The notes under the pieces: model-generated
The model's database searches: none
What the model saw: the letters and a program-made list of their open reading frames with translations, nothing else
Told to the model about the DNA's origin: nothing
Position numbers and translations under genes: made by a program
NCBI GenBank assembly: GCA_965240325.2
Contig: OZ251230.1
Location: forward strand, 930,001-994,000
DNA: 64,000 nt
Direction: 5' to 3'
Source: Rebecca billardiae RCC1528
Taxonomy: Eukaryota; Protista; Haptophyta
Shown here: one piece after another, positions 1 to 64,000 of the stretch
How positions within the stretch are numbered: the stretch's first letter is position 1
How the letters are laid out: every line of letters begins with the position of its first letter

Positions 1-149
1 AGACAGCCAGCAGTCCAGGATGACTATGACAGTAGCTAGTGACGATATGATGCTGCGCTGCTGAGTCTGTCGTCTATACTACGACGCGCGGATGCGCATA
101 AATGCGCACGACATCAAACATGTTGTCATCCGATGTTGTCGCGTCTGAT

Positions 150-1709
150 ATGACCGCGTTCCGCGGTCCTCTTCCGTCAGAACCAACGTAGTTGGGGGCC
201 CGCGGTGCAGAGTCTGTCTGTGCCGGCCGTCTGACAGTCTGTGCGGTGTGCCACCCGCTCCGTCCGACCACCACGGACACTCACACAGCCGGCGGCGTCG
301 CCCCGGAGTCGCATATCGGCCACTAACCTCGCCATCGTCGCGCGGACTCGCCGCTCGCAGATCAGCCTGTGGCTCTCGTGTCAGGCAGTCAGGCATCCGT
401 CGTGCCCATCAGCGCCAGAGCTGGCTCTCAGTCACTGAGTGAGTGAGAGCCGCCGCTCACGGTCAGCGCGCAGTCCGAGCTCCGAGCTCGCGCGCGAAAC
501 GCCCGCCCATGCGCCAGTCAAGCCGTCGAGACTCGAGACAGCTCGGATGCGGCGGACGAGAGCAAAAAGGATGTGCGCGTGGTCCAGCTCGTGCTGCGAC
601 TCGGACTCGCCCAGTCTCGTCGCCCGCAGATCTGCGCGCGCTGCTTGCCGCGCCGCTGCATCATGTCCAGCCAGAGGCTCCAGTCAGTCAGCACGCCGCA
701 CGCGGATGAGCCATCACAGCTCGGCCATGGACGGCGCGAGCGAGGGCTTGGGCGAGCGAGATGGCCGTGGTGGCTGCTCCACATCCCGACAAAACGTCCA
801 AGACTACCCGCTCGCACCACGCCGACTGGATCAGGCGAAGGCTCCGCACTGCAGATCAGGCTCGGCGAGACTGACGCGGCTGAACCGCGACGTCCTCGCG
901 ACCGCCCGCGCTTGAACATGCCGAGAGTTCAGCTGCGCGGCGTGCGGCGTGGCGCGCGCGGGCGCGCGCATGGATTCACGCGTTAGGATGCCCCGCGGTC
1001 TCCTCCTCGTACCGTCGCCGACTGCTCTCCGCGCGCGAGCGTCGACATCGATTCGTGTCCGCGGTCCGGTGCTCGGTTGGAAACCGCACTGACTGGGCCG
1101 AAGAGGGATCGGCAGGGCGGGGCGCGCGGGGTGAGCGGGCACGAAAGCGACGCTGACGACCGTCGGGATACCCGCCGCAGCAGCGCGCACCTGCGCTGAG
1201 TCCGTCGGATTGAACGATCGTGCGCTGCCGCAGCGGGCCGCCCCTCGGCCTCCGTTCGCTTTCGTTCGGCTGTGCTGGCAGTCCTTGGCCGAGGCGGCGA
1301 GGCGACGACTCCAGCGGATAGCTGCGGCGGGTATTTTCAATCTCTCGCACTATTGGAGTTGGTTGGACGATTATGTCAACGGTCGTTCTTGGCATCTTGC
1401 AGCGGCGAGGCCATATTATTTTACTATGGTCACACTACATTAAGGAGAGTCTACCCACAATTACCCTGCCTCGCACACTTGGGCGCGGGTTTCGTTGATT
1501 CCTCTGTTCACTATTCAAGACGGCGGACGCGCCCTTTTTCGACGAGGATGCACCTGTAAGGGAGTCTCAAAATTCGAAACTCGGTCTCCTCCAGCCCTGA
1601 AAATCGTCCCCCGTCCCTTTTTTCTTTGATCAAAGATCTTTTTGAAACGTGGTTCGGGCCCGCTGGTGCGGGCTCCACGCTGCGCGCTCCGCCCTGCACC
1701 GCGGGCCAT
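150..1709 (-). mobile_element. Non-autonomous element family A, copy 1 (Helitron2/Helentron-like end structure)
   Basis: Colinear homolog at 38846-40385 with the same two ends. A 14-bp inverted repeat GGCCCGCGGTGCAG (197-210) / CTGCACCGCGGGCC (1694-1707) is placed asymmetrically. Hairpins GACCGCG-ttc-CGCGGTC (152-168) and CCAAC-gta-GTTGG (183-195) lie at one end. AT borders both ends. Strand is by convention (hairpin at 3'). Confidence 0.75.
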
Positions 1710-1860
1710 CAGCATCAGCAGCGCAGACGGCGATGACCGTATATATCGATATATATACGTACTGATGTAGTGAGCTATATATACGACGCATGCGACGCAC
1801 GACTGCTGCTAGATGATGACGCGACATGAAGTAGTCATCCGACGCACGGCGGGCAGCGCC

Positions 1861-4314
1861 TCAGCACGCAGTGCGCGTGCTACTGCCGCTGCTGCTCGGA
1901 GGCCGTGCACAGCAGCGCGCGAGCTGCTCGAGAGCGCGCAGCTCTGCGCCCAGGCCGGGCGCATGCTGCGAGTCCTCCCGCTCGAGGAGGTCGGCCACCA
2001 CCACGCGGAGCCGGCCCACGCCGCCGTCGGGAGCCCCGCCGCGCCGCTCGGTGCACAGCGCGCGCTGCGTCTCCGCCCACGCGCTCAGCAGGAAGTGGCC
2101 CTCCGCGCGCGCCTGCTGCGCGCGCGCGAGCTCGCGCTCGAGACGGTGCCGCGCGGCCGCGGCCACGGCCGTGCGCGTCGGGGTCGGCGCGCCCGCCGAG
2201 GAGCTCGCGGGCAGCGGCGAGACGTGGAGCGGGGCAGGCTGCGCCGAGGCGGGCGGCTGCTCGGCTGGGCGCGTCGCCGCCGCCTCCGCCGCGCTCCCCT
2301 CGGCAGAAGCGGCGCCGGCGCGAGCGGGCGCGCGCGCGCCGCCGTGGCCGAGCGCGGCGTCGGGCAGGGCCGTCACAGCCGGCGGCGCGGCGGCGCCGCG
2401 CTCCGAATCGGCCGGGGACGCGACGGTGCCGCCGGCCTGGGAGCCCGCTGGGTCGGGCGCGCGCGCAGCGCTTCGCAGCCCGCCGCCCGGCGTGGCGTCG
2501 AGCGGGCGCGGAGCGGGCGCCGCCGGGCTCTCGGGCGGCGGGCTCGGCGGCTGGGTCGGCGGCGCGCTGGGCGGCGCCGATTCGAGCGCGCCGCGCGCGC
2601 CGCTGGCCTGGAGGCCTGTGAGCCTGTGCAGCGCGCCATGCAGATTCGACCGGAGCTCGCGGTGCGCGGCCTGCCGCGCGGAGGGCGGCGCGGGACGCGC
2701 GGGCGGGCCGGCGCGACTCGCGCTGAGCGACGCTGGCCGCTGCGTGCGCGGCCCCACGGCCGGCCCTGCCAAGTGGCGGCCGCGCGTGCGCGTGCGCGCG
2801 CGCAGCGCGCTCGCGCGGCGCGCGCGGCGCGCGCGGCGCGGCCAGCATGCGCGTGCGCGGCGGTGCGGCGCACCTCGAGCTGGCGCGCGTGCGCGGCGCG
2901 CTCGAGCAGCGAGTCGTGCGCGTGCAGCCACGCGCGCTGCCGCTCCACGTACACCGCCTCGAGGCAGCGGCTTCGGAGGGCCAGCTCGCCGAGCGCGTAG
3001 CGCGCGTGGCCGAGGCAGGCGCGCGCCTCGGCCGCGTCGGCGCGCGCGGCGCGCGGCGCGGGGCGCGCGCGGCGGGGCGGACGCTCGCGCGAGCCGAGCA
3101 GCCCGCCCTCGCCGTGCGCCGCCTCGCCTACCGCCGCCGCCTCGCGCACCGCCGCGCCCAGCGCCGCGTGGGCGCGGCGCAGCGCCGCGCTCAGCTCGCG
3201 CGCCGCGGCCGCGCGCGAGCGCGCGCACGCTGCCACGGCCGCAATCGCGGCGGCCTCGCGCGCAATGAGCAGGGGCTCGACCGGCGTGAGCAGCGCGCCA
3301 GCGCAGCCGTCCGCCGCGCGCGCCGGCGCCTCCGCGCGCCACGCGCCGCCGAGCGCCGCGCAGCGCACCAGCCGCGCCAGCGCCGCGCCCGTGCGCTCGG
3401 CCGCGCGCGCGTGCGCGGCGCTTGCAAAGTCGAGCGCTCCCCGAGCGCCCTCCCAGCGCGCGCGCGCGGACGCGGAGGCGCCGGCGTCCGACGGGGCCGG
3501 CTGCGCGCGCCCCGGCCAGGTGCGCGGCAGCGCGGCGGCCTGCGACTGCGCGCCCTGTGCCCACGGCCCCGCACCGTCGCGCCGCGCGCCGGAGCGCTGG
3601 CCGCCGTCCGCGCTGTCGGCCGCCGCCGCCGCGGGCGCGGCGCTGGCGGCGGCGCGGCGCGGCTGTGGCGCGCTTGTGCCGAGTAGAAAGTGAAGCACAC
3701 CGCCCACGCGCGGCGCGCACGCGCGCCACAGCCGCTCCGGCGCGTTCGCCCGGCCCGTCGCCGCGCCGCGCCCCTGCAGCTCCGCCTCTGTCGCCTTGAG
3801 AGCGAGCAGCGCGGACGTGACGAAATAGCCGCCGCCGCCGTGGGCGAGGCCGCCGCGCGCGCTCAGGTGTGCGTCGAGAGCGCTGAGCTCGGCGATTGGC
3901 CGGCGCAGCCGCGCGCGGATCACGACGAGCTGGAGCAGCGGCAGCAGCCGGTCTGCGGAGAGCTGCGCGGGCGCAGCGCCGCGCGGCGTGGCCGTGCGCC
4001 CGGCGGGCGGCGAGGCCGCCGCCGCCGCGGCGGCGGCGGCGGCTGTGGGCGCGTCCGCGCCCCCTACGGCCCCTGCCGCTGCGCACGCCTCCGCCCCGTC
4101 CGCCCAGCCACCGATCTCTCTCTCGAGCTGCGCATACGCGCGCACGACCGCGGCGACCTTTGCGGACGGGGTGGGCGCGCGCCGCACAGCCTCGAGCGCG
4201 CGCACGGCGCCGCTGAGCAGCGCGCGGGGGCGAGGGGTGCCGTCGGGCGTGCACCCTCGCCCATCGAGCTCGCGCGCGCGGCCGGCCGCGCGCGCGGGTG
4301 TGGTAGTGGTGGGC

Positions 4315-4346
<32 letters not shown>

Positions 4347-5595
4347 TTGCTCGGCGCGCGCCAGGGCGGTGTCTGCGAGGGCGCGGAGTGGGGTGCGCGC
4401 GTCGTGCGCCGCGGCCGCGCTCGGCCACGCACCGGCCGCGCCCGCGCCCGCCGTCGACGCCCCCGCCCCCGCCGAGCCACGCGCCGAGCGCGCGCCGCCG
4501 CCCCGGCCGGAGGCGCCGGCCGCGCGCTCCGCACCTGAAGGGGCGAGCTGAGCGCCGGCCGCGTCCGGCGCGGCGGGCGGTGGCGTGGCGGCGCGCGGCT
4601 CGAGCGGCCCGGCGGCGGTGTCCGCGGCGAGCGTCTCCGCCTCGCCCAGCACGCCGAGCGCGCGCGCGAGCTCCGCGTCCGACGCGTGCTCGCGCAGCGC
4701 GCGCAAGTCGCGTGCAACCAGCCAGTCAGCGGCCGAGTGCTGCGCCACGTGCGCGGACGCGATGGCACGGCGCGCGCCGCGCGCGAACGTGCTCTCGACG
4801 GCGGAGGCCCAGGGCACGGCCGCGGCGGAGGGCTCGGCGGGGCCGGGCGCGAGCGCCGCGCACACCGCCTCCACCCAGCGCGCGCTCGCATCCGCCACCT
4901 CCGCGCCCGCGCCGCCGCCGCCGCCGAGCGCGGCCGCCGGGCCGCTGGTCGGGGCGGGGCTCCCCGCGCTGCCGCAGCCCGCGGCCGGGTGCGGCTCGCC
5001 GCCGCCGCCGCCGCCGTGCCGGCGGGGCGACGGGGCGCTGAGCGGCGAGCCGAGCGAGGGCGCGGGGCTCGCGTCGAGCCCGCGCGCGCCCACGCCAGCC
5101 CCCAGCCCGCCGCCGCCCGCCGCCCCCTGCGCCAGCTCGGGGAAGCGCAGCGCACACGCCTCGAGCACAGCGCTGATGTCGAGTGTCGCGTGCGCGGCCG
5201 TGCGCGCGTACGCGTGCTGCGCGCCGAGCGGGTGCGCGGCGCACGCGCGGTGCCACGCGCGGATCGTGCGGCGCAGCGCGCGCAGCAGCGCGCCCGCCTC
5301 CGCCGAGCCCAGCACGCCCGACAGCCCGTACATCAGGCAGCGCGCGGGCGCGTGCGCGCGCGCGCCCAAGCGCCACGCTGCCGCGCCGCCGCCGGCCGCG
5401 CCGCCGGCCGCGCCCGGCGCTTGCTGCGGCGCGCTGAGCTCCAGCCGCCCGACCTCGTCCTCGCGCGCGTGCTCGCACACGATCAGCGTGCCGCCGCCCA
5501 GCGCGGGCGCGGCGCGGCGCGCGCGGCGCCCACGCCCGTCCGCGCCGCCCCCTTCGCCGCGCTCAGCCTCGTCACTGCCAGAGCGGCGCGGCGCT

Positions 5596-5641
<46 letters not shown>

Positions 5642-6981
5642 TGCCGCCGCCGCTGCCGCCGCCGCTGCCGCTGCCGCTGCCGCTGCCGCTGCCGCTGCCG
5701 CTGCCGCTGCCGCTGCCGCTGCCGCCGGCGTCTGAGCAGCCGCTGGCGTCAGAGTCGGAGCTGCCGCTGGCGTCGGCGTCGGAGTCGTCGCTGCCCTCGT
5801 CGGCATCGCCCGCCTCCACGCCGCCGCCGCCGAGCATGAGCGTGATCACGGCTGGCCCGTCCAGCAAGCCGCGGCGCCACACGCCCGCGCACCGCTCCCC
5901 GCCTGGGCGCGTGCGCACGCCCACGCCCTCAGGCCGCCCCGCGCGGAAGCCGCCGACGTACGAGAGGAGCGGCGGGCGCGCGGGGCTCGCGGGCGCGCGG
6001 CACGCTGCGCCGCGCCCGCGCCGCGCCGAGCGCTCCGGCTGTGCTGCCGACGGCGCGCCGCGCGCCGCGCCGTGCGTGAGCGCGCCTTGGCCGTGCGGCA
6101 GACCATGCGCCCAGCCGCCCGAGTAGACGGAGCCGTCCGCGTACACGCACGTGCCGTGGCCGTGGCGCTGGCCGTCGCGCCAGCCGCCCGTGTACACCGA
6201 GCCGTCCGCGAGCGTGACTGCGCGGCGCGCGCGCGGCGGAGCCGGCGGCGCGGCGGCCGCGGCGAGGGCGGCGCGCGCCGCGCGCGCCGTCGGCGGGCCA
6301 AGGCTCTCGGCGTGGGCGCCGTGCGTGTCGGCGGCGCTCGCGGGCCGCGCGGCCGCGCGCAGCGCCGCGGTCGCGGCGCACAGCTGGCCGTGCCAGTCGT
6401 CCAGCGTCGGCTTGTCCGGCAGCGTCAGGAAGAAGATGGCCTCGCCGCCGCCGCTGCCGCCGTAGCCGCCGCCGACGCCGCCGGGCGCGCCGCCGCTCGC
6501 GACACCGCCGCTGCTAACGGCCACGCGCGCCGCGGGGCACTGCTGCGCGCACGCCGCGAGCAGCTCGTCCGGCGCGGCGCCAGACGCGGCCGCGCCCGCG
6601 TGCAGCGCGCGGATGTGCAGGGAGGGCGGCGCGCCCGCGGCGCCCGCCGAGCCGCCGCCGCCGTCCGCTCCGCTGCCGCCGCGCCACGCCGTCGCACACG
6701 AGGGCGCCGGCGCCCCGTACACGTCAACGATGCTGGCGAGCGCCACGCACGCGCCCACCGTCCACTGCGGCAGCGGCGGCGGCGGCGGCGGCGCGGGCGG
6801 TTGCGGCGGCGTGGGAGACGCGGCGCAGCCCGCGGCGGCGGCGGCGGCGGCGGCGGCGCCGAGGGCGCCGCCACCGCCCGCCGAGGCGGTGGCGCTGCCG
6901 GCCGCGGCCGCCGCGGCCGACGCCACCGCAGCGACGCCCGCGGCGGCGAGCGCGCTCGCTCGCGGCTGCTGCGGCTGCTGC

Positions 6982-7017
<36 letters not shown>

Positions 7018-10000
7018 GGCGGCTGCTGCTGCTGCGGCGGCGGCGGCAGCGCCCTCGGCGCGGCGGCTGCTCGCTCGAGCTGGACGAGGCAGTCTGAGAG
7101 CAGCAGCACGACGCGCTCTGCCCGCGCGGCCTCTGCCGGGGGCGGGCGGCCGCACGCGCCGCCGCACGCTGCGCCGTGCTCCGCCTCCGCCGCCGAGCCG
7201 GCGTGCGCGGCGCGGCGGGCGAGCGCGCGCGTGCGCGAGGCCGGGCCGGGCTCTGCAGCCCCGGGGCCGCCGCCGTGCAGCGAGGCGCGCGCGGACTGCA
7301 CGCGCGCCAGCCGCGCGCTCGGGTGCACGCAGTAGCGGAGCAGCTGCCGCGCTGGGCTGAAGATGAGCGCCGCCGCCGCGTCCTCCGCGCCCGCGCAGCA
7401 GCGCAGCACGCCCACCAGCTGCTGGACTCGCTGCCGCGCGCTCGCCTGCGCCAGCACCTTCTCCGCCGCCTCGCGCACGGCGCACATGGCGCGCCACGCG
7501 CAGCAGCAGTGCGCGCCGGGGCGCGCGGCGCGCGCGGGCGCGTGCGCCGCCGGGTCGGCCACGCAGCAGATCGAGTCGGCCGCCAGCAGCCGCAGCAGTC
7601 GCTCGCTGAGCGGAGGGTGGCCGCTCGCAACCGTCGCCGCCTCCACGGCCGCGTGCGCGCGCGCGCAGCCGCCGCATCCTCCGCCGCCGGGCGCGCAGCC
7701 GCCAGCCCGCTCGTGCGGCTCGGCGCCGAGCGCACGCGCGCCTCCAGTGGCCGAGGGATGTCCGGCCGCCGCCGCCGCCCCGACCGCGCCCCCTGGCGGT
7801 GCGGACGGCGTGAGTACGGCCGAGCCGCGCGCGTCGACGCCGGCCGCGCGGCAGCCGCCGCGCTCGGCCGCGCCCCACCCGGCGCCGCCGGCAGCGTCGC
7901 GCGCCGCCCCGCCCGCGGGCGCGTCCTCTGCCCCTGCCTCGGTGGCGGTCAGGAGGAGGCCCCGCTGCAGCGCGATCGGCCCAGCCTCCTCCGCCTCGCA
8001 CGCCCCCGGCTCCGGCGCCACCGGCGCGAGCGCGGCCGGCCGGACTGGCTGCGCCGGTACCGGACCGGCCGGCTGCGGCGCACCCCCGGCCGCACGCGCG
8101 TCTACGTGAGCGGCTGCGCGGCCGGCGCGCTCGGGCACCGGGGCCGTCGCCGAGGTCCGCGGCTCGAGCTGCGCCGACTCGCCGGGCGCGTGCGGCGCCT
8201 CTGCGAGCGGGGCGCGTGCAGCCGCGTCGTGCCGCGCCGCGTCGGCGCCAAAGTCCAGCTGCCGCGGCTGCTGCCCTGGCTGCCCTGCGGCGCGCAGCCA
8301 CTCGGCGTCGGCGGCGGCGCCATCGGCCTGCGCTGGCGGCGCGCCGGCAGCAGCAGGCGCGCGCGCGCCGTCTGGGGCCGTGCCGTGCGCGCCGCCCGCC
8401 GAGCGCGCGCTCGGCGGAGCGTGCGCCGCGCCCGCCGCGGCACCCGTGCCGGTGCCCTCGCCATGCCCGCCCGCGGGCCCCGCCGCGCCGCCGCCCGCCG
8501 CGCTCGCGCGCGGCGCAGCCGGCTGCGCGGCCGACGCCGCGTGCGGCGTGTGCGCGTGCGGCGTGTGCTGCAAGTACGGCGCCCAGTCCGACGGCGGCGC
8601 CGCGTCCGCGGCCAGGCTGAAGCGGTGGGCAAAGGCGAGGAGCAGCGGGTACTGGCCGAGCCGCTTCCACGGCAGCAGCAGCAGCTCCTCCACCGAGCGC
8701 GCACACGACGCATCCGCGAGCGGCGGCGGCGCCGCCGCCGCCCGGCCGGGCGCGGGCGACGCGCGCGCGGCGCCGGCGTGCGCGCCGCCGGCGTCGGGGG
8801 CGAGCGCAGCGCTCGCCGCAGCTGGCGACGGCGGCGGCGCGGCCAAGGGTGTGCTGTGCCCGGCCGTCCCCGCGCGCTCCTCCTCGCTCTCGCCCGAGCT
8901 CTCCTCGGCCGACGAGTTTGGCGAGCCCGCAAGATCCGCAGCGGGCGGCGCGCCGGGCGGCGCGCGCTCCGGTGTCGGCGGCAGGCCGTGGCGCGAGGGT
9001 GCCGCCGAGCGCGCGCGCGCGCGGCGCGAGAGCCGCAGCCGCCTGCGCCACGCGTGCACACGCGCCACGTCGCAGCACTGCAAGAAGTGCGCGCCCTCGC
9101 GCAGCAGCGAGACGGTCGCGGGGTGCAGCAGCAGCTCCTGCAGCTGCGAGTGCAGGCTGCCCAGGAAGCGGTGCAGCTCGGTGTCGAGGAAGGCGCGCGC
9201 GAGGCCGTGCACCGCCAGGGGCGTCGGGAGCGCGCGCGCCGGCGGCTGCTGCGCGGGCGCGCGGGCGTCCGGGCTGGCGGGCTCGAAGACGGCCGAGCCC
9301 GCCCCGCGCGCGTGCACCGCCACCGCCAGCCGCACGCACAGCACCTCGTGGTGCGCCGCGAGCGCCGAGAGCGCGTGCACGAGCGCTCGCAGCTGCCGAT
9401 CCATCTGCCCCGCGTCTGGGAAGTGCGTCTCCGGCCGCGGCGACGCGACCGTGCTGCCTGGGCCGCGGGAGGGCGGCGCGGGGCTCTCCTCGCCGGCGGG
9501 AAGGGGCGTCGTGCCCGCGGGCGTGCCGGCCGGCTCGCCCTCGGCGTGCGCGACGGCCGCCTCGCTCGACGCCGACGGCGGGCACACGCTGAGCTCCCGC
9601 GGACGCGACGCGTCTGCGCCCGCGCGCGCGCACGCGGCGGGGCGCTCGGCTCCGCGCAGCGGGGAGGCGGCGAGCGGGGCGTGCCGGCTGCCGGGGTCGG
9701 GCTCGGCCGAGGCCGCGGCCGCTGCCGCGGCCACCGCGGCGATGGCGAGCCCGCCCGAGCCGCTCGCCGCCACCTGCTGCGCGCGCGTGCTCCCCCCGCC
9801 TCCACCGTCCCTCCGCGCGCCGAGCGGCGAGCACTCGGCAGCCGCGCGCGCGAGCGGGTAGGACCAGGAGTGCGAGCGCCTGTGCTGCAGCGCGCGCGCG
9901 GCGACCGCGCGCACGCCGCTCCGCTCGACCGCCGCCAGCGCCGCCCGGCCCGGCGAGACGCCGCCCGCGCCGAAGGATCCGCCCTGCCCGTCGGCGGCGG

Positions 10001-11387
10001 GCTCGGCGGTGGCCAAGCCCGCGGCGCCGGCGCCGCGCGCGGCCGGAGCGCGGCGCGCCCACCACGCAGGAGCCTCGGCGCCGTCGGCTGCGGCCTCAGC
10101 GCGCGCGGGCGAGGGCTCGTCCTCCCTGCCGCCGCGCGACGCGCTCGCGTCCGCCGACGCCGCCACGTGCAGCTGCAGCGGCAGCAAGTAGCTCCCAAGT
10201 AGCGTGTGCATCGCCGCGACGAAGGGGCGCTCTGTCGCCAGCAGCTCGCGCAGCGCGCAGTTGCGCGAGCGCAGCGCGCCCTCGGTGAGCGCGAGCCAGC
10301 GGCACGGGCGCGCGTCCGCGGCGGCGGCGTGCGCGAGCGGCGGCGGGCTGCTCCCCGCGGCGGGCACGCGCACGCACAGCGCGGCGATGCCGCACGCGCG
10401 CAGCGCGCACACGCGCCCCTCCCAGCGGACCAGAGCCCCGGCGGAGCCCCACAGCCAGGCCTCGCCGCAGAAGCGGAGGGAGGAGGAGGTGTCCGTGAGC
10501 GCGAGCGTGAAGCCGTCGCCGCACACCGCGTGCGCGATCGCGCGCCCGTCCAGCTCGAGCTCGCGCGGCCGCGCCACGCGCTCGCCGAGCCGCGCCCCCA
10601 GCTGTCCGCTCTCGGCGCGGCCCCACGCGTGCACGGCGCCGCTGGCGCAGCAGGCGAGCGCGTGCGTGGACGAGAGCGAGAGCGAGAGCACGCCCGCGTC
10701 GCGGAGGGCGCGCAGCTCGATGGGCGCGTGCGCCACCCCGCCGCCCGCCTCGTGCCCCAGCTGCGGCCCGCGGCCCCACGTGAACACGCGGCTCTGCCAC
10801 CGGCCCGTGTCCACGCGCCTCCGCTGCAGCACGACTGCCGAGGCGTGCCCGCCCGCCGCGACGTGCAGCGCGCGCCACGCGCCGCGATCGCCGCCGGGTG
10901 GCAGGGCCGGGTGGCCGCACACGCGCTGGGACTCGCCGAGCCCGAGCTCGGGGCCCGGCGCCTCGCCGAACGCGAGCACGCGCGCGTCGGCGCAGCGCGC
11001 GAGCACGTGCGACCAGCCGCACGCGAGCTGCGCCACGGCCACCCCGGCGGCGGGTGGCGCGCGCACGGGCTGGAAGGCCGCGAACGTGCTCGCGGATACG
11101 ACCACGCCCGTGTCGAGCGCAGCCTCGACCACGCGCTGGCCCGCGGCGGTCAGCGCGTACAAGCGGCGGCCGTCGCCGCGCGCGGCGAGCGCGCTCAGCG
11201 GCTCCTCGAGCGCCACCGACGTGGCCGCCCCTGTGCCCACGTCCAGCACGCGCAGGATGCCGTCGCCGAGGAGAACCGTGTGCTCCCCCACGGCCACGAC
11301 CGCGCAGACGTCGTCCGTGGGCAGTGGGCGCCTCGAGCATGCCGGCCGAAGGCCGTCATACTCGGCGACGCCCACCGAGGCCGCCAT
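1861..11387 (-). CDS. ALS2: Alsin (ALS2)-like Rab5/Rac GEF: RCC1 repeats + DH(RhoGEF) + PH + MORN + VPS9, ~3100 aa, at least one intron (2671-2873)
   Basis: RCC1 motifs: LACGWSHVLA, VFTWGRGPQLG, VHAWGRAESGQLG, VCGDGFTLAL. DH: LRELLATERPFV...LLLPWKRLGQYPLLL. PH: VLLLSDCLV...DDWHGQL. MORN: YTGGWRDGQRHGHG, YSGGWAHGLPHGQG. VPS9: SADRLLPLLQLVVIRA...GYFVTS. A phase-0 GTGCGC..GCAG intron joins RQLE|AAHRELR and reaches the stop at 1861. Confidence 0.85.
5598..5726. repeat. Coding (GCC)n/(GCCGCT)n microsatellite encoding a Gly/Gly-Ser linker in the alsin-like protein
   Basis: Directly visible tri- and hexanucleotide run. A (CTG)n poly-Gln run also occurs at ~6965-7035. Confidence 0.95.
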
Positions 11388-11567
11388 TGATCGGCTTCCC
11401 GTTCGCGTTGACTGCGGGGCGTTTTTTTCCGGCCGAAAAACAATCGTGGATGCCGATGCAGACCAGGCTATGCTCTGCCACCAGCGCCGACTTCGTGTCG
11501 ACGATCGGGCACTGCCGACGACGAATCAGGAGACCTGCGCCGTCCTACCTGTGTCGTTAAATCATAG

Positions 11568-12572
11568 AATGAGTCAGACGAGCAGGATGGCCAGCCAGCC
11601 GGGCGGGACGGCAGCTACAAGGTGGGAAGCTTACACTCTACCATCGTCAGCGTCACCACCCACATCCACCACAAGCGCCTCGAGCTAGCTACAGCTGGGA
11701 CGGAGGGCCGCCAGCGCCGGTACGACCTCGCGCACTTCCTCACCGCTCTCCGCCGCGGCCGCCTCACAGGGGGAGCGAGCCCCAGAGATGGGCAGACCCA
11801 GGGATCGTCCGCCAGCGGCCCAAGACTCACACCCTCCCCTGACCGAACACAGGGCCCCCGACCCCCATCAAGCAGCCAGGAGGGCCCAGCAGGGGGGCGC
11901 CAGCCCCCGGCCGGCAGCAGGGCCCCTCCACCCCCTGGCCCACTGGCCCAGCAGGAACCTGGCCAACAGGCCCTCAATGCCTACTATGCAGCAGCTGAAC
12001 TGCAGGATGCTGACGTCGATGGCACTGGTGCCAACTGCGGGTTCCTTGCGGTACTGGGCGTCACCCGCGCAGGGGCCCGCGAAGACCCAGCAGGGGCAAC
12101 CAGGAGCGCCCAGGCACTGAGGCAAGCCACCGTACAGCACGCCCTGTCCCTGAGTGCGCAGCACCAGGGGGTCCTGGCGGCCGCAGTGGCCCTCCAGCCG
12201 GCCCACCTCGAGCCCGATGGGAGCGCACAGAGGGCAGCAGCAGCGGCTGCCACCCTGGGCACGGTTCGAGAGGCTGGCACCCCGTTGGCAGATGCACTCC
12301 TCCCCTGTGTGGCAGCAGGGGCGAACACCACAGTCGTCCTGGTCACCAGAGACCCTCACACCGGCGCCCCTCTTCGTATGGTCCAGGTCTTCCACAGCCC
12401 AGGCTCCCCCCAGTACAACCGGCACGACCCGCTGCACATTGAGGTGCTACCCTGGCCCCAAGTGGCCACCAGGCTGGCAGCGGGCGCACTCGGACAGACC
12501 AGGGTCATCTCTCACTGGAGAGGCCATTACAGGACCACAGTCCCAAGGGCACTGCCAGGTCAGGCCCACTGA
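11568..12572 (+). pseudogene. 5'-truncated ORF ending in an OTU-like cysteine protease (deubiquitinase) domain
   Basis: DVDGTGANCGFLAV (Cys codon 12036), ALRQATV helix, GTPLADALL..VA..ANTTVVLV, and ISHWRGHY (His codon 12525) follow OTU motif order. The frame is open from 11568 with no ATG upstream of the domain. Confidence 0.65.
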
Positions 12573-12752
12573 GGCCACGGGCCCGCAGGCAGGACTCAGG
12601 CTGGCCAGAGGCCCCTGCTGGGGAGGGTGGGGGAACTGCCCAAGCGCCGGGGGGGGGGGGGGGGGGGGGAGGAGGAGGACGAGCTCAACCAGAACCACCA
12701 GGCCCAGCAGAGACACGACCATCCCCCACAAGTACCGGAACCAGTCCCCGAC

Positions 12753-13110
12753 GGCGAGTCCAACTACTACTAACTTCGGCGAGTCCAACTACTACTAACC
12801 TCGGTGAGTCCAACTACTACTACTAACTTCGGCGAGTCCAACTACTACTAACTTCGGCGAGTCCAACTACTACTAACTTCGGCGAGTCCAACTACTACTA
12901 ACTTCGGCGAGTCCAACTACGACTACTAACTTCGGCGAGTCCAACTACTACTAACTTCGGCGAGTCCAACTACTACTAACTTCGGCGAGTCCAACTACTA
13001 CTAACTCAGGCGAGTCCAACTACTACTAACTTCGGCGAGTCCAACTACTACCAACTTCGGCGAGTCCAACTACTACTAACTCAGGCGAGTCCAACTACTA
13101 TTAACTTCGG
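12753..13110. repeat. Tandem minisatellite, 14 units of 25 bp (GGCGAGTCCAACTACTACTAACTTC)
   Basis: Counted directly. Units 3 and 7 have an extra triplet (28 bp); units 10 and 13 end in TCA. No unique spacers. Confidence 0.97.
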
Positions 13111-13480
13111 CCACAACATCACCCACCAGCTGCTGACCAAGAACAGGCTACACCATCGTCCACCATGACCTGCCACTGACCAAGTAGGCGACGACATCAT
13201 CCGCACCAGCTGCTGACCAAGTAGGGGACGGCCTGGCCGACGCCAACATGCTCACTCGCCTTTGATTTCGTACCCATGCACTTCCTGGTGGGCCTGACGA
13301 CGTCCGGACGACGACAACAACGACATCCGCCATGGGGACCAACATCAACGCGCTCACACCACTGCCACTGCTGCAAGCTTCGACCAGTACCACTACAGAC
13401 GAATCAGGAGAGCTGCGCCCTCGTGCCTGTGTCTTTAAATCATAGAATTAGTCGACGGGCGGCGTAATGGTGCGCACTGC

Positions 13481-14266
13481 TCAAGCATGCCGTCGCAGCC
13501 ACTCGCGACTTCGCAGGTCCGCCTGGCGCACGGGCTCGGGCACGCGGTGACGGCAGCACTGCCGTGTCATGCTGACCGCCGTCTCCAGCGTGACGCCGTG
13601 CCCGATCGAGATGAGGAGCGGCTTAAAGTCGCCGCCCTCCGCCGGGTCTGTCGTGCGCAGCGCCGCGCCCCACACGCGCCCCGACGTGCCGACCAGCTCG
13701 GCCGCGTCGCCCACGCCCACGCAGCGCTCGCGCACGAGCGCTCGCACGCTCTCGCGCGTCAGCCCGTCGACGCAGTGCAGCGACTTGCCCACGCCGATCG
13801 TCGGTATCCCGGCGAGCACGCCCAGGTGCGAGGCGAGGCCAAAGCCATGCGGGTGCAGAATGCCGTTCCCATCGACCATGATCAGCTCGGGCGCGAGCTC
13901 GGGATGCTCAGCGCGCAGCTCGCGGAGCAGGCGGAGGAGAAACCCCACCTCGCGAAAGGCGAGGTACCCCGGCACGTACGGCTCGCGCAGTGCCACACGC
14001 TCGCAGCGCTCGAACACGACCGAGAGCGTGCGCGCGTCGAGCACGACGAGCGCAGCGCACGCCTCCGTGAGCGAGTCCTTGACGAAGCTCACGTCAACGC
14101 CGCCGATGCGCTGGACCGACGCGGGATCTCGGAGGTCGCGCTTCGCGAGGAAGAGCGTGCGCAGTACCAGCTGCTGCACCCACCACCACAGCGTCTTCAG
14201 GCGCGCCGGCACCCACGACCCCATCGCTGTAGCAACCAAAACCAATCCGGGAGCGGAGAGCGACAT
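13481..14266 (-). CDS. ENDOV: Endonuclease V (inosine-specific)
   Basis: IGGVDVSF, PYVPGYLAFRE, MVDGNGILHPHGFGLASHLG, IGVGK, ISIGHG, RVPEPVRQAD. The start could instead be the second Met. Confidence 0.95.
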   Translation of the reverse strand: MSLSAPGLVLVATAMGSWVPARLKTLWWWVQQLVLRTLFLAKRDLRDPASVQRIGGVDVSFVKDSLTEACAALVVLDARTLSVVFERCERVALREPYVPGYLAFREVGFLLRLLRELRAEHPELAPELIMVDGNGILHPHGFGLASHLGVLAGIPTIGVGKSLHCVDGLTRESVRALVRERCVGVGDAAELVGTSGRVWGAALRTTDPAEGGDFKPLLISIGHGVTLETAVSMTRQCCRHRVPEPVRQADLRSREWLRRHA

Positions 14267-14334
14267 CCCGGATTCAGCGCAGTCTGGGCGCGAGATGCGA
14301 CGCTGATTGCGCGCAAGGCCATCGCAAAAACACG
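14267..14334. promoter_or_regulatory. Compact bidirectional promoter region (ENDOV / glutaredoxin)
   Basis: The divergent predicted start codons are only 68 bp apart. Confidence 0.55.
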
Positions 14335-15141
14335 ATGTGGGCCCTCCTCGCGCTCTCCGCCGTGGGCATGACGGCGCCCGCGAGCGTCGTGCCGAAGACG
14401 GCTCGTGTCACGCCGTCGCCGGTGCCCACCGTCTACGTGTACGACCACTGCCCGTTCTGCGTGCGTGTGCGCCTCGCGCTCGGCATCAAGAACGTGAAGC
14501 ACAACGTGGGCTTCATGGCCAACGACGACGTCGAGACGCCCACCAAGATGGTGGGCAAGAAGATCGCGCCGATCTTCGTCTACGGCGACACGACGATGCC
14601 AGAGTCGCTCGACATCATCGAGTACGTCGACTCGCGCGACGAGTTCGGCCCCACCGGCATGATCAAGCCGGCGAGCGGCCGCACTGACTTCAAGGCGTGG
14701 CAGAAGAAGGTGCAGACGATCATGCGCCAGCTGCAGCGCCCGCGGTACGTGAAGGCGGTGGGCTTCCCCGAGTTCGCGCAGAAGGATGGGCGCATGGCTT
14801 TCATCAAGAACCACCAGCTGCCGCCGTACGAGAAGGCCGAGTGGAAGGACGACTCGGTCGTGCCGATGGAGAAGCGGCTGCAGCTGTACGAGGAGGCGCT
14901 CGCCAAGTCGGGCGAGCTGCTGCCGCAGCTCAACGCGGCGCTCGCCGAGCTGGAGGACATGATCCACTGCCCGGAGTGCGCGACGGAGGGCGGCATCTCC
15001 CTCGACGACATCGACCTCTGGTCGCGGCTGCGCTCGGTCACGCTCGTGAAGGGCGCGGTGCTCCCGCCCAAGGTGCGTGCGTACATGGACTACTTCTCCG
15101 AGCTGGGCGACATGCCACTCTACGACTCGATGGCGATCTGA
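14335..15141 (+). CDS. grxB: Glutaredoxin 2 (GrxB family) with N-terminal signal/plastid-type leader
   Basis: YVYDHCPFCVRVR, MVGKKIAPI, MPESLDIIEY, SLDDIDLWSRLRSVTLVKG. Hydrophobic leader MWALLALSAVG. Confidence 0.92.
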   Translation: MWALLALSAVGMTAPASVVPKTARVTPSPVPTVYVYDHCPFCVRVRLALGIKNVKHNVGFMANDDVETPTKMVGKKIAPIFVYGDTTMPESLDIIEYVDSRDEFGPTGMIKPASGRTDFKAWQKKVQTIMRQLQRPRYVKAVGFPEFAQKDGRMAFIKNHQLPPYEKAEWKDDSVVPMEKRLQLYEEALAKSGELLPQLNAALAELEDMIHCPECATEGGISLDDIDLWSRLRSVTLVKGAVLPPKVRAYMDYFSELGDMPLYDSMAI

Positions 15142-15864
15142 GCTCACACTGCCCATCCGGCGGTCCACTACGACCGTATAGTGGCCATATCTAATCGCAA
15201 TATATTTAACGATATCGATGTGGCGGCATGCGCGCGCGCAACGATATATATATATTTATTTAATAACGACGTCACGCGGTATTAAACTTGGCCGCGACGG
15301 TCCTAGACTGAACGGGCAAGCGTTACTGCAGGCTCAGAGCTAGTAGCGTGCAGCAGACACATAGAATGCGTCCGCGCCTTCCGACTACGGACTAGGTCAG
15401 GCAGTGCGCCACTCGCAGCCCTGCCCCCCTGAGGGAGCGGGGCCGGGATGGAGCACCGCCTCTGCCTGGGGCACGCGGCGGCGACGGCAGATCAAGATGC
15501 CGCCGCGGCCGAGCGCCTCACGGAGCACTTGGTGATGACCGTGAATGCGCTGATCCCAGGGTGGTGAGTTTGCCTCCCCGTGCTGCTCGATCTGCTGAGA
15601 CTACAGCTTGCTGACTCTGAGTAGTGACTCTGACGCCTGCCCTTTGCATGCCACTTCGTTAAATTAATATGACAGCACGTAAGCTAGTCGCAGCAGCCGC
15701 AGCAGCAGCTGAGCAGTAGCAGTGTCAGCAGCAGCACTCAGCTGTCAGCACTCGGCCGAGCCATCCGAGGCTGGCGAGTGGCGAACCGAGTCGGACGGTA
15801 GTGGGTCCTCATGTAGTTCACTCACTCCGAAGCGCGCAGCCGAGCACTATAAATAGCATGGGCG

Positions 15865-15966
15865 GAGAGAGACGAGACGAGAGAGAGAGAAGTAGATAGA
15901 GACTAGAGCTAGACCGGAGAGAGACAGAGAGTCGAGAGAGACAGACAGAGAGAGAGAGATAGAGAC

Positions 15967-16041
<75 letters not shown>

Positions 16042-16172
16042 AGAGAGAGAGAGTAGAGAGAGAGAGAGAGAGTAGAGAGAGACAGAGAGAGACAGAGATC
16101 AGAGAGTATGTAGAGCAGTATAAAGAGAGTGAGAGAGAGAGATGTCAAGGACAAGAGAGAGTCAGAGAGAGA
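15865..16172. repeat. Degenerate (GA)n microsatellite
   Basis: Directly visible. Confidence 0.97.
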
Positions 16173-16281
16173 CGGTAGTCAGCTGAACTAGATCGAGTAG
16201 TTACTGCGGCTGAGTCAGCTGCTAGTAGCGCATGCTGCATGGTGAAGCTTCATCATTCGTCCGGTCGGTCTGAAGTCCGAG

Positions 16282-17499
16282 TCACGTCACGTGACTCACG
16301 ACAGCCGCAGCTGCGGCTGGTGGCGATGACACAGGGGCCGTGCTCCCATCCGCCGCTGCTGCCTGCGGCGTCACGAGGACGTTTGTCGCGACCCCCTTGG
16401 CGGTCTCCTTCGCCACCGCGCGCGAGATCGACTTGATGCCGAACGAGGCGACGTTGAGCACAGCGCGGCCGGCGGACTGCACGCTCCCACCAACCTTGGC
16501 GGCCGCAGCCTCCGCCTCTTCACCGTAGCGGTGGCCGACGGCGCCTGCCGCAGTGGCGGAGCCTGCGCCGAGGACGGTGTTGGTCGAGGTCTCGACAGCG
16601 CTGTACACCTCGCTCACCGCTGACGCCGACGCCGAGCCGAGCGCCGCCACCGACCTGCCGACCACCGAGCCGCGCACGGGCGCTCCGCTTGCGCCGTCAC
16701 GCGTGATGGTCGCAGCGGCCGCGCCGCCGACGCTGCTCGCAGCCGCGCCCACACCCGAGCGGACGCTGGCGGTGAGGTCCTCCGCCGCAGCCGTGACTGA
16801 GCTCGTGGCGTCGATGACCGTGGCAGTGGTGCTGCCGACTCGCACGGGCTCCGCCGTTGGGGCCACCTGCGCATGGGCGAGGGCCGGTGGCGCGAGCGCG
16901 TGAGGCGTTCCGCACCGCCGCGGCGGTCCCGATGCCGCCCCCTCTTCGCGTGGCCGCGCGCGGCGCGCGCGCACGTTGGTCTTGAAGGCCTGCAGGGCAG
17001 CGCCGAGACCCGTGTCCACGAGCGCTGCGCCGGCAACCAGTGCGCTCGCAGCGACCTTGCCCGTCGTCTCGATCGCCGACGCCGCATACTGGACGAGCAC
17101 CGGGGTGCCATCGTCGGCGCGCCGCACGGACGCGCCGAGCGCAGCTGCGAGCGTTCGCGTGTCGGCGTCCTCGTCGAGGACTGTGACGACGAGCGAAGGG
17201 GCGGTGGGCGCGCTGGCGGGTGCGAGGAAGAACTCGCGCGTGCCCTCCACGTGCGTGCACACGTACCCATCCGCCACGTCGCCGAGCGCGACGCGCAGCG
17301 GCGGGTCCGTGAGGTGCTGCAGCTGCCCGCCCTGGACGACGAGCGCGCCTTCGCCTTCGAGGTGGCGCGAGCCGTCGGGGCTGAGCGCGTGGCGCGTGGC
17401 GCGCGACACGCGGGCCGTTGGCGCCATGCTCATGGCCGTCGCGGCCTCGACCAGCCTGTCCTCCGCGTCCGAGCCGCTGGGTCCATCCGCCGCCGCCAT
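16282..17499 (-). CDS. Senescence/spartin-associated domain protein; in-frame intron 16867-16974
   Basis: The Ala/Ser/Thr-rich amphipathic C-terminal region with VYSAVE...VGHRYGEEA matches the senescence-domain H(K/R)YGEEA motif. GTGCGC..GCAG intron of 108 nt. Confidence 0.75.
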   Translation of the reverse strand: MAAADGPSGSDAEDRLVEAATAMSMAPTARVSRATRHALSPDGSRHLEGEGALVVQGGQLQHLTDPPLRVALGDVADGYVCTHVEGTREFFLAPASAPTAPSLVVTVLDEDADTRTLAAALGASVRRADDGTPVLVQYAASAIETTGKVAASALVAGAALVDTGLGAALQAFKTNVRARRARPREEGAASGPPRRCGTPHALAPPALAHAQVAPTAEPVRVGSTTATVIDATSSVTAAAEDLTASVRSGVGAAASSVGGAAAATITRDGASGAPVRGSVVGRSVAALGSASASAVSEVYSAVETSTNTVLGAGSATAAGAVGHRYGEEAEAAAAKVGGSVQSAGRAVLNVASFGIKSISRAVAKETAKGVATNVLVTPQAAAADGSTAPVSSPPAAAAAVVSHVT

Positions 17500-17570
17500 C
17501 GTCGATTGGCAAGGCAAGGCCAACTTGACTGGCACGTCCCACCGTCGTCGGCCCACTCGGGCACGGCGCG
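17500..17570. promoter_or_regulatory. Compact bidirectional promoter region (senescence-domain gene / RPC3)
   Basis: Divergent starts 71 bp apart. Contains ATTGG (reverse CCAAT) near 17505. Confidence 0.55.
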
Positions 17571-20470
17571 ATGTCCGCCGCGGCCGGCGGCGGTGACGAC
17601 GACCCCGACGTCCTCGAGCGTTGGATCCCGTGGTCCAACCGGCTTGCGAGCGTGCTTCTCCAGTACCACTTTGGCGAGGTCGTGGCCGAGGTTGCCTCGA
17701 CGCTGCTGGAGGAAGGCTCGCTCCCTTTTGGCGCGCTCGAGGCGCGCACCAACGACGCGATCCGCCGAGGGAACCCGGCATTGTCGAGCCACGCGGCGAG
17801 GGGGATCCGCGAGGCTGCGCCCGATGCGACGCTCACGCGCCAGCAGGTCGCCGACTGCGTGCTCATCCTCATGCAGCACGGACTCGTCGAGGCGCGCGAG
17901 CGCGACCTGTCGGCTCCGGTCGGGGACATGTCCGCGTCCAAGACGACGAAGCTGGGCAAGGGGTACGAGGGCAAGACGGACGTGACGCGGAAGCCGCAGC
18001 TCATCATGGAGTACACCATCTACCCGCGCCGCGTCTTCCGACGCCTCGCCTTTGCGCGCATGCTCGCGCACACGCGCGCGCGCGTCCGCGGCGACGATGA
18101 GCTCGCCAACCTCGCGGTCGCGCTCGTGGCGGTGGTGCAGTGCCGCGGCGCGGTGACGCAGGGGGACGCGATCGAGGAGGTGCTCGAGTGCATGCAGGCG
18201 GCCGAGCACCTCGCCGAGCGCGTCTCGCTCGTCGGCTCGCCGGCCGCGGACGCGGCGGCAGCAGATCCGACCACCGGCCCTTCGCCCGCGGCGACGGCGA
18301 TCGGCGCGCTGGCGCGAGGGACGCTGCCGCTGTCGCACGCGCAGGAGCGCGAGGCGCTCGTGGAGGCGGAGCTGACGCGGCAGCGCAACCAGCGCGCCAA
18401 GCCGCCCAAGCCGAGCCGCGCGCCCTTGCGCGCGCACAGCGCGGCGGAGCGCGCCGCGCTGCGCTCGAGGCTGGAGGAGGCGTGGCAGCTGCTCGCCCAA
18501 AACCGTTACGTGCTCCTCCGGCCGCCCAAGTTCGCGACGAGCTCCGCGGCGGGGGGGCGCGCGGGGGGCGGCGCGAGCGTGGCCGTGCAGCCGATCCCGT
18601 CGCCCGCGGAGCAGCCGGTCTCCAACGGGACGGCCGCCGCGGGCGCCAGGGGCGCGGGCGCTTCGGCGCGCGGCGGGCGCGGGCGCGCGCGCGGCGTCGG
18701 CCGGGGCAAGGGCAAGGGCGCGTCGGACGGCGACGCCGGCCCGGCGCGCAAGCGCGCGAGGGGCTCGCGCGTCATCGACGATGGCGACGACGCCGACGAC
18801 TTTGACGGCGTCGGCGTCGGCATGGCCGCGGCCGCGGCCGCGTCGGCGGCGGCGAGTGCCTTGGCCGCGCCCCCGCCCGCAGGGCCGCAGCAGCCACCCT
18901 CTGCGCTCTGGGCGCTGAACAGCGCGCAGTTCATCCGCGAGATGCGGCACCAGCACGTGGTGATGTGCGCGGAGCAGCGGTGCGGCCGCGCCGCCGCCGC
19001 GCTCGTCGGCGCCGTGCTGTGCAGGCACCGCCGCTCCGAGGGCCAGGCGTGCCCGGACGCAGACGCGGCCACGCCCTACTTCTCGTTGGAATCGATTTCG
19101 GAGTGGGTGCATGCCGAGCCGCTGGCGGAGCTGTACGTCGGGCCGAGCGCGGCGCTGGTGGAGACGGCGGCCGAGGCGGTGGCGGGCGGCGTCGTCGGGC
19201 CCGACGCCATCCCCACGCGCATCCGCGACGCGCTCCCCACCCCGCAGGCCGCCGTGCGTGCCCTGGCCGCGCTCGCGTCTGAGCCTCACGACGCCTCGAG
19301 CCTGCAGCAGCCGTTTGCGCAGGTGAGCGGCGGCAAGCTCGCGCTCGGGCCGAGGTGCACGGGGTGCATACACTCGGGGCTGCTCATGGAGTTTTGGCGC
19401 GAGCGCACGCTGGAGGTGCGCGCCGCCGCCGCGCCGCCGCGCGCCGCCGTCCACGCGGCGCGGCCGGCGCTCAGCCGCGCCGCCGCCCTGCCGCCGCGCG
19501 CCGCCGCCCTGCCGCCGTGCCGCGCCCGGACGCGCGCGCGCGCGCGCACGCACTGCAGACGCTGATCCGGGACAAGTACGGGCCGAGCCTCGCCCGCGTG
19601 TTCCGCGTGGTGCGCAGCGAGGGTAAGGCGGAGGAGAAGACCGTGGCCAAGCTCGCCATCCTCTCCGTGAAGGAGTGCCGCGCACACCTGTACCGGCTGC
19701 TGATGGCGGGCTACGTCGCCCTGCAGGAGGTGCGCACTGCGCACGGCGCGGCACGCACGCGGGCGCACAGCGGGCGCGCACCCCACGCACACACCGGGCA
19801 CGTACCGGGCACGCACCGGGCGCACAAAGGGCACCAAGCCCGCGCGCGAGCTCGCGACGTGTCGGCGCGTGCGCGCGCGCGCGAGGTGGCGCCCGCACCC
19901 GCCCGCGAGCCGCGGCGTGTGCTCCCGGCTGCGGCGTGTGCGCGCGCTGAGCTGCCCTCTCCACGCCCACCTGTGTGCGGCCCCGCCCCGCCCCCTGCAG
20001 GTGCCCAAGTCCGCAGAGCGCACCCCACAGCGCACCATCTACCTGTGGTACGTCGACCTGAAGGCCGCGATGCTCGCGGCCCTCAGCGAGCACACCAAGG
20101 TGCTGCTGAACACGCAGCTGCGGCTAATGGACGAGCGCGCGCGCAGCGAGGCCGCGGGGGAGTACCAGGGCCCGCTGCCGCACGCCGAGGAGCTCCTGCT
20201 GCTCAAGGTGCCGGGCAGGGTGGAGCACGAGTGCGCGCGCGGCCCGCCCGCGCGGCGCTCCGCCCAGACGCACGCCTGCCGATGCGCCCACGCGCGCCCA
20301 TCCTCTGAGGGCTCCAGCCGCGAGCTCACGGCGCCACGCCTCTGACTGACCTCGGCTGCCCCCACGCCGACCCCGCGCGCGCACTGATCAGGCGTCGGCT
20401 GATGATCGAGGCTCTGGAGGTCGCCACGTATCGGCTGTACGATGCAATGCTGGTCTTCTTCGAGCTCTGA
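17571..20470 (+). CDS. POLR3C: RNA polymerase III subunit RPC3 (RPC82/RPC62); introns 19416-19558, 19730-20000 and 20208-(20317 or ~20391)
   Basis: HFGEVVAEVA..LL..G, LILMQHGLV, WALNSAQF, IRDKYG..ARVFR, EEKTVAKLA, LQE|VPKSAERTPQRTIYLWYVD, and C-terminal LEVATYRLYDAMLVF. The last acceptor is uncertain. Confidence 0.92.
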
Positions 20471-20786
20471 CGCCTGCTGCGACTGATACCTGCTGCGACT
20501 GATGAACACAATAGTAGCTGACACTATAAGCATCGGATGCACGCAGCTATTGCCGGTCGTCTGCTAGCTGACAGTTACGGCACACGGTCCGTCAGCTCTT
20601 GGGGGCCCGCCCGACCGACCGTGACTCAATCATATCGTCGTCACTGTTGACCGTGTGTGAGTGCCCGCGGATTCATGAGTGGCACTGGCAGTTGCGCCTG
20701 CCACTCTGCTGTCCGCCGTGCTCGGACGATGTCAGATGCTGCTGAGGCGCAGGCTATGCCGCTATGCTCATCAGTCATGCATTCGG

Positions 20787-22620
20787 CCAAAGGAATCAAT
20801 CTCGGATGTATAGCTGCTACTTATAGTAGTGCTCCACGCCGCGGCGCCGCCGGTACGCAGTAAGCTATGTAGAGTACGCTGTAGAGTGTAGGCGCTAGCA
20901 CCCGGTGCGGCAAGTCAATCAGCAGTCTCCTAAGACTCGCTCGCCGGGTAAACACTCAAACAGTCGCTGACGCGCTACTAGTACTACTTACTGGCTGATG
21001 AGTAGCTACGGCACTAGATCTTAGAGTGGCCGATTCGTCCGGATGCTGCTGAGTACGGCCGCGGACTGCGTCTGCGAGTCTGCACGGCTCCCGCGCGCCA
21101 AACAGCGTAGTAACAGTTAGTTAGTACGTATCGTCGCGTCTGCTATATATCGTCGGTCTGCTGTACTCGATCGGATCTGCTAGCTAGCTAGTATACTCTT
21201 AAGTAGTGTCGCGTCGGACTTTGTCACTATAGTGCGTGTGACGATTGAATAATCTGAGATGACGAGTAGTGTCGTCTACTATATATATATCAGCACCGTA
21301 TGATTCCGTACCGAGCCTTCATTTATTTCATTAAGCCTAGCACGGTCAGTCGGCCGGGCTACTCGGCTTGAGTGCCACTGTGACGGTCCGCTGACCGGAC
21401 TCGGAGACTCGTATATATATATAGGGGGTCCGACCGTTGACGAACCACTTGAAGCCGGAGCAGCCCGTGACACAACTCAGTACTCACGAGTCACTCGTGA
21501 CACCGGTCCACCACGACGAGCCCACGACTCAGAATACCCGCTCGTGACTGAGCACAGAGCAGTGCTGAGCGGAGCTTGGCCTTCGGCCGCCACCCGCACG
21601 TACCACACGGCCCGTGACGTGCCACGAGGCCGCGGCCGGCCGTGCCTGACGACACTGACGTGACAGTCACGTCGGCACGTCCACACAGCGGCCAGCAGAC
21701 ACCAAAGGAATCAATCTCGGATGTATAGCTGCTACTTATAGTAGTGCTCCACGCCGCGGCGCCGCCGGTACGCAGTAAGCTATGTAGAGTACGCTGTAGA
21801 GTGTAGGCGCTAGCACCCGGTGCGGCAAGTCAATCAGCAGTCTCCTAAGACTCGCTCGCCGGGTAAACACTCAAACAGTCGCTGACGCGCTACTAGTACT
21901 ACTTACTGGCTGATGAGTAGCTACGGCACTAGATCTTAGAGTGGCCGATTCGTCCGGATGCTGCTGAGTACGGCCGCGGACTGCGTCTGCGAGTCTGCAC
22001 GGCTCCCGCGCGCCAAACAGCGTAGTAACAGTTAGTTAGTACGTATCGTCGCGTCTGCTATATATCGTCGGTCTGCTGTACTCGATCGGATCTGCTAGCT
22101 AGCTAGTATACTCTTAAGTAGTGTCGCGTCGGACTTTGTCACTATAGTGCGTGTGACGATTGAATAATCTGAGATGACGAGTAGTGTCGTCTACTATATA
22201 TATATCAGCACCGTATGATTCCGTACCGAGCCTTCATTTATTTCATTAAGCCTAGCACGGTCAGTCGGCCGGGCTACTCGGCTTGAGTGCCACTGTGACG
22301 GTCCGCTGACCGGACTCGGAGACTCGTATATATATATAGGGGGTCCGACCGTTGACGAACCACTTGAAGCCGGAGCAGCCCGTGACACAACTCAGTACTC
22401 ACGAGTCACTCGTGACACCGGTCCACCACGACGAGCCCACGACTCAGAATACCCGCTCGTGACTGAGCACAGAGCAGTGCTGAGCGGAGCTTGGCCTTCG
22501 GCCGCCACCCGCACGTACCACACGGCCCGTGACGTGCCACGAGGCCGCGGCCGGCCGTGCCTGACGACACTGACGTGACAGTCACGTCGGCACGTCCACA
22601 CAGCGGCCAGCAGACACCAA
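20787..22620. repeat. Apparently exact 915-bp tandem duplication of intergenic DNA (20787-21701 / 21702-22616)
   Basis: The same text recurs at offset 915, including identical ORFs 21279-21473 and 22194-22388. CCAA microhomology at the junctions. Confidence 0.95.
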
Positions 22621-22694
22621 TGCGCAGCATGATGCGCTCCGGGCGCGCGGCTGCGCGCGCCCGCCACCCCCTACCACCGCGGCCACCGACGGCC

Positions 22695-24772
22695 TCAGAA
22701 CGCAGACTTGGACGTGACGGCCGTGTCCTTGTGCTTGGAGCCGCCGGGCACCGTGTTGGGCTGGCCCGTCACGCTCAGCACGCGCTCCCACGTGCGGCCG
22801 CGCGCGTCCATCATTCGGGGCGAGTTCTTGACGAGCGCGCAGATCGGGATGTACACGAGGCGGTTGTTGCACATGCCGACCGAGAAGGCCGTGTAGCCGG
22901 CCTGCACGCGCGCACGGCGGCGTCCGGGCGGGGGGGGCGCGGCGGGCGTCAGGAACGCGCGTGCCCGCTGGGCGCCCGCACCCCGCGCTGCGCGCTGCGC
23001 GCGGGTGGCGGCGCGTGCGGCAGCGCAGCGCGCACCATCGCGCCGTGCACGGCGTTCTGCGCGAGCAGGAGGCAGTAGATCGCGTCGGACGTGTTCGCCT
23101 GGACCGAGCGGATCATGTACGACGGGTCGATGTACTTGACCGTCACCGGCTTGCTCTGCTTCGCGAAGTACTTGGCCAGCTCGTCCTTGAGCCACACGCC
23201 CAGCTCGGGCAGCTTGCGGTTGCCGCCCGCGTCGACGGTGGCCGACTGGCCGAGGATCTCCTCGCCCGCGCCCTCGGCGACGACGACGACGGCGTAGCCC
23301 TTCTTCGCGACGACGCGCTCGAGGTGGGGCAGGCAGCCGTGCGGCCCCTCCGTCACCACCGGCACCTCGGGCACGAGGCACAGGTCGACCTCGCCCGAGG
23401 ACATGGTGGCGTGCACGGCGATGAAGCCTGAGTGCCTCCCCATCAGCTTGACGATGCCGATGCCGTTGGGCAGGTTGCACTTGGCCTCGACCTGCGCCGA
23501 GCGGATGGCCTTCTGCGCCTCCTCCACGGCCGTGTTGAAGCCGAACGATCGGTCCAGCAGGTCGATGTCGTTGTCGATCGTCTTCGGCACGCCGATCACC
23601 TGCAGGCGCCCAACGGCGCGGCGCGCGCCCGCCGGCGGTGAGGCGTGCGCGCGCGCGCGCGCCGTTGCGCGCAGGGCGCGCAGGGCGCGCGGCGTGCGCG
23701 GCGGCGGGCCGCGCGAGGCGGTGGCGCGTGCGCCGGGCGGCGGGCCGGCGCCGACCCCCTCGGCCGCCGCCCGATCGCGCGCCGCGCACCGCGCGCGCAC
23801 CGCGATGTCCAGCCTGAGCCTGCGCGCCTCGTCCGCCACCTTGGTGCCCGCGCGGTGCGTGCCGTCGCCGCCCACAATGTACAGCTGGTTGATGCGGTGG
23901 TGCTTGAGCCACGCGATGGTCTTGTCGAGGTCGAAGGAGCCGCGGCCGGAGCCGATCATCGTGCCGCCACGGTAGTGGATCCCCGCCACCCGCTCCTTCG
24001 TCAGGTCGTACGGCGCCATGCTCTCGTCGCTGAAGCCCTGGTAGCCGCCGCGCACGCCCAACACCTTCTCCGCGCCGTACAGGTCGAGCAGCGTGCGCGT
24101 GATGCCCTGGATGATGTTGTTGAGGCCGGGGCACAGCCCGCCGCACGTGACGATCGCCGCGCGCACCTTCGACGGCTCGAAGTGCAGCGTGCGCCGCGGC
24201 CCCGCGCGCAGGAACGCCGTGGTGATCGAGTCGGAGTTGGGCTTGCGGATGATGTCCTTCACCACCACGTCCTCAGCGCCCATCAGCTGGTTGTACGCCT
24301 GCTGCAGCTCGGCGTCGGAGTTGAGGCCCATCTTGTTCTGCTTGCCCGAGTCCTTGTAGTACTCCGACAGGTGGGGCACGGGCAGCACGAACACCGCGTC
24401 CAGCTTGATCGAGGGCAGCACGAGCGGCTCGCAGCCAAAGCCCTGCGGGTGCTTCTTCGCAAACGATTCGTGCAGCTTGGCCTGCGTGGCGGCCCAGGTG
24501 ATGCGCCCCTTCGGGTCCTCGGGCAGCTGCGCGCCCTCCATCAAGTGCTCGCTCCCCCGCCGCGGCTCCACCTGCGCCGCCGCGTCCTGCTCGCGCAGCT
24601 TCTTCATCTCGTCGGGTGTCGGGCCCGACGCCCAGCCCTGGTCGATCGACAAGCGCTTGTTCATGCGCGCCTTCGGCGGGTGCGGAGCCCACTTGAGGTA
24701 GATGGCGTACGCGGTGGCGACGCCCACCGCAACCCCCGCGCCCACCCCCAGAGCGAAGTCGTTGCCGCCCAT
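22695..24772 (-). CDS. PFK: ATP-dependent 6-phosphofructokinase (plant/protist type); introns 23600-23800 and 22902-23035
   Basis: RAGPR, IVTCGGLCPGLN, GGDGT (ATP-type), PKTIDND, SFGFNTAVEEA, KLMGRHSGFIA, YIDPSYMIRS, AVHGAM|AGYT. Confidence 0.97.
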
Positions 24773-25707
24773 CGCGTGCTCGCCGTCGTTCGGCCGCCGG
24801 GCAGCTCTCTGCCGGTCCGAGCCTGGCGGTCGCGGAAAACTTGTTGCTGCGGGCAAGTTCCGCGCTACGGTAGCCGGGTCGACCAATCACGAAGCCGGCC
24901 GTCCACATGATTTACACTTTCTGAGCGAGAGTCTGACATCACTGCAGACCTGACTGGACTACTTTACCAGGTAATGCCCTACCCACATGAGCACGTAACA
25001 GGCTTGAGCGCCCGAAAACTCCGAAACTGTCTGATGAAGTCGTGCGCGATGGCGACCGATCCAGGGCGCGGGGCTCCAAGTAAACGCCTCCAGCCAGACG
25101 CAGAGGCGCCCACCGGCACATGGGAGGCCACGACGGACGTGTGCGAAAGAGACAGCGCGTGGCCGCTCACCGAGTGCGCTAGCACCCTGTGCCCAGAGCC
25201 GCGACTGCAGACATTCGGTGACCGTTCTCGGCTGACGGTCTCTTCACCGTGGCACGGGCGGCCCCAAGCGACCCAGCCGGGCGGTGACAGTCGGCTCACG
25301 GCAGCGTGAGCACATCTTGGCCATGCATGCTGCATACATACTGGCAATAGCGTGTGTTCCATAGCGACGGCCAGTAGTGTCCATTTGCTGTCCGGACCCG
25401 CGTGGAACGAACAGTGTCTGCGGCGGAGTGCGCGACATCCTGCAGTGCCCATGATCGCTCCGGCCGCGGCACAGCGCTGCCGCGCCGCGGACTGGAAGCT
25501 GCAGTGTAGCTCGTACTTCGCCCCGGCGCGCAGGTCGTCGAGCTGCTGGGTCGATAGCGTGCCCACGCCGCGCGATGCACTTCCTGAACAACCGGATGGC
25601 CGGCCAACTGCTGGGGCACGGTGGGCGCACGTCCGGGAAGCGCCGAGCGAGCGCCCGTGCGGCCTCGTGCGAAACCCTGCTCGGCCTGGGCGTGCTCCTT
25701 CTCGGCG

Positions 25708-27327
25708 ATGGCGAGCAGTGGGCACACGCAGCCCCTGATCGAGGGCGGCGCGCCAGAGGCGCGCGTATCGAGCCGGCTCAGACTACTCCGCTTCCTCATC
25801 GGCGGCTTCGCCGTCTGCATTGTCGTGGCCGCGGTCGTGACGGCGGAGCGATTGATGCACATTGCCGGCGCGCAAAAGTACGTCGACACGTCGTACCCGG
25901 CGTGCCGGAAAGGGTATGTGCTCGGCGTGCTGCCCGCGAAGGGGAGCATGCCGGCGAAGCTCGTCCTCTGGTCCGGCAAGGCCGACTCCAACTGCGCCCT
26001 CAACGAGCTCTGCGACGACATGTGGACGTTTGACGCGTCGAAAGACGCGCCGACCAACGCCACGTCCAAGTGGAGGCGCGTGAGGGCGGCGAGCGAGGGC
26101 AAGTGGGTGACGCGGCCGGAGAAGTACCCCGAGCCGCGGTGGAAGACCTCCGCCGTGCAGGACGCCGCCGACGACATGTACGTCTTCGCCGGCGACCCGC
26201 TCCGCTCGGACGGGTCGTACATTGACGACGTGTGGAAGCTCAGCTCGGCCTCGCTCGAGTGGACGCGGATGCGGACGGTGTGCAACGAGCCGAAGAAGAA
26301 GGAGGTGGGCGAGCCCGCGTGCCTCTCGCTCGACCGCCGCGCCCACGACGCCGCGCTTCTAGGCAGCACGATGTACGTGTACGGCGGCAAGGACCCCTCG
26401 TCCGACCTGCTCAACGACGTGTGGGCCCTCGAGCTCGGCTCGCTCGAGTGGGAGCGACTGTGGCTGGTGGGCGCACGCGGCACGCGCGCGGGCGGGCGCG
26501 CCGAGGGTTGGGCGCCGCGCGGGCGGCTGCGTGCGCGCCCTGGCGTGCGCGCTGCACTGCGCGCGCTGGCCGCGCAAGCGCTCGCGCCGAGCCCCGCGAT
26601 CCGGCGCGCCGCGTTGCCGCCCGCCCTCGGGCGCGCCGCCCGCTTGCGCGCCGCCCGCCGTCCGCAGGCCAACGCGGTCGAGATCAAGAAGCACCTCGTG
26701 CCGCCCTCGCGCAAGGGGCACACGCTGGTGCCCGTCGAGGCGATGCGCTCCAACTTCAGCGGCAAGGCGGAGCCCGCGATCGTCCTCTTCGGCGGCCGCG
26801 TGAACATCAAGCACTACTTCAACGACGCGTGGGCCTTCTTCCCCTCGCGCCGCGTGTGGGAGCCGCTGGACGCCGCCAAGGGCGGCTTCGCGTCGACCGA
26901 GCTCGCGCCGCACCCGCGCGACCACCACGCGGCCGCCGTCGTGGGCGACGGCATGTACGTGTGCTGCGGCTGGTTCGAGTACTGGCACGCGTTCGACGAC
27001 ATGTGGCGGTTCGACCTGGTCAGGCACAGCTGGGCGCAGCTCGACGCCACGGCGGGCGGCGCGCCCAAGCCGGCCGGCCGCTTCCTCGTCTCGATCGTGC
27101 CGGTCGGCACCGACCTGTACGTGTTCGGCGGCGAGGCGGGCGCGGACGCGGTGCCCGCCAACGCGTACCTGAACGACCTGTGGGTGTTCGACACGACGTC
27201 CTCAACGTGGAAGCTGCTCTCGGAGAACCGGTGCCCGCGCGACCACTCGATCAAGGAGCGCCCGGCCACGTCCGCCGCGACGGACGACGAGGACGACGAC
27301 GGCAGCCGCCGCCGCCGTCGCCGATGA
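25708..27327 (+). CDS. Type II membrane-anchored kelch/galactose-oxidase beta-propeller protein; in-frame intron 26467-26667
   Basis: N-terminal TM FLIGGFAVCIVVAAVV. Repeated (Y/L)V(F/Y)GG...ND(V/L)W kelch units. Confidence 0.88.
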   Translation: MASSGHTQPLIEGGAPEARVSSRLRLLRFLIGGFAVCIVVAAVVTAERLMHIAGAQKYVDTSYPACRKGYVLGVLPAKGSMPAKLVLWSGKADSNCALNELCDDMWTFDASKDAPTNATSKWRRVRAASEGKWVTRPEKYPEPRWKTSAVQDAADDMYVFAGDPLRSDGSYIDDVWKLSSASLEWTRMRTVCNEPKKKEVGEPACLSLDRRAHDAALLGSTMYVYGGKDPSSDLLNDVWALELGSLEWERLWLVGARGTRAGGRAEGWAPRGRLRARPGVRAALRALAAQALAPSPAIRRAALPPALGRAARLRAARRPQANAVEIKKHLVPPSRKGHTLVPVEAMRSNFSGKAEPAIVLFGGRVNIKHYFNDAWAFFPSRRVWEPLDAAKGGFASTELAPHPRDHHAAAVVGDGMYVCCGWFEYWHAFDDMWRFDLVRHSWAQLDATAGGAPKPAGRFLVSIVPVGTDLYVFGGEAGADAVPANAYLNDLWVFDTTSSTWKLLSENRCPRDHSIKERPATSAATDDEDDDGSRRRRRR

Positions 27328-27598
27328 CCGGGCCGCACACCGGCCGCGGCGAGGAGCCCGGTAGTAGATCACCGTGATGAATATTGCGCTGCGCGGTAGA
27401 GTGACGTTGGTGGCCAGCATCGTCGGATCACGTCGCTGAAAGCGCAGCGCGCCGATCCGAGTAGTACAGCAGCAGTACTTCGTCGGTATGAAGTCTAGGC
27501 CGTAGGCGTCGGTACTTGAGAATGAGTAGCAGTATGACTATGAGTGCTTCACCGTCACGGATGCGTGGTTCACCGGCAACGGTGACCTGCGCCTCAAG

Positions 27599-28699
27599 GT
27601 GTTCGTGTCGGGCAACTCCCCTGGGGACGTGGACGGTGCGGCGACCCCACAGGGCGGGGCTGGACGTCCGAACAGGAGCCGCGGCCCCGCCCCCAGCGCA
27701 CCGGCCCCGGCCCGCGGGCCGGTCCCGCCTCGCAAGGGGGGGGCAGCCACGCCGGCCTCTGGTGTGCCTGGTGCTGCGAAGAGGTCCAAGTGTTGGAAGA
27801 AGAAGCACCGCGCGGATGGCTAGCTGAAGCCGGCTGCGCGTGCGCGGCGGGACAAACGCGCTGCCAAGGCGAGTGGGGGCCCGACGCCGCAGCTTCCCAA
27901 CTCTGGCCCCTTCCGTGAGCTCGCGCCTTCGGCATCGTCGGACCCGTCGTCGCGGCCGTCCCGCATGTCTTCGGACCGCCAAGAGGCCGGGGACGGCCAT
28001 CGCCCTCTGGGTGATGGCGCCCCGGCTGCGGCGTCTGGGCATGAGGGCGCGGCGTCGGCGACGACCGACGAGGTCGTGGGCGCGCTCTTCGCGGGCCCAC
28101 TCGCCCCGATGGGGCGTGGGGCCGCGCCTGGCCCTGCTCCCAAGGTGTATGTGTTCGAGGCAGGCAAAGGCTCTGTGCCACAACCGGGGTAGGTGGGCAG
28201 CCAGGGGCTGGCGGCAGCCGAGAGGGGCCGCTTTCCCCCGCCCCCGCTGCTTGCGAAGGCGGCGGGGGTGCGCTGCTTGCCTCCGCAGGCGAGCAGCGCG
28301 CACTTTACGCCGGGCATGTGGACCTGCCCACCCTTCATCTTCCAGTTCTTCCCTTCGGCTGGGGCTCGATCAGTCGACGCGGCGTCGCTCACAGCGCAGG
28401 CAGGTGTTTGGCGCGGCTGCACTCTCGAGGTGGCTGGGATACGACATCCAGGTGCAGCATCCTCCCCGTGTGGTGTCAGAGCGCGCTCTCGAGCGCGTGC
28501 CTCCGAGCGCGGGGCGGCCGCTTGCTGCAATGGCCGCCTCGATGAGGTGCGGCAACGCGCCCCTCACCGGCCTGCGCCGGTCTGTTTTGTGGCGGTGTCT
28601 TTGTGCAGTGTTGGATGGCGTCAATCACGCCTTCACCTGTGCACGTTAAAGCATAGCAGTAAAACTGTACCAGGTCTCTCTTCGGAGAGCGTGCGATGA
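27599..28699 (+). pseudogene. Possible decayed retroelement-like reading frame
   Basis: ORFs 27599-27823, 27965-28192 and 28193-28699 are one frame broken by TAG codons. The 3' part overlaps dispersed repeat C. No diagnostic domain recognised. Confidence 0.25.
28379..28669 (+). repeat. Dispersed repeat family C, copy 1 (~290 bp)
   Basis: High similarity to the reverse complement of 40846-41144. Confidence 0.9.
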
Positions 28700-28856
28700 A
28701 GGATGGCGCGGGTGCTTGCTCATCATCATGATCACCGCTGCCATGCTGGCGCTGAGAAATCATCATGATCATGAGTCCGGTGCGATAATCGGCGGGGTTT
28801 CGTCTGGCGGCGACCCAGCCGCGCGGGCGACCCAGCCGCGCCGCGCGTATGAGGGC

Positions 28857-30421
28857 ATGGGGCGCGTGGCTGTGCGTCTCGCGGCTATGCTCTGCTGCGC
28901 GCGCGGGTCGGCCGGGACGGCGTGGACCGGCCCACCGCCGCGGCCGGGCTCCGAGCCCTCGTTCAGCTGGTGGGCGCCGAGCTACGCGCCCGGCCGCGCC
29001 GCGGTCGCGCGGTGCGCGGTCTGCGCGGCGGGCGACCTGCGCACGTTCGTGCACCCGCTCGTCCAGGCCAACTGGCGCGCGGCGCTGCTCGAGCCGCTGC
29101 GCCCCGACCTCTTCGTCCACACGTCAGGCCTCACGAGCCTGTGCGCCGAGTGGGATCCGGCCGTGCCGCTCGAGAAGCGCCGCGCGCGCCTCGGCTGCGT
29201 CAGGCGGGTCGAGGTGACCCCGGAGCAGCTCGGCCAGCTCGCCGAGGAGCTCGCCGCGCGCGGCCTCGTGCAGATGTCGGTGCGCAGCGAGCTCGACGTG
29301 CTCCACAACGCCTCGCGCCCGCCGCGCGAGGAGGCCCGGCCGCTCAGGCACAACTGGTCGGAGGTGCGCAGGCCGTGGCCGTCGGCCGGCTGCGACCGCG
29401 TCCAGAACAACCCGCTGCGCTTCTCGCTCGCGCTCCGCTGGTTCGGCTGCCTGCGCGGCATCGAGCGCGCCGAGGCCGAGCTGCGCGGCGGCGACGCGTA
29501 CGACTGGGTGGTGCGCGTGCGCCCCGACTACTACTGGGACTGCGCGTTCACGCCACCGCCCGCGCCGCTGCACCCGTGCAGCCGGCACGGCGTGGGCGAG
29601 AACGACCTGCTCTGGATCGCGCCGCGCGGGCTCGGCGGCGCCGCGCTCGGGCTCGCGCGCTACGTCGAGCGCTGGCGGCCGCGGCCGGCTGGTCGGCCAC
29701 CGACCTGCGCGTGCGCCACTGCCAGCCCGGCTCGTGCGCCGAGCGGTCGCAGTGCTTTGACTACGAGCTCCTACGCCACGGGGGCGTACCGCACTCCACG
29801 TGCGCCAACCGGCCGCAGCCGCCGTGCCTGGGTTCGGGGCTGGGCAACAAGATGCCGGCGTCGGGCCTGCCGGCGGCCGCGTCGCCGGCCCACCCGCCCC
29901 GAGGCGGCCGCCCCCAGTGCTACCGCGAGCTGCGGTCGTGCCGCGTGCCGGTTCCGCGGAGGAGCTGCTGGGAGGCGCGGGCGCCCGTGTACCGGCTGCT
30001 GCTGCAGCCGCCGGGCGCGGCGTACGACTTGCTGCCGCTCGACCGGCTCAGGCAGGCCCGTGGCGACGGGCCCTGGGGCGACATCGGCGGCATCGCGCGC
30101 ATCTGCGGCGCGCGTCGCGCAGATGGCAGCTCGGATCGGCCGCCCGGATCGACTGCGGCCGCACCCGCACCGTCGGCTGTGTCGACGAGCGATGCGGAGG
30201 GCCTCGCCGACCGGGCGGCGAGCCCGGCCCTCGTGGTCGACGACCTCAATAAGACCGTGCTGCAGCCGCGCTCGCGCGTTCTCAACAGCACGCAGCAGGA
30301 CTTGAGACCATCACGGGGACGACGGACCGGCGGCGCTGGGACCAGGGGCGGGGGGGTGGGCGGTGCCGGCGGTGACCCGCCCGGGGTGAGCAGTGAGCCG
30401 TACGTGATATCACTGATATGA
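28857..30421 (+). CDS. Uncharacterised glycosyltransferase-like protein; frame shifts near 29660-29730
   Basis: AVCAAGDLRTF...DLFVH...YDWVVRVRPD...NDLLWI is a motif set typical of algal GT-like hypothetical proteins. Coding-like text (CAERSQCFDYELL, PVYRLLL) continues in another frame. Confidence 0.6.
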
Positions 30422-30577
30422 CGGTCGGCGGTGGCAGCTGGCGGCGGTTTGGCAACGGATACGATGACAGAGATCATCATGCACATCACGCACACAGCTC
30501 AGGCAGGCGAGATTGACAGTATGAGTAGTGATCGGCAGCGTACCACTACCAGATTCAAAGTAAAAGTTATAATACCG

Positions 30578-30600
30578 ATATATATATATATATATATATA
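30578..30600. repeat. (AT)n microsatellite
   Basis: Directly visible. Confidence 0.95.
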
Positions 30601-30619
30601 ATTATGCGCGCCATTTGCC

Positions 30620-32921
30620 TTTTTCCGCGGGGGGGGCACGTCCGTTTCGACGGGACGGCCGCCCCCGCGGCTTTGCGTAGCATCAAGGAGAGTCCGGAAA
30701 ATGGAATCCGGGGACGCTCGTCAACTCGCGGGGGGGGGGGCCTGTTTGACGGCCGCGCCGAGCACCCGAGCGTCTCGACCCGCGCCTCGTGTGTCACCTC
30801 GCATTTGGCGGGGCGCGCGCGGAGCGCGCCGCGAGTGGGCGCGTCGGCCCGTACGCTCGGAGCCCTCTTCAGGAAAATTCCGAGCGCGCCGCGCCGCGCC
30901 CGTCGCGCCGCGCTGCGGCGTGCACCGTGCACACGTTCGGCTCGGCTCGGGTGCCGAGCGCCGCCGACGAGCGGGAAGAGCGCCAGGGGCGGGTGCGCTG
31001 GCGCGGGCGGGGTGTGGATGCACGATGTGGGAGTCTACCTCTCGTACCGGGCGCGCGCGCCCGCTCGGCGCCGTCGCTTCGCGCGGCCGTAGGCGTCCAA
31101 GCGTCGTTGGTTGGCCTCGAGAACCGCTAAAGGGGGGGGGGGGGCTGCCGCAAGCGACGCGGGTAACGATTGACGAGACCGAGCACGCATCTGACGAGAC
31201 CGAATACGCACAGCAGGCGGCACCGCGCAACGGCCCGGCGCATGGAGGCTCCGGTGGCCGCGCGCCGCGCGCACGTCAGGCGGGGCGCGCGCGCGGAGTC
31301 CGCCGCGCGTGGGGGCCTCAGGCCCTCGGGAGAAGCAAGCGCGGCATCGCCGCGCCGCGCCCGCGCCACGGCATACGTCCAACGACCCAGGTGCGACCGC
31401 GCAGGCGCTGCGCGCTGATGGCACTGGGGCGGATGGTCATGGTGCGCGCCGCGCGCGCGGGGGCTGAATGTGGAGGCGGGCGGTGGTTGCCCGGCTCGCT
31501 CGCCGCGCGCGCGCGTCGCCCTGCGTTACGCTCTGAACTCTCTGTGCGCGCGCCGTGCGGATGCTGCACGAGTAAGCCATGTTGCTTAGTGGTCTTGGTC
31601 CACTGTCTCGCCACGCCAGCACGTTGCGGCTGCAGCAGCCGCAGCTCACTGGACCATTGATGCCAGGTGTCAAATCTGAATCGGCAGGGAAGCGGAAGGA
31701 GCGCGCCACCTTAACTTGCGGCTCGTGCTGGAGGCGACCTGGTCGGACGCACTACCACCCGTCCCAGAAATGGCCCGTGAGCCCGTCTTCGGCTCAGCGG
31801 GCTCATGACCGTCCATGGACGGTCATGAGCTCAGTGACTATGAAATGGGCTGGTAACGAATAGCTGCGGGTATTCTTCAATACCAGGGAGCCTTGATGTA
31901 GGGGGCTGGGACGGGTGGTGTACAGACGCCCGTGCGGCCGTGAGGGGCGCGGGTACTGGTAGGTCTGCAGCGCGGTGGCAGGTGCCGTGACCACTGCATG
32001 AGTCACAGGTCTGGCCAGGCCTCAGCCCGCTCAGGCTCAGCGCCGCACGATGACCCCGGCTGGTCGTCACGCATGGGCATATCGTCAGTCTCCTCATCAG
32101 ATGCCCGATTGCTAAGTTGGTCACTGTCACTGTCATTCAGACAGAGTAGTAGCCGCAGTCACGTGCGTGGGTTGATGATCAGAGGGCGGAATTCGTTTGC
32201 GTAGCCGTACAGCGCCGGGAGACTTACGGGAGACTTACTCCACTTTGATGGTCGGTCCCGGGCGCAAGGCTGGTGCGCACGCGACAAGAATTGGCTCACA
32301 TTTTGCGTCTCGGAGATCTCCTTCGGACACTCCGCGGGTCGGTTGCGCTCCGCTGCCGCCCGCGCGCGCTAAAATTCATTCTTTAAAATAGGGTTTTCAG
32401 TGCACGAAGAACCAAGCGAAGAACATGACTCTGACGGGCAAAAAAGAGCAAAATTAAAAGGTTTGCGGCCCTTTCCTAGGCTCTGGAGGGGACGGTGCAG
32501 GCAAGTGATGCGGGCGCTCCATGGCCATGTCGGCCGTCGCGGATGGCGTCAATGCACGCCACATGCTCAAGACACATGCTCACTTGCACACACTTGGGTT
32601 GGGCGGGGCGAGATCGCGCTCGCGCAGCCGATCGACACTCAACGACGCTTGTGCGTTGCGGCTGCTTTGACACAGCGAACGGCAGGGTGCAGACTCGAGA
32701 GGTGAGGGTCATGCGGGCTTGGACTCGTAGCCAGTGCCCACTGGCGGCAGCCCGCATGCCGCGCGTACTCGTCCGGACGCGAACCCGTACATCGAGCGGC
32801 CAAACTGCTGCGCGAGTCGCCGCCCCCCAAGTCACAAGCTCGCCATGGATCGAGAGCCCGCGTTATCTCGGCGCTGTACGGGTAGCACGGCCGGGCCGCG
32901 GATCTTTTTCCTCGAGTTATT
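30620..32921 (+). mobile_element. Non-autonomous element family B, copy 1 (interrupted by a MITE)
   Basis: Colinear with the reverse complement of 52678-54142, from TTTTTCCGCGG to TTTTTCCTCGAGTTATT. Terminal GC hairpin. Confidence 0.8.
32205..32881. mobile_element. 677-bp MITE nested in family B
   Basis: TIRs CCGTACAGCGCCGGGAGA / TATCTCGGCGCTGTACGG. GTAG is duplicated (32201-04, 32882-85). The empty site GCGTAGCACGG is present in B copy 2 (~52710-52720, minus strand). Confidence 0.9.
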
Positions 32922-33120
32922 ATTCGATTTTTCCACTACGCGAGTTTGTTTATTCGATCGTCGTCCGTTATTTTCAGTTTATTGTTTTTCGCGCGTCGCC
33001 CGACCAAGCCCGACACGAGGAGACCGTTTCGCCTTGGCACCACCATCGCGGTGGTTGCGCCCTGAGAAGCGCCCGCCGCACTGTCGCTTGGACGCGGGTG
33101 CACGGCGCCGGGCGAGCGCG

Positions 33121-35807
33121 ATGACGGTGAACACGCAGCAGCTGCTGCTGTCGGTGGTGAACCGGCCGAAGCTCTCGTCCGTCGACTCCAAGTTCATGGC
33201 CGCGATCTGGGACTCGTTTGTCACGTGGATGGCCGAGCGGCTGCAGGACAAGGTGGCCGTGCGCTGCCTCGACCTCGGCGACTTTGTGCTGCGCAGGGAC
33301 AAGATCGGCCCGATGGAGTTCCTCAACCCGATGTTCATCCTGAACGAGGGCTTCGCCCACCGCCACGGCCTGCACGACCGCCGCCCCAAGCAGGCGGCGC
33401 TCGAGTCGGCCGCGCCCGGCCGGCCCGACGGCGTCGACCTCAACAAGGTGACGCAGATGGCGAGCGAGCGGCTCGGCGAGGTGGTGCTGCGCGAGACGGT
33501 GGAGAACGCGCTGAAGGACGTCGTCGAGCGCCTCGGCGAGCTCTGCGCAGACGACAAGGCCCACGGCACCGTCAGCGTCGACCTGCTCTTTGCCAAGCTC
33601 GTGTGTGAGAACAAGTCGGTCGAGCTGCACTTCCTCTCCTCGGACGAGCGCGGCCGCGCGCTGGAGAGGCGGCGCGCGCGCGCGGCGGCGCTCGCGGCGA
33701 AGGGCGCGGCGTTCGAGCTCCCGCCGCCCACGCCCGCCCCCTCGCAGGCGCCCTCGTCCATCCGGCACGCCGCGGCGAGCGGCGCGACGCCCGGCGGCGG
33801 CGCGGGCGCGCGCGGGCTCGGCAGCGTGTCTGAGCTGGGCGAGGAGCTCGGGATCGTGGGGGAGAAGAGCGCGACGACGGCGCCGGGCTCGGTGGTGAGC
33901 GGGCGCGGCGGCGGGCGCACGAAGAAGGGCTACGCCCAGTCCGACCCGCCGCTCCAGCGCCCGCGCCGCTCGATGTACCGCAAGGCGGAGCAGCGCGAGA
34001 CTCGGGACGTGCTGCTGTCGCACGCGAGCCAGATCGCGCAGAAGGCGACCAAGGCCAAGGCGGAGCACGAGGAGGAGGTCGCGACGTTCGCGCACGACAT
34101 GACGAGGCTGCGCGGTGCGCGCCGCCGCGCGCCGCCGCGCGCCGCCGCGCGCCGCCGCGCGCGCGCGGCGCGCGGCGCGCGGCGCGCGGCGCGCGCGGCG
34201 GCCCGACGCCGCGTCGCCTGCGGCGCGCGCGCGCACTCACCGCCACCTCCCCGCGCGCGCGCCCGTGCGCGCTTGGGTCTCGCTCGCAGGCGAGATGGTG
34301 CACGAGCTGGAGGAGAAGGTGGCCCGCCGCGCGCACATGCGCGACGTCGCGCTGATCCACCAGGTGCAGGCGCACGAGAAGGCGCTGCGCGACCGCGAGG
34401 CGAGGGGCCTCGGGGAGAAGGGCGACAACCTCTTCTTCCCCTTCCGCACGGAGGAGGAGGTGGCAGAGCAGGTGCGCACACGGCGGGGCGAAGGGCGGGC
34501 AAAGGAGCGGCGCGCGCGCGCGCGAGCTCAGCCACTCACCCGCCCCATCGGCCGCCGCGCGCCCGCCCGCGCGCCCGCCCGCGCGCGCCCTCTCCGCGCC
34601 CGCCCGCGCGCGCCGCGCCCGGCTGCCCTCGCGCGCGCCGCGCCCGGCTGCCCTCGGCCTGTGCGCGGCTGCGCAGACGCGCCGCTCGAACAAGCTGCTC
34701 AAGGCGAACCTCGACCAGCAGCTGCGCGAGCGCGCCGAGGCGAAAGCGTCGATGGCGCGCGCCAAGCTGCCCTCCATCCACGGCGGCAACCTCACCTCGC
34801 TGCCGATGGATCTGCCCGACCCGCCGCCGCCGCCCGACAAGGGCGCGCAGCCGACCGTCGCGCTGCAGGCGGCCATCGACGAGGCATATGATGTGCGCGC
34901 ACGCACGCGCACGGAGCGGCGCGCGCCCGGCGGCGCGAAGCGCAGCCTCTCTCGGCCGCGGGCTGCCGGCCGTGTGCGCCGCGCGCGCGCGCGCGCGCAA
35001 CACACGGCCCCGTGCGCGCTGCGTGCCACGACGCACGCACGCACACTCACGCAGCACACTCCCCGCGCCGCGCGCCGCATGCCGCCCCCGCCGTGCGCGG
35101 GCGCAGCGGTACTCGAGCTTCCTCAACACGCGCGCCACCGCCGAGCAGCGCGCGCGCGCGTACGCGGAGGAGCAGACGTACCTCTCGGAGCAGGCCGAGC
35201 TGCTCAAGCGCGAGGAGTCCAAGAGGAGGCTGGGCGAGATGAGCAACTACCTCAAGCAGCAGGTGTGCGCGGCGCGGCGCGGCGCGGCGCCGTCGGCCGC
35301 GCGGTCAGCCGCGCGGGCGAGGCAGCGCGCCGCGCGGGAGCGGCCGCTTGCGCGGGGCGAGTGGACGGCCCGGCGGCGGCGCGCGCGGCCCTCGCGCGTG
35401 ACGAGATCTCGTGCGTGACGCGACGCCTCCCGCCCGCGCACCAGATCGAGCACAAGTCTCTGAAGGAGCAGCAGACCAAACTCGAGCGGCGCGCGTACAG
35501 GGACGGCGAGCACTCTTCCATGCTGCCCAAGCCCGCCACGCGCAACTTCGAGAAGGAGGCGCACCGGCGCGACGAGCTGCGCCGCGTGCTGGACGCGCAG
35601 GTGGCGGAGAAGGAGCGGCGCAAGCGCGAGCAGGCGCAGGAGGACAAGGCCGCGCAGGCGGAGATGCTCGCCCTCGTCTCGCACGAGCTGCGCGAGTCGC
35701 GCGTGCGCGACCAGCTGCGCAAGCACGACGAGAAGACGGTGCTGCGCGAGGCGTGGGACCGGCAGAAGGCGCTCAAGGACCTCGAGAAGCAGGTGGCCAC
35801 GTCCTGA
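33121..35807 (+). CDS. CCDC81: CCDC81-like ciliary/centrosomal protein (two HU-like domains + coiled coil); introns 34115-34289, 34472-34676, 34893-35106, 35263-35444
   Basis: IWDSFVTWMAERLQDKVAVRCLDLGDF...NPMFILNEGFAHRHGL and VENALKDVVERLG...FAKLVCENKSVELHF. Four GT..CAG introns restore one frame. Confidence 0.82.
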
Positions 35808-37768
35808 GCCCCGCACGCGCGCCGGCGCGTGGGCGCCGGCGCGTGGGCGCCGGCGCGGCGCACGGCGCCGGCGCACGGCGCCACGCGCCGCGTGCGCTGC
35901 ACGCGCTCACCGCTGGGCGAGCAGCCGTGCAGTCGCGCCTCGGGTCCCGACGGCGCAGCCTTCTCGGTGCGCTCGACGGCTCGCCCAAGCGGCTCACGGC
36001 GCGTGCGGTATCACATATCATTGGAGTCCGAGCCTTCCGAGTTGGCGCTTCTTGCAGTCTTACTCTTGGCCGGGGACAGGCATCGGTCTGAGTGATCGGA
36101 GACGGAGGGCGGAAACGACTGACGGCCCGACGAGATGCCCGAGCGGCAGGCTGCGGGACTGCTGTCTGCTGTCTGGAGGCCGTCAGTCAGAGGACGAATT
36201 CACCGTGCTGACTCGGACAATGCAGAGCAGTGCTGACCATCACCACCGCGTCCGCCACGCGTCGAGTGACGCGGGACTGGAGTCGCGCCGTCTCGGCGTT
36301 CAGCGTCACTGCCGTTCGGACCGCTGACGCTGACGCTGGCATCACGCTGTCGGCTGTGCGGAGTGTGGCCCGGGGCCCGGGCCCGCCGGGAAGTGAGACG
36401 TCCCAGGCCGGCCGGGGCGTCAGCCTGAATAAGATAATTCATTGGTCAATCGTCACTCTCTCGGTGTCTACTCAGTCTAGTAGCCAGTAGGTTCGGCGTG
36501 CGGGCAGCCGTCAGCGAGTGCGGAGTGTAACGTGGCCCGAATGTCACAGCGGACTGCGGAGAGTCAGGACGCCGCACTGGCTGCGCGGCCTGCGGCTGCG
36601 GGGAGGGTCCCGACCGGTGACGGTCCCGTGTCACGGCCGTGTGGCCGCGTGGCGGTCGAAAAGTCGTACGTAACAAGTGAAAGCTGTCACTCGTCACGCT
36701 CACGCGCTCGTAGTCACAGTCCGTAGTCACAGTCCGTAGTCAGTACCGACCGCGCCGACGCCCAACTCTCGACGAACCGACTGCCTACAGCCTAGTGCCT
36801 ACGCCACCCCCCCCCCCGGCCCGGTGACCTGGCCGTGGCACTGGGGCCTGGATCGCGCGGTAGCTTACTGCCAGGACGGGCATCGGCACGCGGCCCGTCG
36901 CCCGCCGGCCGCTTCCCGTTCCCAAGCTGGCTGGTACTCTCCGCCATCGCACTCGCTTCACGTGAGCTGTGTGCCCGCCGAGGTACTGACAATGGCGGCG
37001 CAGTCGTAAAGACAGGTTCCCAAGACAAGTGCTTTCCAGTTTCCGGTACAGTTCACTATGATGGCGAAGGGCTCGTGGGCGAACGAGCACGAGCGCCCAC
37101 TGGCGGGTCGCCACGACGGCGCACGATGTTTGCTGAACTCACCTGGTCGTGGGACGTCGTCGGCGCACGCGCCAGGTCGCGCTTCTGGCCGCCTTCGCCT
37201 TGTTTCGTGAGTTCCGCGCACAAGGCCGAACGCCAGCGTTTCAAGCCGCAAGACGCGTGCGCGGACTCAGGAAGGGCGGATTCCGAGGCAAGGCGCGGTT
37301 GCGCTGGCGCGGGTAGGTCCCAGAGCTACCGTCCGAGCCGCTGCACACGCTTTTCCTCCGCGCGCGCGTCTCTGAGCTCGATTCCCATGCCTCAGCCAGT
37401 GCTAGGGGCTAATTGGACAGACAATGCCATTTCGGCCGCCATGCGCGGAGACGGGCCCGCAGGGAGGAAGCGCGCCACTCCAGGGTGTCCAGTCCAGTGT
37501 ACTGGAGTACCCTTGCTCCAGGGACCCCTGAGAGTCCGTCCCTGGCGCCCCTTCGACCCCAACGCTCCCCGAGAGGCCTCCGCGTGACGGTTGGGCTGGC
37601 CACTGTCCAGATCACGACCCGTATCCACCTGTACCTCTTCCGGATGAGTCCCGATTCTGAGATTTTGATTATTGGCCGACGATTTCAGCTCGTCGCCGTC
37701 GGATCGATCCCCGCTCGTTGGTTGGAGGCGAGGCCGCGGCGCCCCCGCCCAAGGCCGCCACGCCAGTG

Positions 37769-38578
37769 ATGTCGCTCGCGAAATCACTGCTGGTCGTCGC
37801 GCTCGTGGCGACGGCTGCGGCAATCGGCCTGCTTGTCGCCTCTCAGCGGTCTCCTCTCGCCCCGCCCGGGGCTGCTGACGGTAGCGCAGCGGCCGACGCC
37901 CCGACGGCCGGCCCGTCGCATACGGGCGGCCCCGTGCTACGCTTCATGCAGCTCTACCACGGTCCGTCCAACCAGTGCGCCAATGGCGAGCTCAACCCCG
38001 GGGACGCAGACGTCACGTACACAATCGAAGGTGCCGGCGCATCCTCGGGTTACACGATCACCTCGCGCATGGAGTGGGACGGCGTCGTCACCGGCGGCGA
38101 GTACGGGCACGACAAGCTCAACGTGACCGCGCAGCTCTCCAACTCGCTCGCGCCAGCGAACGCCTTCACGCAGGGGATTCCTACGGGGAGTTGGGCGCCA
38201 TTTAACGATCCGACGGGCAGCGCCTTTGTCGCCACGGCGGCATGGTCGATGAGCGGCACGCTCACCGTGTCGATTGGCGGCCAGAAGACAGTGTGCCCCG
38301 ACTTCCACGTGGCGCTGAACTGGGGCGGTCCGGGCGGGTCGAGCTCGCCGAAGTTCGACATCTGGTATTTTGGCGCGTCGTACTGCAGCGGGGGCCCAAT
38401 GTCCCTCGGGGGCGCAAATGCCCTCGATTGCAAATGCGGCGACTCGAAGAACAAGCCAGGCCATGGCGGCTACAACCTCAAGCTGCGAGGCCCGCCGTGG
38501 GGTGTCAACTGTCAGCCGCGGCTGCCCGCCTACTCTGCGCTCAGCGTGTGCATCGAGGACACCGACAACTTTTGCTGA
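37769..38578 (+). CDS. Orphan secreted/membrane-anchored Cys-containing protein (~269 aa)
   Basis: Hydrophobic leader SLLVVALVATAAAIGLLVA. Protein-like composition rich in G/W/F/C/N. Intronless. Confidence 0.75.
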   Translation: MSLAKSLLVVALVATAAAIGLLVASQRSPLAPPGAADGSAAADAPTAGPSHTGGPVLRFMQLYHGPSNQCANGELNPGDADVTYTIEGAGASSGYTITSRMEWDGVVTGGEYGHDKLNVTAQLSNSLAPANAFTQGIPTGSWAPFNDPTGSAFVATAAWSMSGTLTVSIGGQKTVCPDFHVALNWGGPGGSSSPKFDIWYFGASYCSGGPMSLGGANALDCKCGDSKNKPGHGGYNLKLRGPPWGVNCQPRLPAYSALSVCIEDTDNFC

Positions 38579-38845
38579 TGCGCACGCCCACTCATTCAAG
38601 CTCACTGTAGGGGCCCGCGCCGAGACCACCGGGGGCACTGAGACGGCCGGGCCTCACTCCCATCTGATCCGGCCCGCGCGCGGCCGCTGCGCGACCGCGC
38701 CGCGCCGCCGCGCCGCGCCCGCCCGCCCGCCCGCCCGCCCGCCCGCCCGGGCCACGGTCCCGTGGCCGTGGAGTCACTGACTAGTTATACCGATCTGCGC
38801 GGCTGCGTGATCGGACTGATCAATGCGGTATAGTTATTAGTTATT

Positions 38846-40385
38846 ATGACCGCGTTCCGCGGTCCTCTTCCGTCAGAACCAACCGGTAGTTGGGGGCCCG
38901 CGGTGCAGCTGTGCCACCCGCTCCGTCACCGCCACGGCACGGCGTCGCCCGTCGCATATGCCACCTCGCTGCATCAGTCGCGCGGACTCATCCACTCGCC
39001 GCTGGCCGCGCAGATCTGAGCCTGTGGGCTTTCGTGTCAGGCAGTCACTAGTCAGGCATCCGTCGTGCCCATCAGCGCCCGAGAGCTGGCTCTCAGTCAC
39101 TGAGTGAGTGAGAGCCGCCGCTCTAACAGCGCGCGGTCCGAGCTCGCGCGCCAAACGCCCGCCCATGCGCCAGTCAAGCCGTCGAGACTCGAGACAGCTC
39201 GGATGCGGCGGACGAGAGCAAAATCCATCACAGCTCGGCCATGGACGGCGCGAGCGAGGGCTTGGGCGAGCGAGATGGCCGTGGTGGCTGCTCCACATCC
39301 CGACAAAACGTCCATCAGGCGAAGGCTCCGCACTGCAGATCAGGCTCGGCGCCAGACGGCTGAGCCGGAACGTCCTCGCGAGGCCCCGCGCTTCAACACG
39401 CCGAGAATTCAGCTGCGCGGCGTGCGGCGTGGCGCGCGCGGGCGCGCGCATGGTCAGCTGGAAACACAGCGAGAAACTCGCCTCGCCCCCACGCGCCACG
39501 CGCATTCGCACCCATAATATCACACGCGAGGAGCATCGTCCGATGAGTGAAGCTACTCGGCAGCTTCCGATTGGCACCGGTGAGTCAGCTCACGGCTGCG
39601 CAGTCAATAAACGATGAACTCGAGGGACACCCCATGCTGCTCGGTCACCTGCGGAGTAGGCCTGGATTCACGCGTTAGGATGCCCCGCGGTCTCCTCCTC
39701 GTACCGTCGCCGACCGCTCTCCGCGCGCGGGCGTTGACACTCGATTCGTCGGTCCGCCGGTCGTGCTCGGTTGGAAACCGCACTGACTGGGCCGAAGAGG
39801 GATCGGCAGGGCGGGGCGCGCGGGGTGAGCGGGGCACGAAAGCGACGCCGATGACCGTCGGGACCCGCCGCAGCCGCGCGCACCTGCGCTGAGTCCGTCG
39901 GATTGAACGCCTCGTGCGCAGCGCCGCCGGCGCGAGGCACCCCTCGGCTTGCTGAGTGAGCCCTTCTCAGCGGGCTCAAACCTACCGACCGTCGGGATCC
40001 GGCACAGGCGACGGGCGGCCAGGGAGATAGTATGAAGATTGCGTTGTGGTGGCGCGATCAACATTTGATCATCAAACGTCGTCGCTCCTTGAATATCATT
40101 GGCCGAAAAATTCGCTTGTAACGGTTCGTTACGTTAGGGATCCTAAAGGGCGTGAAGTTTTTTGGACGGGCGTCACTCCACGCTTTACTATGAACTTGCG
40201 TGGGCGCGACCTTTTTCGACGCTAATGCACCTGTAAGGGAGTCTCAAAATTCGAAACTCGGTCTCCTCCAGCCATGAAAATCGTCCCCCGTCCCTTTTTT
40301 CTTGATCAAAGATCTTTTTGAAACGTTGTTCGGGCCCGCTGGTGCGGGCTCCACGCTGCGCGCTCCGCCCTGCACCGCGGGCCAT
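38846..40385 (-). mobile_element. Non-autonomous element family A, copy 2
   Basis: Same ends as 150-1709: hairpin 38848-38864, inverted repeat 38895-38908 / 40370-40383. Sits in an AT-rich context. Confidence 0.75.
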
Positions 40386-40845
40386 AATAATAATATATAT
40401 CGACGACTATCCGAGTCCCGAGAATCTCAGAATCTGGCGATGATAATCTGCGAAGCAGTCCCGCTGCAGTCCGCGCCGGCTCGCCGCCGGCCGTCCGCGG
40501 CGCCGATACTGATCGTCACTACAGATAGACTGATCACTCACTCAGGTGTTAGAAAAGCGGACGAAATTAAACTCGCGTCAACGCCCCGCCGTCAACCGCC
40601 GCCGGCGGGTCCGCGGTTTTATCGACCGATCGCCGCCGAGCTATACAGTACATACAGTGATGAGGCGGTTAGTCGGACAGTAGTCTGTCGGTGACACTGG
40701 GTGACAACTCATGCCAGCGGCGTCATTTAGCCGCGAATAGAGTCATTGCCGGCGACCTGTTGATCACTGCCACTTTCCAACTTTGCCAGTCACTCGGCCA
40801 CTCGGATTCGCAAGCGCGAAGTTGCACAATATTACTGCAGTTTGC

Positions 40846-41144
40846 TACAGTTTACTATGTTTTCACGTGCACACTTGGTTAAGGCGTGATTGACGCCATC
40901 CAACACTGCACAAAGACACCGCCACAAAACAGACCAGCGCAGGCAGGTGAGGGGCGCGTTGGCGTTGCCGCACCTCATCGAGGCGGCGGCCATTGCAGCA
41001 AGCGGCCGCCCCGCGCTCGGAGGCACGCGCTCGAGAGCGCGCTCTGACACCACACGGGGAGGGTGCTGCACCTGGATGTTGCATCCCAGCCACCTCGAGG
41101 GTGCAGCCGCGCCAAACACCTGCCTGGGCTGTGAGCGACGCCGC
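40846..41144 (-). repeat. Dispersed repeat family C, copy 2
   Basis: Reverse complement of 28379-28669 with few differences. Confidence 0.9.
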
Positions 41145-41250
41145 AGTAAGAAATCCTCCACCCACGCATCACGATCTCACGATCTGACGGCATACCCCCA
41201 TACAGTTTACTAAGAATAAGAGACGCACACTGGAGGCTTCGGCCGCCAGC

Positions 41251-41368
41251 CTGATCACCCGGAGCCCGTTATAAAGGGGAATTTTAAAAAACAGCAGCTC
41301 AGGCAGGCGCGAGTACCCGCCCCATCCTTTTTAAATTCCCCTTTATAATACGGGCTCCGGGTGATCGG
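41251..41368. mobile_element. ~118-bp foldback/MITE-like element with ~38-bp arms
   Basis: GATCACCCGGAGCCCGTTATAAAGGGGAATTTTAAAAA ... TTTTTAAATTCCCCTTTATAATACGGGCTCCGGGTGATC. Confidence 0.7.
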
Positions 41369-41461
41369 ACTATCCGTGACCGTAGTTACCGCTACACGTA
41401 CCATCTTCAATCTGGATCGCGGCCGCGCCCGTTGGACCAGTCCTCGCCCGCACGACCGGCC

Positions 41462-42760
41462 ATGCGTGCGGTGGATGGCTGCGCGTGCGCGGTGCGGGAG
41501 TGCGGCCGCGCAATCGACGTCGAGGACGAGGCGGTGAGGCTGGTTGTGGAGCTCGAGCGCGTGCGCAAGGCCCGCGCGGCTGACCTACTCGCGGCACGCA
41601 TCGACTGGGCGGCCGGCATGCAGCTCACGCTGCACGCGGCGTGCTGGCGCGCCGTCACGGCCTCGTGCAAGCGCCGCTCGCTCGAAGAGCGGCTGCTCGC
41701 CGCGGCGCGAGACACCCTCGAGCGTTTTGACGGCTCGACCCGCCTGAAGCAAGCCGCTGAGCGCTGCGCCGAGCTCGTGCACGCGCACCACGGCCGCGTC
41801 GTTGCCTTCACTGGCGCTGGCATCAGCGTCGCCGCCGGCATTCCCGACTACCGCGGCACGGCCGGCGTCGACACGATGGCCGAGATGGGGCAGGATGCGG
41901 GCGCCTCCGGAGAGACGGACTATACCGCGCTGCAGCCGACCGTCACCCACACCCTGCTGGCCCAGCTGGACGCGCGCGGCGCGCTGGCGTACACGGTCAC
42001 GCAGAACTGCGACGGATTGCACCGGAGCGCGGGCACCGCGCTGACGCGCCTGAGCGAGCTGCACGGCAGCGTGTTCGTCGAGTACTGCGAGCGCTGTGGC
42101 GCGGAGTACGAGCGTGGCTATGAGGTGGACGCGTTCTCGACCGACTGCTACAGCGAGCCGTGGTTCGTGCAGTGCGCGCAGTGCCGCTTCAACCACTTCA
42201 CCGGCCGCAGGTGCACGCGGAGGCGGTGCGGCGGTCGGCTGCGCGACACGATCGTCAACTTTGGCGACGACCTGCACGACCGGGCGTGCGGAGGGCTGCC
42301 GCGTGCTGAGCGCGCCTGCGCCGCTGCAGAAGTGTGCATTGCCATCGGCTCCTCGCTCTCGGTGAGCCCGGCCAACACGCTCCCCACGCTCGCGCGCACC
42401 GCGCTCGTCGTGGTCAACCTGCAGCCCACAGACTTGGACGCGCGCGCGCACGTGCGCGCTTACGCGGAGTCTGACGTCTTCATGCGCCTCTTGAGCGCGC
42501 AGCTCGCGGTGCTCAGCACGCGCGTGAGGGCAGGTTCCGCCGAGGTGACGCTAGCGCCGCTGCCCAAGAATGACGCCACACCTCCAGGAGCGCCTGCTGC
42601 TGTTGCGGACAAGCGCTCAGGGCCGTTGCCAGCTGCCGACGGCGACGACGACAATGTCAATGTCGTCGACGATGCGGATCCCGCCGGCGAAGCGGAAGCA
42701 GGCGACGATGGCCCCACCCGTTCAAAGCGGCAGCGCCGCCAGCGCGGTGGCCGCACGTGA
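41462..42760 (+). CDS. NAD-dependent deacylase, class IV sirtuin (SIRT6/7-like)
   Basis: FTGAGIS..GIPDYRG, TQNCDGLH, ELHG, CxxC...CGG.LRDTIVNFGD, GSSL, VNLQPT. Basic C-terminal NLS-like tail. Confidence 0.93.
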   Translation: MRAVDGCACAVRECGRAIDVEDEAVRLVVELERVRKARAADLLAARIDWAAGMQLTLHAACWRAVTASCKRRSLEERLLAAARDTLERFDGSTRLKQAAERCAELVHAHHGRVVAFTGAGISVAAGIPDYRGTAGVDTMAEMGQDAGASGETDYTALQPTVTHTLLAQLDARGALAYTVTQNCDGLHRSAGTALTRLSELHGSVFVEYCERCGAEYERGYEVDAFSTDCYSEPWFVQCAQCRFNHFTGRRCTRRRCGGRLRDTIVNFGDDLHDRACGGLPRAERACAAAEVCIAIGSSLSVSPANTLPTLARTALVVVNLQPTDLDARAHVRAYAESDVFMRLLSAQLAVLSTRVRAGSAEVTLAPLPKNDATPPGAPAAVADKRSGPLPAADGDDDNVNVVDDADPAGEAEAGDDGPTRSKRQRRQRGGRT

Positions 42761-42897
42761 CGTACGCCCGCCAAGCGCGCAGACGAGATCCGGCGACGAA
42801 ACTAGCTATAGCATATATATATATACAGTATTAATATATATAAGGCAGATATACAGTATTATATAAGCTGCTAGTTGTCATGGAGCGGTAGTACGCC

Positions 42898-45800
42898 CTA
42901 CAGCCGATGCCGCCGCCGCCGCCGATCCCAGTGCTCGCCGTTGCGGACGGCGTCACCAAACACGCAGTGGTCCCTCCTCCCGTGACCGATCTTGTTGCAG
43001 ATGCCAAACTTGGGCGCGATCGCTGACTCGCCCTCGTTGCCGAGCGGCGCGTCCTCGCAGCCGCACAGGTCCGGCGGGATGCGCGCATCCGCGCACGTGC
43101 GATTGGGCGGCACGACGTGCTTGGCGAGGTCGAAGGCCCAGGGGACTGGCGGCGCAGCGCGCGTGCGCGGCGCCAGCCAGCCGAGCAGCGTGCGGTGCAG
43201 GTCCAGCCCCGTGATCAGGCGTTGCTCGTTGGCGCGCAGCGCCGCGGCCTGGCGCCCGTCGAGCAGCTGCTCGGGCACGAGCAGCGTCGTCCACGGCGAG
43301 CGGTGCTCCATCTGCACCGACCAATCCGCGTCATGGACGCCCTTCTGCTGCAAGCCGTGGTCGCCGCGTAGCACGGCGATCGTGTCGCCCTGGCTGACAA
43401 GCCGCTCGAGCGCGGCGCGCAGCATGCCGTCCAGCTGCTCCGCACGGCGCGCCTGCCAGCGCGCGGGCGCAGCGCTGTGCGCGGCCATCAGGTTGCCGAA
43501 CGCAAAGCGCGGCACGTCCGGCGCGTACGCGTCCCACAGCTGCTCGAGCTGACGCAGCGGCCAGCGGCCCACGCTCTCGCCGTCCGTGCTCGGGAAGCAG
43601 CTCGGCGGCGTGTCGTAGAAGCGGACACTCACGCCGTTGATGACGTGCTCTGGACGATGGCTGAGCCGGCGCAGGTTGGCTGGCACAGGCACGGTCGGCG
43701 GCTGTGTCGCGAGCGTGCAGAAGAGCCTGTCGAACCGGTGGTCGAACGCAGCCGCCGCGTCGAAGAAGGTGTCCGACAGGACCCACGGCGAGCCCGCGGG
43801 GCAGATCTCCTCGATCACCATCGACACGTACCCGGCCGAGCGCGCGACGTCGTGCAGCCACACGGGCGCCGCGCGCTCGGCGGCGGCGGTGGCTGCGGCG
43901 CCGCCGCCGGCTCGCGCGCGGTTGCCGCGGTCGCACCGCTGCTCGACAGGGTCGGGCCAGCCCGCGACCTTCACCGTCTCGAAGCCGGGCGCCATCGTCG
44001 CGTGCGGCGAGGTGCCCATGCAGCCGGCGAGGAGCGCCATCTGGTTGGCAATCGACGCGGTGCCGAGCACGTTGGCCTTCTCAAAGTCGAACGCTCGCAC
44101 GCGCGCGCTCGGGCGCGCGCTCGGGCCGCTCGCAGCCGCCGACGGTGCCTCCGCCGAGGCGGCGCGCTCGGCCGCGTCCCCGCGCAGCGACTGCACCCAC
44201 GCGAACGCCAGGGGGAGGTGGCGCTGCGCGTACTTGCGCGAGACGGAGTCGAGCTCGAGGATGAGCAGGGAGGGCGGCGCGCGCTCCGTCCGCGCGCCGC
44301 GCCGCTGCTCGCGCGCGGCTGTGGAGCGGCGCACGAGCCGCTGCTGCCGCGCGATGCGCATGTGCACGTCCATCGACGAGGAGGGCTGGGGCGGAGGGCC
44401 GTCGTGGCGCGGCACGCTCGTCACGTTGCACGCCACGATGACAAAGTCCTCATCCGGCCGGAGCGGGCCGAGCTCCGGGCAGCCGCGCCAGCCGCGCGGC
44501 GCGGTGGCGCACTCGCACGCGCTCAGCGTCTGCGCGCTGCCAGCCCGGGGCTGCACGCGCGATCCGTCAGCGCGCGTGGCCAGCGCGGTGCGAGAGACGT
44601 TGGCGTCCTCGTGGCAGGCGTGGATCAAGGCCGGCCGCTTGCCCGTGATCTCGGCCTGCGCGTAGAAGCTCCACAGCGAGGGCAGCACGTGCGGCCGCGG
44701 GCACGCCCCCTCCGCAACGCCGGGCGGCGGGGGCGGCGCGCGGCCGCACCACTCGGGCGGAATGCCCATCTGCGCGCACGGCCGCTCGGCCGGTACGGGC
44801 CGCGGCCCGAGGAGCGACCTGCCCAGCGCGCGCGCCGCCGCCGGCCGCTCGTCCGCGAGGCCGAGCAGCTCGAGCAGCGTCGCGTGCACGTCGAAGTGCG
44901 TCAGCCGCGCGCTCGTCGCGCCCGGCGCGAGCGCGCGGCCGCGCGGCAGCTTGGCAAACAGGATGGGCTCGGCGCGCTCGCGCTCGCCGGGCGCGGTGAG
45001 GAAGTAGGGGCCGTAGTGCAGCCCGTGGTCGGAGAGCACGAGCGTCGCCGTGTCTGTTCGCGCCTGCCACCGCCGGAGGAAGCGGGCGAGCGGCTTGTCC
45101 ACCACGCCCGCCAGCGCCATCGAGTCCTCGTGCGAGTCCACCAGCGAGAGGAACGTGCCAAACGGGCGGCGCGCGCGCTCGTGCGCGGACGCGAACGCCG
45201 TGGCGTAGCCGAGGAGCGCGGCGGCGGCGAGCTGCGAGCCCGCGCAGTTGGGCCGCGCCCACGCCGCGCAGAAGAGCTGCCCGAACTCCTCGCCGTGGCT
45301 CACGTTCGGCCGGAGCGACTGCACCATGTTCGAGTTGGCCACGCAGCCGTCCTCCGACTTGAGCGTCGCGTACCCGCGCGCGCGCAGCCGGTCCCACAGC
45401 CACGGCGTGGCCGCATGCTCGCCCACGCCCTCGCGGCTGCGCAGCGGCATGCCCGCGTACAGCGCCGCCTGGTTCGGGCCCGAGTTCGGCCCGACCACCG
45501 TCAGGTTGCGCAGCTCGGCGTACCCGAGCTCGGCGAGCGCGGCCGCGGTGAGCGGCAGCGAGCGGCGGAAGTGCGCGCGCGAGATCGGGTCGAGCAGCAC
45601 GACGAGCAAGTTGGGCGGCCGCTCGGCGGCCGAGCTGCCGCGGCGGGCACCCGCGGGGCCGCTGCCTGGGGCGGGCCACGGCTGCCCACCCAGACGGCGC
45701 ACGCGCTGCGCGCACACGGGCTGCAGCGGCTCGTTGCTCAGCACGTGCCCCTCAGCCGGCGTGCGCCGTGCGCAGCGCACCCACACGCACGCCACCTCGG

Positions 45801-47859
45801 ACGCCAGCGGGTGTGCCGCTGAGAACCAGACGCGCTCCACCCGAGGGGACGTGGGACCGATGGTGCGCTCGCGGCACGTGAGCTGCAGCGGCCAGCCAGC
45901 CGCGTCGGGCCCGCTCGCCCAGCGCAGCGCAGCGCCGGCCTCCACGGCGCACCCGGCGTACTGGGGCGCTGCTCGCCGGTTGCGCACGTGCACGTACGCG
46001 CTGCGCGCCGGGACGGCCAAGTCCAGGCCCTGCGTCGCAAACAGCAGCGCGCTGCCGCGCACGCGGACGAGCGCGTCGAGCTGGGCGCCGCCTCGCGTCA
46101 GGAGCGTGTTCGGAGGCAGCACGTCGTGCGTGCAGGCGAGCGCCTGCACCTTGTACGCGCGGCGGCGCAGCATGCTCACCGCGCGCTCCGCCGCGCTCGG
46201 CGCGGACGGCGGCATGCGCGGCAGGCCGTCCAGCGCCGGCCGGCCGCGGTCGCAGCCGGGCTGCGCGCCGAGCACGAGGTACGTGATCGTGCTGTGCGCG
46301 AGCAGCCTGCGCGCGGAGAGCAGCGCGCGCTCCTCGCTACCCTCCGCGTCGAGCACCATCAGCAGCACCCAGCCGGGCAGCGCCACCCGCCGCTCGTCAA
46401 ACCAGCGGTCGACGCCAAACACGTCCCGGCCGCTGATCACGTGCACGCGCTGCCCGTTCTCGCGCGCCACGCGCACCACCGCGCTGGAGGCGGCCCACGC
46501 GCCCACGACGACCACGTCGCTGTGCGCGATGCGGCGCGAGAGCGTGCGCTCGAGGAGCTCCGACATCACGAGGCCCGGCGCGAGCACGCGCGCGCCGTCG
46601 CACCGCGTGCGCCTCCTGGCGAGGGGCGACCCGCGCACCGCCACCTCGCGCGTCCGCGTCGAGCCGCTGCTCCGGGCGAGGCGCAGCGCCCCAGCCGGCC
46701 GCGAGGTGCTGCCGCTCCGGCGCGGCGCTGCGGCCGGCTGGGTGCTGATGCTGACCGCGCGCTGGAAGGTCGGGGGCGCGGCCTGGCGGATGAGTATCTC
46801 GAGCCTTCTCGCCGCATGGCGTGCAATCGACAAAGGGCAGTAGCGCGCGGCGCAGAAGACGTGCGACACGTGCGCGCCCGCGCGCGCAAACACGAGGTCG
46901 TTGCTCAGCGTCAGCTGTGCGCCCGCGTGCGCGGTGTGGCACGTCGAGTTGCACACGACGCCGCGCTCGACCGCGCGGGCCCAGACGGAGCCGCGGCCGT
47001 ACAGGATGCTCTGCGCGTCGAGCGCGGTGGGCATCACCAGCGCGCGCTCCGCCGAGGCGGCGCGCAGGCTGAGCAGGTCCACCTGCTCCCGCCCCGGCAC
47101 CGACGGGTGCGCCATGTCGCACAGGCTGTGCGTGTCCTCCGCGCCCAGTAGGCCGATGTGCCGCGTGTACGCGGGCACCGTGCGGTTCGAATCGCCGGGG
47201 TAGACGCGGAGTCGCTCCGCTCCGAAGATCTCGCGCAGCTTGCGCTCCGCCAGCTTCTGGGACGGCCGGTCCATCCGGTCAAAGGACTGGACCCGCGTGT
47301 GCGGACTCGCCGTCAGGAAGAGCGCCGCCGAATGGCCCGCGTTGAAGCCCGTCTCGCAGATGGTGAGGGGCGTGGGCCCGTGCGCTTCGGCGAGGGCGTC
47401 CAGATGCAGCAGCACGAACGCCACTTGCTCCGGGTACAGGTAGATGCCCCCGGAGATCTTGGTCTGCCGCCGGACCCGCTTCGACGCCGCGTGCGTGCCG
47501 CTCAGCGACGGCGAGATCGTGCGCTCGATCTCGGCCCACGCGCTACACACGGCACACAGCCGCTCGCGCAGGCGCCGAGGGCCATTCTGCAGCGCCTCCA
47601 TCAGCGGACCGTGCGACTCGAACGCCTGGCGCATGCTGTGCGCCGTCCAGAAGGCGTTGTCCAAGACGAGGTCGGCGATGCCCTCACACATTGAGTGGCT
47701 GTGCGTCCAGCCCGAGCCGCACGAGGGCCGCACCTTGTGCGACCAGCTGGTGTTGGCGTGGTCTGACCCCGCACCGAGCGCACCGAAGCGAAGGCCGACG
47801 AGAAGCAGCAGCGCGCGCGCCACGAGCTCGAGCAGCGACGACTGACAGCGCCGGCCCAT
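42898..47859 (-). CDS. Secretory-pathway multidomain protein (~1650 aa): class I SAM methyltransferase + FkbM-like remnant + two DUF229/alkaline-phosphatase-superfamily domains
   Basis: Signal peptide after MGRRCQ. MTase: ICETGFNAGHSAALFL..VQSFD..GDS. FkbM-like: LDAEGSEERALL. DUF229-like 1: VLLDPISRAHFRRSLP..VGPNSGPN..SDHG. DUF229-like 2: LELDSVSR..LP..GDHG..NEQRLIT..DLHRTL..NRTCADARIP..CGC. Confidence 0.8.
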   Translation of the reverse strand: MGRRCQSSLLELVARALLLLVGLRFGALGAGSDHANTSWSHKVRPSCGSGWTHSHSMCEGIADLVLDNAFWTAHSMRQAFESHGPLMEALQNGPRRLRERLCAVCSAWAEIERTISPSLSGTHAASKRVRRQTKISGGIYLYPEQVAFVLLHLDALAEAHGPTPLTICETGFNAGHSAALFLTASPHTRVQSFDRMDRPSQKLAERKLREIFGAERLRVYPGDSNRTVPAYTRHIGLLGAEDTHSLCDMAHPSVPGREQVDLLSLRAASAERALVMPTALDAQSILYGRGSVWARAVERGVVCNSTCHTAHAGAQLTLSNDLVFARAGAHVSHVFCAARYCPLSIARHAARRLEILIRQAAPPTFQRAVSISTQPAAAPRRSGSTSRPAGALRLARSSGSTRTREVAVRGSPLARRRTRCDGARVLAPGLVMSELLERTLSRRIAHSDVVVVGAWAASSAVVRVARENGQRVHVISGRDVFGVDRWFDERRVALPGWVLLMVLDAEGSEERALLSARRLLAHSTITYLVLGAQPGCDRGRPALDGLPRMPPSAPSAAERAVSMLRRRAYKVQALACTHDVLPPNTLLTRGGAQLDALVRVRGSALLFATQGLDLAVPARSAYVHVRNRRAAPQYAGCAVEAGAALRWASGPDAAGWPLQLTCRERTIGPTSPRVERVWFSAAHPLASEVACVWVRCARRTPAEGHVLSNEPLQPVCAQRVRRLGGQPWPAPGSGPAGARRGSSAAERPPNLLVVLLDPISRAHFRRSLPLTAAALAELGYAELRNLTVVGPNSGPNQAALYAGMPLRSREGVGEHAATPWLWDRLRARGYATLKSEDGCVANSNMVQSLRPNVSHGEEFGQLFCAAWARPNCAGSQLAAAALLGYATAFASAHERARRPFGTFLSLVDSHEDSMALAGVVDKPLARFLRRWQARTDTATLVLSDHGLHYGPYFLTAPGERERAEPILFAKLPRGRALAPGATSARLTHFDVHATLLELLGLADERPAAARALGRSLLGPRPVPAERPCAQMGIPPEWCGRAPPPPPGVAEGACPRPHVLPSLWSFYAQAEITGKRPALIHACHEDANVSRTALATRADGSRVQPRAGSAQTLSACECATAPRGWRGCPELGPLRPDEDFVIVACNVTSVPRHDGPPPQPSSSMDVHMRIARQQRLVRRSTAAREQRRGARTERAPPSLLILELDSVSRKYAQRHLPLAFAWVQSLRGDAAERAASAEAPSAAASGPSARPSARVRAFDFEKANVLGTASIANQMALLAGCMGTSPHATMAPGFETVKVAGWPDPVEQRCDRGNRARAGGGAAATAAAERAAPVWLHDVARSAGYVSMVIEEICPAGSPWVLSDTFFDAAAAFDHRFDRLFCTLATQPPTVPVPANLRRLSHRPEHVINGVSVRFYDTPPSCFPSTDGESVGRWPLRQLEQLWDAYAPDVPRFAFGNLMAAHSAAPARWQARRAEQLDGMLRAALERLVSQGDTIAVLRGDHGLQQKGVHDADWSVQMEHRSPWTTLLVPEQLLDGRQAAALRANEQRLITGLDLHRTLLGWLAPRTRAAPPVPWAFDLAKHVVPPNRTCADARIPPDLCGCEDAPLGNEGESAIAPKFGICNKIGHGRRDHCVFGDAVRNGEHWDRRRRRHRL

Positions 47860-48118
47860 ATGCCTTGCCACTTTTTGAGCCCTGTTCGGAGCCTTCTTTG
47901 GGCGGCTTGGTGCGAGGTGGAGAGTGACGGGCGCGCACGACGAACTCGCCAGATGCGTACGCGGGGTCGAGTAGCCCCGCCCCCGCCACGCGCCAGCCCT
48001 GTCCGTCCGCTCAACGGTGTCCCGTCCGTGGCTTGGTGCGCTGACCCATCGTCGCAAAATAATAATGGCAGGCCCCTTATAACGGGGGTGGACTCCATTT
48101 TTAACTTTGCGACGGCGC

Positions 48119-48212
48119 GAAAAGGGAAAGAGAGAGGGAGGAAGAGGGAGGAAGAAGGGGGAGAAGAGGGAGGGGAAAAGAGGGAGAAAGGAAAGAGAGA
48201 GGGAGGAATCGG
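48119..48212. repeat. Polypurine low-complexity tract upstream of the DUF229 gene
   Basis: Run of almost only G/A. Similar tracts at 52646-52680 and 54143-54220. Confidence 0.85.
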
Positions 48213-49955
48213 AGGATGTGAATATGCGGTTATCACTCTCACGCGGGCCGCACCGGCGGTCGGCGGAGGTGTCACTCACCGTCAGCCCACGGCGCCACAA
48301 CGGTACTTACCGCGCGCCTCACCGCAGTCACCGCTGCTTACCACTGCTACGCCAGCACAGTCCCTGCGGCCTGCCTGATTGCGCGCGCGCCCACGCCCAC
48401 GCGGCACACGGCCACGCACCCGGCCACACCTGCCACACGCACTGTCAGCAGTGGGGCGGTGCGCGCGGCCGGGCACACGCGCCGGCCACGGCCGCAACCT
48501 CGCGCGACGGCCACTGCTGTGGCGCCACTGCTGCGGCGCCGCACGCGGGTGCTGCTCCGCGCGCGCGGCTCTCTCCCCCTCCGCCGCGATGATACACACC
48601 GCGCGCAGCACGCGTCGCTGCGCCCGTGCGCCGTGGGCACACATAATCCAGGTTGAGCGGTCGCCGAGGTGTTGGCGAGGAGCGCCGCCGCCAGCGCAGT
48701 CATCGGCTGTAACACTCGACCCACCGCCACCAGCCGCATCGCTTGGACTGGCACCGTCATGGCGACAGACGGCGTGAGGGGGCGATGCAGGCGGGTTGCT
48801 GTAAGCGACAGTGTCCCGGCCGCGCTCCGCTCACGCAGTGCCATCCGCTGCGCCATTAGCACAGCGACTCACGCCGCACTGCCAGCATGCACTGCCCTGT
48901 CCTGAGACTTAGCGGAACTTGCATTGGCTGCTGTCATCGGCAGTGCCATCACTGTCACTGCCAAACTGTCGAGAGGTGCACATGAAGCAGCGGCTCCGGC
49001 CGTGACGCGCGGCCCTCTAATCTCGTCTATCCCGTATCCGTACTTCTGAGTAAATTTGACTGAGTAGTGAGTATGATTCTATATCATCAGTGAGTGGCTG
49101 GAGCGTGCCTCACTCGAGTCTCGATGCTGCCGGCGCTGCGGCGCAGTCGCCAGTCGGCGCCGTGCCATGTGGCACATGATGCCGATCAGCCGATCAGAAG
49201 CTGAAGCGTGATGAAGACGATAACACGGCGCCGGCAAAGCAGGACTTGAGAGCACTGCAGCACTCTGCACTGCTACGTCGCGACGACAATGAGATGGAGA
49301 ACAACTACGCAGGTGAGCGCCAAATGGCAGCAGCAGCTGACGGTGCGCAGCAGCCGATTGCGTTTCGCCGTTATGCCCAGGCAGCATATCCCGGCGGGGC
49401 GTTGTGATGTTGAGATGATTGACCTCGTTGAAGCGCGCTCGGCCGCACCTCGACCACCGCACAACGATGCAGATTGGCGGCGTGAGCGTAGCAGTGGCCA
49501 CAAGATCGCTCGCAGCTTCAGGCGACCCACACACGGCGAGCTCGATGCAAGACGTGAAATGTATGCGAGAGTGGCGAGCGCTCGCCTGACTCGCGAAGAC
49601 GCCAGACGATGGGGGTGTCGGAACACCCGAATCATCGTCACCCGCCCGTGCGAGAGCGCGCGCTGCGACCCGGCCGCGTGGCCACTGCGAGGAGCGGATG
49701 GAGGAGACGATCCTGCCATCGGAAAGGGTTGAGCAGAGCTCCCTGCTCACGATGCATCGCATCGCATCGGGATATCAAGCCGCTGGAACGCCCGCAGGCC
49801 GCGGAACCCGCACGAGCGTGGCTGACGAAAGACATGATGCGTTGACGCGTCGTGCCAAACCGGGCCGCGAGGGCCGGTGCGCTTCGCGAACCGTCGCAAC
49901 TTTCGTCCATATCTGGAGACTGGTGTTTGGTATGAGCGAGCGGCTTCTCTATTGA

Positions 49956-50124
49956 ACCCAGTGCCACCTCTATTCGAACCCAGTGCCACCTCTAAGTGAC
50001 CCAGTGCCACCCTTCTATGAACCCAGTGCCACTTCTTCTATGATGACATATGGGGACCCAGTGCCACTGCTACCCGCCTGGCACTGGGTTTGCTATTGAT
50101 TTTCATATGGTAACCCAGTGCCAC
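49956..50124. repeat. Array of 12-mer ACCCAGTGCCAC (6 direct + 1 inverted)
   Basis: Starts at 49956, 49978, 49999, 50021, 50056 and 50113. An inverted 11-bp copy lies at 50079-50089. Confidence 0.92.
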
Positions 50125-50500
50125 CCACCCCCGGCACAGAAGGCCTGCCATAATAATAATGACGAATCGAATGATCATCGCGACATCGCATGCACAATTT
50201 TTATCGTCCGTTGATCCGGCCAATCCGGCGAGGGTGGATCGAAGGTTTAGGCCGGGTGTGTCTGAGTCCCGTGACTTGACAGGACACAGGTGCACGTCGC
50301 TGTCGTCGTCGCAGCGAGCTTTGTACTCGTCGTGCACGTGCTGACACGCAGATGCGCTGCCCAGCCAGGCTGCGCCTACTTGTCGCATTGGCAGAGTATC
50401 ATATGTCTCAGCAGCGAGCCAGTGACGAGGCGCACGGCCCTCAGCAAGCTCAGACGCTGATGCTGGCGGCATCAGCCGCAGCGCGACGCGGCGCTCACAG

Positions 50501-52585
50501 TCACGGCGAGACGCGATGGCCCACGCGGTCACGGATCGCGTCCGCGTCCGAATCTCGCCGCGGGCCGAGCGCGAAGAAGCCGGACGAGTTGTCGCGCACC
50601 AGCCCCTCCGGCGGCGGGTCGGCGTCTTCCACGCCGTCGAAGAAGCCGTAGCCGTGCGACTCTGCCTCCGCCCCCCGCCGCCGCTTCGCCACCCGCGCGA
50701 GCACGTCGCGCATGCCGTGCAGCGTCTCGCCGAGCGTGCGCAGGAAGCGCGCCGTCTGCCGGTGCTTGGACGACGCGCAGAAGGAGAGCGCCTGCTCCTT
50801 GATGATGTAGCCGACGCCGAACCCGTCGGGCACGACGGGCCCGAAGCCGAAGAGGCGGAGCGCGGGGTTGCCGCAGTTGGAGGTGGAGAGCACGGTGTGG
50901 TTGAGCGCGCGCCAGCCCTCGTCCTCGAAGATTGCGGGCACGCGCGCGTCCGTGCCCGCCGCCGAGCGCTGCCACAGCTGGCGCAGCGCGTACAGGTGGC
51001 GGTCGACGCCGTGGCCGACCGAGGCGGCCTTGACGAGCTCGACGATCGACTCGAGCGCGTCGCGCAGCGCGCTCGCCTTGACGTCGTCGCCCACGTCGCT
51101 CGCCCACACGCGGACGAACTTGGCGGCGGGGTCGCTCATCGTGCGCGCCGCCTCGGTGCGGCCGTGCAGGAACGCCTTGGTCTGCACGGGCTCGTACACG
51201 CACGGCACCTGCCCGTACAGGCAGTAGAGCGCCGCCATCAGCGCGAGCTGCACGAACGCGTCGGGCGAGGCCTTGAGCCGCGTGACGGCGAGCTTGCCGA
51301 ACGCGTCGAACTCGAGCGTGCGCGTGTCGTGCTGCTGCACGAGGTCCGAGAGCAGCACCTCCGCGAAGCGGATGTGCTGCCGCAGCCGCGAGCCGCGCTC
51401 CACGTCCCAGCTGATCCGGCGCGGCCACGTGTCCGGCTCGCCGCGCCCCGCGCGCAGCCCGGTCGTGTCCTGCCGCACGAGCCGCCGGCCGTGGCCGTCG
51501 GCCTGCAGCTTGGGGTCGACGCCGGTGGTGATCTTCGAGGCGAAGCGCATGATCGTCTCCGCGAACACGTCGGACACGAAGCGCAGCACCGTGTGCCCGT
51601 CCGTGCGCGTGTGCTCAAAGTTGACGCCGGCGACGCCGTTGGCGCACACGATCACCTGCAGCTTGTCGTACCAGCGGTTGGTCATGCTGCCGCACTGCAC
51701 GCCGTCGCGCAGGCGGTACTGGCCGTGCAGCATGGTGCGCGCGATGTCGTCGCCCGTGTCCGGCTTGTCGTCGTCGAGGCACAGCACGAACAGGGCCGAG
51801 TCCACGGTGCGCAGCGTGCTCGCGTTGGCCGGCGTGCGCGCGAGCTGCTCGCGCGCGGCCGCCCAGCGCGGCCGCGCCTCGGTCGTGAGCACGCCGATCG
51901 AGCTGAGCAGCATGTCGTCGGCGCTGAGCTTCTCGTTGTGCGCGGCCGCGTCGCGCAGGATGCGCCCAAAGTTGTCGCACAGGTGCGCCTCCGACAGGCA
52001 CACCTCGCCGTCGTCCCACAGCACGTCGAAGTAGTACAGCAGCCCCTTCGACATCACCACGATGTGCCGCGACGCCGGGAACGACTCGATGCGGTCGTCG
52101 TGGTCGGTGGGCACGCGCGCGCAGCCGAAGAGCGTGCGGTACTGCTCCATGCACAGCGGCTTGCCCCGCCACGTGTCCACGTCGAGCGCCTCGCGCCGCA
52201 GCTTGGCGTAGAAGTGCAGCGCGCTGATCGTGAGCGACGCTGCGCGCGAGATCTGCGGCGACGACGGCATCACGGCGTGCGGCGTGGGGTCGTCGGCGAG
52301 GACGAAGAACGGGTTCACGTTGAGCACGACGCTCGCGTCCGACATGAGGTACGCCTCGTTCCAGAACTCCTCGATGTACGACGCCTTGTCGCGCGCGTAC
52401 GCCACGAGCTGCGCCTGCAGCTGCGGCCCTTCCTTGGTGAGGAAGGTCTCGACCACCTGCTGCGTCTTGCCGAGCTGCTCGGGCGAGAGGAGCGGCGTGA
52501 CGGCGGCCAGGTAGCGCCTGCACGTGTCCTCGAGCGGAGGGATCGGGAGCTTGGGCAGCGTCGACTGGTGCGAGTACATCGCCAT
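50501..52585 (-). CDS. Carnitine O-acyltransferase (choline/carnitine acyltransferase family)
   Basis: LPKLPIPPLEDTCRRYL, NRWYDK, FEHTRTDG (catalytic His), SPDAFVQLA, FLHGRTE, GHGVDRHL, LSTS, GFGPVVPDGFGVGY. Confidence 0.97.
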   Translation of the reverse strand: MAMYSHQSTLPKLPIPPLEDTCRRYLAAVTPLLSPEQLGKTQQVVETFLTKEGPQLQAQLVAYARDKASYIEEFWNEAYLMSDASVVLNVNPFFVLADDPTPHAVMPSSPQISRAASLTISALHFYAKLRREALDVDTWRGKPLCMEQYRTLFGCARVPTDHDDRIESFPASRHIVVMSKGLLYYFDVLWDDGEVCLSEAHLCDNFGRILRDAAAHNEKLSADDMLLSSIGVLTTEARPRWAAAREQLARTPANASTLRTVDSALFVLCLDDDKPDTGDDIARTMLHGQYRLRDGVQCGSMTNRWYDKLQVIVCANGVAGVNFEHTRTDGHTVLRFVSDVFAETIMRFASKITTGVDPKLQADGHGRRLVRQDTTGLRAGRGEPDTWPRRISWDVERGSRLRQHIRFAEVLLSDLVQQHDTRTLEFDAFGKLAVTRLKASPDAFVQLALMAALYCLYGQVPCVYEPVQTKAFLHGRTEAARTMSDPAAKFVRVWASDVGDDVKASALRDALESIVELVKAASVGHGVDRHLYALRQLWQRSAAGTDARVPAIFEDEGWRALNHTVLSTSNCGNPALRLFGFGPVVPDGFGVGYIIKEQALSFCASSKHRQTARFLRTLGETLHGMRDVLARVAKRRRGAEAESHGYGFFDGVEDADPPPEGLVRDNSSGFFALGPRRDSDADAIRDRVGHRVSP

Positions 52586-52677
52586 TGGCCGAGGAGCCGT
52601 CGTCGCATTCCTTTGGTCGGCTGGTGCGCCGTCGTCGTCGGGTTGAAGGGGGGAAAAGGAATAAAGGGGGAAAAGGA

Positions 52678-54142
52678 AATAACTCGAGGAAAAAGATCCG
52701 CGGCCCCGGCCGTGCTACGCAAACGATATCCGCCTCCACCCTTGCTGGCACTACGGTGGCAAGTGGCAGACTGACTGGCTACCACTCTCACAACTCACTG
52801 TCTGAAACCGACACGGTGACGGTGACCATTTAGACCAACTTAGCCGACCGGGCATCTGTTGAGGAGACTGAGTGACCGGACCAGCCGGGGTCATCGTGCG
52901 GCGCTGAAGCCTGGCCAGACCTGTGACTGAGTGGTCACGGCACCTGACCACCTACGGCCCCCTCACCAGCACGGCCGTAACGGGCGTCTGTACAGAGTAG
53001 TGCGTCCGACCGGGCCGCCCTCCAGCACGAGCCGCACGCTGGGTGGCGCGCTCCTTCCGCTTCCCTGCCGATTCAGATTTGACACCTGGCATCATTGGTC
53101 CCGTGAGCTGCGGCTGCTGCAGCCGCAACGTGCTGGTGCGGCGAGACAGTGGAGTGAGTGCGGACCAAGACCGTGACACTAAGCACCGTGGCTTACTCGT
53201 GCAGCATCCGCACCGTGCGCGCACAAAGAGTTCATAGCGTAACGCAGGGCGACGCGCGCGCGCGGCGAGCGAGCCGGACAACCACCGCCCGCCTCCACAT
53301 GCAGCCCCCGCGCGCGCGGCGCGCACCATGACCATCCGCCCCAGAGTGCCGCATAGCGCGCAGCGTGCGCGGTCGCACCTGGGTCGTTGGACGTATGCCG
53401 TGGCGCGGGCACGGCGCGGCGATGCCGCGCTTGCTTCTCCCGGGGGCCTGAGGCCCCCACGCGCGGCGGACTCCGTGCGCGCGCCCCGCCTGATGAGCGC
53501 GCGGCGCGCGGCCATCGAGCCTCCATGTGCTGGGCCGTTGCGCGTGCCGCCTGGTGCGTATTCGGTCTCGTCAGATGCGTGCTCGGTCTCGTCAATCGTT
53601 ACCCGCGTCGTTTGCGGCAGGCAGCCCCCCTTCTAGCGGTTCTCGAGGCCAAACCATCGACGCTTGGACGCCTACGGCCGCGCGAAGCGACGGCGCCGAG
53701 CGGGCGCGCGCGCCCGGTACGAGAGGTAGACTCCCACATCGTGCCTCCACACCCCGCCCGCGCCAGTGCACCCGCCCCTGGAGCTCTTCCCGCTCGTCGA
53801 CGGCGCTCGGCACCCGAGCCGAGCCGAACGCGTGCACGGCGCACGCCGCAGCGCGGCGCGACGGGCGCGGCGCGGCGCGCTCGGAATTTTCCGGAAGAGG
53901 GCTCCGAGCGTACGGGCCGACGCGCCCACTCGCGGCGCGCCCCGCGCGCGCCCCGCCAAATGCGCGTGGGGGCGCGAGGCGCGGGTCGAGACGCTCGGGT
54001 GCTCGGCGCGGCCGTCAACAGGCCCCCCCCGCGAGTTGAGGAGCGTCCCCGGATTCCATTTTCCGGACTCTCCTTGATGCTACGCAAAGCCGCGGGGGCG
54101 GCCGTCCGCCGTCGAAACGGACGTGCCCCCCCCGCGGAAAAA
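52678..54142 (-). mobile_element. Non-autonomous element family B, copy 2
   Basis: Inverted homolog of 30620-32921 lacking the MITE. Hairpin 54090-54137. Direct repeat TGCTACGCAAA at 52713 and 54078. Confidence 0.8.
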
Positions 54143-54347
54143 TGAACAGGGAAAAGAAGAGGGAGAAAGGGGGAAAAATTAAAGAAGAGGGGAAGGGGGA
54201 ATTGGGAAGGGGGAATTAAATGACTTGCGCTGGCCATGCTAATCTTCTCTGGACGGGGTTTCCGGACCCGGACTCCGCGAGAGTGTGCTCCAACCGGCTT
54301 GCCGCCGCCCGTGCGAACTTTCGCGGGCTCTCGTCACGCGCTGCGCG

Positions 54348-54971
54348 ATGCTCGCGCTCGCCGCGCTGACGTGCGCATTCGCGCGGCCGATGACGCTCGG
54401 CCGCGGGGTTGGCGTCGCGTCGGCGCTGCGGGAGGGGCCCACCGCGCGCATGTCGCTGCTCGAGCCCGTCCGCGCGCCGGTGGAGGCCTACGTGGACTTT
54501 TGGGTGCCGACCATCAAGGGCGCAATGGACGCGGGTGTGCCGAACTACCTCATCCACTGGGGCCACGGTGGCGCGATGGCGACGGTGCTCTTCACGATGG
54601 GCCTCTATGGCGCGTTCCTCGGCTGGAAGGTGCGCCTCGGCAGGGGCGGGGAGACCGACGCGCTCTCGCTCGGCCAGACCGCGGCCGAGCTGCACCCCAA
54701 GATCATGGGCGGAGCTGCCTTCTTCTTCCTCACCGGCGCGCAGGGCGGGTTGACGCTCCTCGCGGCGCAAGGGAAGAGCATCCTCGACAGCCCGCACGCA
54801 GTGACCGCGTTCCTTGGCCTCGGGCTGCTGGCCCTCCAGGCAGGGCTGCCGCTCGCCTTCGAGGCGGGCGGCGCGGCGGCTCGCAAAGCGCACGCCGTCC
54901 TGGGCACCTCGACCATCGCTCTCTTGATCGTCCACGCGGCGCTCGGCCTCCAGCTCGGCCTCTCGTTCTAG
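54348..54971 (+). CDS. DUF4079 family membrane protein (cytochrome b561-like His pattern), probably plastid-targeted
   Basis: [43 protein letters not shown]. Leader [11 protein letters not shown]. Confidence 0.85.
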
Positions 54972-56413
54972 ACTCTCAAATGCGTGGACGAAGGGCTCGG
55001 CGTCGCGGGTCGCGTCGGAAGTGACCGTGTTAGGACGGCCACTTGCATCGTCGCAGAACGCGCTGCGCGAGTTTCGAATGGGAATCACGTGCGACGTGGC
55101 ACCGTCCTGTGCCACTGTCCCCTGAGGCATGACTCAGTAACTGACTTTAACCAAATGAAAGTAACTGGTCGAGAGTTGCTACTGCTAGCGTACGGGTTCA
55201 AGATTCAAGGTCGTCAGTGTGACTGTGATGCATACAGTAGTCGCCCGCCGCCTCGGCCCATCCCGCATCCGCGGATCCAATTGGCGTGAACTCTCGAGTC
55301 TCGTCCTCGAGCTATGTATATATATTAACGACGTGGTATGCAACGGGCAGGCGTCAGAGTCAGCAATGACAGAATGCAAATAATAAGTTCGGGCCCGTCC
55401 CTGATCCGGTGACGCCGGTGGCGGCATGGCCTGCTACAGAGTCACGAGTTCGTAACCGGTCCGTCACTCTTGTTTAATGTTTAGACTCTTGAGTCTCCGA
55501 CGTTCTGCCCCGTTATTTACAGGCAGCGGATTCGCCCCCGCACCGCCCGCACGGACCGGGCCCCGCGCAGCGCTGACTAGCTCACTCGAGCACTAGTAGC
55601 AGTAGCAGTGCCAAGCAGACTCAGTGAAGCAGAGTACTAGTAGTGACTGCGCTGGCAACCGCCTGCGTCGGTGGCCCTGGCTAGCCCTTGCCTGATGCTA
55701 GCAACTAAGTTAGTAAGTAAGTGCGTAGTCTACTCCGTGAATTATTGCTGATTATCGATCATACTCGGACTTAAAGACTCAGTCACTGACTAGATAGACG
55801 AGTGAAGTCCTGAGACCTGAGGCGACCGTGAGTGATCCTACTCTTGACTGTAACTGACTTAGGAGTGTCAGTATGCACTGCTGCGCAGTCAGGCGCTCAG
55901 AGACGACACTAGACAGAGTGGCGCTCTGTCAGCGCCGAGACGGCCTACCACTACCCTGCTGCTGAGCTCGACCCGCGAGTCGCCATTTATTCGCTAACGG
56001 CTGCAAAGTGTAAGGCTGCTAATTACTCTGTCACTCAGTGCTACTCGTCGGCCTGCATTCCGCAGCCCAGTCGTCAGTAGCTACCGAAGTCCGCGCCACG
56101 CCGAGTCTGCTGTGATCTGCCATCTCAATAATACTTCAGGCGCAGCGGCGGCCGGTGTCCGCCAAGTCAGTCAGACACGCCGCTCGTGTGACACGCCGCT
56201 CGACAACACGCAGCATTGTAGACTGTCCCCTGTAGAGAAGAGCCCGCGAGATCGGCTGATGCGACCCGTACTAGACTAATCTCGCCTGCCTGAGCTGTGT
56301 GCGTCTCTTATTCTTAGTAAACTGTAGCTGTGGCTGACTACCTCTGACTAGCTTGCTCGATCCCATGCCGCAGTCATAGGAGACATGGACCCTGGGCAAA
56401 ATAGTCGCGGATG

Positions 56414-56505
56414 GATGAAGAGGAAATCGCTTCGACACTCCGCGCGTAAAATCCGCGTGCGATTTTCAAGAGCCTAGCTGAAGAACGAAGCGATTTCCAT
56501 TCATC
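56414..56505. repeat. ~92-bp foldback (inverted repeat) upstream of the PhyH gene
   Basis: GATGAAGAGGAAATCGCTTCG / CGAAGCGATTTCCATTCATC arms with an inner AAAATC..GATTTT stem. Confidence 0.75.
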
Positions 56506-56597
56506 GATGACTAACTAGTATTTTTCGAGACGACGCCGGCCGCAAGGATTACGAGCGGGCTCTGTCCGCGCAGACCACGCCAACGCGGCTGGCAGCC

Positions 56598-57596
56598 ATG
56601 CTCGCGGCGGCCATCGTGAGCCTGGCGCTGTCCGTGGCCGGGCCCGGCGGCGCATATCAAACGCGAGCCCTGCGTGCGGCGGTGCGTGCATCATCTGCTC
56701 CCTCCGCAACGGCTGCCGCCACCGCCGCCGCCACGGACTTCAACGTCGAGATAGCCGTGCCGAGCGAGGAGGTTGCAGCAGGCGTTCTGTCGCAGGCGAC
56801 GGTCGACCGCGCCACCGCGTCCTTCCACGAACACGGCGTGGTCGTGCTGCGCGACATCCTTCCGCTTGAACTCGTGGACGAGTTCGCATCGATCGCGTCC
56901 GACAACCTGCAGGCGTGCCGCCAGCAGCTGAAGAAGCAGCACGGCATCAGCGCGATGGAGTCGGCGCCGTTTGCGTTCACCGAGATATGCCACCGCTCCA
57001 AGGGGCGGTTCGACATGCAGCTGCGCCCGGGGTTTGCGCCCGTGCCGGTCACCGACGTGCGTGTGCAGGAGAACGCGCCGTGGCTTCCCATCGTGCGCGC
57101 GCTGCTCGGCTCGACCGCCAAGCACCTCTTCACTGGCGCTGTCGTGTCCGCGCCGGGCTCGGATCCGCAGCAGCCGCACATGGATGGAGGCCATCTCTTC
57201 GGCCTGAACGAGCCGGACTCGCTGATGTGCCCGGCGCACTGCTTGAATGTCTTCGTCCCCCTCGTCCCCGTCAGCATGGAGAACGGCCCGACCGAGTTCT
57301 GGCCAGGCACGCAGCGGCTCACCGGTCAGCGACCGAGCACGGACGGTCCGAGCATCGCGCCTGAGCTCGGCCTGGGCACGATCGCCATGTTCGACTACCG
57401 CGTGCTGCACCGCGGACTGCCGAACCACTCCTCCTCGGCCCGGCCGGTGATGTACGTCACGTACGCTCGGCCGTGGTTCCTCGACGTGGAGAACTTCCCG
57501 TCGCAGCGGCTCTTCCCGGATGGCGCGGCTCCCGAGCCCAAGGGGTTCAAGGTGGCGGGCGGCGGCAAGGCGGGCGCTAAGCGGCGAAAGAAGTAG
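56598..57596 (+). CDS. Phytanoyl-CoA dioxygenase (PhyH) family Fe(II)/2OG oxygenase with signal leader
   Basis: FHEHGVVVLRD, QQPHMDG (HxD), NVFVPL...NGPTEFWPGT, FDYRVLHRGLPN..RPVMY. Confidence 0.92.
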   Translation: MLAAAIVSLALSVAGPGGAYQTRALRAAVRASSAPSATAAATAAATDFNVEIAVPSEEVAAGVLSQATVDRATASFHEHGVVVLRDILPLELVDEFASIASDNLQACRQQLKKQHGISAMESAPFAFTEICHRSKGRFDMQLRPGFAPVPVTDVRVQENAPWLPIVRALLGSTAKHLFTGAVVSAPGSDPQQPHMDGGHLFGLNEPDSLMCPAHCLNVFVPLVPVSMENGPTEFWPGTQRLTGQRPSTDGPSIAPELGLGTIAMFDYRVLHRGLPNHSSSARPVMYVTYARPWFLDVENFPSQRLFPDGAAPEPKGFKVAGGGKAGAKRRKK

Positions 57597-59329
57597 CGCC
57601 CCAGTGACGCGGCGTCGCCCACGTGGCGGTGGCAGTGCCAGGTGTCATGTCGGGTACTAGGCCGACGCCCTAAGGGCCCTTAAGGCGCTGAGTGCACCGG
57701 CTGAGTGGTGGCACTCAGTGTAACTCAGGCTGAGGCTGTGGCGCAGGCCCCGTGCCGAGACCCGCTCGGAGGGGGCAGCTGTCAGCTGAGCGCACACACA
57801 GCTGCCGCCCCCGACGATCTCAATCGGATGATGATGATCGAGTGATGAGCATGCCGTAATAGCCGAGTGAGTGTCCGCGCAGACAATCTACTAGCAGCGC
57901 GCTTATTTACATCATTAAAGTGCGCATTGATTCGATCATACCGCATACGTGAATACTGATGCGCGGCGCCGTGGCCGCCTGCTGGCAGCGTGGGCCTGAA
58001 CCCGGACTACCGAGTCGTAAGAGTTCCGCCGTCGTAAATTATCCGCGCGGGCCATCCGTGCCTAATCGCTAATGGCTCATCCGGCGAGTCGCACAATAAA
58101 TAACTTATGCCGACTCTCTGCTTACTTGAGTTGTGACTGACGGCCTGACGGGTACCCGCTCACACTGAAATTCACAGAATAAATTCCAGCTAGCAGTAGA
58201 AAGTAGCTATATTGAGCATATTACAATTCAAATAGTATATGATGATAATAATTAACTTATATTTTCATAACTAGTATTTCAAAAAGTCAGTGCATGCAAC
58301 CGCAACGCATCAGACGTTCTTGGCTGCGTATTCCCGCATAGCAGCAGCGTATAGCCTACGTGGGCAACGATCAGTGCGGATTTGCCGACTAACTAACAGT
58401 GCAGCATGCTCTGGCTCATCGTCATCCGAACCGCCGAACGTCGAAATGTCGATCACCGCGCCTGCGTCACTGCTAAAATAGGCTCAGCAGTTCGTCATAG
58501 TATCGTCACTCAATCAGCACGCTGCTGACTGCTCAGTCTTAACGGACACTCAGACCCGAAACCGTGGCCGATCGGCTGCATCAGACTGAGCTGTGACCAC
58601 TGCGGCGCTGCTTCCGAGCCGAGCTGCGACGGCATAAACCAGCCATTATTGTCGTATCATAAACATATATCGATTTGAATCATCGTTGCCAGCAGTCTCG
58701 CCTCCCGATGACGATACGCGGGCGGATTTGACTCGGCCCGACGGCCGTGGCCGGTGCCCGGCGCGTGCCGGGACGAAGTTCCAGGCGGCCCAGGCGCGGG
58801 CCCGCCCCAGGGTCCGGACTCTGCCCGTGAGTCTGCCGCGGGCGGACCGCCGCCAGTTACAGGCGGCGGCTGTTGGTCATCAGTCACGAATATATACCGT
58901 ACTAGCTATTTGGTGGCGAGGCTGGCGACGGCAGTTTCAGATATCATCGATCTGCTTAATTATGACGATGACTAAGCAGGCGGCGCCAAACCATCACTAT
59001 ACCAAATATAACGGTAGTTCCGCCGTGAATGATGCCGATATGGAGTTATTCACGGTTCTCGGACTACGAAACGTCATACGTGGCCACGCGCGCTTCTGCT
59101 CATCATAGAGAGATCGAGACGAGAGTAGAGCTGCTAGACGAGAGAGAGACGAGCTAGAGAGAGAACTGTCTGATGGCATCCGCCGAGTGTTACTGTAACT
59201 ACCGTGAGTGTCACTCAGCATCAGTGATCATTGATCATCAGTCGTCGGACCTGAGCCTGGCAGCGTCCAATCAGACTGCTCGCGCGGCGCCGCCCGAGAG
59301 GCCTGAGTCCAGGATGCTGACGGCGGTCG

Positions 59330-61297
59330 TCACAAGCTGATGCTGGGAAGGCACTTGGTGACATCATGTGTCGAGTAGGAGCCGTACGTAGCCACGTGGC
59401 AATATGGGCCGCCTGCGGCGTGCGGCGTGCCAGTGCGCAGGGGCGTGCGAGGACGCTGCATTCAGCTTCGCGACGCTTTGTGTGCGAGTGAGGCGCGTGT
59501 GCGTGCCGCGCTGGGGACGTTCGCCCGCGCGGCGGCGCCCGCGCGCCAGCGCACCCCAGTCGAGCGCGAAGAGGGCCCAGCCGAGCGCAGCGCAGCCGAT
59601 GATGGCGAACGGCGCCTTCACGCCGTACCCCTTGACCAGCAGCATCGCGAGCAGCATCACCACCGCCTCGCCCGGCACTCTGACGTACTTGAAGTAGAGC
59701 TTGACGCACGCGGTGAAGACGAGGCCGATCGAGGAGGCGTTCATGCCGACGAGCATGCAGCGCACCCACGACTTCTGTCGCATCTTCTCCCAGAAGGGCA
59801 TGAACGCGTAGATGAGCAGGATGCCCGGCGAGAAGAGGCCTGGACGCGCGCGCGCGCGCGGGCGAGGGTGCCGAGCGCGCGTTCAGCCGCGCAGCCCCGG
59901 CGAGGGCGCGCCGGCAGCGCCTGCACACACCGATGAAGCCGACGAAGCCCCCGGGCACGCCGAGGAAGGCCGAGCCGAGGAAGGCGGAGAAGTTGAACAG
60001 CGGGCCGGGGAGCGACTGCGCCAGCGCCAGCCCGAAGGCAAACGACTCGCTGCTCACCCACTCGCACCCGCCCTGAGCGACCGCCGAGCCCGCAAAGTCG
60101 TGCACGTAGTTGGGCTCCTGCCCGCACCGGTCGGTGAACTCGCTCTCGAGCATGGGGAGCACGACCTGGGGGCGGGCGGGGAGGGCGCGGCGCGCGGACG
60201 AGCACGCGCGGGTGAGCGCGCGTACGCTCGCCCAGAGCCCGCGCAGCGCGCTCGCGCCCTGTGCCTCGCGCGCCGGCTCAACGCGCGGCCAGCGCTCGTC
60301 GCAGCGCCGCTGGCGCCGCCGGCCGGCGCACCTGCCCACCGCCGTAGATGGTGATCCCCATCTTGTACAGCGTCTGGAAGAGGGCGAAGAGCTTCGCGTC
60401 GTACGGCGTGGCGAAGGCGACGCCGGGGGTGAGCGCGACGAGCCACGAGACCACGAACACGAGCAGCGCGAGCAGCACAAGCACGTACCCCACCGCCGGG
60501 CGCATGCCCATCCGCCGCAGCAGCTCCTTGTCCTCGGGCGCGGTCAGCGGGTAAATCTCCCGGCGAGATTCGCGCCTCGAGTCCCAGATGGTGATGAGCC
60601 CGCCGATGATCATCATGCCGAGGTAGGCGAATGCGGCGAGCAGCGACGAGGGCAGGAGCAGCGCGATCAGCCCCGTCGCCGCCGCGAGCCCGACCTTGAT
60701 GCGGTCAGCGCCGCACGCCTTCATGCCGAGCGTGTACGCGGCGATGAACACCTGGCTGATCGCCGCAGGGCCCATGCCGACGACCACCTCCTTGTACGTG
60801 TTGACGGCGGTGGGATCGGCGCTCTCGCCCGCCACGAACGTGTGGATGATCGTGCCGACGGTGATGCACACGGCGAAGCCCACCCAGTCGAAGAGCACGA
60901 ACGCGAGCAGCCCGCCGAGCGCGCCCGCGCGGCTGATGCCCATCGCCGTCGCCATCTGCGTCGACGTCGGCCCAGGCATCGCTTGCCCGAGGCTCATGAG
61001 CTCCATGAAGCGCTCCTGGTCCAGCCACTGCTTCTCCTCAACGAAGGTCTTGAGGAACATCGCGATGTGCGCCTGAGGCCCGCCGAACGCGAGGAAGCCC
61101 ATCGGCAGGAATGAGACAAACACGTCCTTGAGCCGGGTGCTGTACGGCGCATCGTCCGTCGCGCGGGCCCGTTTCTGCTCGGGCGTCGCCGTGTCGACGA
61201 ACGGCTGCTCCTGCTCCCTCGGCTGGTCCGGCGGCGCAGCCGGCTGCAGCTCGTTCGCCGGCGGCCCGCCAGCGTCGTCGTGGCCAACCGGCGCCAT
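59330..61297 (-). CDS. chrA: Long-chain chromate ion transporter (CHR/ChrA family); introns 60166-60331, 59840-59930, 59413-59554
   Basis: GFLAFGGPQAHI, VEEKQWL..F.ELMSLGQAMPGPTSTQ, YGGGQ|VVLPML, LAQSLPGPLFNFSAFLG, F.PGILL. Confidence 0.93.
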
Positions 61298-61675
61298 GGC
61301 TCTCGAGGGAGATTCTACGAGCCTCGCCGTCGGCGAATTTTCGTTCCTTTTATTATATAGCAGCAGTCTGAAATCAATAGTCAACCGCCCGATTATTCCG
61401 GTCGTAAATGTTCTCGCTCATCATTTCATCCAGACATCCACGCGATTCTCGTCGTCAGCGCCCATATTCATCTTCGAGTAACCGACAGTCTGACAAATAA
61501 AGTTCGGCAAAATATGGGTACTCATTGTTAGTTTATAATTACCCGCCCATTTGAGATTCGTGAGGCCAAGTACGCCGCGCCGGGCGGCCGCCGTGGCCGT
61601 GAGAAGCCCCGGGCCTCGAGCACAGGCTCAGTCGGCGGAAGTCGTCGCCTCCTGCCTCGATCGCGCGCGAACGCC

Positions 61676-62151
61676 ATGTCGCGCATCTACACCGCCAACC
61701 AGTTCGAGGACACGTACAAGGCGTCGAGACTGTGCAACTGGGAGGTCCCCGCCCCGGAGAAGGCCCGCTCGCGCTCGCCGGAGCCGAGGCCGAAGGGCGC
61801 GAGGACAGAGTTCATTGCCAATGATCGCGGGTGGCTCAACCGCGGCGTCCACAAGGGTGCATCGGGGATCGACACGCCGTTCCAGGGAACGATCTCGTAT
61901 CGTTGGCCGTCGCACAACTCGCAGGCGATCTCCCCGTACTCGGGCGCCGCGACGATGGGGTGCGCTCACTGCTCTCTGCGTGCGCGCGTCCACTGCGGCG
62001 CTCTACTCACAGCCCCCCCCCGGCGCATGCGGAACTCGCGACGTGCACGGGTGGCCCCGCCAGGTACAAGGGCATCCAGACGGACTATCTGCCGACCTCT
62101 ACAGTGTATCCCAAGCTTATCCCCGGCACCCGCGAGCACAACTATCGCTGA
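61676..62151 (+). CDS. CFAP126: Flattop/CFAP126 ciliary protein; intron 61960-62063
   Basis: MSRIYTANQFEDTYKASRLCNWEVP and TEFIANDRGWL match the Flattop N-terminal motifs. Confidence 0.85.
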
Positions 62152-63188
62152 AGGTCCTGCCTGCTCAAGACTCGACGCCGTGGTCTCGGTTCTTTGGAGT
62201 GAATCCTCGCCGAGCCGCTGGGGTCACACATGGCACCTCCGGTCTCGCAGGCGGCAACTCGCCGCGCCCCGGTGCACAGCCTGATACATCCGACATCTAT
62301 GGCGGCGGCCATCCGGTGGTGTCGCGTTGTCACCGTCATCAGCGGCCAGGCTGGCTTCTAGTTCTGACGGCGTGTCGGGTCTACGGCGGTGCCAGGCTCG
62401 GATTGAGTGCAGTGCTGCGGTCTGCTGGCGGCCAGACGCCCAGATGGCAGACTCGGACGCCGGGGTCACATGCCGATACTACGGGCAATGCTGACTCAGG
62501 GAGCGGCAGCGTACTCATATGTGGAGAATGATTAAAACCGCGCTGCCACGGCGACCGCCACGGGCCGCGTCGTCCAGGATGCCGGGATGCGGCTCCGCGT
62601 CAGACTGAGACGTCAGGCGGTCGGCACTTGGAAACCGCGTGTATTCCGTGTGGCCGGTCCCGGGGGACCGTACATAATCAAGCTAGTTTAATTATTTAAT
62701 GGCCGTCGTACTGATCAGTGATTCATCAGAATGAGAGTCTGTAACTGTATGCGATCAGTAGTAGTCATCAACGGTGTCATTATATATATATTATATTCTT
62801 TACGCGGCTGGGCGGCCGCCCCGCGCGCCCGCGCGCCGAAATCGAATGAATTAATTGACGAATGGCGAAAGTTGCGGGACCGCACCGTGCCCGCGGGACC
62901 ACCGCCCGTCCGCCGTCTTTTTGCGCCTAACGAGACTAACGACTGCTGACTAGTTACCGACTCTTACTAAGTCAGTTAGATCGGCAGAGACGTCTGAATT
63001 AAATGCCGTGCTGTAAGTTATGTGTTACACATTTACTCAGACTCAGTCAGCAGAATTGAGTGTACCGCGCATTCTCGACAGAGAGTCTCAGCCGGAGTTA
63101 CTCTCAGTTAGACTTAGACTCATTAGAGTATACACTATACGGTCACTCACTTACCGAGTGAGAGAGTAGCTGCCTCTAATCATAATTG

Positions 63189-63260
63189 ATATACTATCTA
63201 TATCTATATCTATATAGATATATATCTATATCTATATCTATATCTATATATCTATATCTA

Positions 63261-63293
<33 letters not shown>
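63189..63293. repeat. (ATATCT)n/(AT)n microsatellite
   Basis: Directly visible. Confidence 0.95.
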
Positions 63294-63295
<2 letters not shown>

Positions 63296-63645
63296 CCGTT
63301 TACCTGCCAGTAGACAGTAGTGTTGATCATGAATCATGATGTGCTTCTGATCGGGCAAGAGCCAATTGGCAATTCGTGACTCGTGCCGTCACTGCCCGGT
63401 CCGGTCCTCCTGTCGCAATCTGTCTATCTGAGCCGGCGGTGAGCGGCTCCACGACACCACGCCGGAGCCACGCGCACGGCAAGGCACACGTGCCAGGTGG
63501 AGTGTGATGAGGAGTGTGAAGCGGAGCAGCGTGCTGCCGCGCGGAGACAGTGCGTCGTTACAGCAAGGAGGATAGATGGCAGTCGGCGTTGCCACCGCCG
63601 GCGCGCAGTGGCACACCAGCATCGCCGTGCGCCGCTGCTTCGCAG

Positions 63646-64000
63646 TCAGTCCAGAAGGGCATCCGCCATATCGTCGTCGTCGCTCTCGTCCCGCGAAGAT
63701 CCGCTCCGCTGGCGGCCTTGCTCCTGCGCCAGCAGCCGCCGAGCCTCTAGTTTGCACTGCACCAAGAACTCCTCTCGGGAGAAATCGTCGGACTGCGAGG
63801 GGGCGCGCGCACGGCGGAGGGACGGGTGGCGCGTCAGCGAGCGCGACACGCGCACTTGCGCGCGCTCCGATGCAGGTGCCTGCGACGCGCCAGGCATGGC
63901 GCCCGGCACCACGCGCGGCAGGCGGGTGGACGCGCGCGGCCGTCTACACACCACGAGCTCGCCGTTCTTATTCAAGCAGAGCAGCTTGAACGCGCGCACA
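63646..64000 (-). CDS. Possible 3' end of a gene entering from beyond the window
   Basis: Open frame to the window edge with a protein-like acidic C-terminus (FSREEFLVQCKLEARRLL...DESDDDDMADALLD). No family recognised. Confidence 0.3.
   Translation of the reverse strand, partial: VRAFKLLCLNKNGELVVCRRPRASTRLPRVVPGAMPGASQAPASERAQVRVSRSLTRHPSLRRARAPSQSDDFSREEFLVQCKLEARRLLAQEQGRQRSGSSRDESDDDDMADALLD

Follow-up and report, generated by a model that had tools for sequence, protein, structure and literature searches.

The start-less reading frame, the poly-G tract and the 25-bp tandem array that lie upstream of an alsin-like gene in Rebecca billardiae RCC1528 are the tail of a 5'-truncated copy of a LINE, here called family A, and do not form a standalone module. 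This copy occupies positions 11451-13453 of the window (the whole 64,000-nucleotide stretch that was analysed) and corresponds to the last 1.95 kb (1,949 nt) of an 8,985-bp element, whose ORF2 ends in a domain predicted to adopt an OTU fold. Nested close to the 5' end of the truncated LINE lies a short copy of another, related repeat family, B, and the locus very probably records two successive retrotransposition events rather than one repeat-bounded unit.

What looks like an exotic module thus comes down to two retroposon fragments, one nested in the other in an ordinary manner; where two related families have a common 3' tail, such nesting gives the appearance of LTR-like direct repeats. Helitron, Ginger and Mutator elements were previously known to carry ubiquitin-type proteases, and an ORF2 that ends in a predicted OTU fold adds LINEs to these transposon classes. 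No earlier report of a LINE with an OTU-fold domain was found in the full-text literature searched. Since family A is young and several of its copies are intact, the role of the OTU domain is directly testable.

Structure and distribution of family A

In other copies, the frame of the window ORF extends upstream into a LINE ORF2 of 2,159 aa. The first-pass annotation had proposed a 5' walk in longer copies, and this walk arrived at a full-length element of 8,985 bp, of which three copies have both ends in common and are 99.8-99.9% identical. ORF1 (522 aa) and ORF2 overlap in the sequence ATGA. ORF2 has an AP endonuclease (Exo_endo_phos, 26.5 bits, residues 43-270; Pfam cut-off 24.5) N-terminal to a reverse transcriptase domain (RVT_1, 79.4 bits, residues 744-1011; Pfam cut-off 29.6), and it is intact in at least six family-A copies, the open frame measuring 2,170-2,171 aa in those six. 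With ORF1 and an ORF2 of this kind, the affinity to Penelope-like, Helitron or Ginger elements that had been considered at first pass does not hold. Neither ORF of the full-length element had a Pfam match to a Rep/helicase or a DDE integrase-like transposase, no GIY-YIG endonuclease was present among the Pfam matches of the two ORFs, and Pfam did not support an RNase H in ORF2 at E up to 1. Two candidate starts of the element, base 53 of the query, where matches commonly begin, and the 5' end of another copy (L002), were dropped: both proved to be artefacts of a truncated comparison copy, and the walk continued further to the 8,985-bp element.

About 300 family-A tails are present in the 72-Mb genome, as counted with a 27-mer of the A-type tail (300 matches, control 0). 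The 5' starts of family-A matches are scattered along the query, and most matches reach its last base; in about 25 compared copies the terminal base is the same and the sequence downstream is unrelated. This pattern, in which the 3' end is constant and the 5' ends vary, bears out the earlier view of a mobile element's 3' end that is truncated on its 5' side, and the element is present in many copies. A 23-mer from the tail occurs twice in the window, compared with no occurrence in 100 shuffles, and hundreds of times genome-wide, compared with none for the reversed control. Neither LTRs nor TIRs were found in family A, and the sole direct repeat at the window locus is accounted for by nesting. 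Only 0-3 bp are common to the 5' and 3' flanks (19 copies); target-site duplications are therefore absent or of 0-3 bp, and insertion boundaries are not confirmable from them.

The window ORF is open from 11568 to its stop codon at 12570-12572 and has no upstream ATG, as had been noticed, because the copy is 5'-truncated. Its ORF2 part proper, at 11572-12572 on the plus strand (as are all parts of the element), comprises the last 333 codons (residues about 1827-2159) and the stop, and is collinear with the ORF2 of copy L053. In the translation, a Pro/Gly/Ser-rich linker (11763-11939) leads from a conserved post-zinc-knuckle segment to the OTU-like domain of 210 aa (11940-12569). The 3' UTR follows at 12573-13453 and is found in every copy that extends to the 3' terminus. 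It contains a poly-G tract of 21 G (12649-12669), the 25-bp tandem array (12752-13111; 14.2 units, 92% matches) and, at 13398-13453, the 56-nt family-A tail with the sharp element 3' end at 13453. The poly-G run and the 14 array units had been recognised from the sequence; their assignment to a 3' UTR is borne out by other copies, in which both accompany the ORF. Elsewhere in family A the poly-G tract varies from 13 to 36 in length, and the array, which one diverged copy lacks, comprises 12-50 units in 20 others.

Outside the array, the window copy differs from the reference element by three mismatches and three gap positions among 1,183 aligned positions (99.7% identity), and its post-array 3' UTR is identical at 342/342 positions. 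The window family-A copy is, on this comparison, very young.

The nested family-B copy

The two imperfect direct repeats described at first pass (11520-11575 and 13398-13453) are real: each measures 56 nt, 50/56 positions are identical, and they lie 1,878 bp apart. On alignment with other copies they appear to be the similar tails of two separate insertions, the downstream repeat being the family-A tail and the upstream repeat the 3' tail of a family-B copy at 11464-11575 (105-112 nt, with a net insert of 105 nt at about 11467-11571). The idea of a repeat-bounded module fails at this point, since family A continues beyond the upstream repeat, so that the pair of repeats encloses no unit. A 16-mer at 11451-11466, severed from the remainder of the truncated copy by the family-B insert, matches element positions 7037-7052 exactly; the window and the reference element each contain this 16-mer a single time, in the latter where it would be expected, and the family-A match stops leftward there. 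The presence of family-A sequence on the far side of family B means that the truncated copy really begins at 11451, and not at 11520 or 11572.

Uninterrupted family-A copies run straight across the family-B insertion point, which is situated 16 bp inside the family-A 5' end (site CCAG/TCAGAC). Two base pairs of family A (AG) are duplicated on both sides of the insert, and there is junction microhomology with family A at its left edge (CAG) and at its right edge (AGTC).

The family-B copy of the window is 100% identical over 97 nt to L015:3696-3792(-), with the same start base, and 96% identical to L015:459-541; two of three compared family-B copies begin at the same base. The 56 nt upstream of its tail match other family-B copies and have no counterpart in family A. 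A 27-mer of the B-type tail gave 315 genome matches at up to one mismatch (control 0), the upstream tail in the window being an exact match, and all six tail differences from family A are B-type family states. The six mismatches consequently mark family and not age, because the upstream tail is an exact example of a B-type variant with 315 copies. They had suggested an aged fragment of the same family, a candidate that was ruled out by the family-B alignment and the 315 exact-type tails. An Rfam search over 11380-13500 returned no match, and hence family B has no recognisable tRNA, 5S or 7SL head. Among the differences between the two tails is a double change from G:C to C:G that retains a hairpin pair; the folding energies of the tail hairpins are no better than those of shuffles (z -0.35 and -1.34).

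Proposed history of the locus

Reverse transcription of a family-A RNA, probably target-primed, would have begun at the 3' end of the RNA, at a nick between the endonuclease V and alsin-like genes. Synthesis would have halted early, so that only the last 1,949 nt were copied, and the remnant would have consisted of the ORF2 C-terminus with its OTU-fold domain and of the 3' UTR with the poly-G tract, the 25-bp array and the 56-nt tail. A family-B copy of 105-112 nt would then have inserted 16 bp inside the family-A 5' end, and the homologous tails (about 89% identical) would since then resemble direct repeats. The geometry alone points to this order, family A and then family B. The tail common to both families would be a recognition feature for the reverse transcriptase.

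The upstream repeat had earlier been interpreted either as the end of an older copy that served as the target or as an aged long target duplication, and its direct orientation and the fact that the two repeats flank most of the element would fit such an origin. The probability of either is close to nil: the six differing positions carry B-family states in an exact 315-copy variant, family-B homology runs 56 nt further upstream, where family A is unrelated, family-A sequence is found upstream of the repeat, and other family-A copies have no such duplication. The upstream repeat, which is no pseudo-LTR either, is instead the tail of a separate family-B copy inserted in the family-A copy. A single-event chimera is also improbable. 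Here the reverse transcriptase would have switched from an A RNA template to a B RNA, at the 3' end of the latter, and returned to A after copying about 105 nt, giving a 'pseudo-LTR' in Penelope style by template switching. Microhomology at both family-B junctions (AGTC and CAG) would agree with such jumps, as would the head-to-tail partial tandems of family A that occur elsewhere (L021:3230-3512, and adjoining matches on contigs C11 and C13). The chimera, however, requires two jumps, the second of them back to exactly the next family-A base with AG duplicated, whereas a simple nested insertion yields the same outcome in one event; in addition, the element has an AP endonuclease and, according to Pfam, no GIY-YIG domain. 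Finally, the open frame without an ATG could belong to a single-copy spliced host gene with an upstream ATG exon, an explanation that can scarcely be credited, as many contigs bear dozens of copies of the window ORF that are 94-100% identical, and the frame runs upstream into the LINE ORF2.

The OTU-fold domain of ORF2

The C-terminal domain of ORF2 is predicted to adopt an OTU fold. An AF2 model built on an alignment of three sequences had a pLDDT of 76 and a pTM of 0.76. The Foldseek check that had been suggested for the OTU-like domain gave top matches that were all OTU, with a probability of about 1.0 and a modest best E value of 1.5e-3. In VIA-align the top 50 entries were all OTU, nairovirus vOTU structures appeared among the structural matches, and the best scores (Z 11.8) were to OTUD1 and OTUD3, of which 145/150 and 137/141 residues were aligned, or about 95% of the target domain. 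The top ESM Atlas cluster bears PF02338, the Pfam profile for OTU cysteine proteases (MEROPS C85 and related). In the window domain itself, Pfam found no PF02338 match at E up to 10, and PDB searches by phmmer and by profile found no OTU match to the ORF2 C-terminal domain.

In the predicted model, Cys33 belongs to an NC motif at the N-terminus of helix 33-39, and the last strand (196-202) opens with His196, part of an HYRTT motif. Both residues are invariant in all three known sequences, at 40% identity. An OTU-like C-terminal domain with Cys and His intact had been recognised from the window, and the predicted structure and the invariant residues support this assignment. The third catalytic residue of OTU enzymes commonly lies two positions beyond the His and is acidic or an amide. 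In the family-A domain the residue at His+2 is an invariant Arg and not the usual Asp/Asn; an invariant Asp lies eight residues before the Cys and might substitute as the third catalytic residue, as in A20-type OTUs.

Relatives are very few: a set of 1.84 billion representative proteins contains only two, both environmental. The layout recurs in P0002, which aligns collinearly with the C-terminal 490 aa of ORF2, from the zinc knuckle through to the OTU-like end (33% identity, E 4e-67); the Pro/Gly/Ser-rich linker region is of low complexity and variable in P0002. The conserved post-zinc-knuckle segment, which includes IVSVTTHIHHKRLE, was modelled with predicted helices at a pLDDT of 44, a value that allows no fold call beyond these helices. 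No divergent OTU-domain paralogues were found in the genome outside family A, and scans of metagenome loci with a sequence alignment (A1) and with P0002 found nothing.

The domain would be an active deubiquitinase or a processing protease that serves the element. There is an appreciable but lesser chance that its OTU likeness reflects a shared papain-like scaffold with no deubiquitinase activity, the domain being a cis-acting processing protease, a ubiquitin-binding pseudo-enzyme or something unrelated. The absence of Pfam and PDB sequence matches would be in line with a mere scaffold, and so would the non-canonical third catalytic residue and the tiny size of the family (2 relatives in 1.84 billion proteins). 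The structural matches argue against it, the top 50 being all OTU with a best Z of 11.8 and about 95% of the target domain covered, as do the OTU-like placement of the Cys at a helix N-terminus and of the His on the last strand, and the invariance of both residues at 40% identity.

Relation to known elements

Family A has the plan of APE-type LINEs (L1, I, Tad1-like), namely ORF1 plus an ORF2 with an N-terminal AP endonuclease and a reverse transcriptase, and resembles them also in a CCHC-type Cys/His motif near the ORF2 C-terminus, in many 5'-truncated copies with one 3' end and no LTRs or TIRs, and in variable tandem repeats in the 3' UTR. It differs from them by a C-terminal extension of ORF2 of roughly 330 aa that ends in the predicted OTU-fold domain, by a fixed 56-nt tail in place of a poly-A tail, and by target duplications that, if present, are of only 0-3 bp.

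OTU-domain proteases have been described in other transposons, in Ginger1 transposases and in Helitrons of animals (PMC2836005), and in RNA viruses, as in the tymovirus PRO/DUB (PMC5695851). Family A is similar to these in having a predicted OTU-fold cysteine-protease domain at the C-terminus of a replication protein, but theirs match PF02338 whereas the family-A domain has no match, and the carrier in family A is a LINE.

Penelope-like elements are superficially alike in that a short 3'-end copy stands upstream of a 5'-truncated body. Family A, in contrast, has no GIY-YIG domain among the Pfam matches of ORF1 and ORF2, and the upstream piece comes from another family and is nested, not tandem.

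LINEs of the stringent type and their partners have a common 3' tail, as in the eel UnaL2/UnaSINE1 pair (PMC1636434) and in zebrafish LINEs (PMC4176376). Families A and B likewise have unrelated bodies and a conserved tail of roughly 56 nt with a putative hairpin; unlike in those pairs, the A/B hairpin is no better than shuffles and recognition of the tail by the reverse transcriptase is only putative. Family B may be either a short non-autonomous partner or the terminal part of a sister LINE. A broader scheme, which we regard as rather unlikely, would make family B a discrete SINE-like partner of about 112 nt, mobilised by the OTU-tailed LINE via the common 56-nt hairpin tail, and would at the same time make the OTU domain an active deubiquitinase or dual protease/DUB needed for retrotransposition, for example by shielding ORF2p or by tuning ubiquitin-dependent repair at the insertion site. 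If both parts were true, non-LTR retrotransposons would gain a new accessory activity, in a young family that is tractable through its intact copies.

Host genes and base composition

On the left, the element is flanked by an ORF of 3,004 aa (2373-11387, minus strand), regarded as alsin-like because of its architecture of RCC1, MORN and a weak VPS9, and on the right by endonuclease V (13481-14266, minus strand; PF04493, E 6e-57). The ATG of the alsin-like ORF (11387) lies 63 bp from the 5' end of the family-A copy and 133 bp from the start of the upstream repeat, in agreement with the distance of about 130 bp given at first pass, and the stop codon of endonuclease V lies 27 bp from the 3' end of the copy. 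The element is antisense to both neighbouring genes. Its insertion splits an intergenic gap of roughly 90 bp at the start of the alsin-like gene, and may matter for transcription of this gene.

The base composition of the element (C 0.358 vs G 0.273; A 0.226 vs T 0.143) and its CpG o/e of 0.54-0.65, compared with 1.28-1.32 in the flanking host genes, confirm the C/A skew and the low CpG content by which it had been set apart from them; the flanking genes are of 70-80% GC. The weaker repeat that had been seen beyond the array is also present, the 18-mer CACCAGCTGCTGACCAAG occurring exactly twice, at 13124 and 13204.

The LINE and its truncated copy

In the window, the first-pass annotation had described a repeat-bounded module, and the features that it listed are present. 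The two direct repeats are 56 nt each (11520-11575 and 13398-13453) and identical at 50 of 56 positions. Between them lie a frame without a start codon, open from 11568 to a stop at 12570-12572, a tract of 21 G (12649-12669), a 25-bp array of 14.2 units (12752-13111) and a repeat with a period of ~80 bp, represented by the 18-mer CACCAGCTGCTGACCAAG at 13124 and 13204 and nowhere else in the window. The composition is also unlike that of host genes, with an excess of C over G and of A over T, and a CpG observed/expected ratio of 0.54-0.65 versus 1.28-1.32 in the neighbouring genes.

Searching the genome with 11520-13453 as query returned dozens of copies on many contigs at 94-100% identity. Their 5' starts are scattered along the query and most reach its last base; about 25 copies in the loci retrieved end at this common 3' base, with unrelated sequence beyond. 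Many matches begin at query base 53, which was rejected as the 5' end of the element, as those copies continue upstream with sequence absent from the window. The full-length element was defined by walking 5' in three copies to a shared start; it measures 8,985 bp (reference L053:222-9206), and the three copies are 99.8-99.9% identical to each other. The earlier proposal of a 5'-truncated 3' end of a mobile element was thus borne out.

This element, family A, is a LINE, because it has an ORF1/ORF2 layout with an AP-type endonuclease (ORF2 residues 43-270) and a reverse transcriptase (744-1011), both identified with Pfam. ORF1 encodes 522 aa and had no Pfam match. ORF2 (2,159 aa) starts at an ATG that overlaps the stop codon of ORF1 in the sequence ATGA (L053:1793-1796), an arrangement that suggests termination-reinitiation coupling. 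Near residue 1760 lies a CCHC-type Cys/His motif; downstream of it come a conserved helical segment, a linker rich in Pro and the terminal domain (~200 aa). The full open frame of ~2,170 aa is intact in six copies. The window ORF corresponds to ORF2 residues ~1827-2159, and everything downstream is 3' UTR. With the array left out, 3 of ~1,180 bases distinguish the window copy from the reference, and the last 342 bases are identical, so the insertion is very recent.

The 3' UTR varies among copies, with 13-36 G in the poly-G tract and 12-50 array units; one diverged copy has none. The array is wholly absent from an older subfamily copy (L015:850-3075, 91% identical), and is therefore either dispensable or a later acquisition. 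Other copies are rearranged. L021:3230-3512 is an example of a head-to-tail partial tandem. At L033:576-4824 a copy is broken by a 4,249-bp insertion, another mobile element nested in the LINE, with a 10-bp duplication (element positions 6597-6606) on both flanks. In one copy (L025:845-848/L045:2871-2874), the internal element positions 7556-8158 are cleanly deleted; the junction shows a 4-nt overlap, and the loss covers most of the OTU-like domain as well as the first part of the 3' UTR.

Two insertions with homologous tails

The region upstream of the window ORF was aligned with other short tail fragments among the loci. The match to two fragments at L015 runs 56 nt upstream past 11520, through sequence absent from family A, and at all six positions where the window differs from the A tail, it agrees with these fragments. 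These sequences form a second family, B, whose only common ground with the LINE is the 56-nt tail. At least 315 B tails occur in the genome (matches to a 27-mer of the B-type tail at ≤1 mismatch; control, 0), that of the window being an exact match; the corresponding A-type 27-mer has 300 matches (control, 0). A separate count of 627 tails takes in both families.

The 16 bases that directly precede the B piece (11451-11466, +) match element positions 7037-7052 exactly. Family A picks up at position 7051 after the B piece, and A copies without the interruption read through the insertion point. A B copy of 105-112 nt is therefore nested in the A copy, 16 bp from the latter's 5' terminus, and the A copy in fact spans 11451-13453. 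The B/A junctions share CAG and AGTC, and AG is duplicated. The same sequence could arise if the template was switched twice within a single event, but this is unlikely, as the second switch would have to land on precisely the base that comes next. The B-specific states and the presence of A sequence beyond the B piece exclude both a long target duplication, as had been suggested for the upstream repeat, and an aged fragment of family A itself. Given nesting of B in A, the direct repeats bound nothing: each is the tail of a separate insertion, and the two tails are homologous.

Of the three B copies (11464-11575 in the window, L015:3696-3792 on the minus strand and L015:459-541), two share their starting base (CAGGCTATGC), suggestive of a discrete, SINE-like unit ~112 nt long. 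No Rfam match to B was found. Family B may represent either a short, non-autonomous partner or the terminal part of a sister LINE. The common tail of A and B resembles that of stringent-type LINEs and their partners, where the reverse transcriptase recognises the tail (PMC1636434, PMC4176376); by analogy, the shared 56 nt are probably what the reverse transcriptase recognises here. The same hairpin is possible in the A (13398-13433) and B (11520-11555) tails. One pair is compensatory: positions 15/23 of the hairpin are G:C in the A tail, C:G in the B tail. The remaining four differences lie in unpaired positions. Folding energies of the two tails were no better than those of shuffles. Recognition through this hairpin would be only a lead.

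The OTU-fold domain

An OTU-like domain with Cys and His intact had been proposed for the end of the ORF; its fold and both residues stood, and sequence gave no support for membership of the family. Pfam gave no PF02338 match in the ORF2 C-terminus at E up to 10, and PDB searches with sequence and profile queries found no OTU. An exhaustive HMMER search of 1.84 billion representative proteins returned only two relatives, of 40% identity, both on JGI/IMG metagenome contigs. One of them, P0002, aligns collinearly with the final 490 residues of ORF2 (E 4e-67), a stretch that extends from the zinc knuckle to the C-terminal end; the fusion is therefore not peculiar to this genome. Scans of metagenome loci with an alignment and with P0002 as queries gave no match.

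Residues invariant in the three-sequence alignment include an Asp, a Cys (within an NC motif) and a His (within an HYRTT motif). AlphaFold2 on this alignment gave a model (pLDDT 76, pTM 0.76) in which the Cys occupies the N-terminus of a helix and the last strand begins with the His. The best Foldseek matches in the PDB were all OTU domains (best E 1.5e-3, leading probabilities near 1.0). VIA-align gave Z 11.8 to OTUD1 (145/150 residues) and OTUD3 (137/141), and OTU proteins filled 50 of the 50 top entries. The first-ranked cluster of an ESM Atlas feature search carries PF02338, an independent hint of OTU. From the predicted structure, an OTU fold is accepted. The conserved N-terminal segment containing IVSVTTHIHHKRLE, to which the first-pass annotation had pointed, is also present in P0002; its model has a pLDDT of only 44, too low for a fold to be assigned. 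Usual OTU enzymes have Asp or Asn two residues after the His, whereas family A has Arg.

OTU domains have been documented in Ginger1 and Helitron proteins, and a deubiquitinase role serving the element was proposed for them (PMC2836005). Natural readings by analogy would be a deubiquitinase that protects ORF2p or steers ubiquitin-dependent repair, or a dual protease/deubiquitinase like the tymovirus enzyme (PMC5695851). No report of a LINE with an OTU domain was found in the full-text literature searched, a limited library in which absence is not proof. The window adds the nested B copy and the sharing of a tail between two families.

Insertion sites and host genes

Sharing between 5' and 3' flanks is 0-3 bp at most in 19 copies. 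The 3' flank opens with CAGAC in three of these (L018, L023 and L053) and in a fourth copy outside that count (L020), and with CAGAT in L027; AGAC follows the B insert. These flanks hint at a weak target preference. The last four bases differ (AGTC, GGTC, TGTC, GGTA, AGTA) among otherwise near-identical copies in loci L001-L030, and pairing with the target may determine these terminal bases.

The genome is that of a very GC-rich eukaryote of 72 Mb. To the left of the A copy is a single-exon ORF of 3,004 aa (2373-11387, minus strand) with RCC1, MORN and weak VPS9 matches, an alsin-like domain layout; to the right is an endonuclease V gene, also on the minus strand, with its stop codon at 13481. 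From this stop to the alsin-like ATG at 11387, ~90 bp remain once the LINE material is subtracted (11388-11450 plus 13454-13480). Either these genes are extremely close-packed, or target DNA was deleted by the insertion. The expected endonuclease V 3' UTR and alsin-like promoter/5' UTR are now occupied by an antisense LINE fragment. The alsin-like gene is 80-84% GC, and long ORFs (several hundred to >1,000 codons) overlap it in other frames of the two strands; these were rejected as genes and regarded as by-products of a stop-codon-poor composition.
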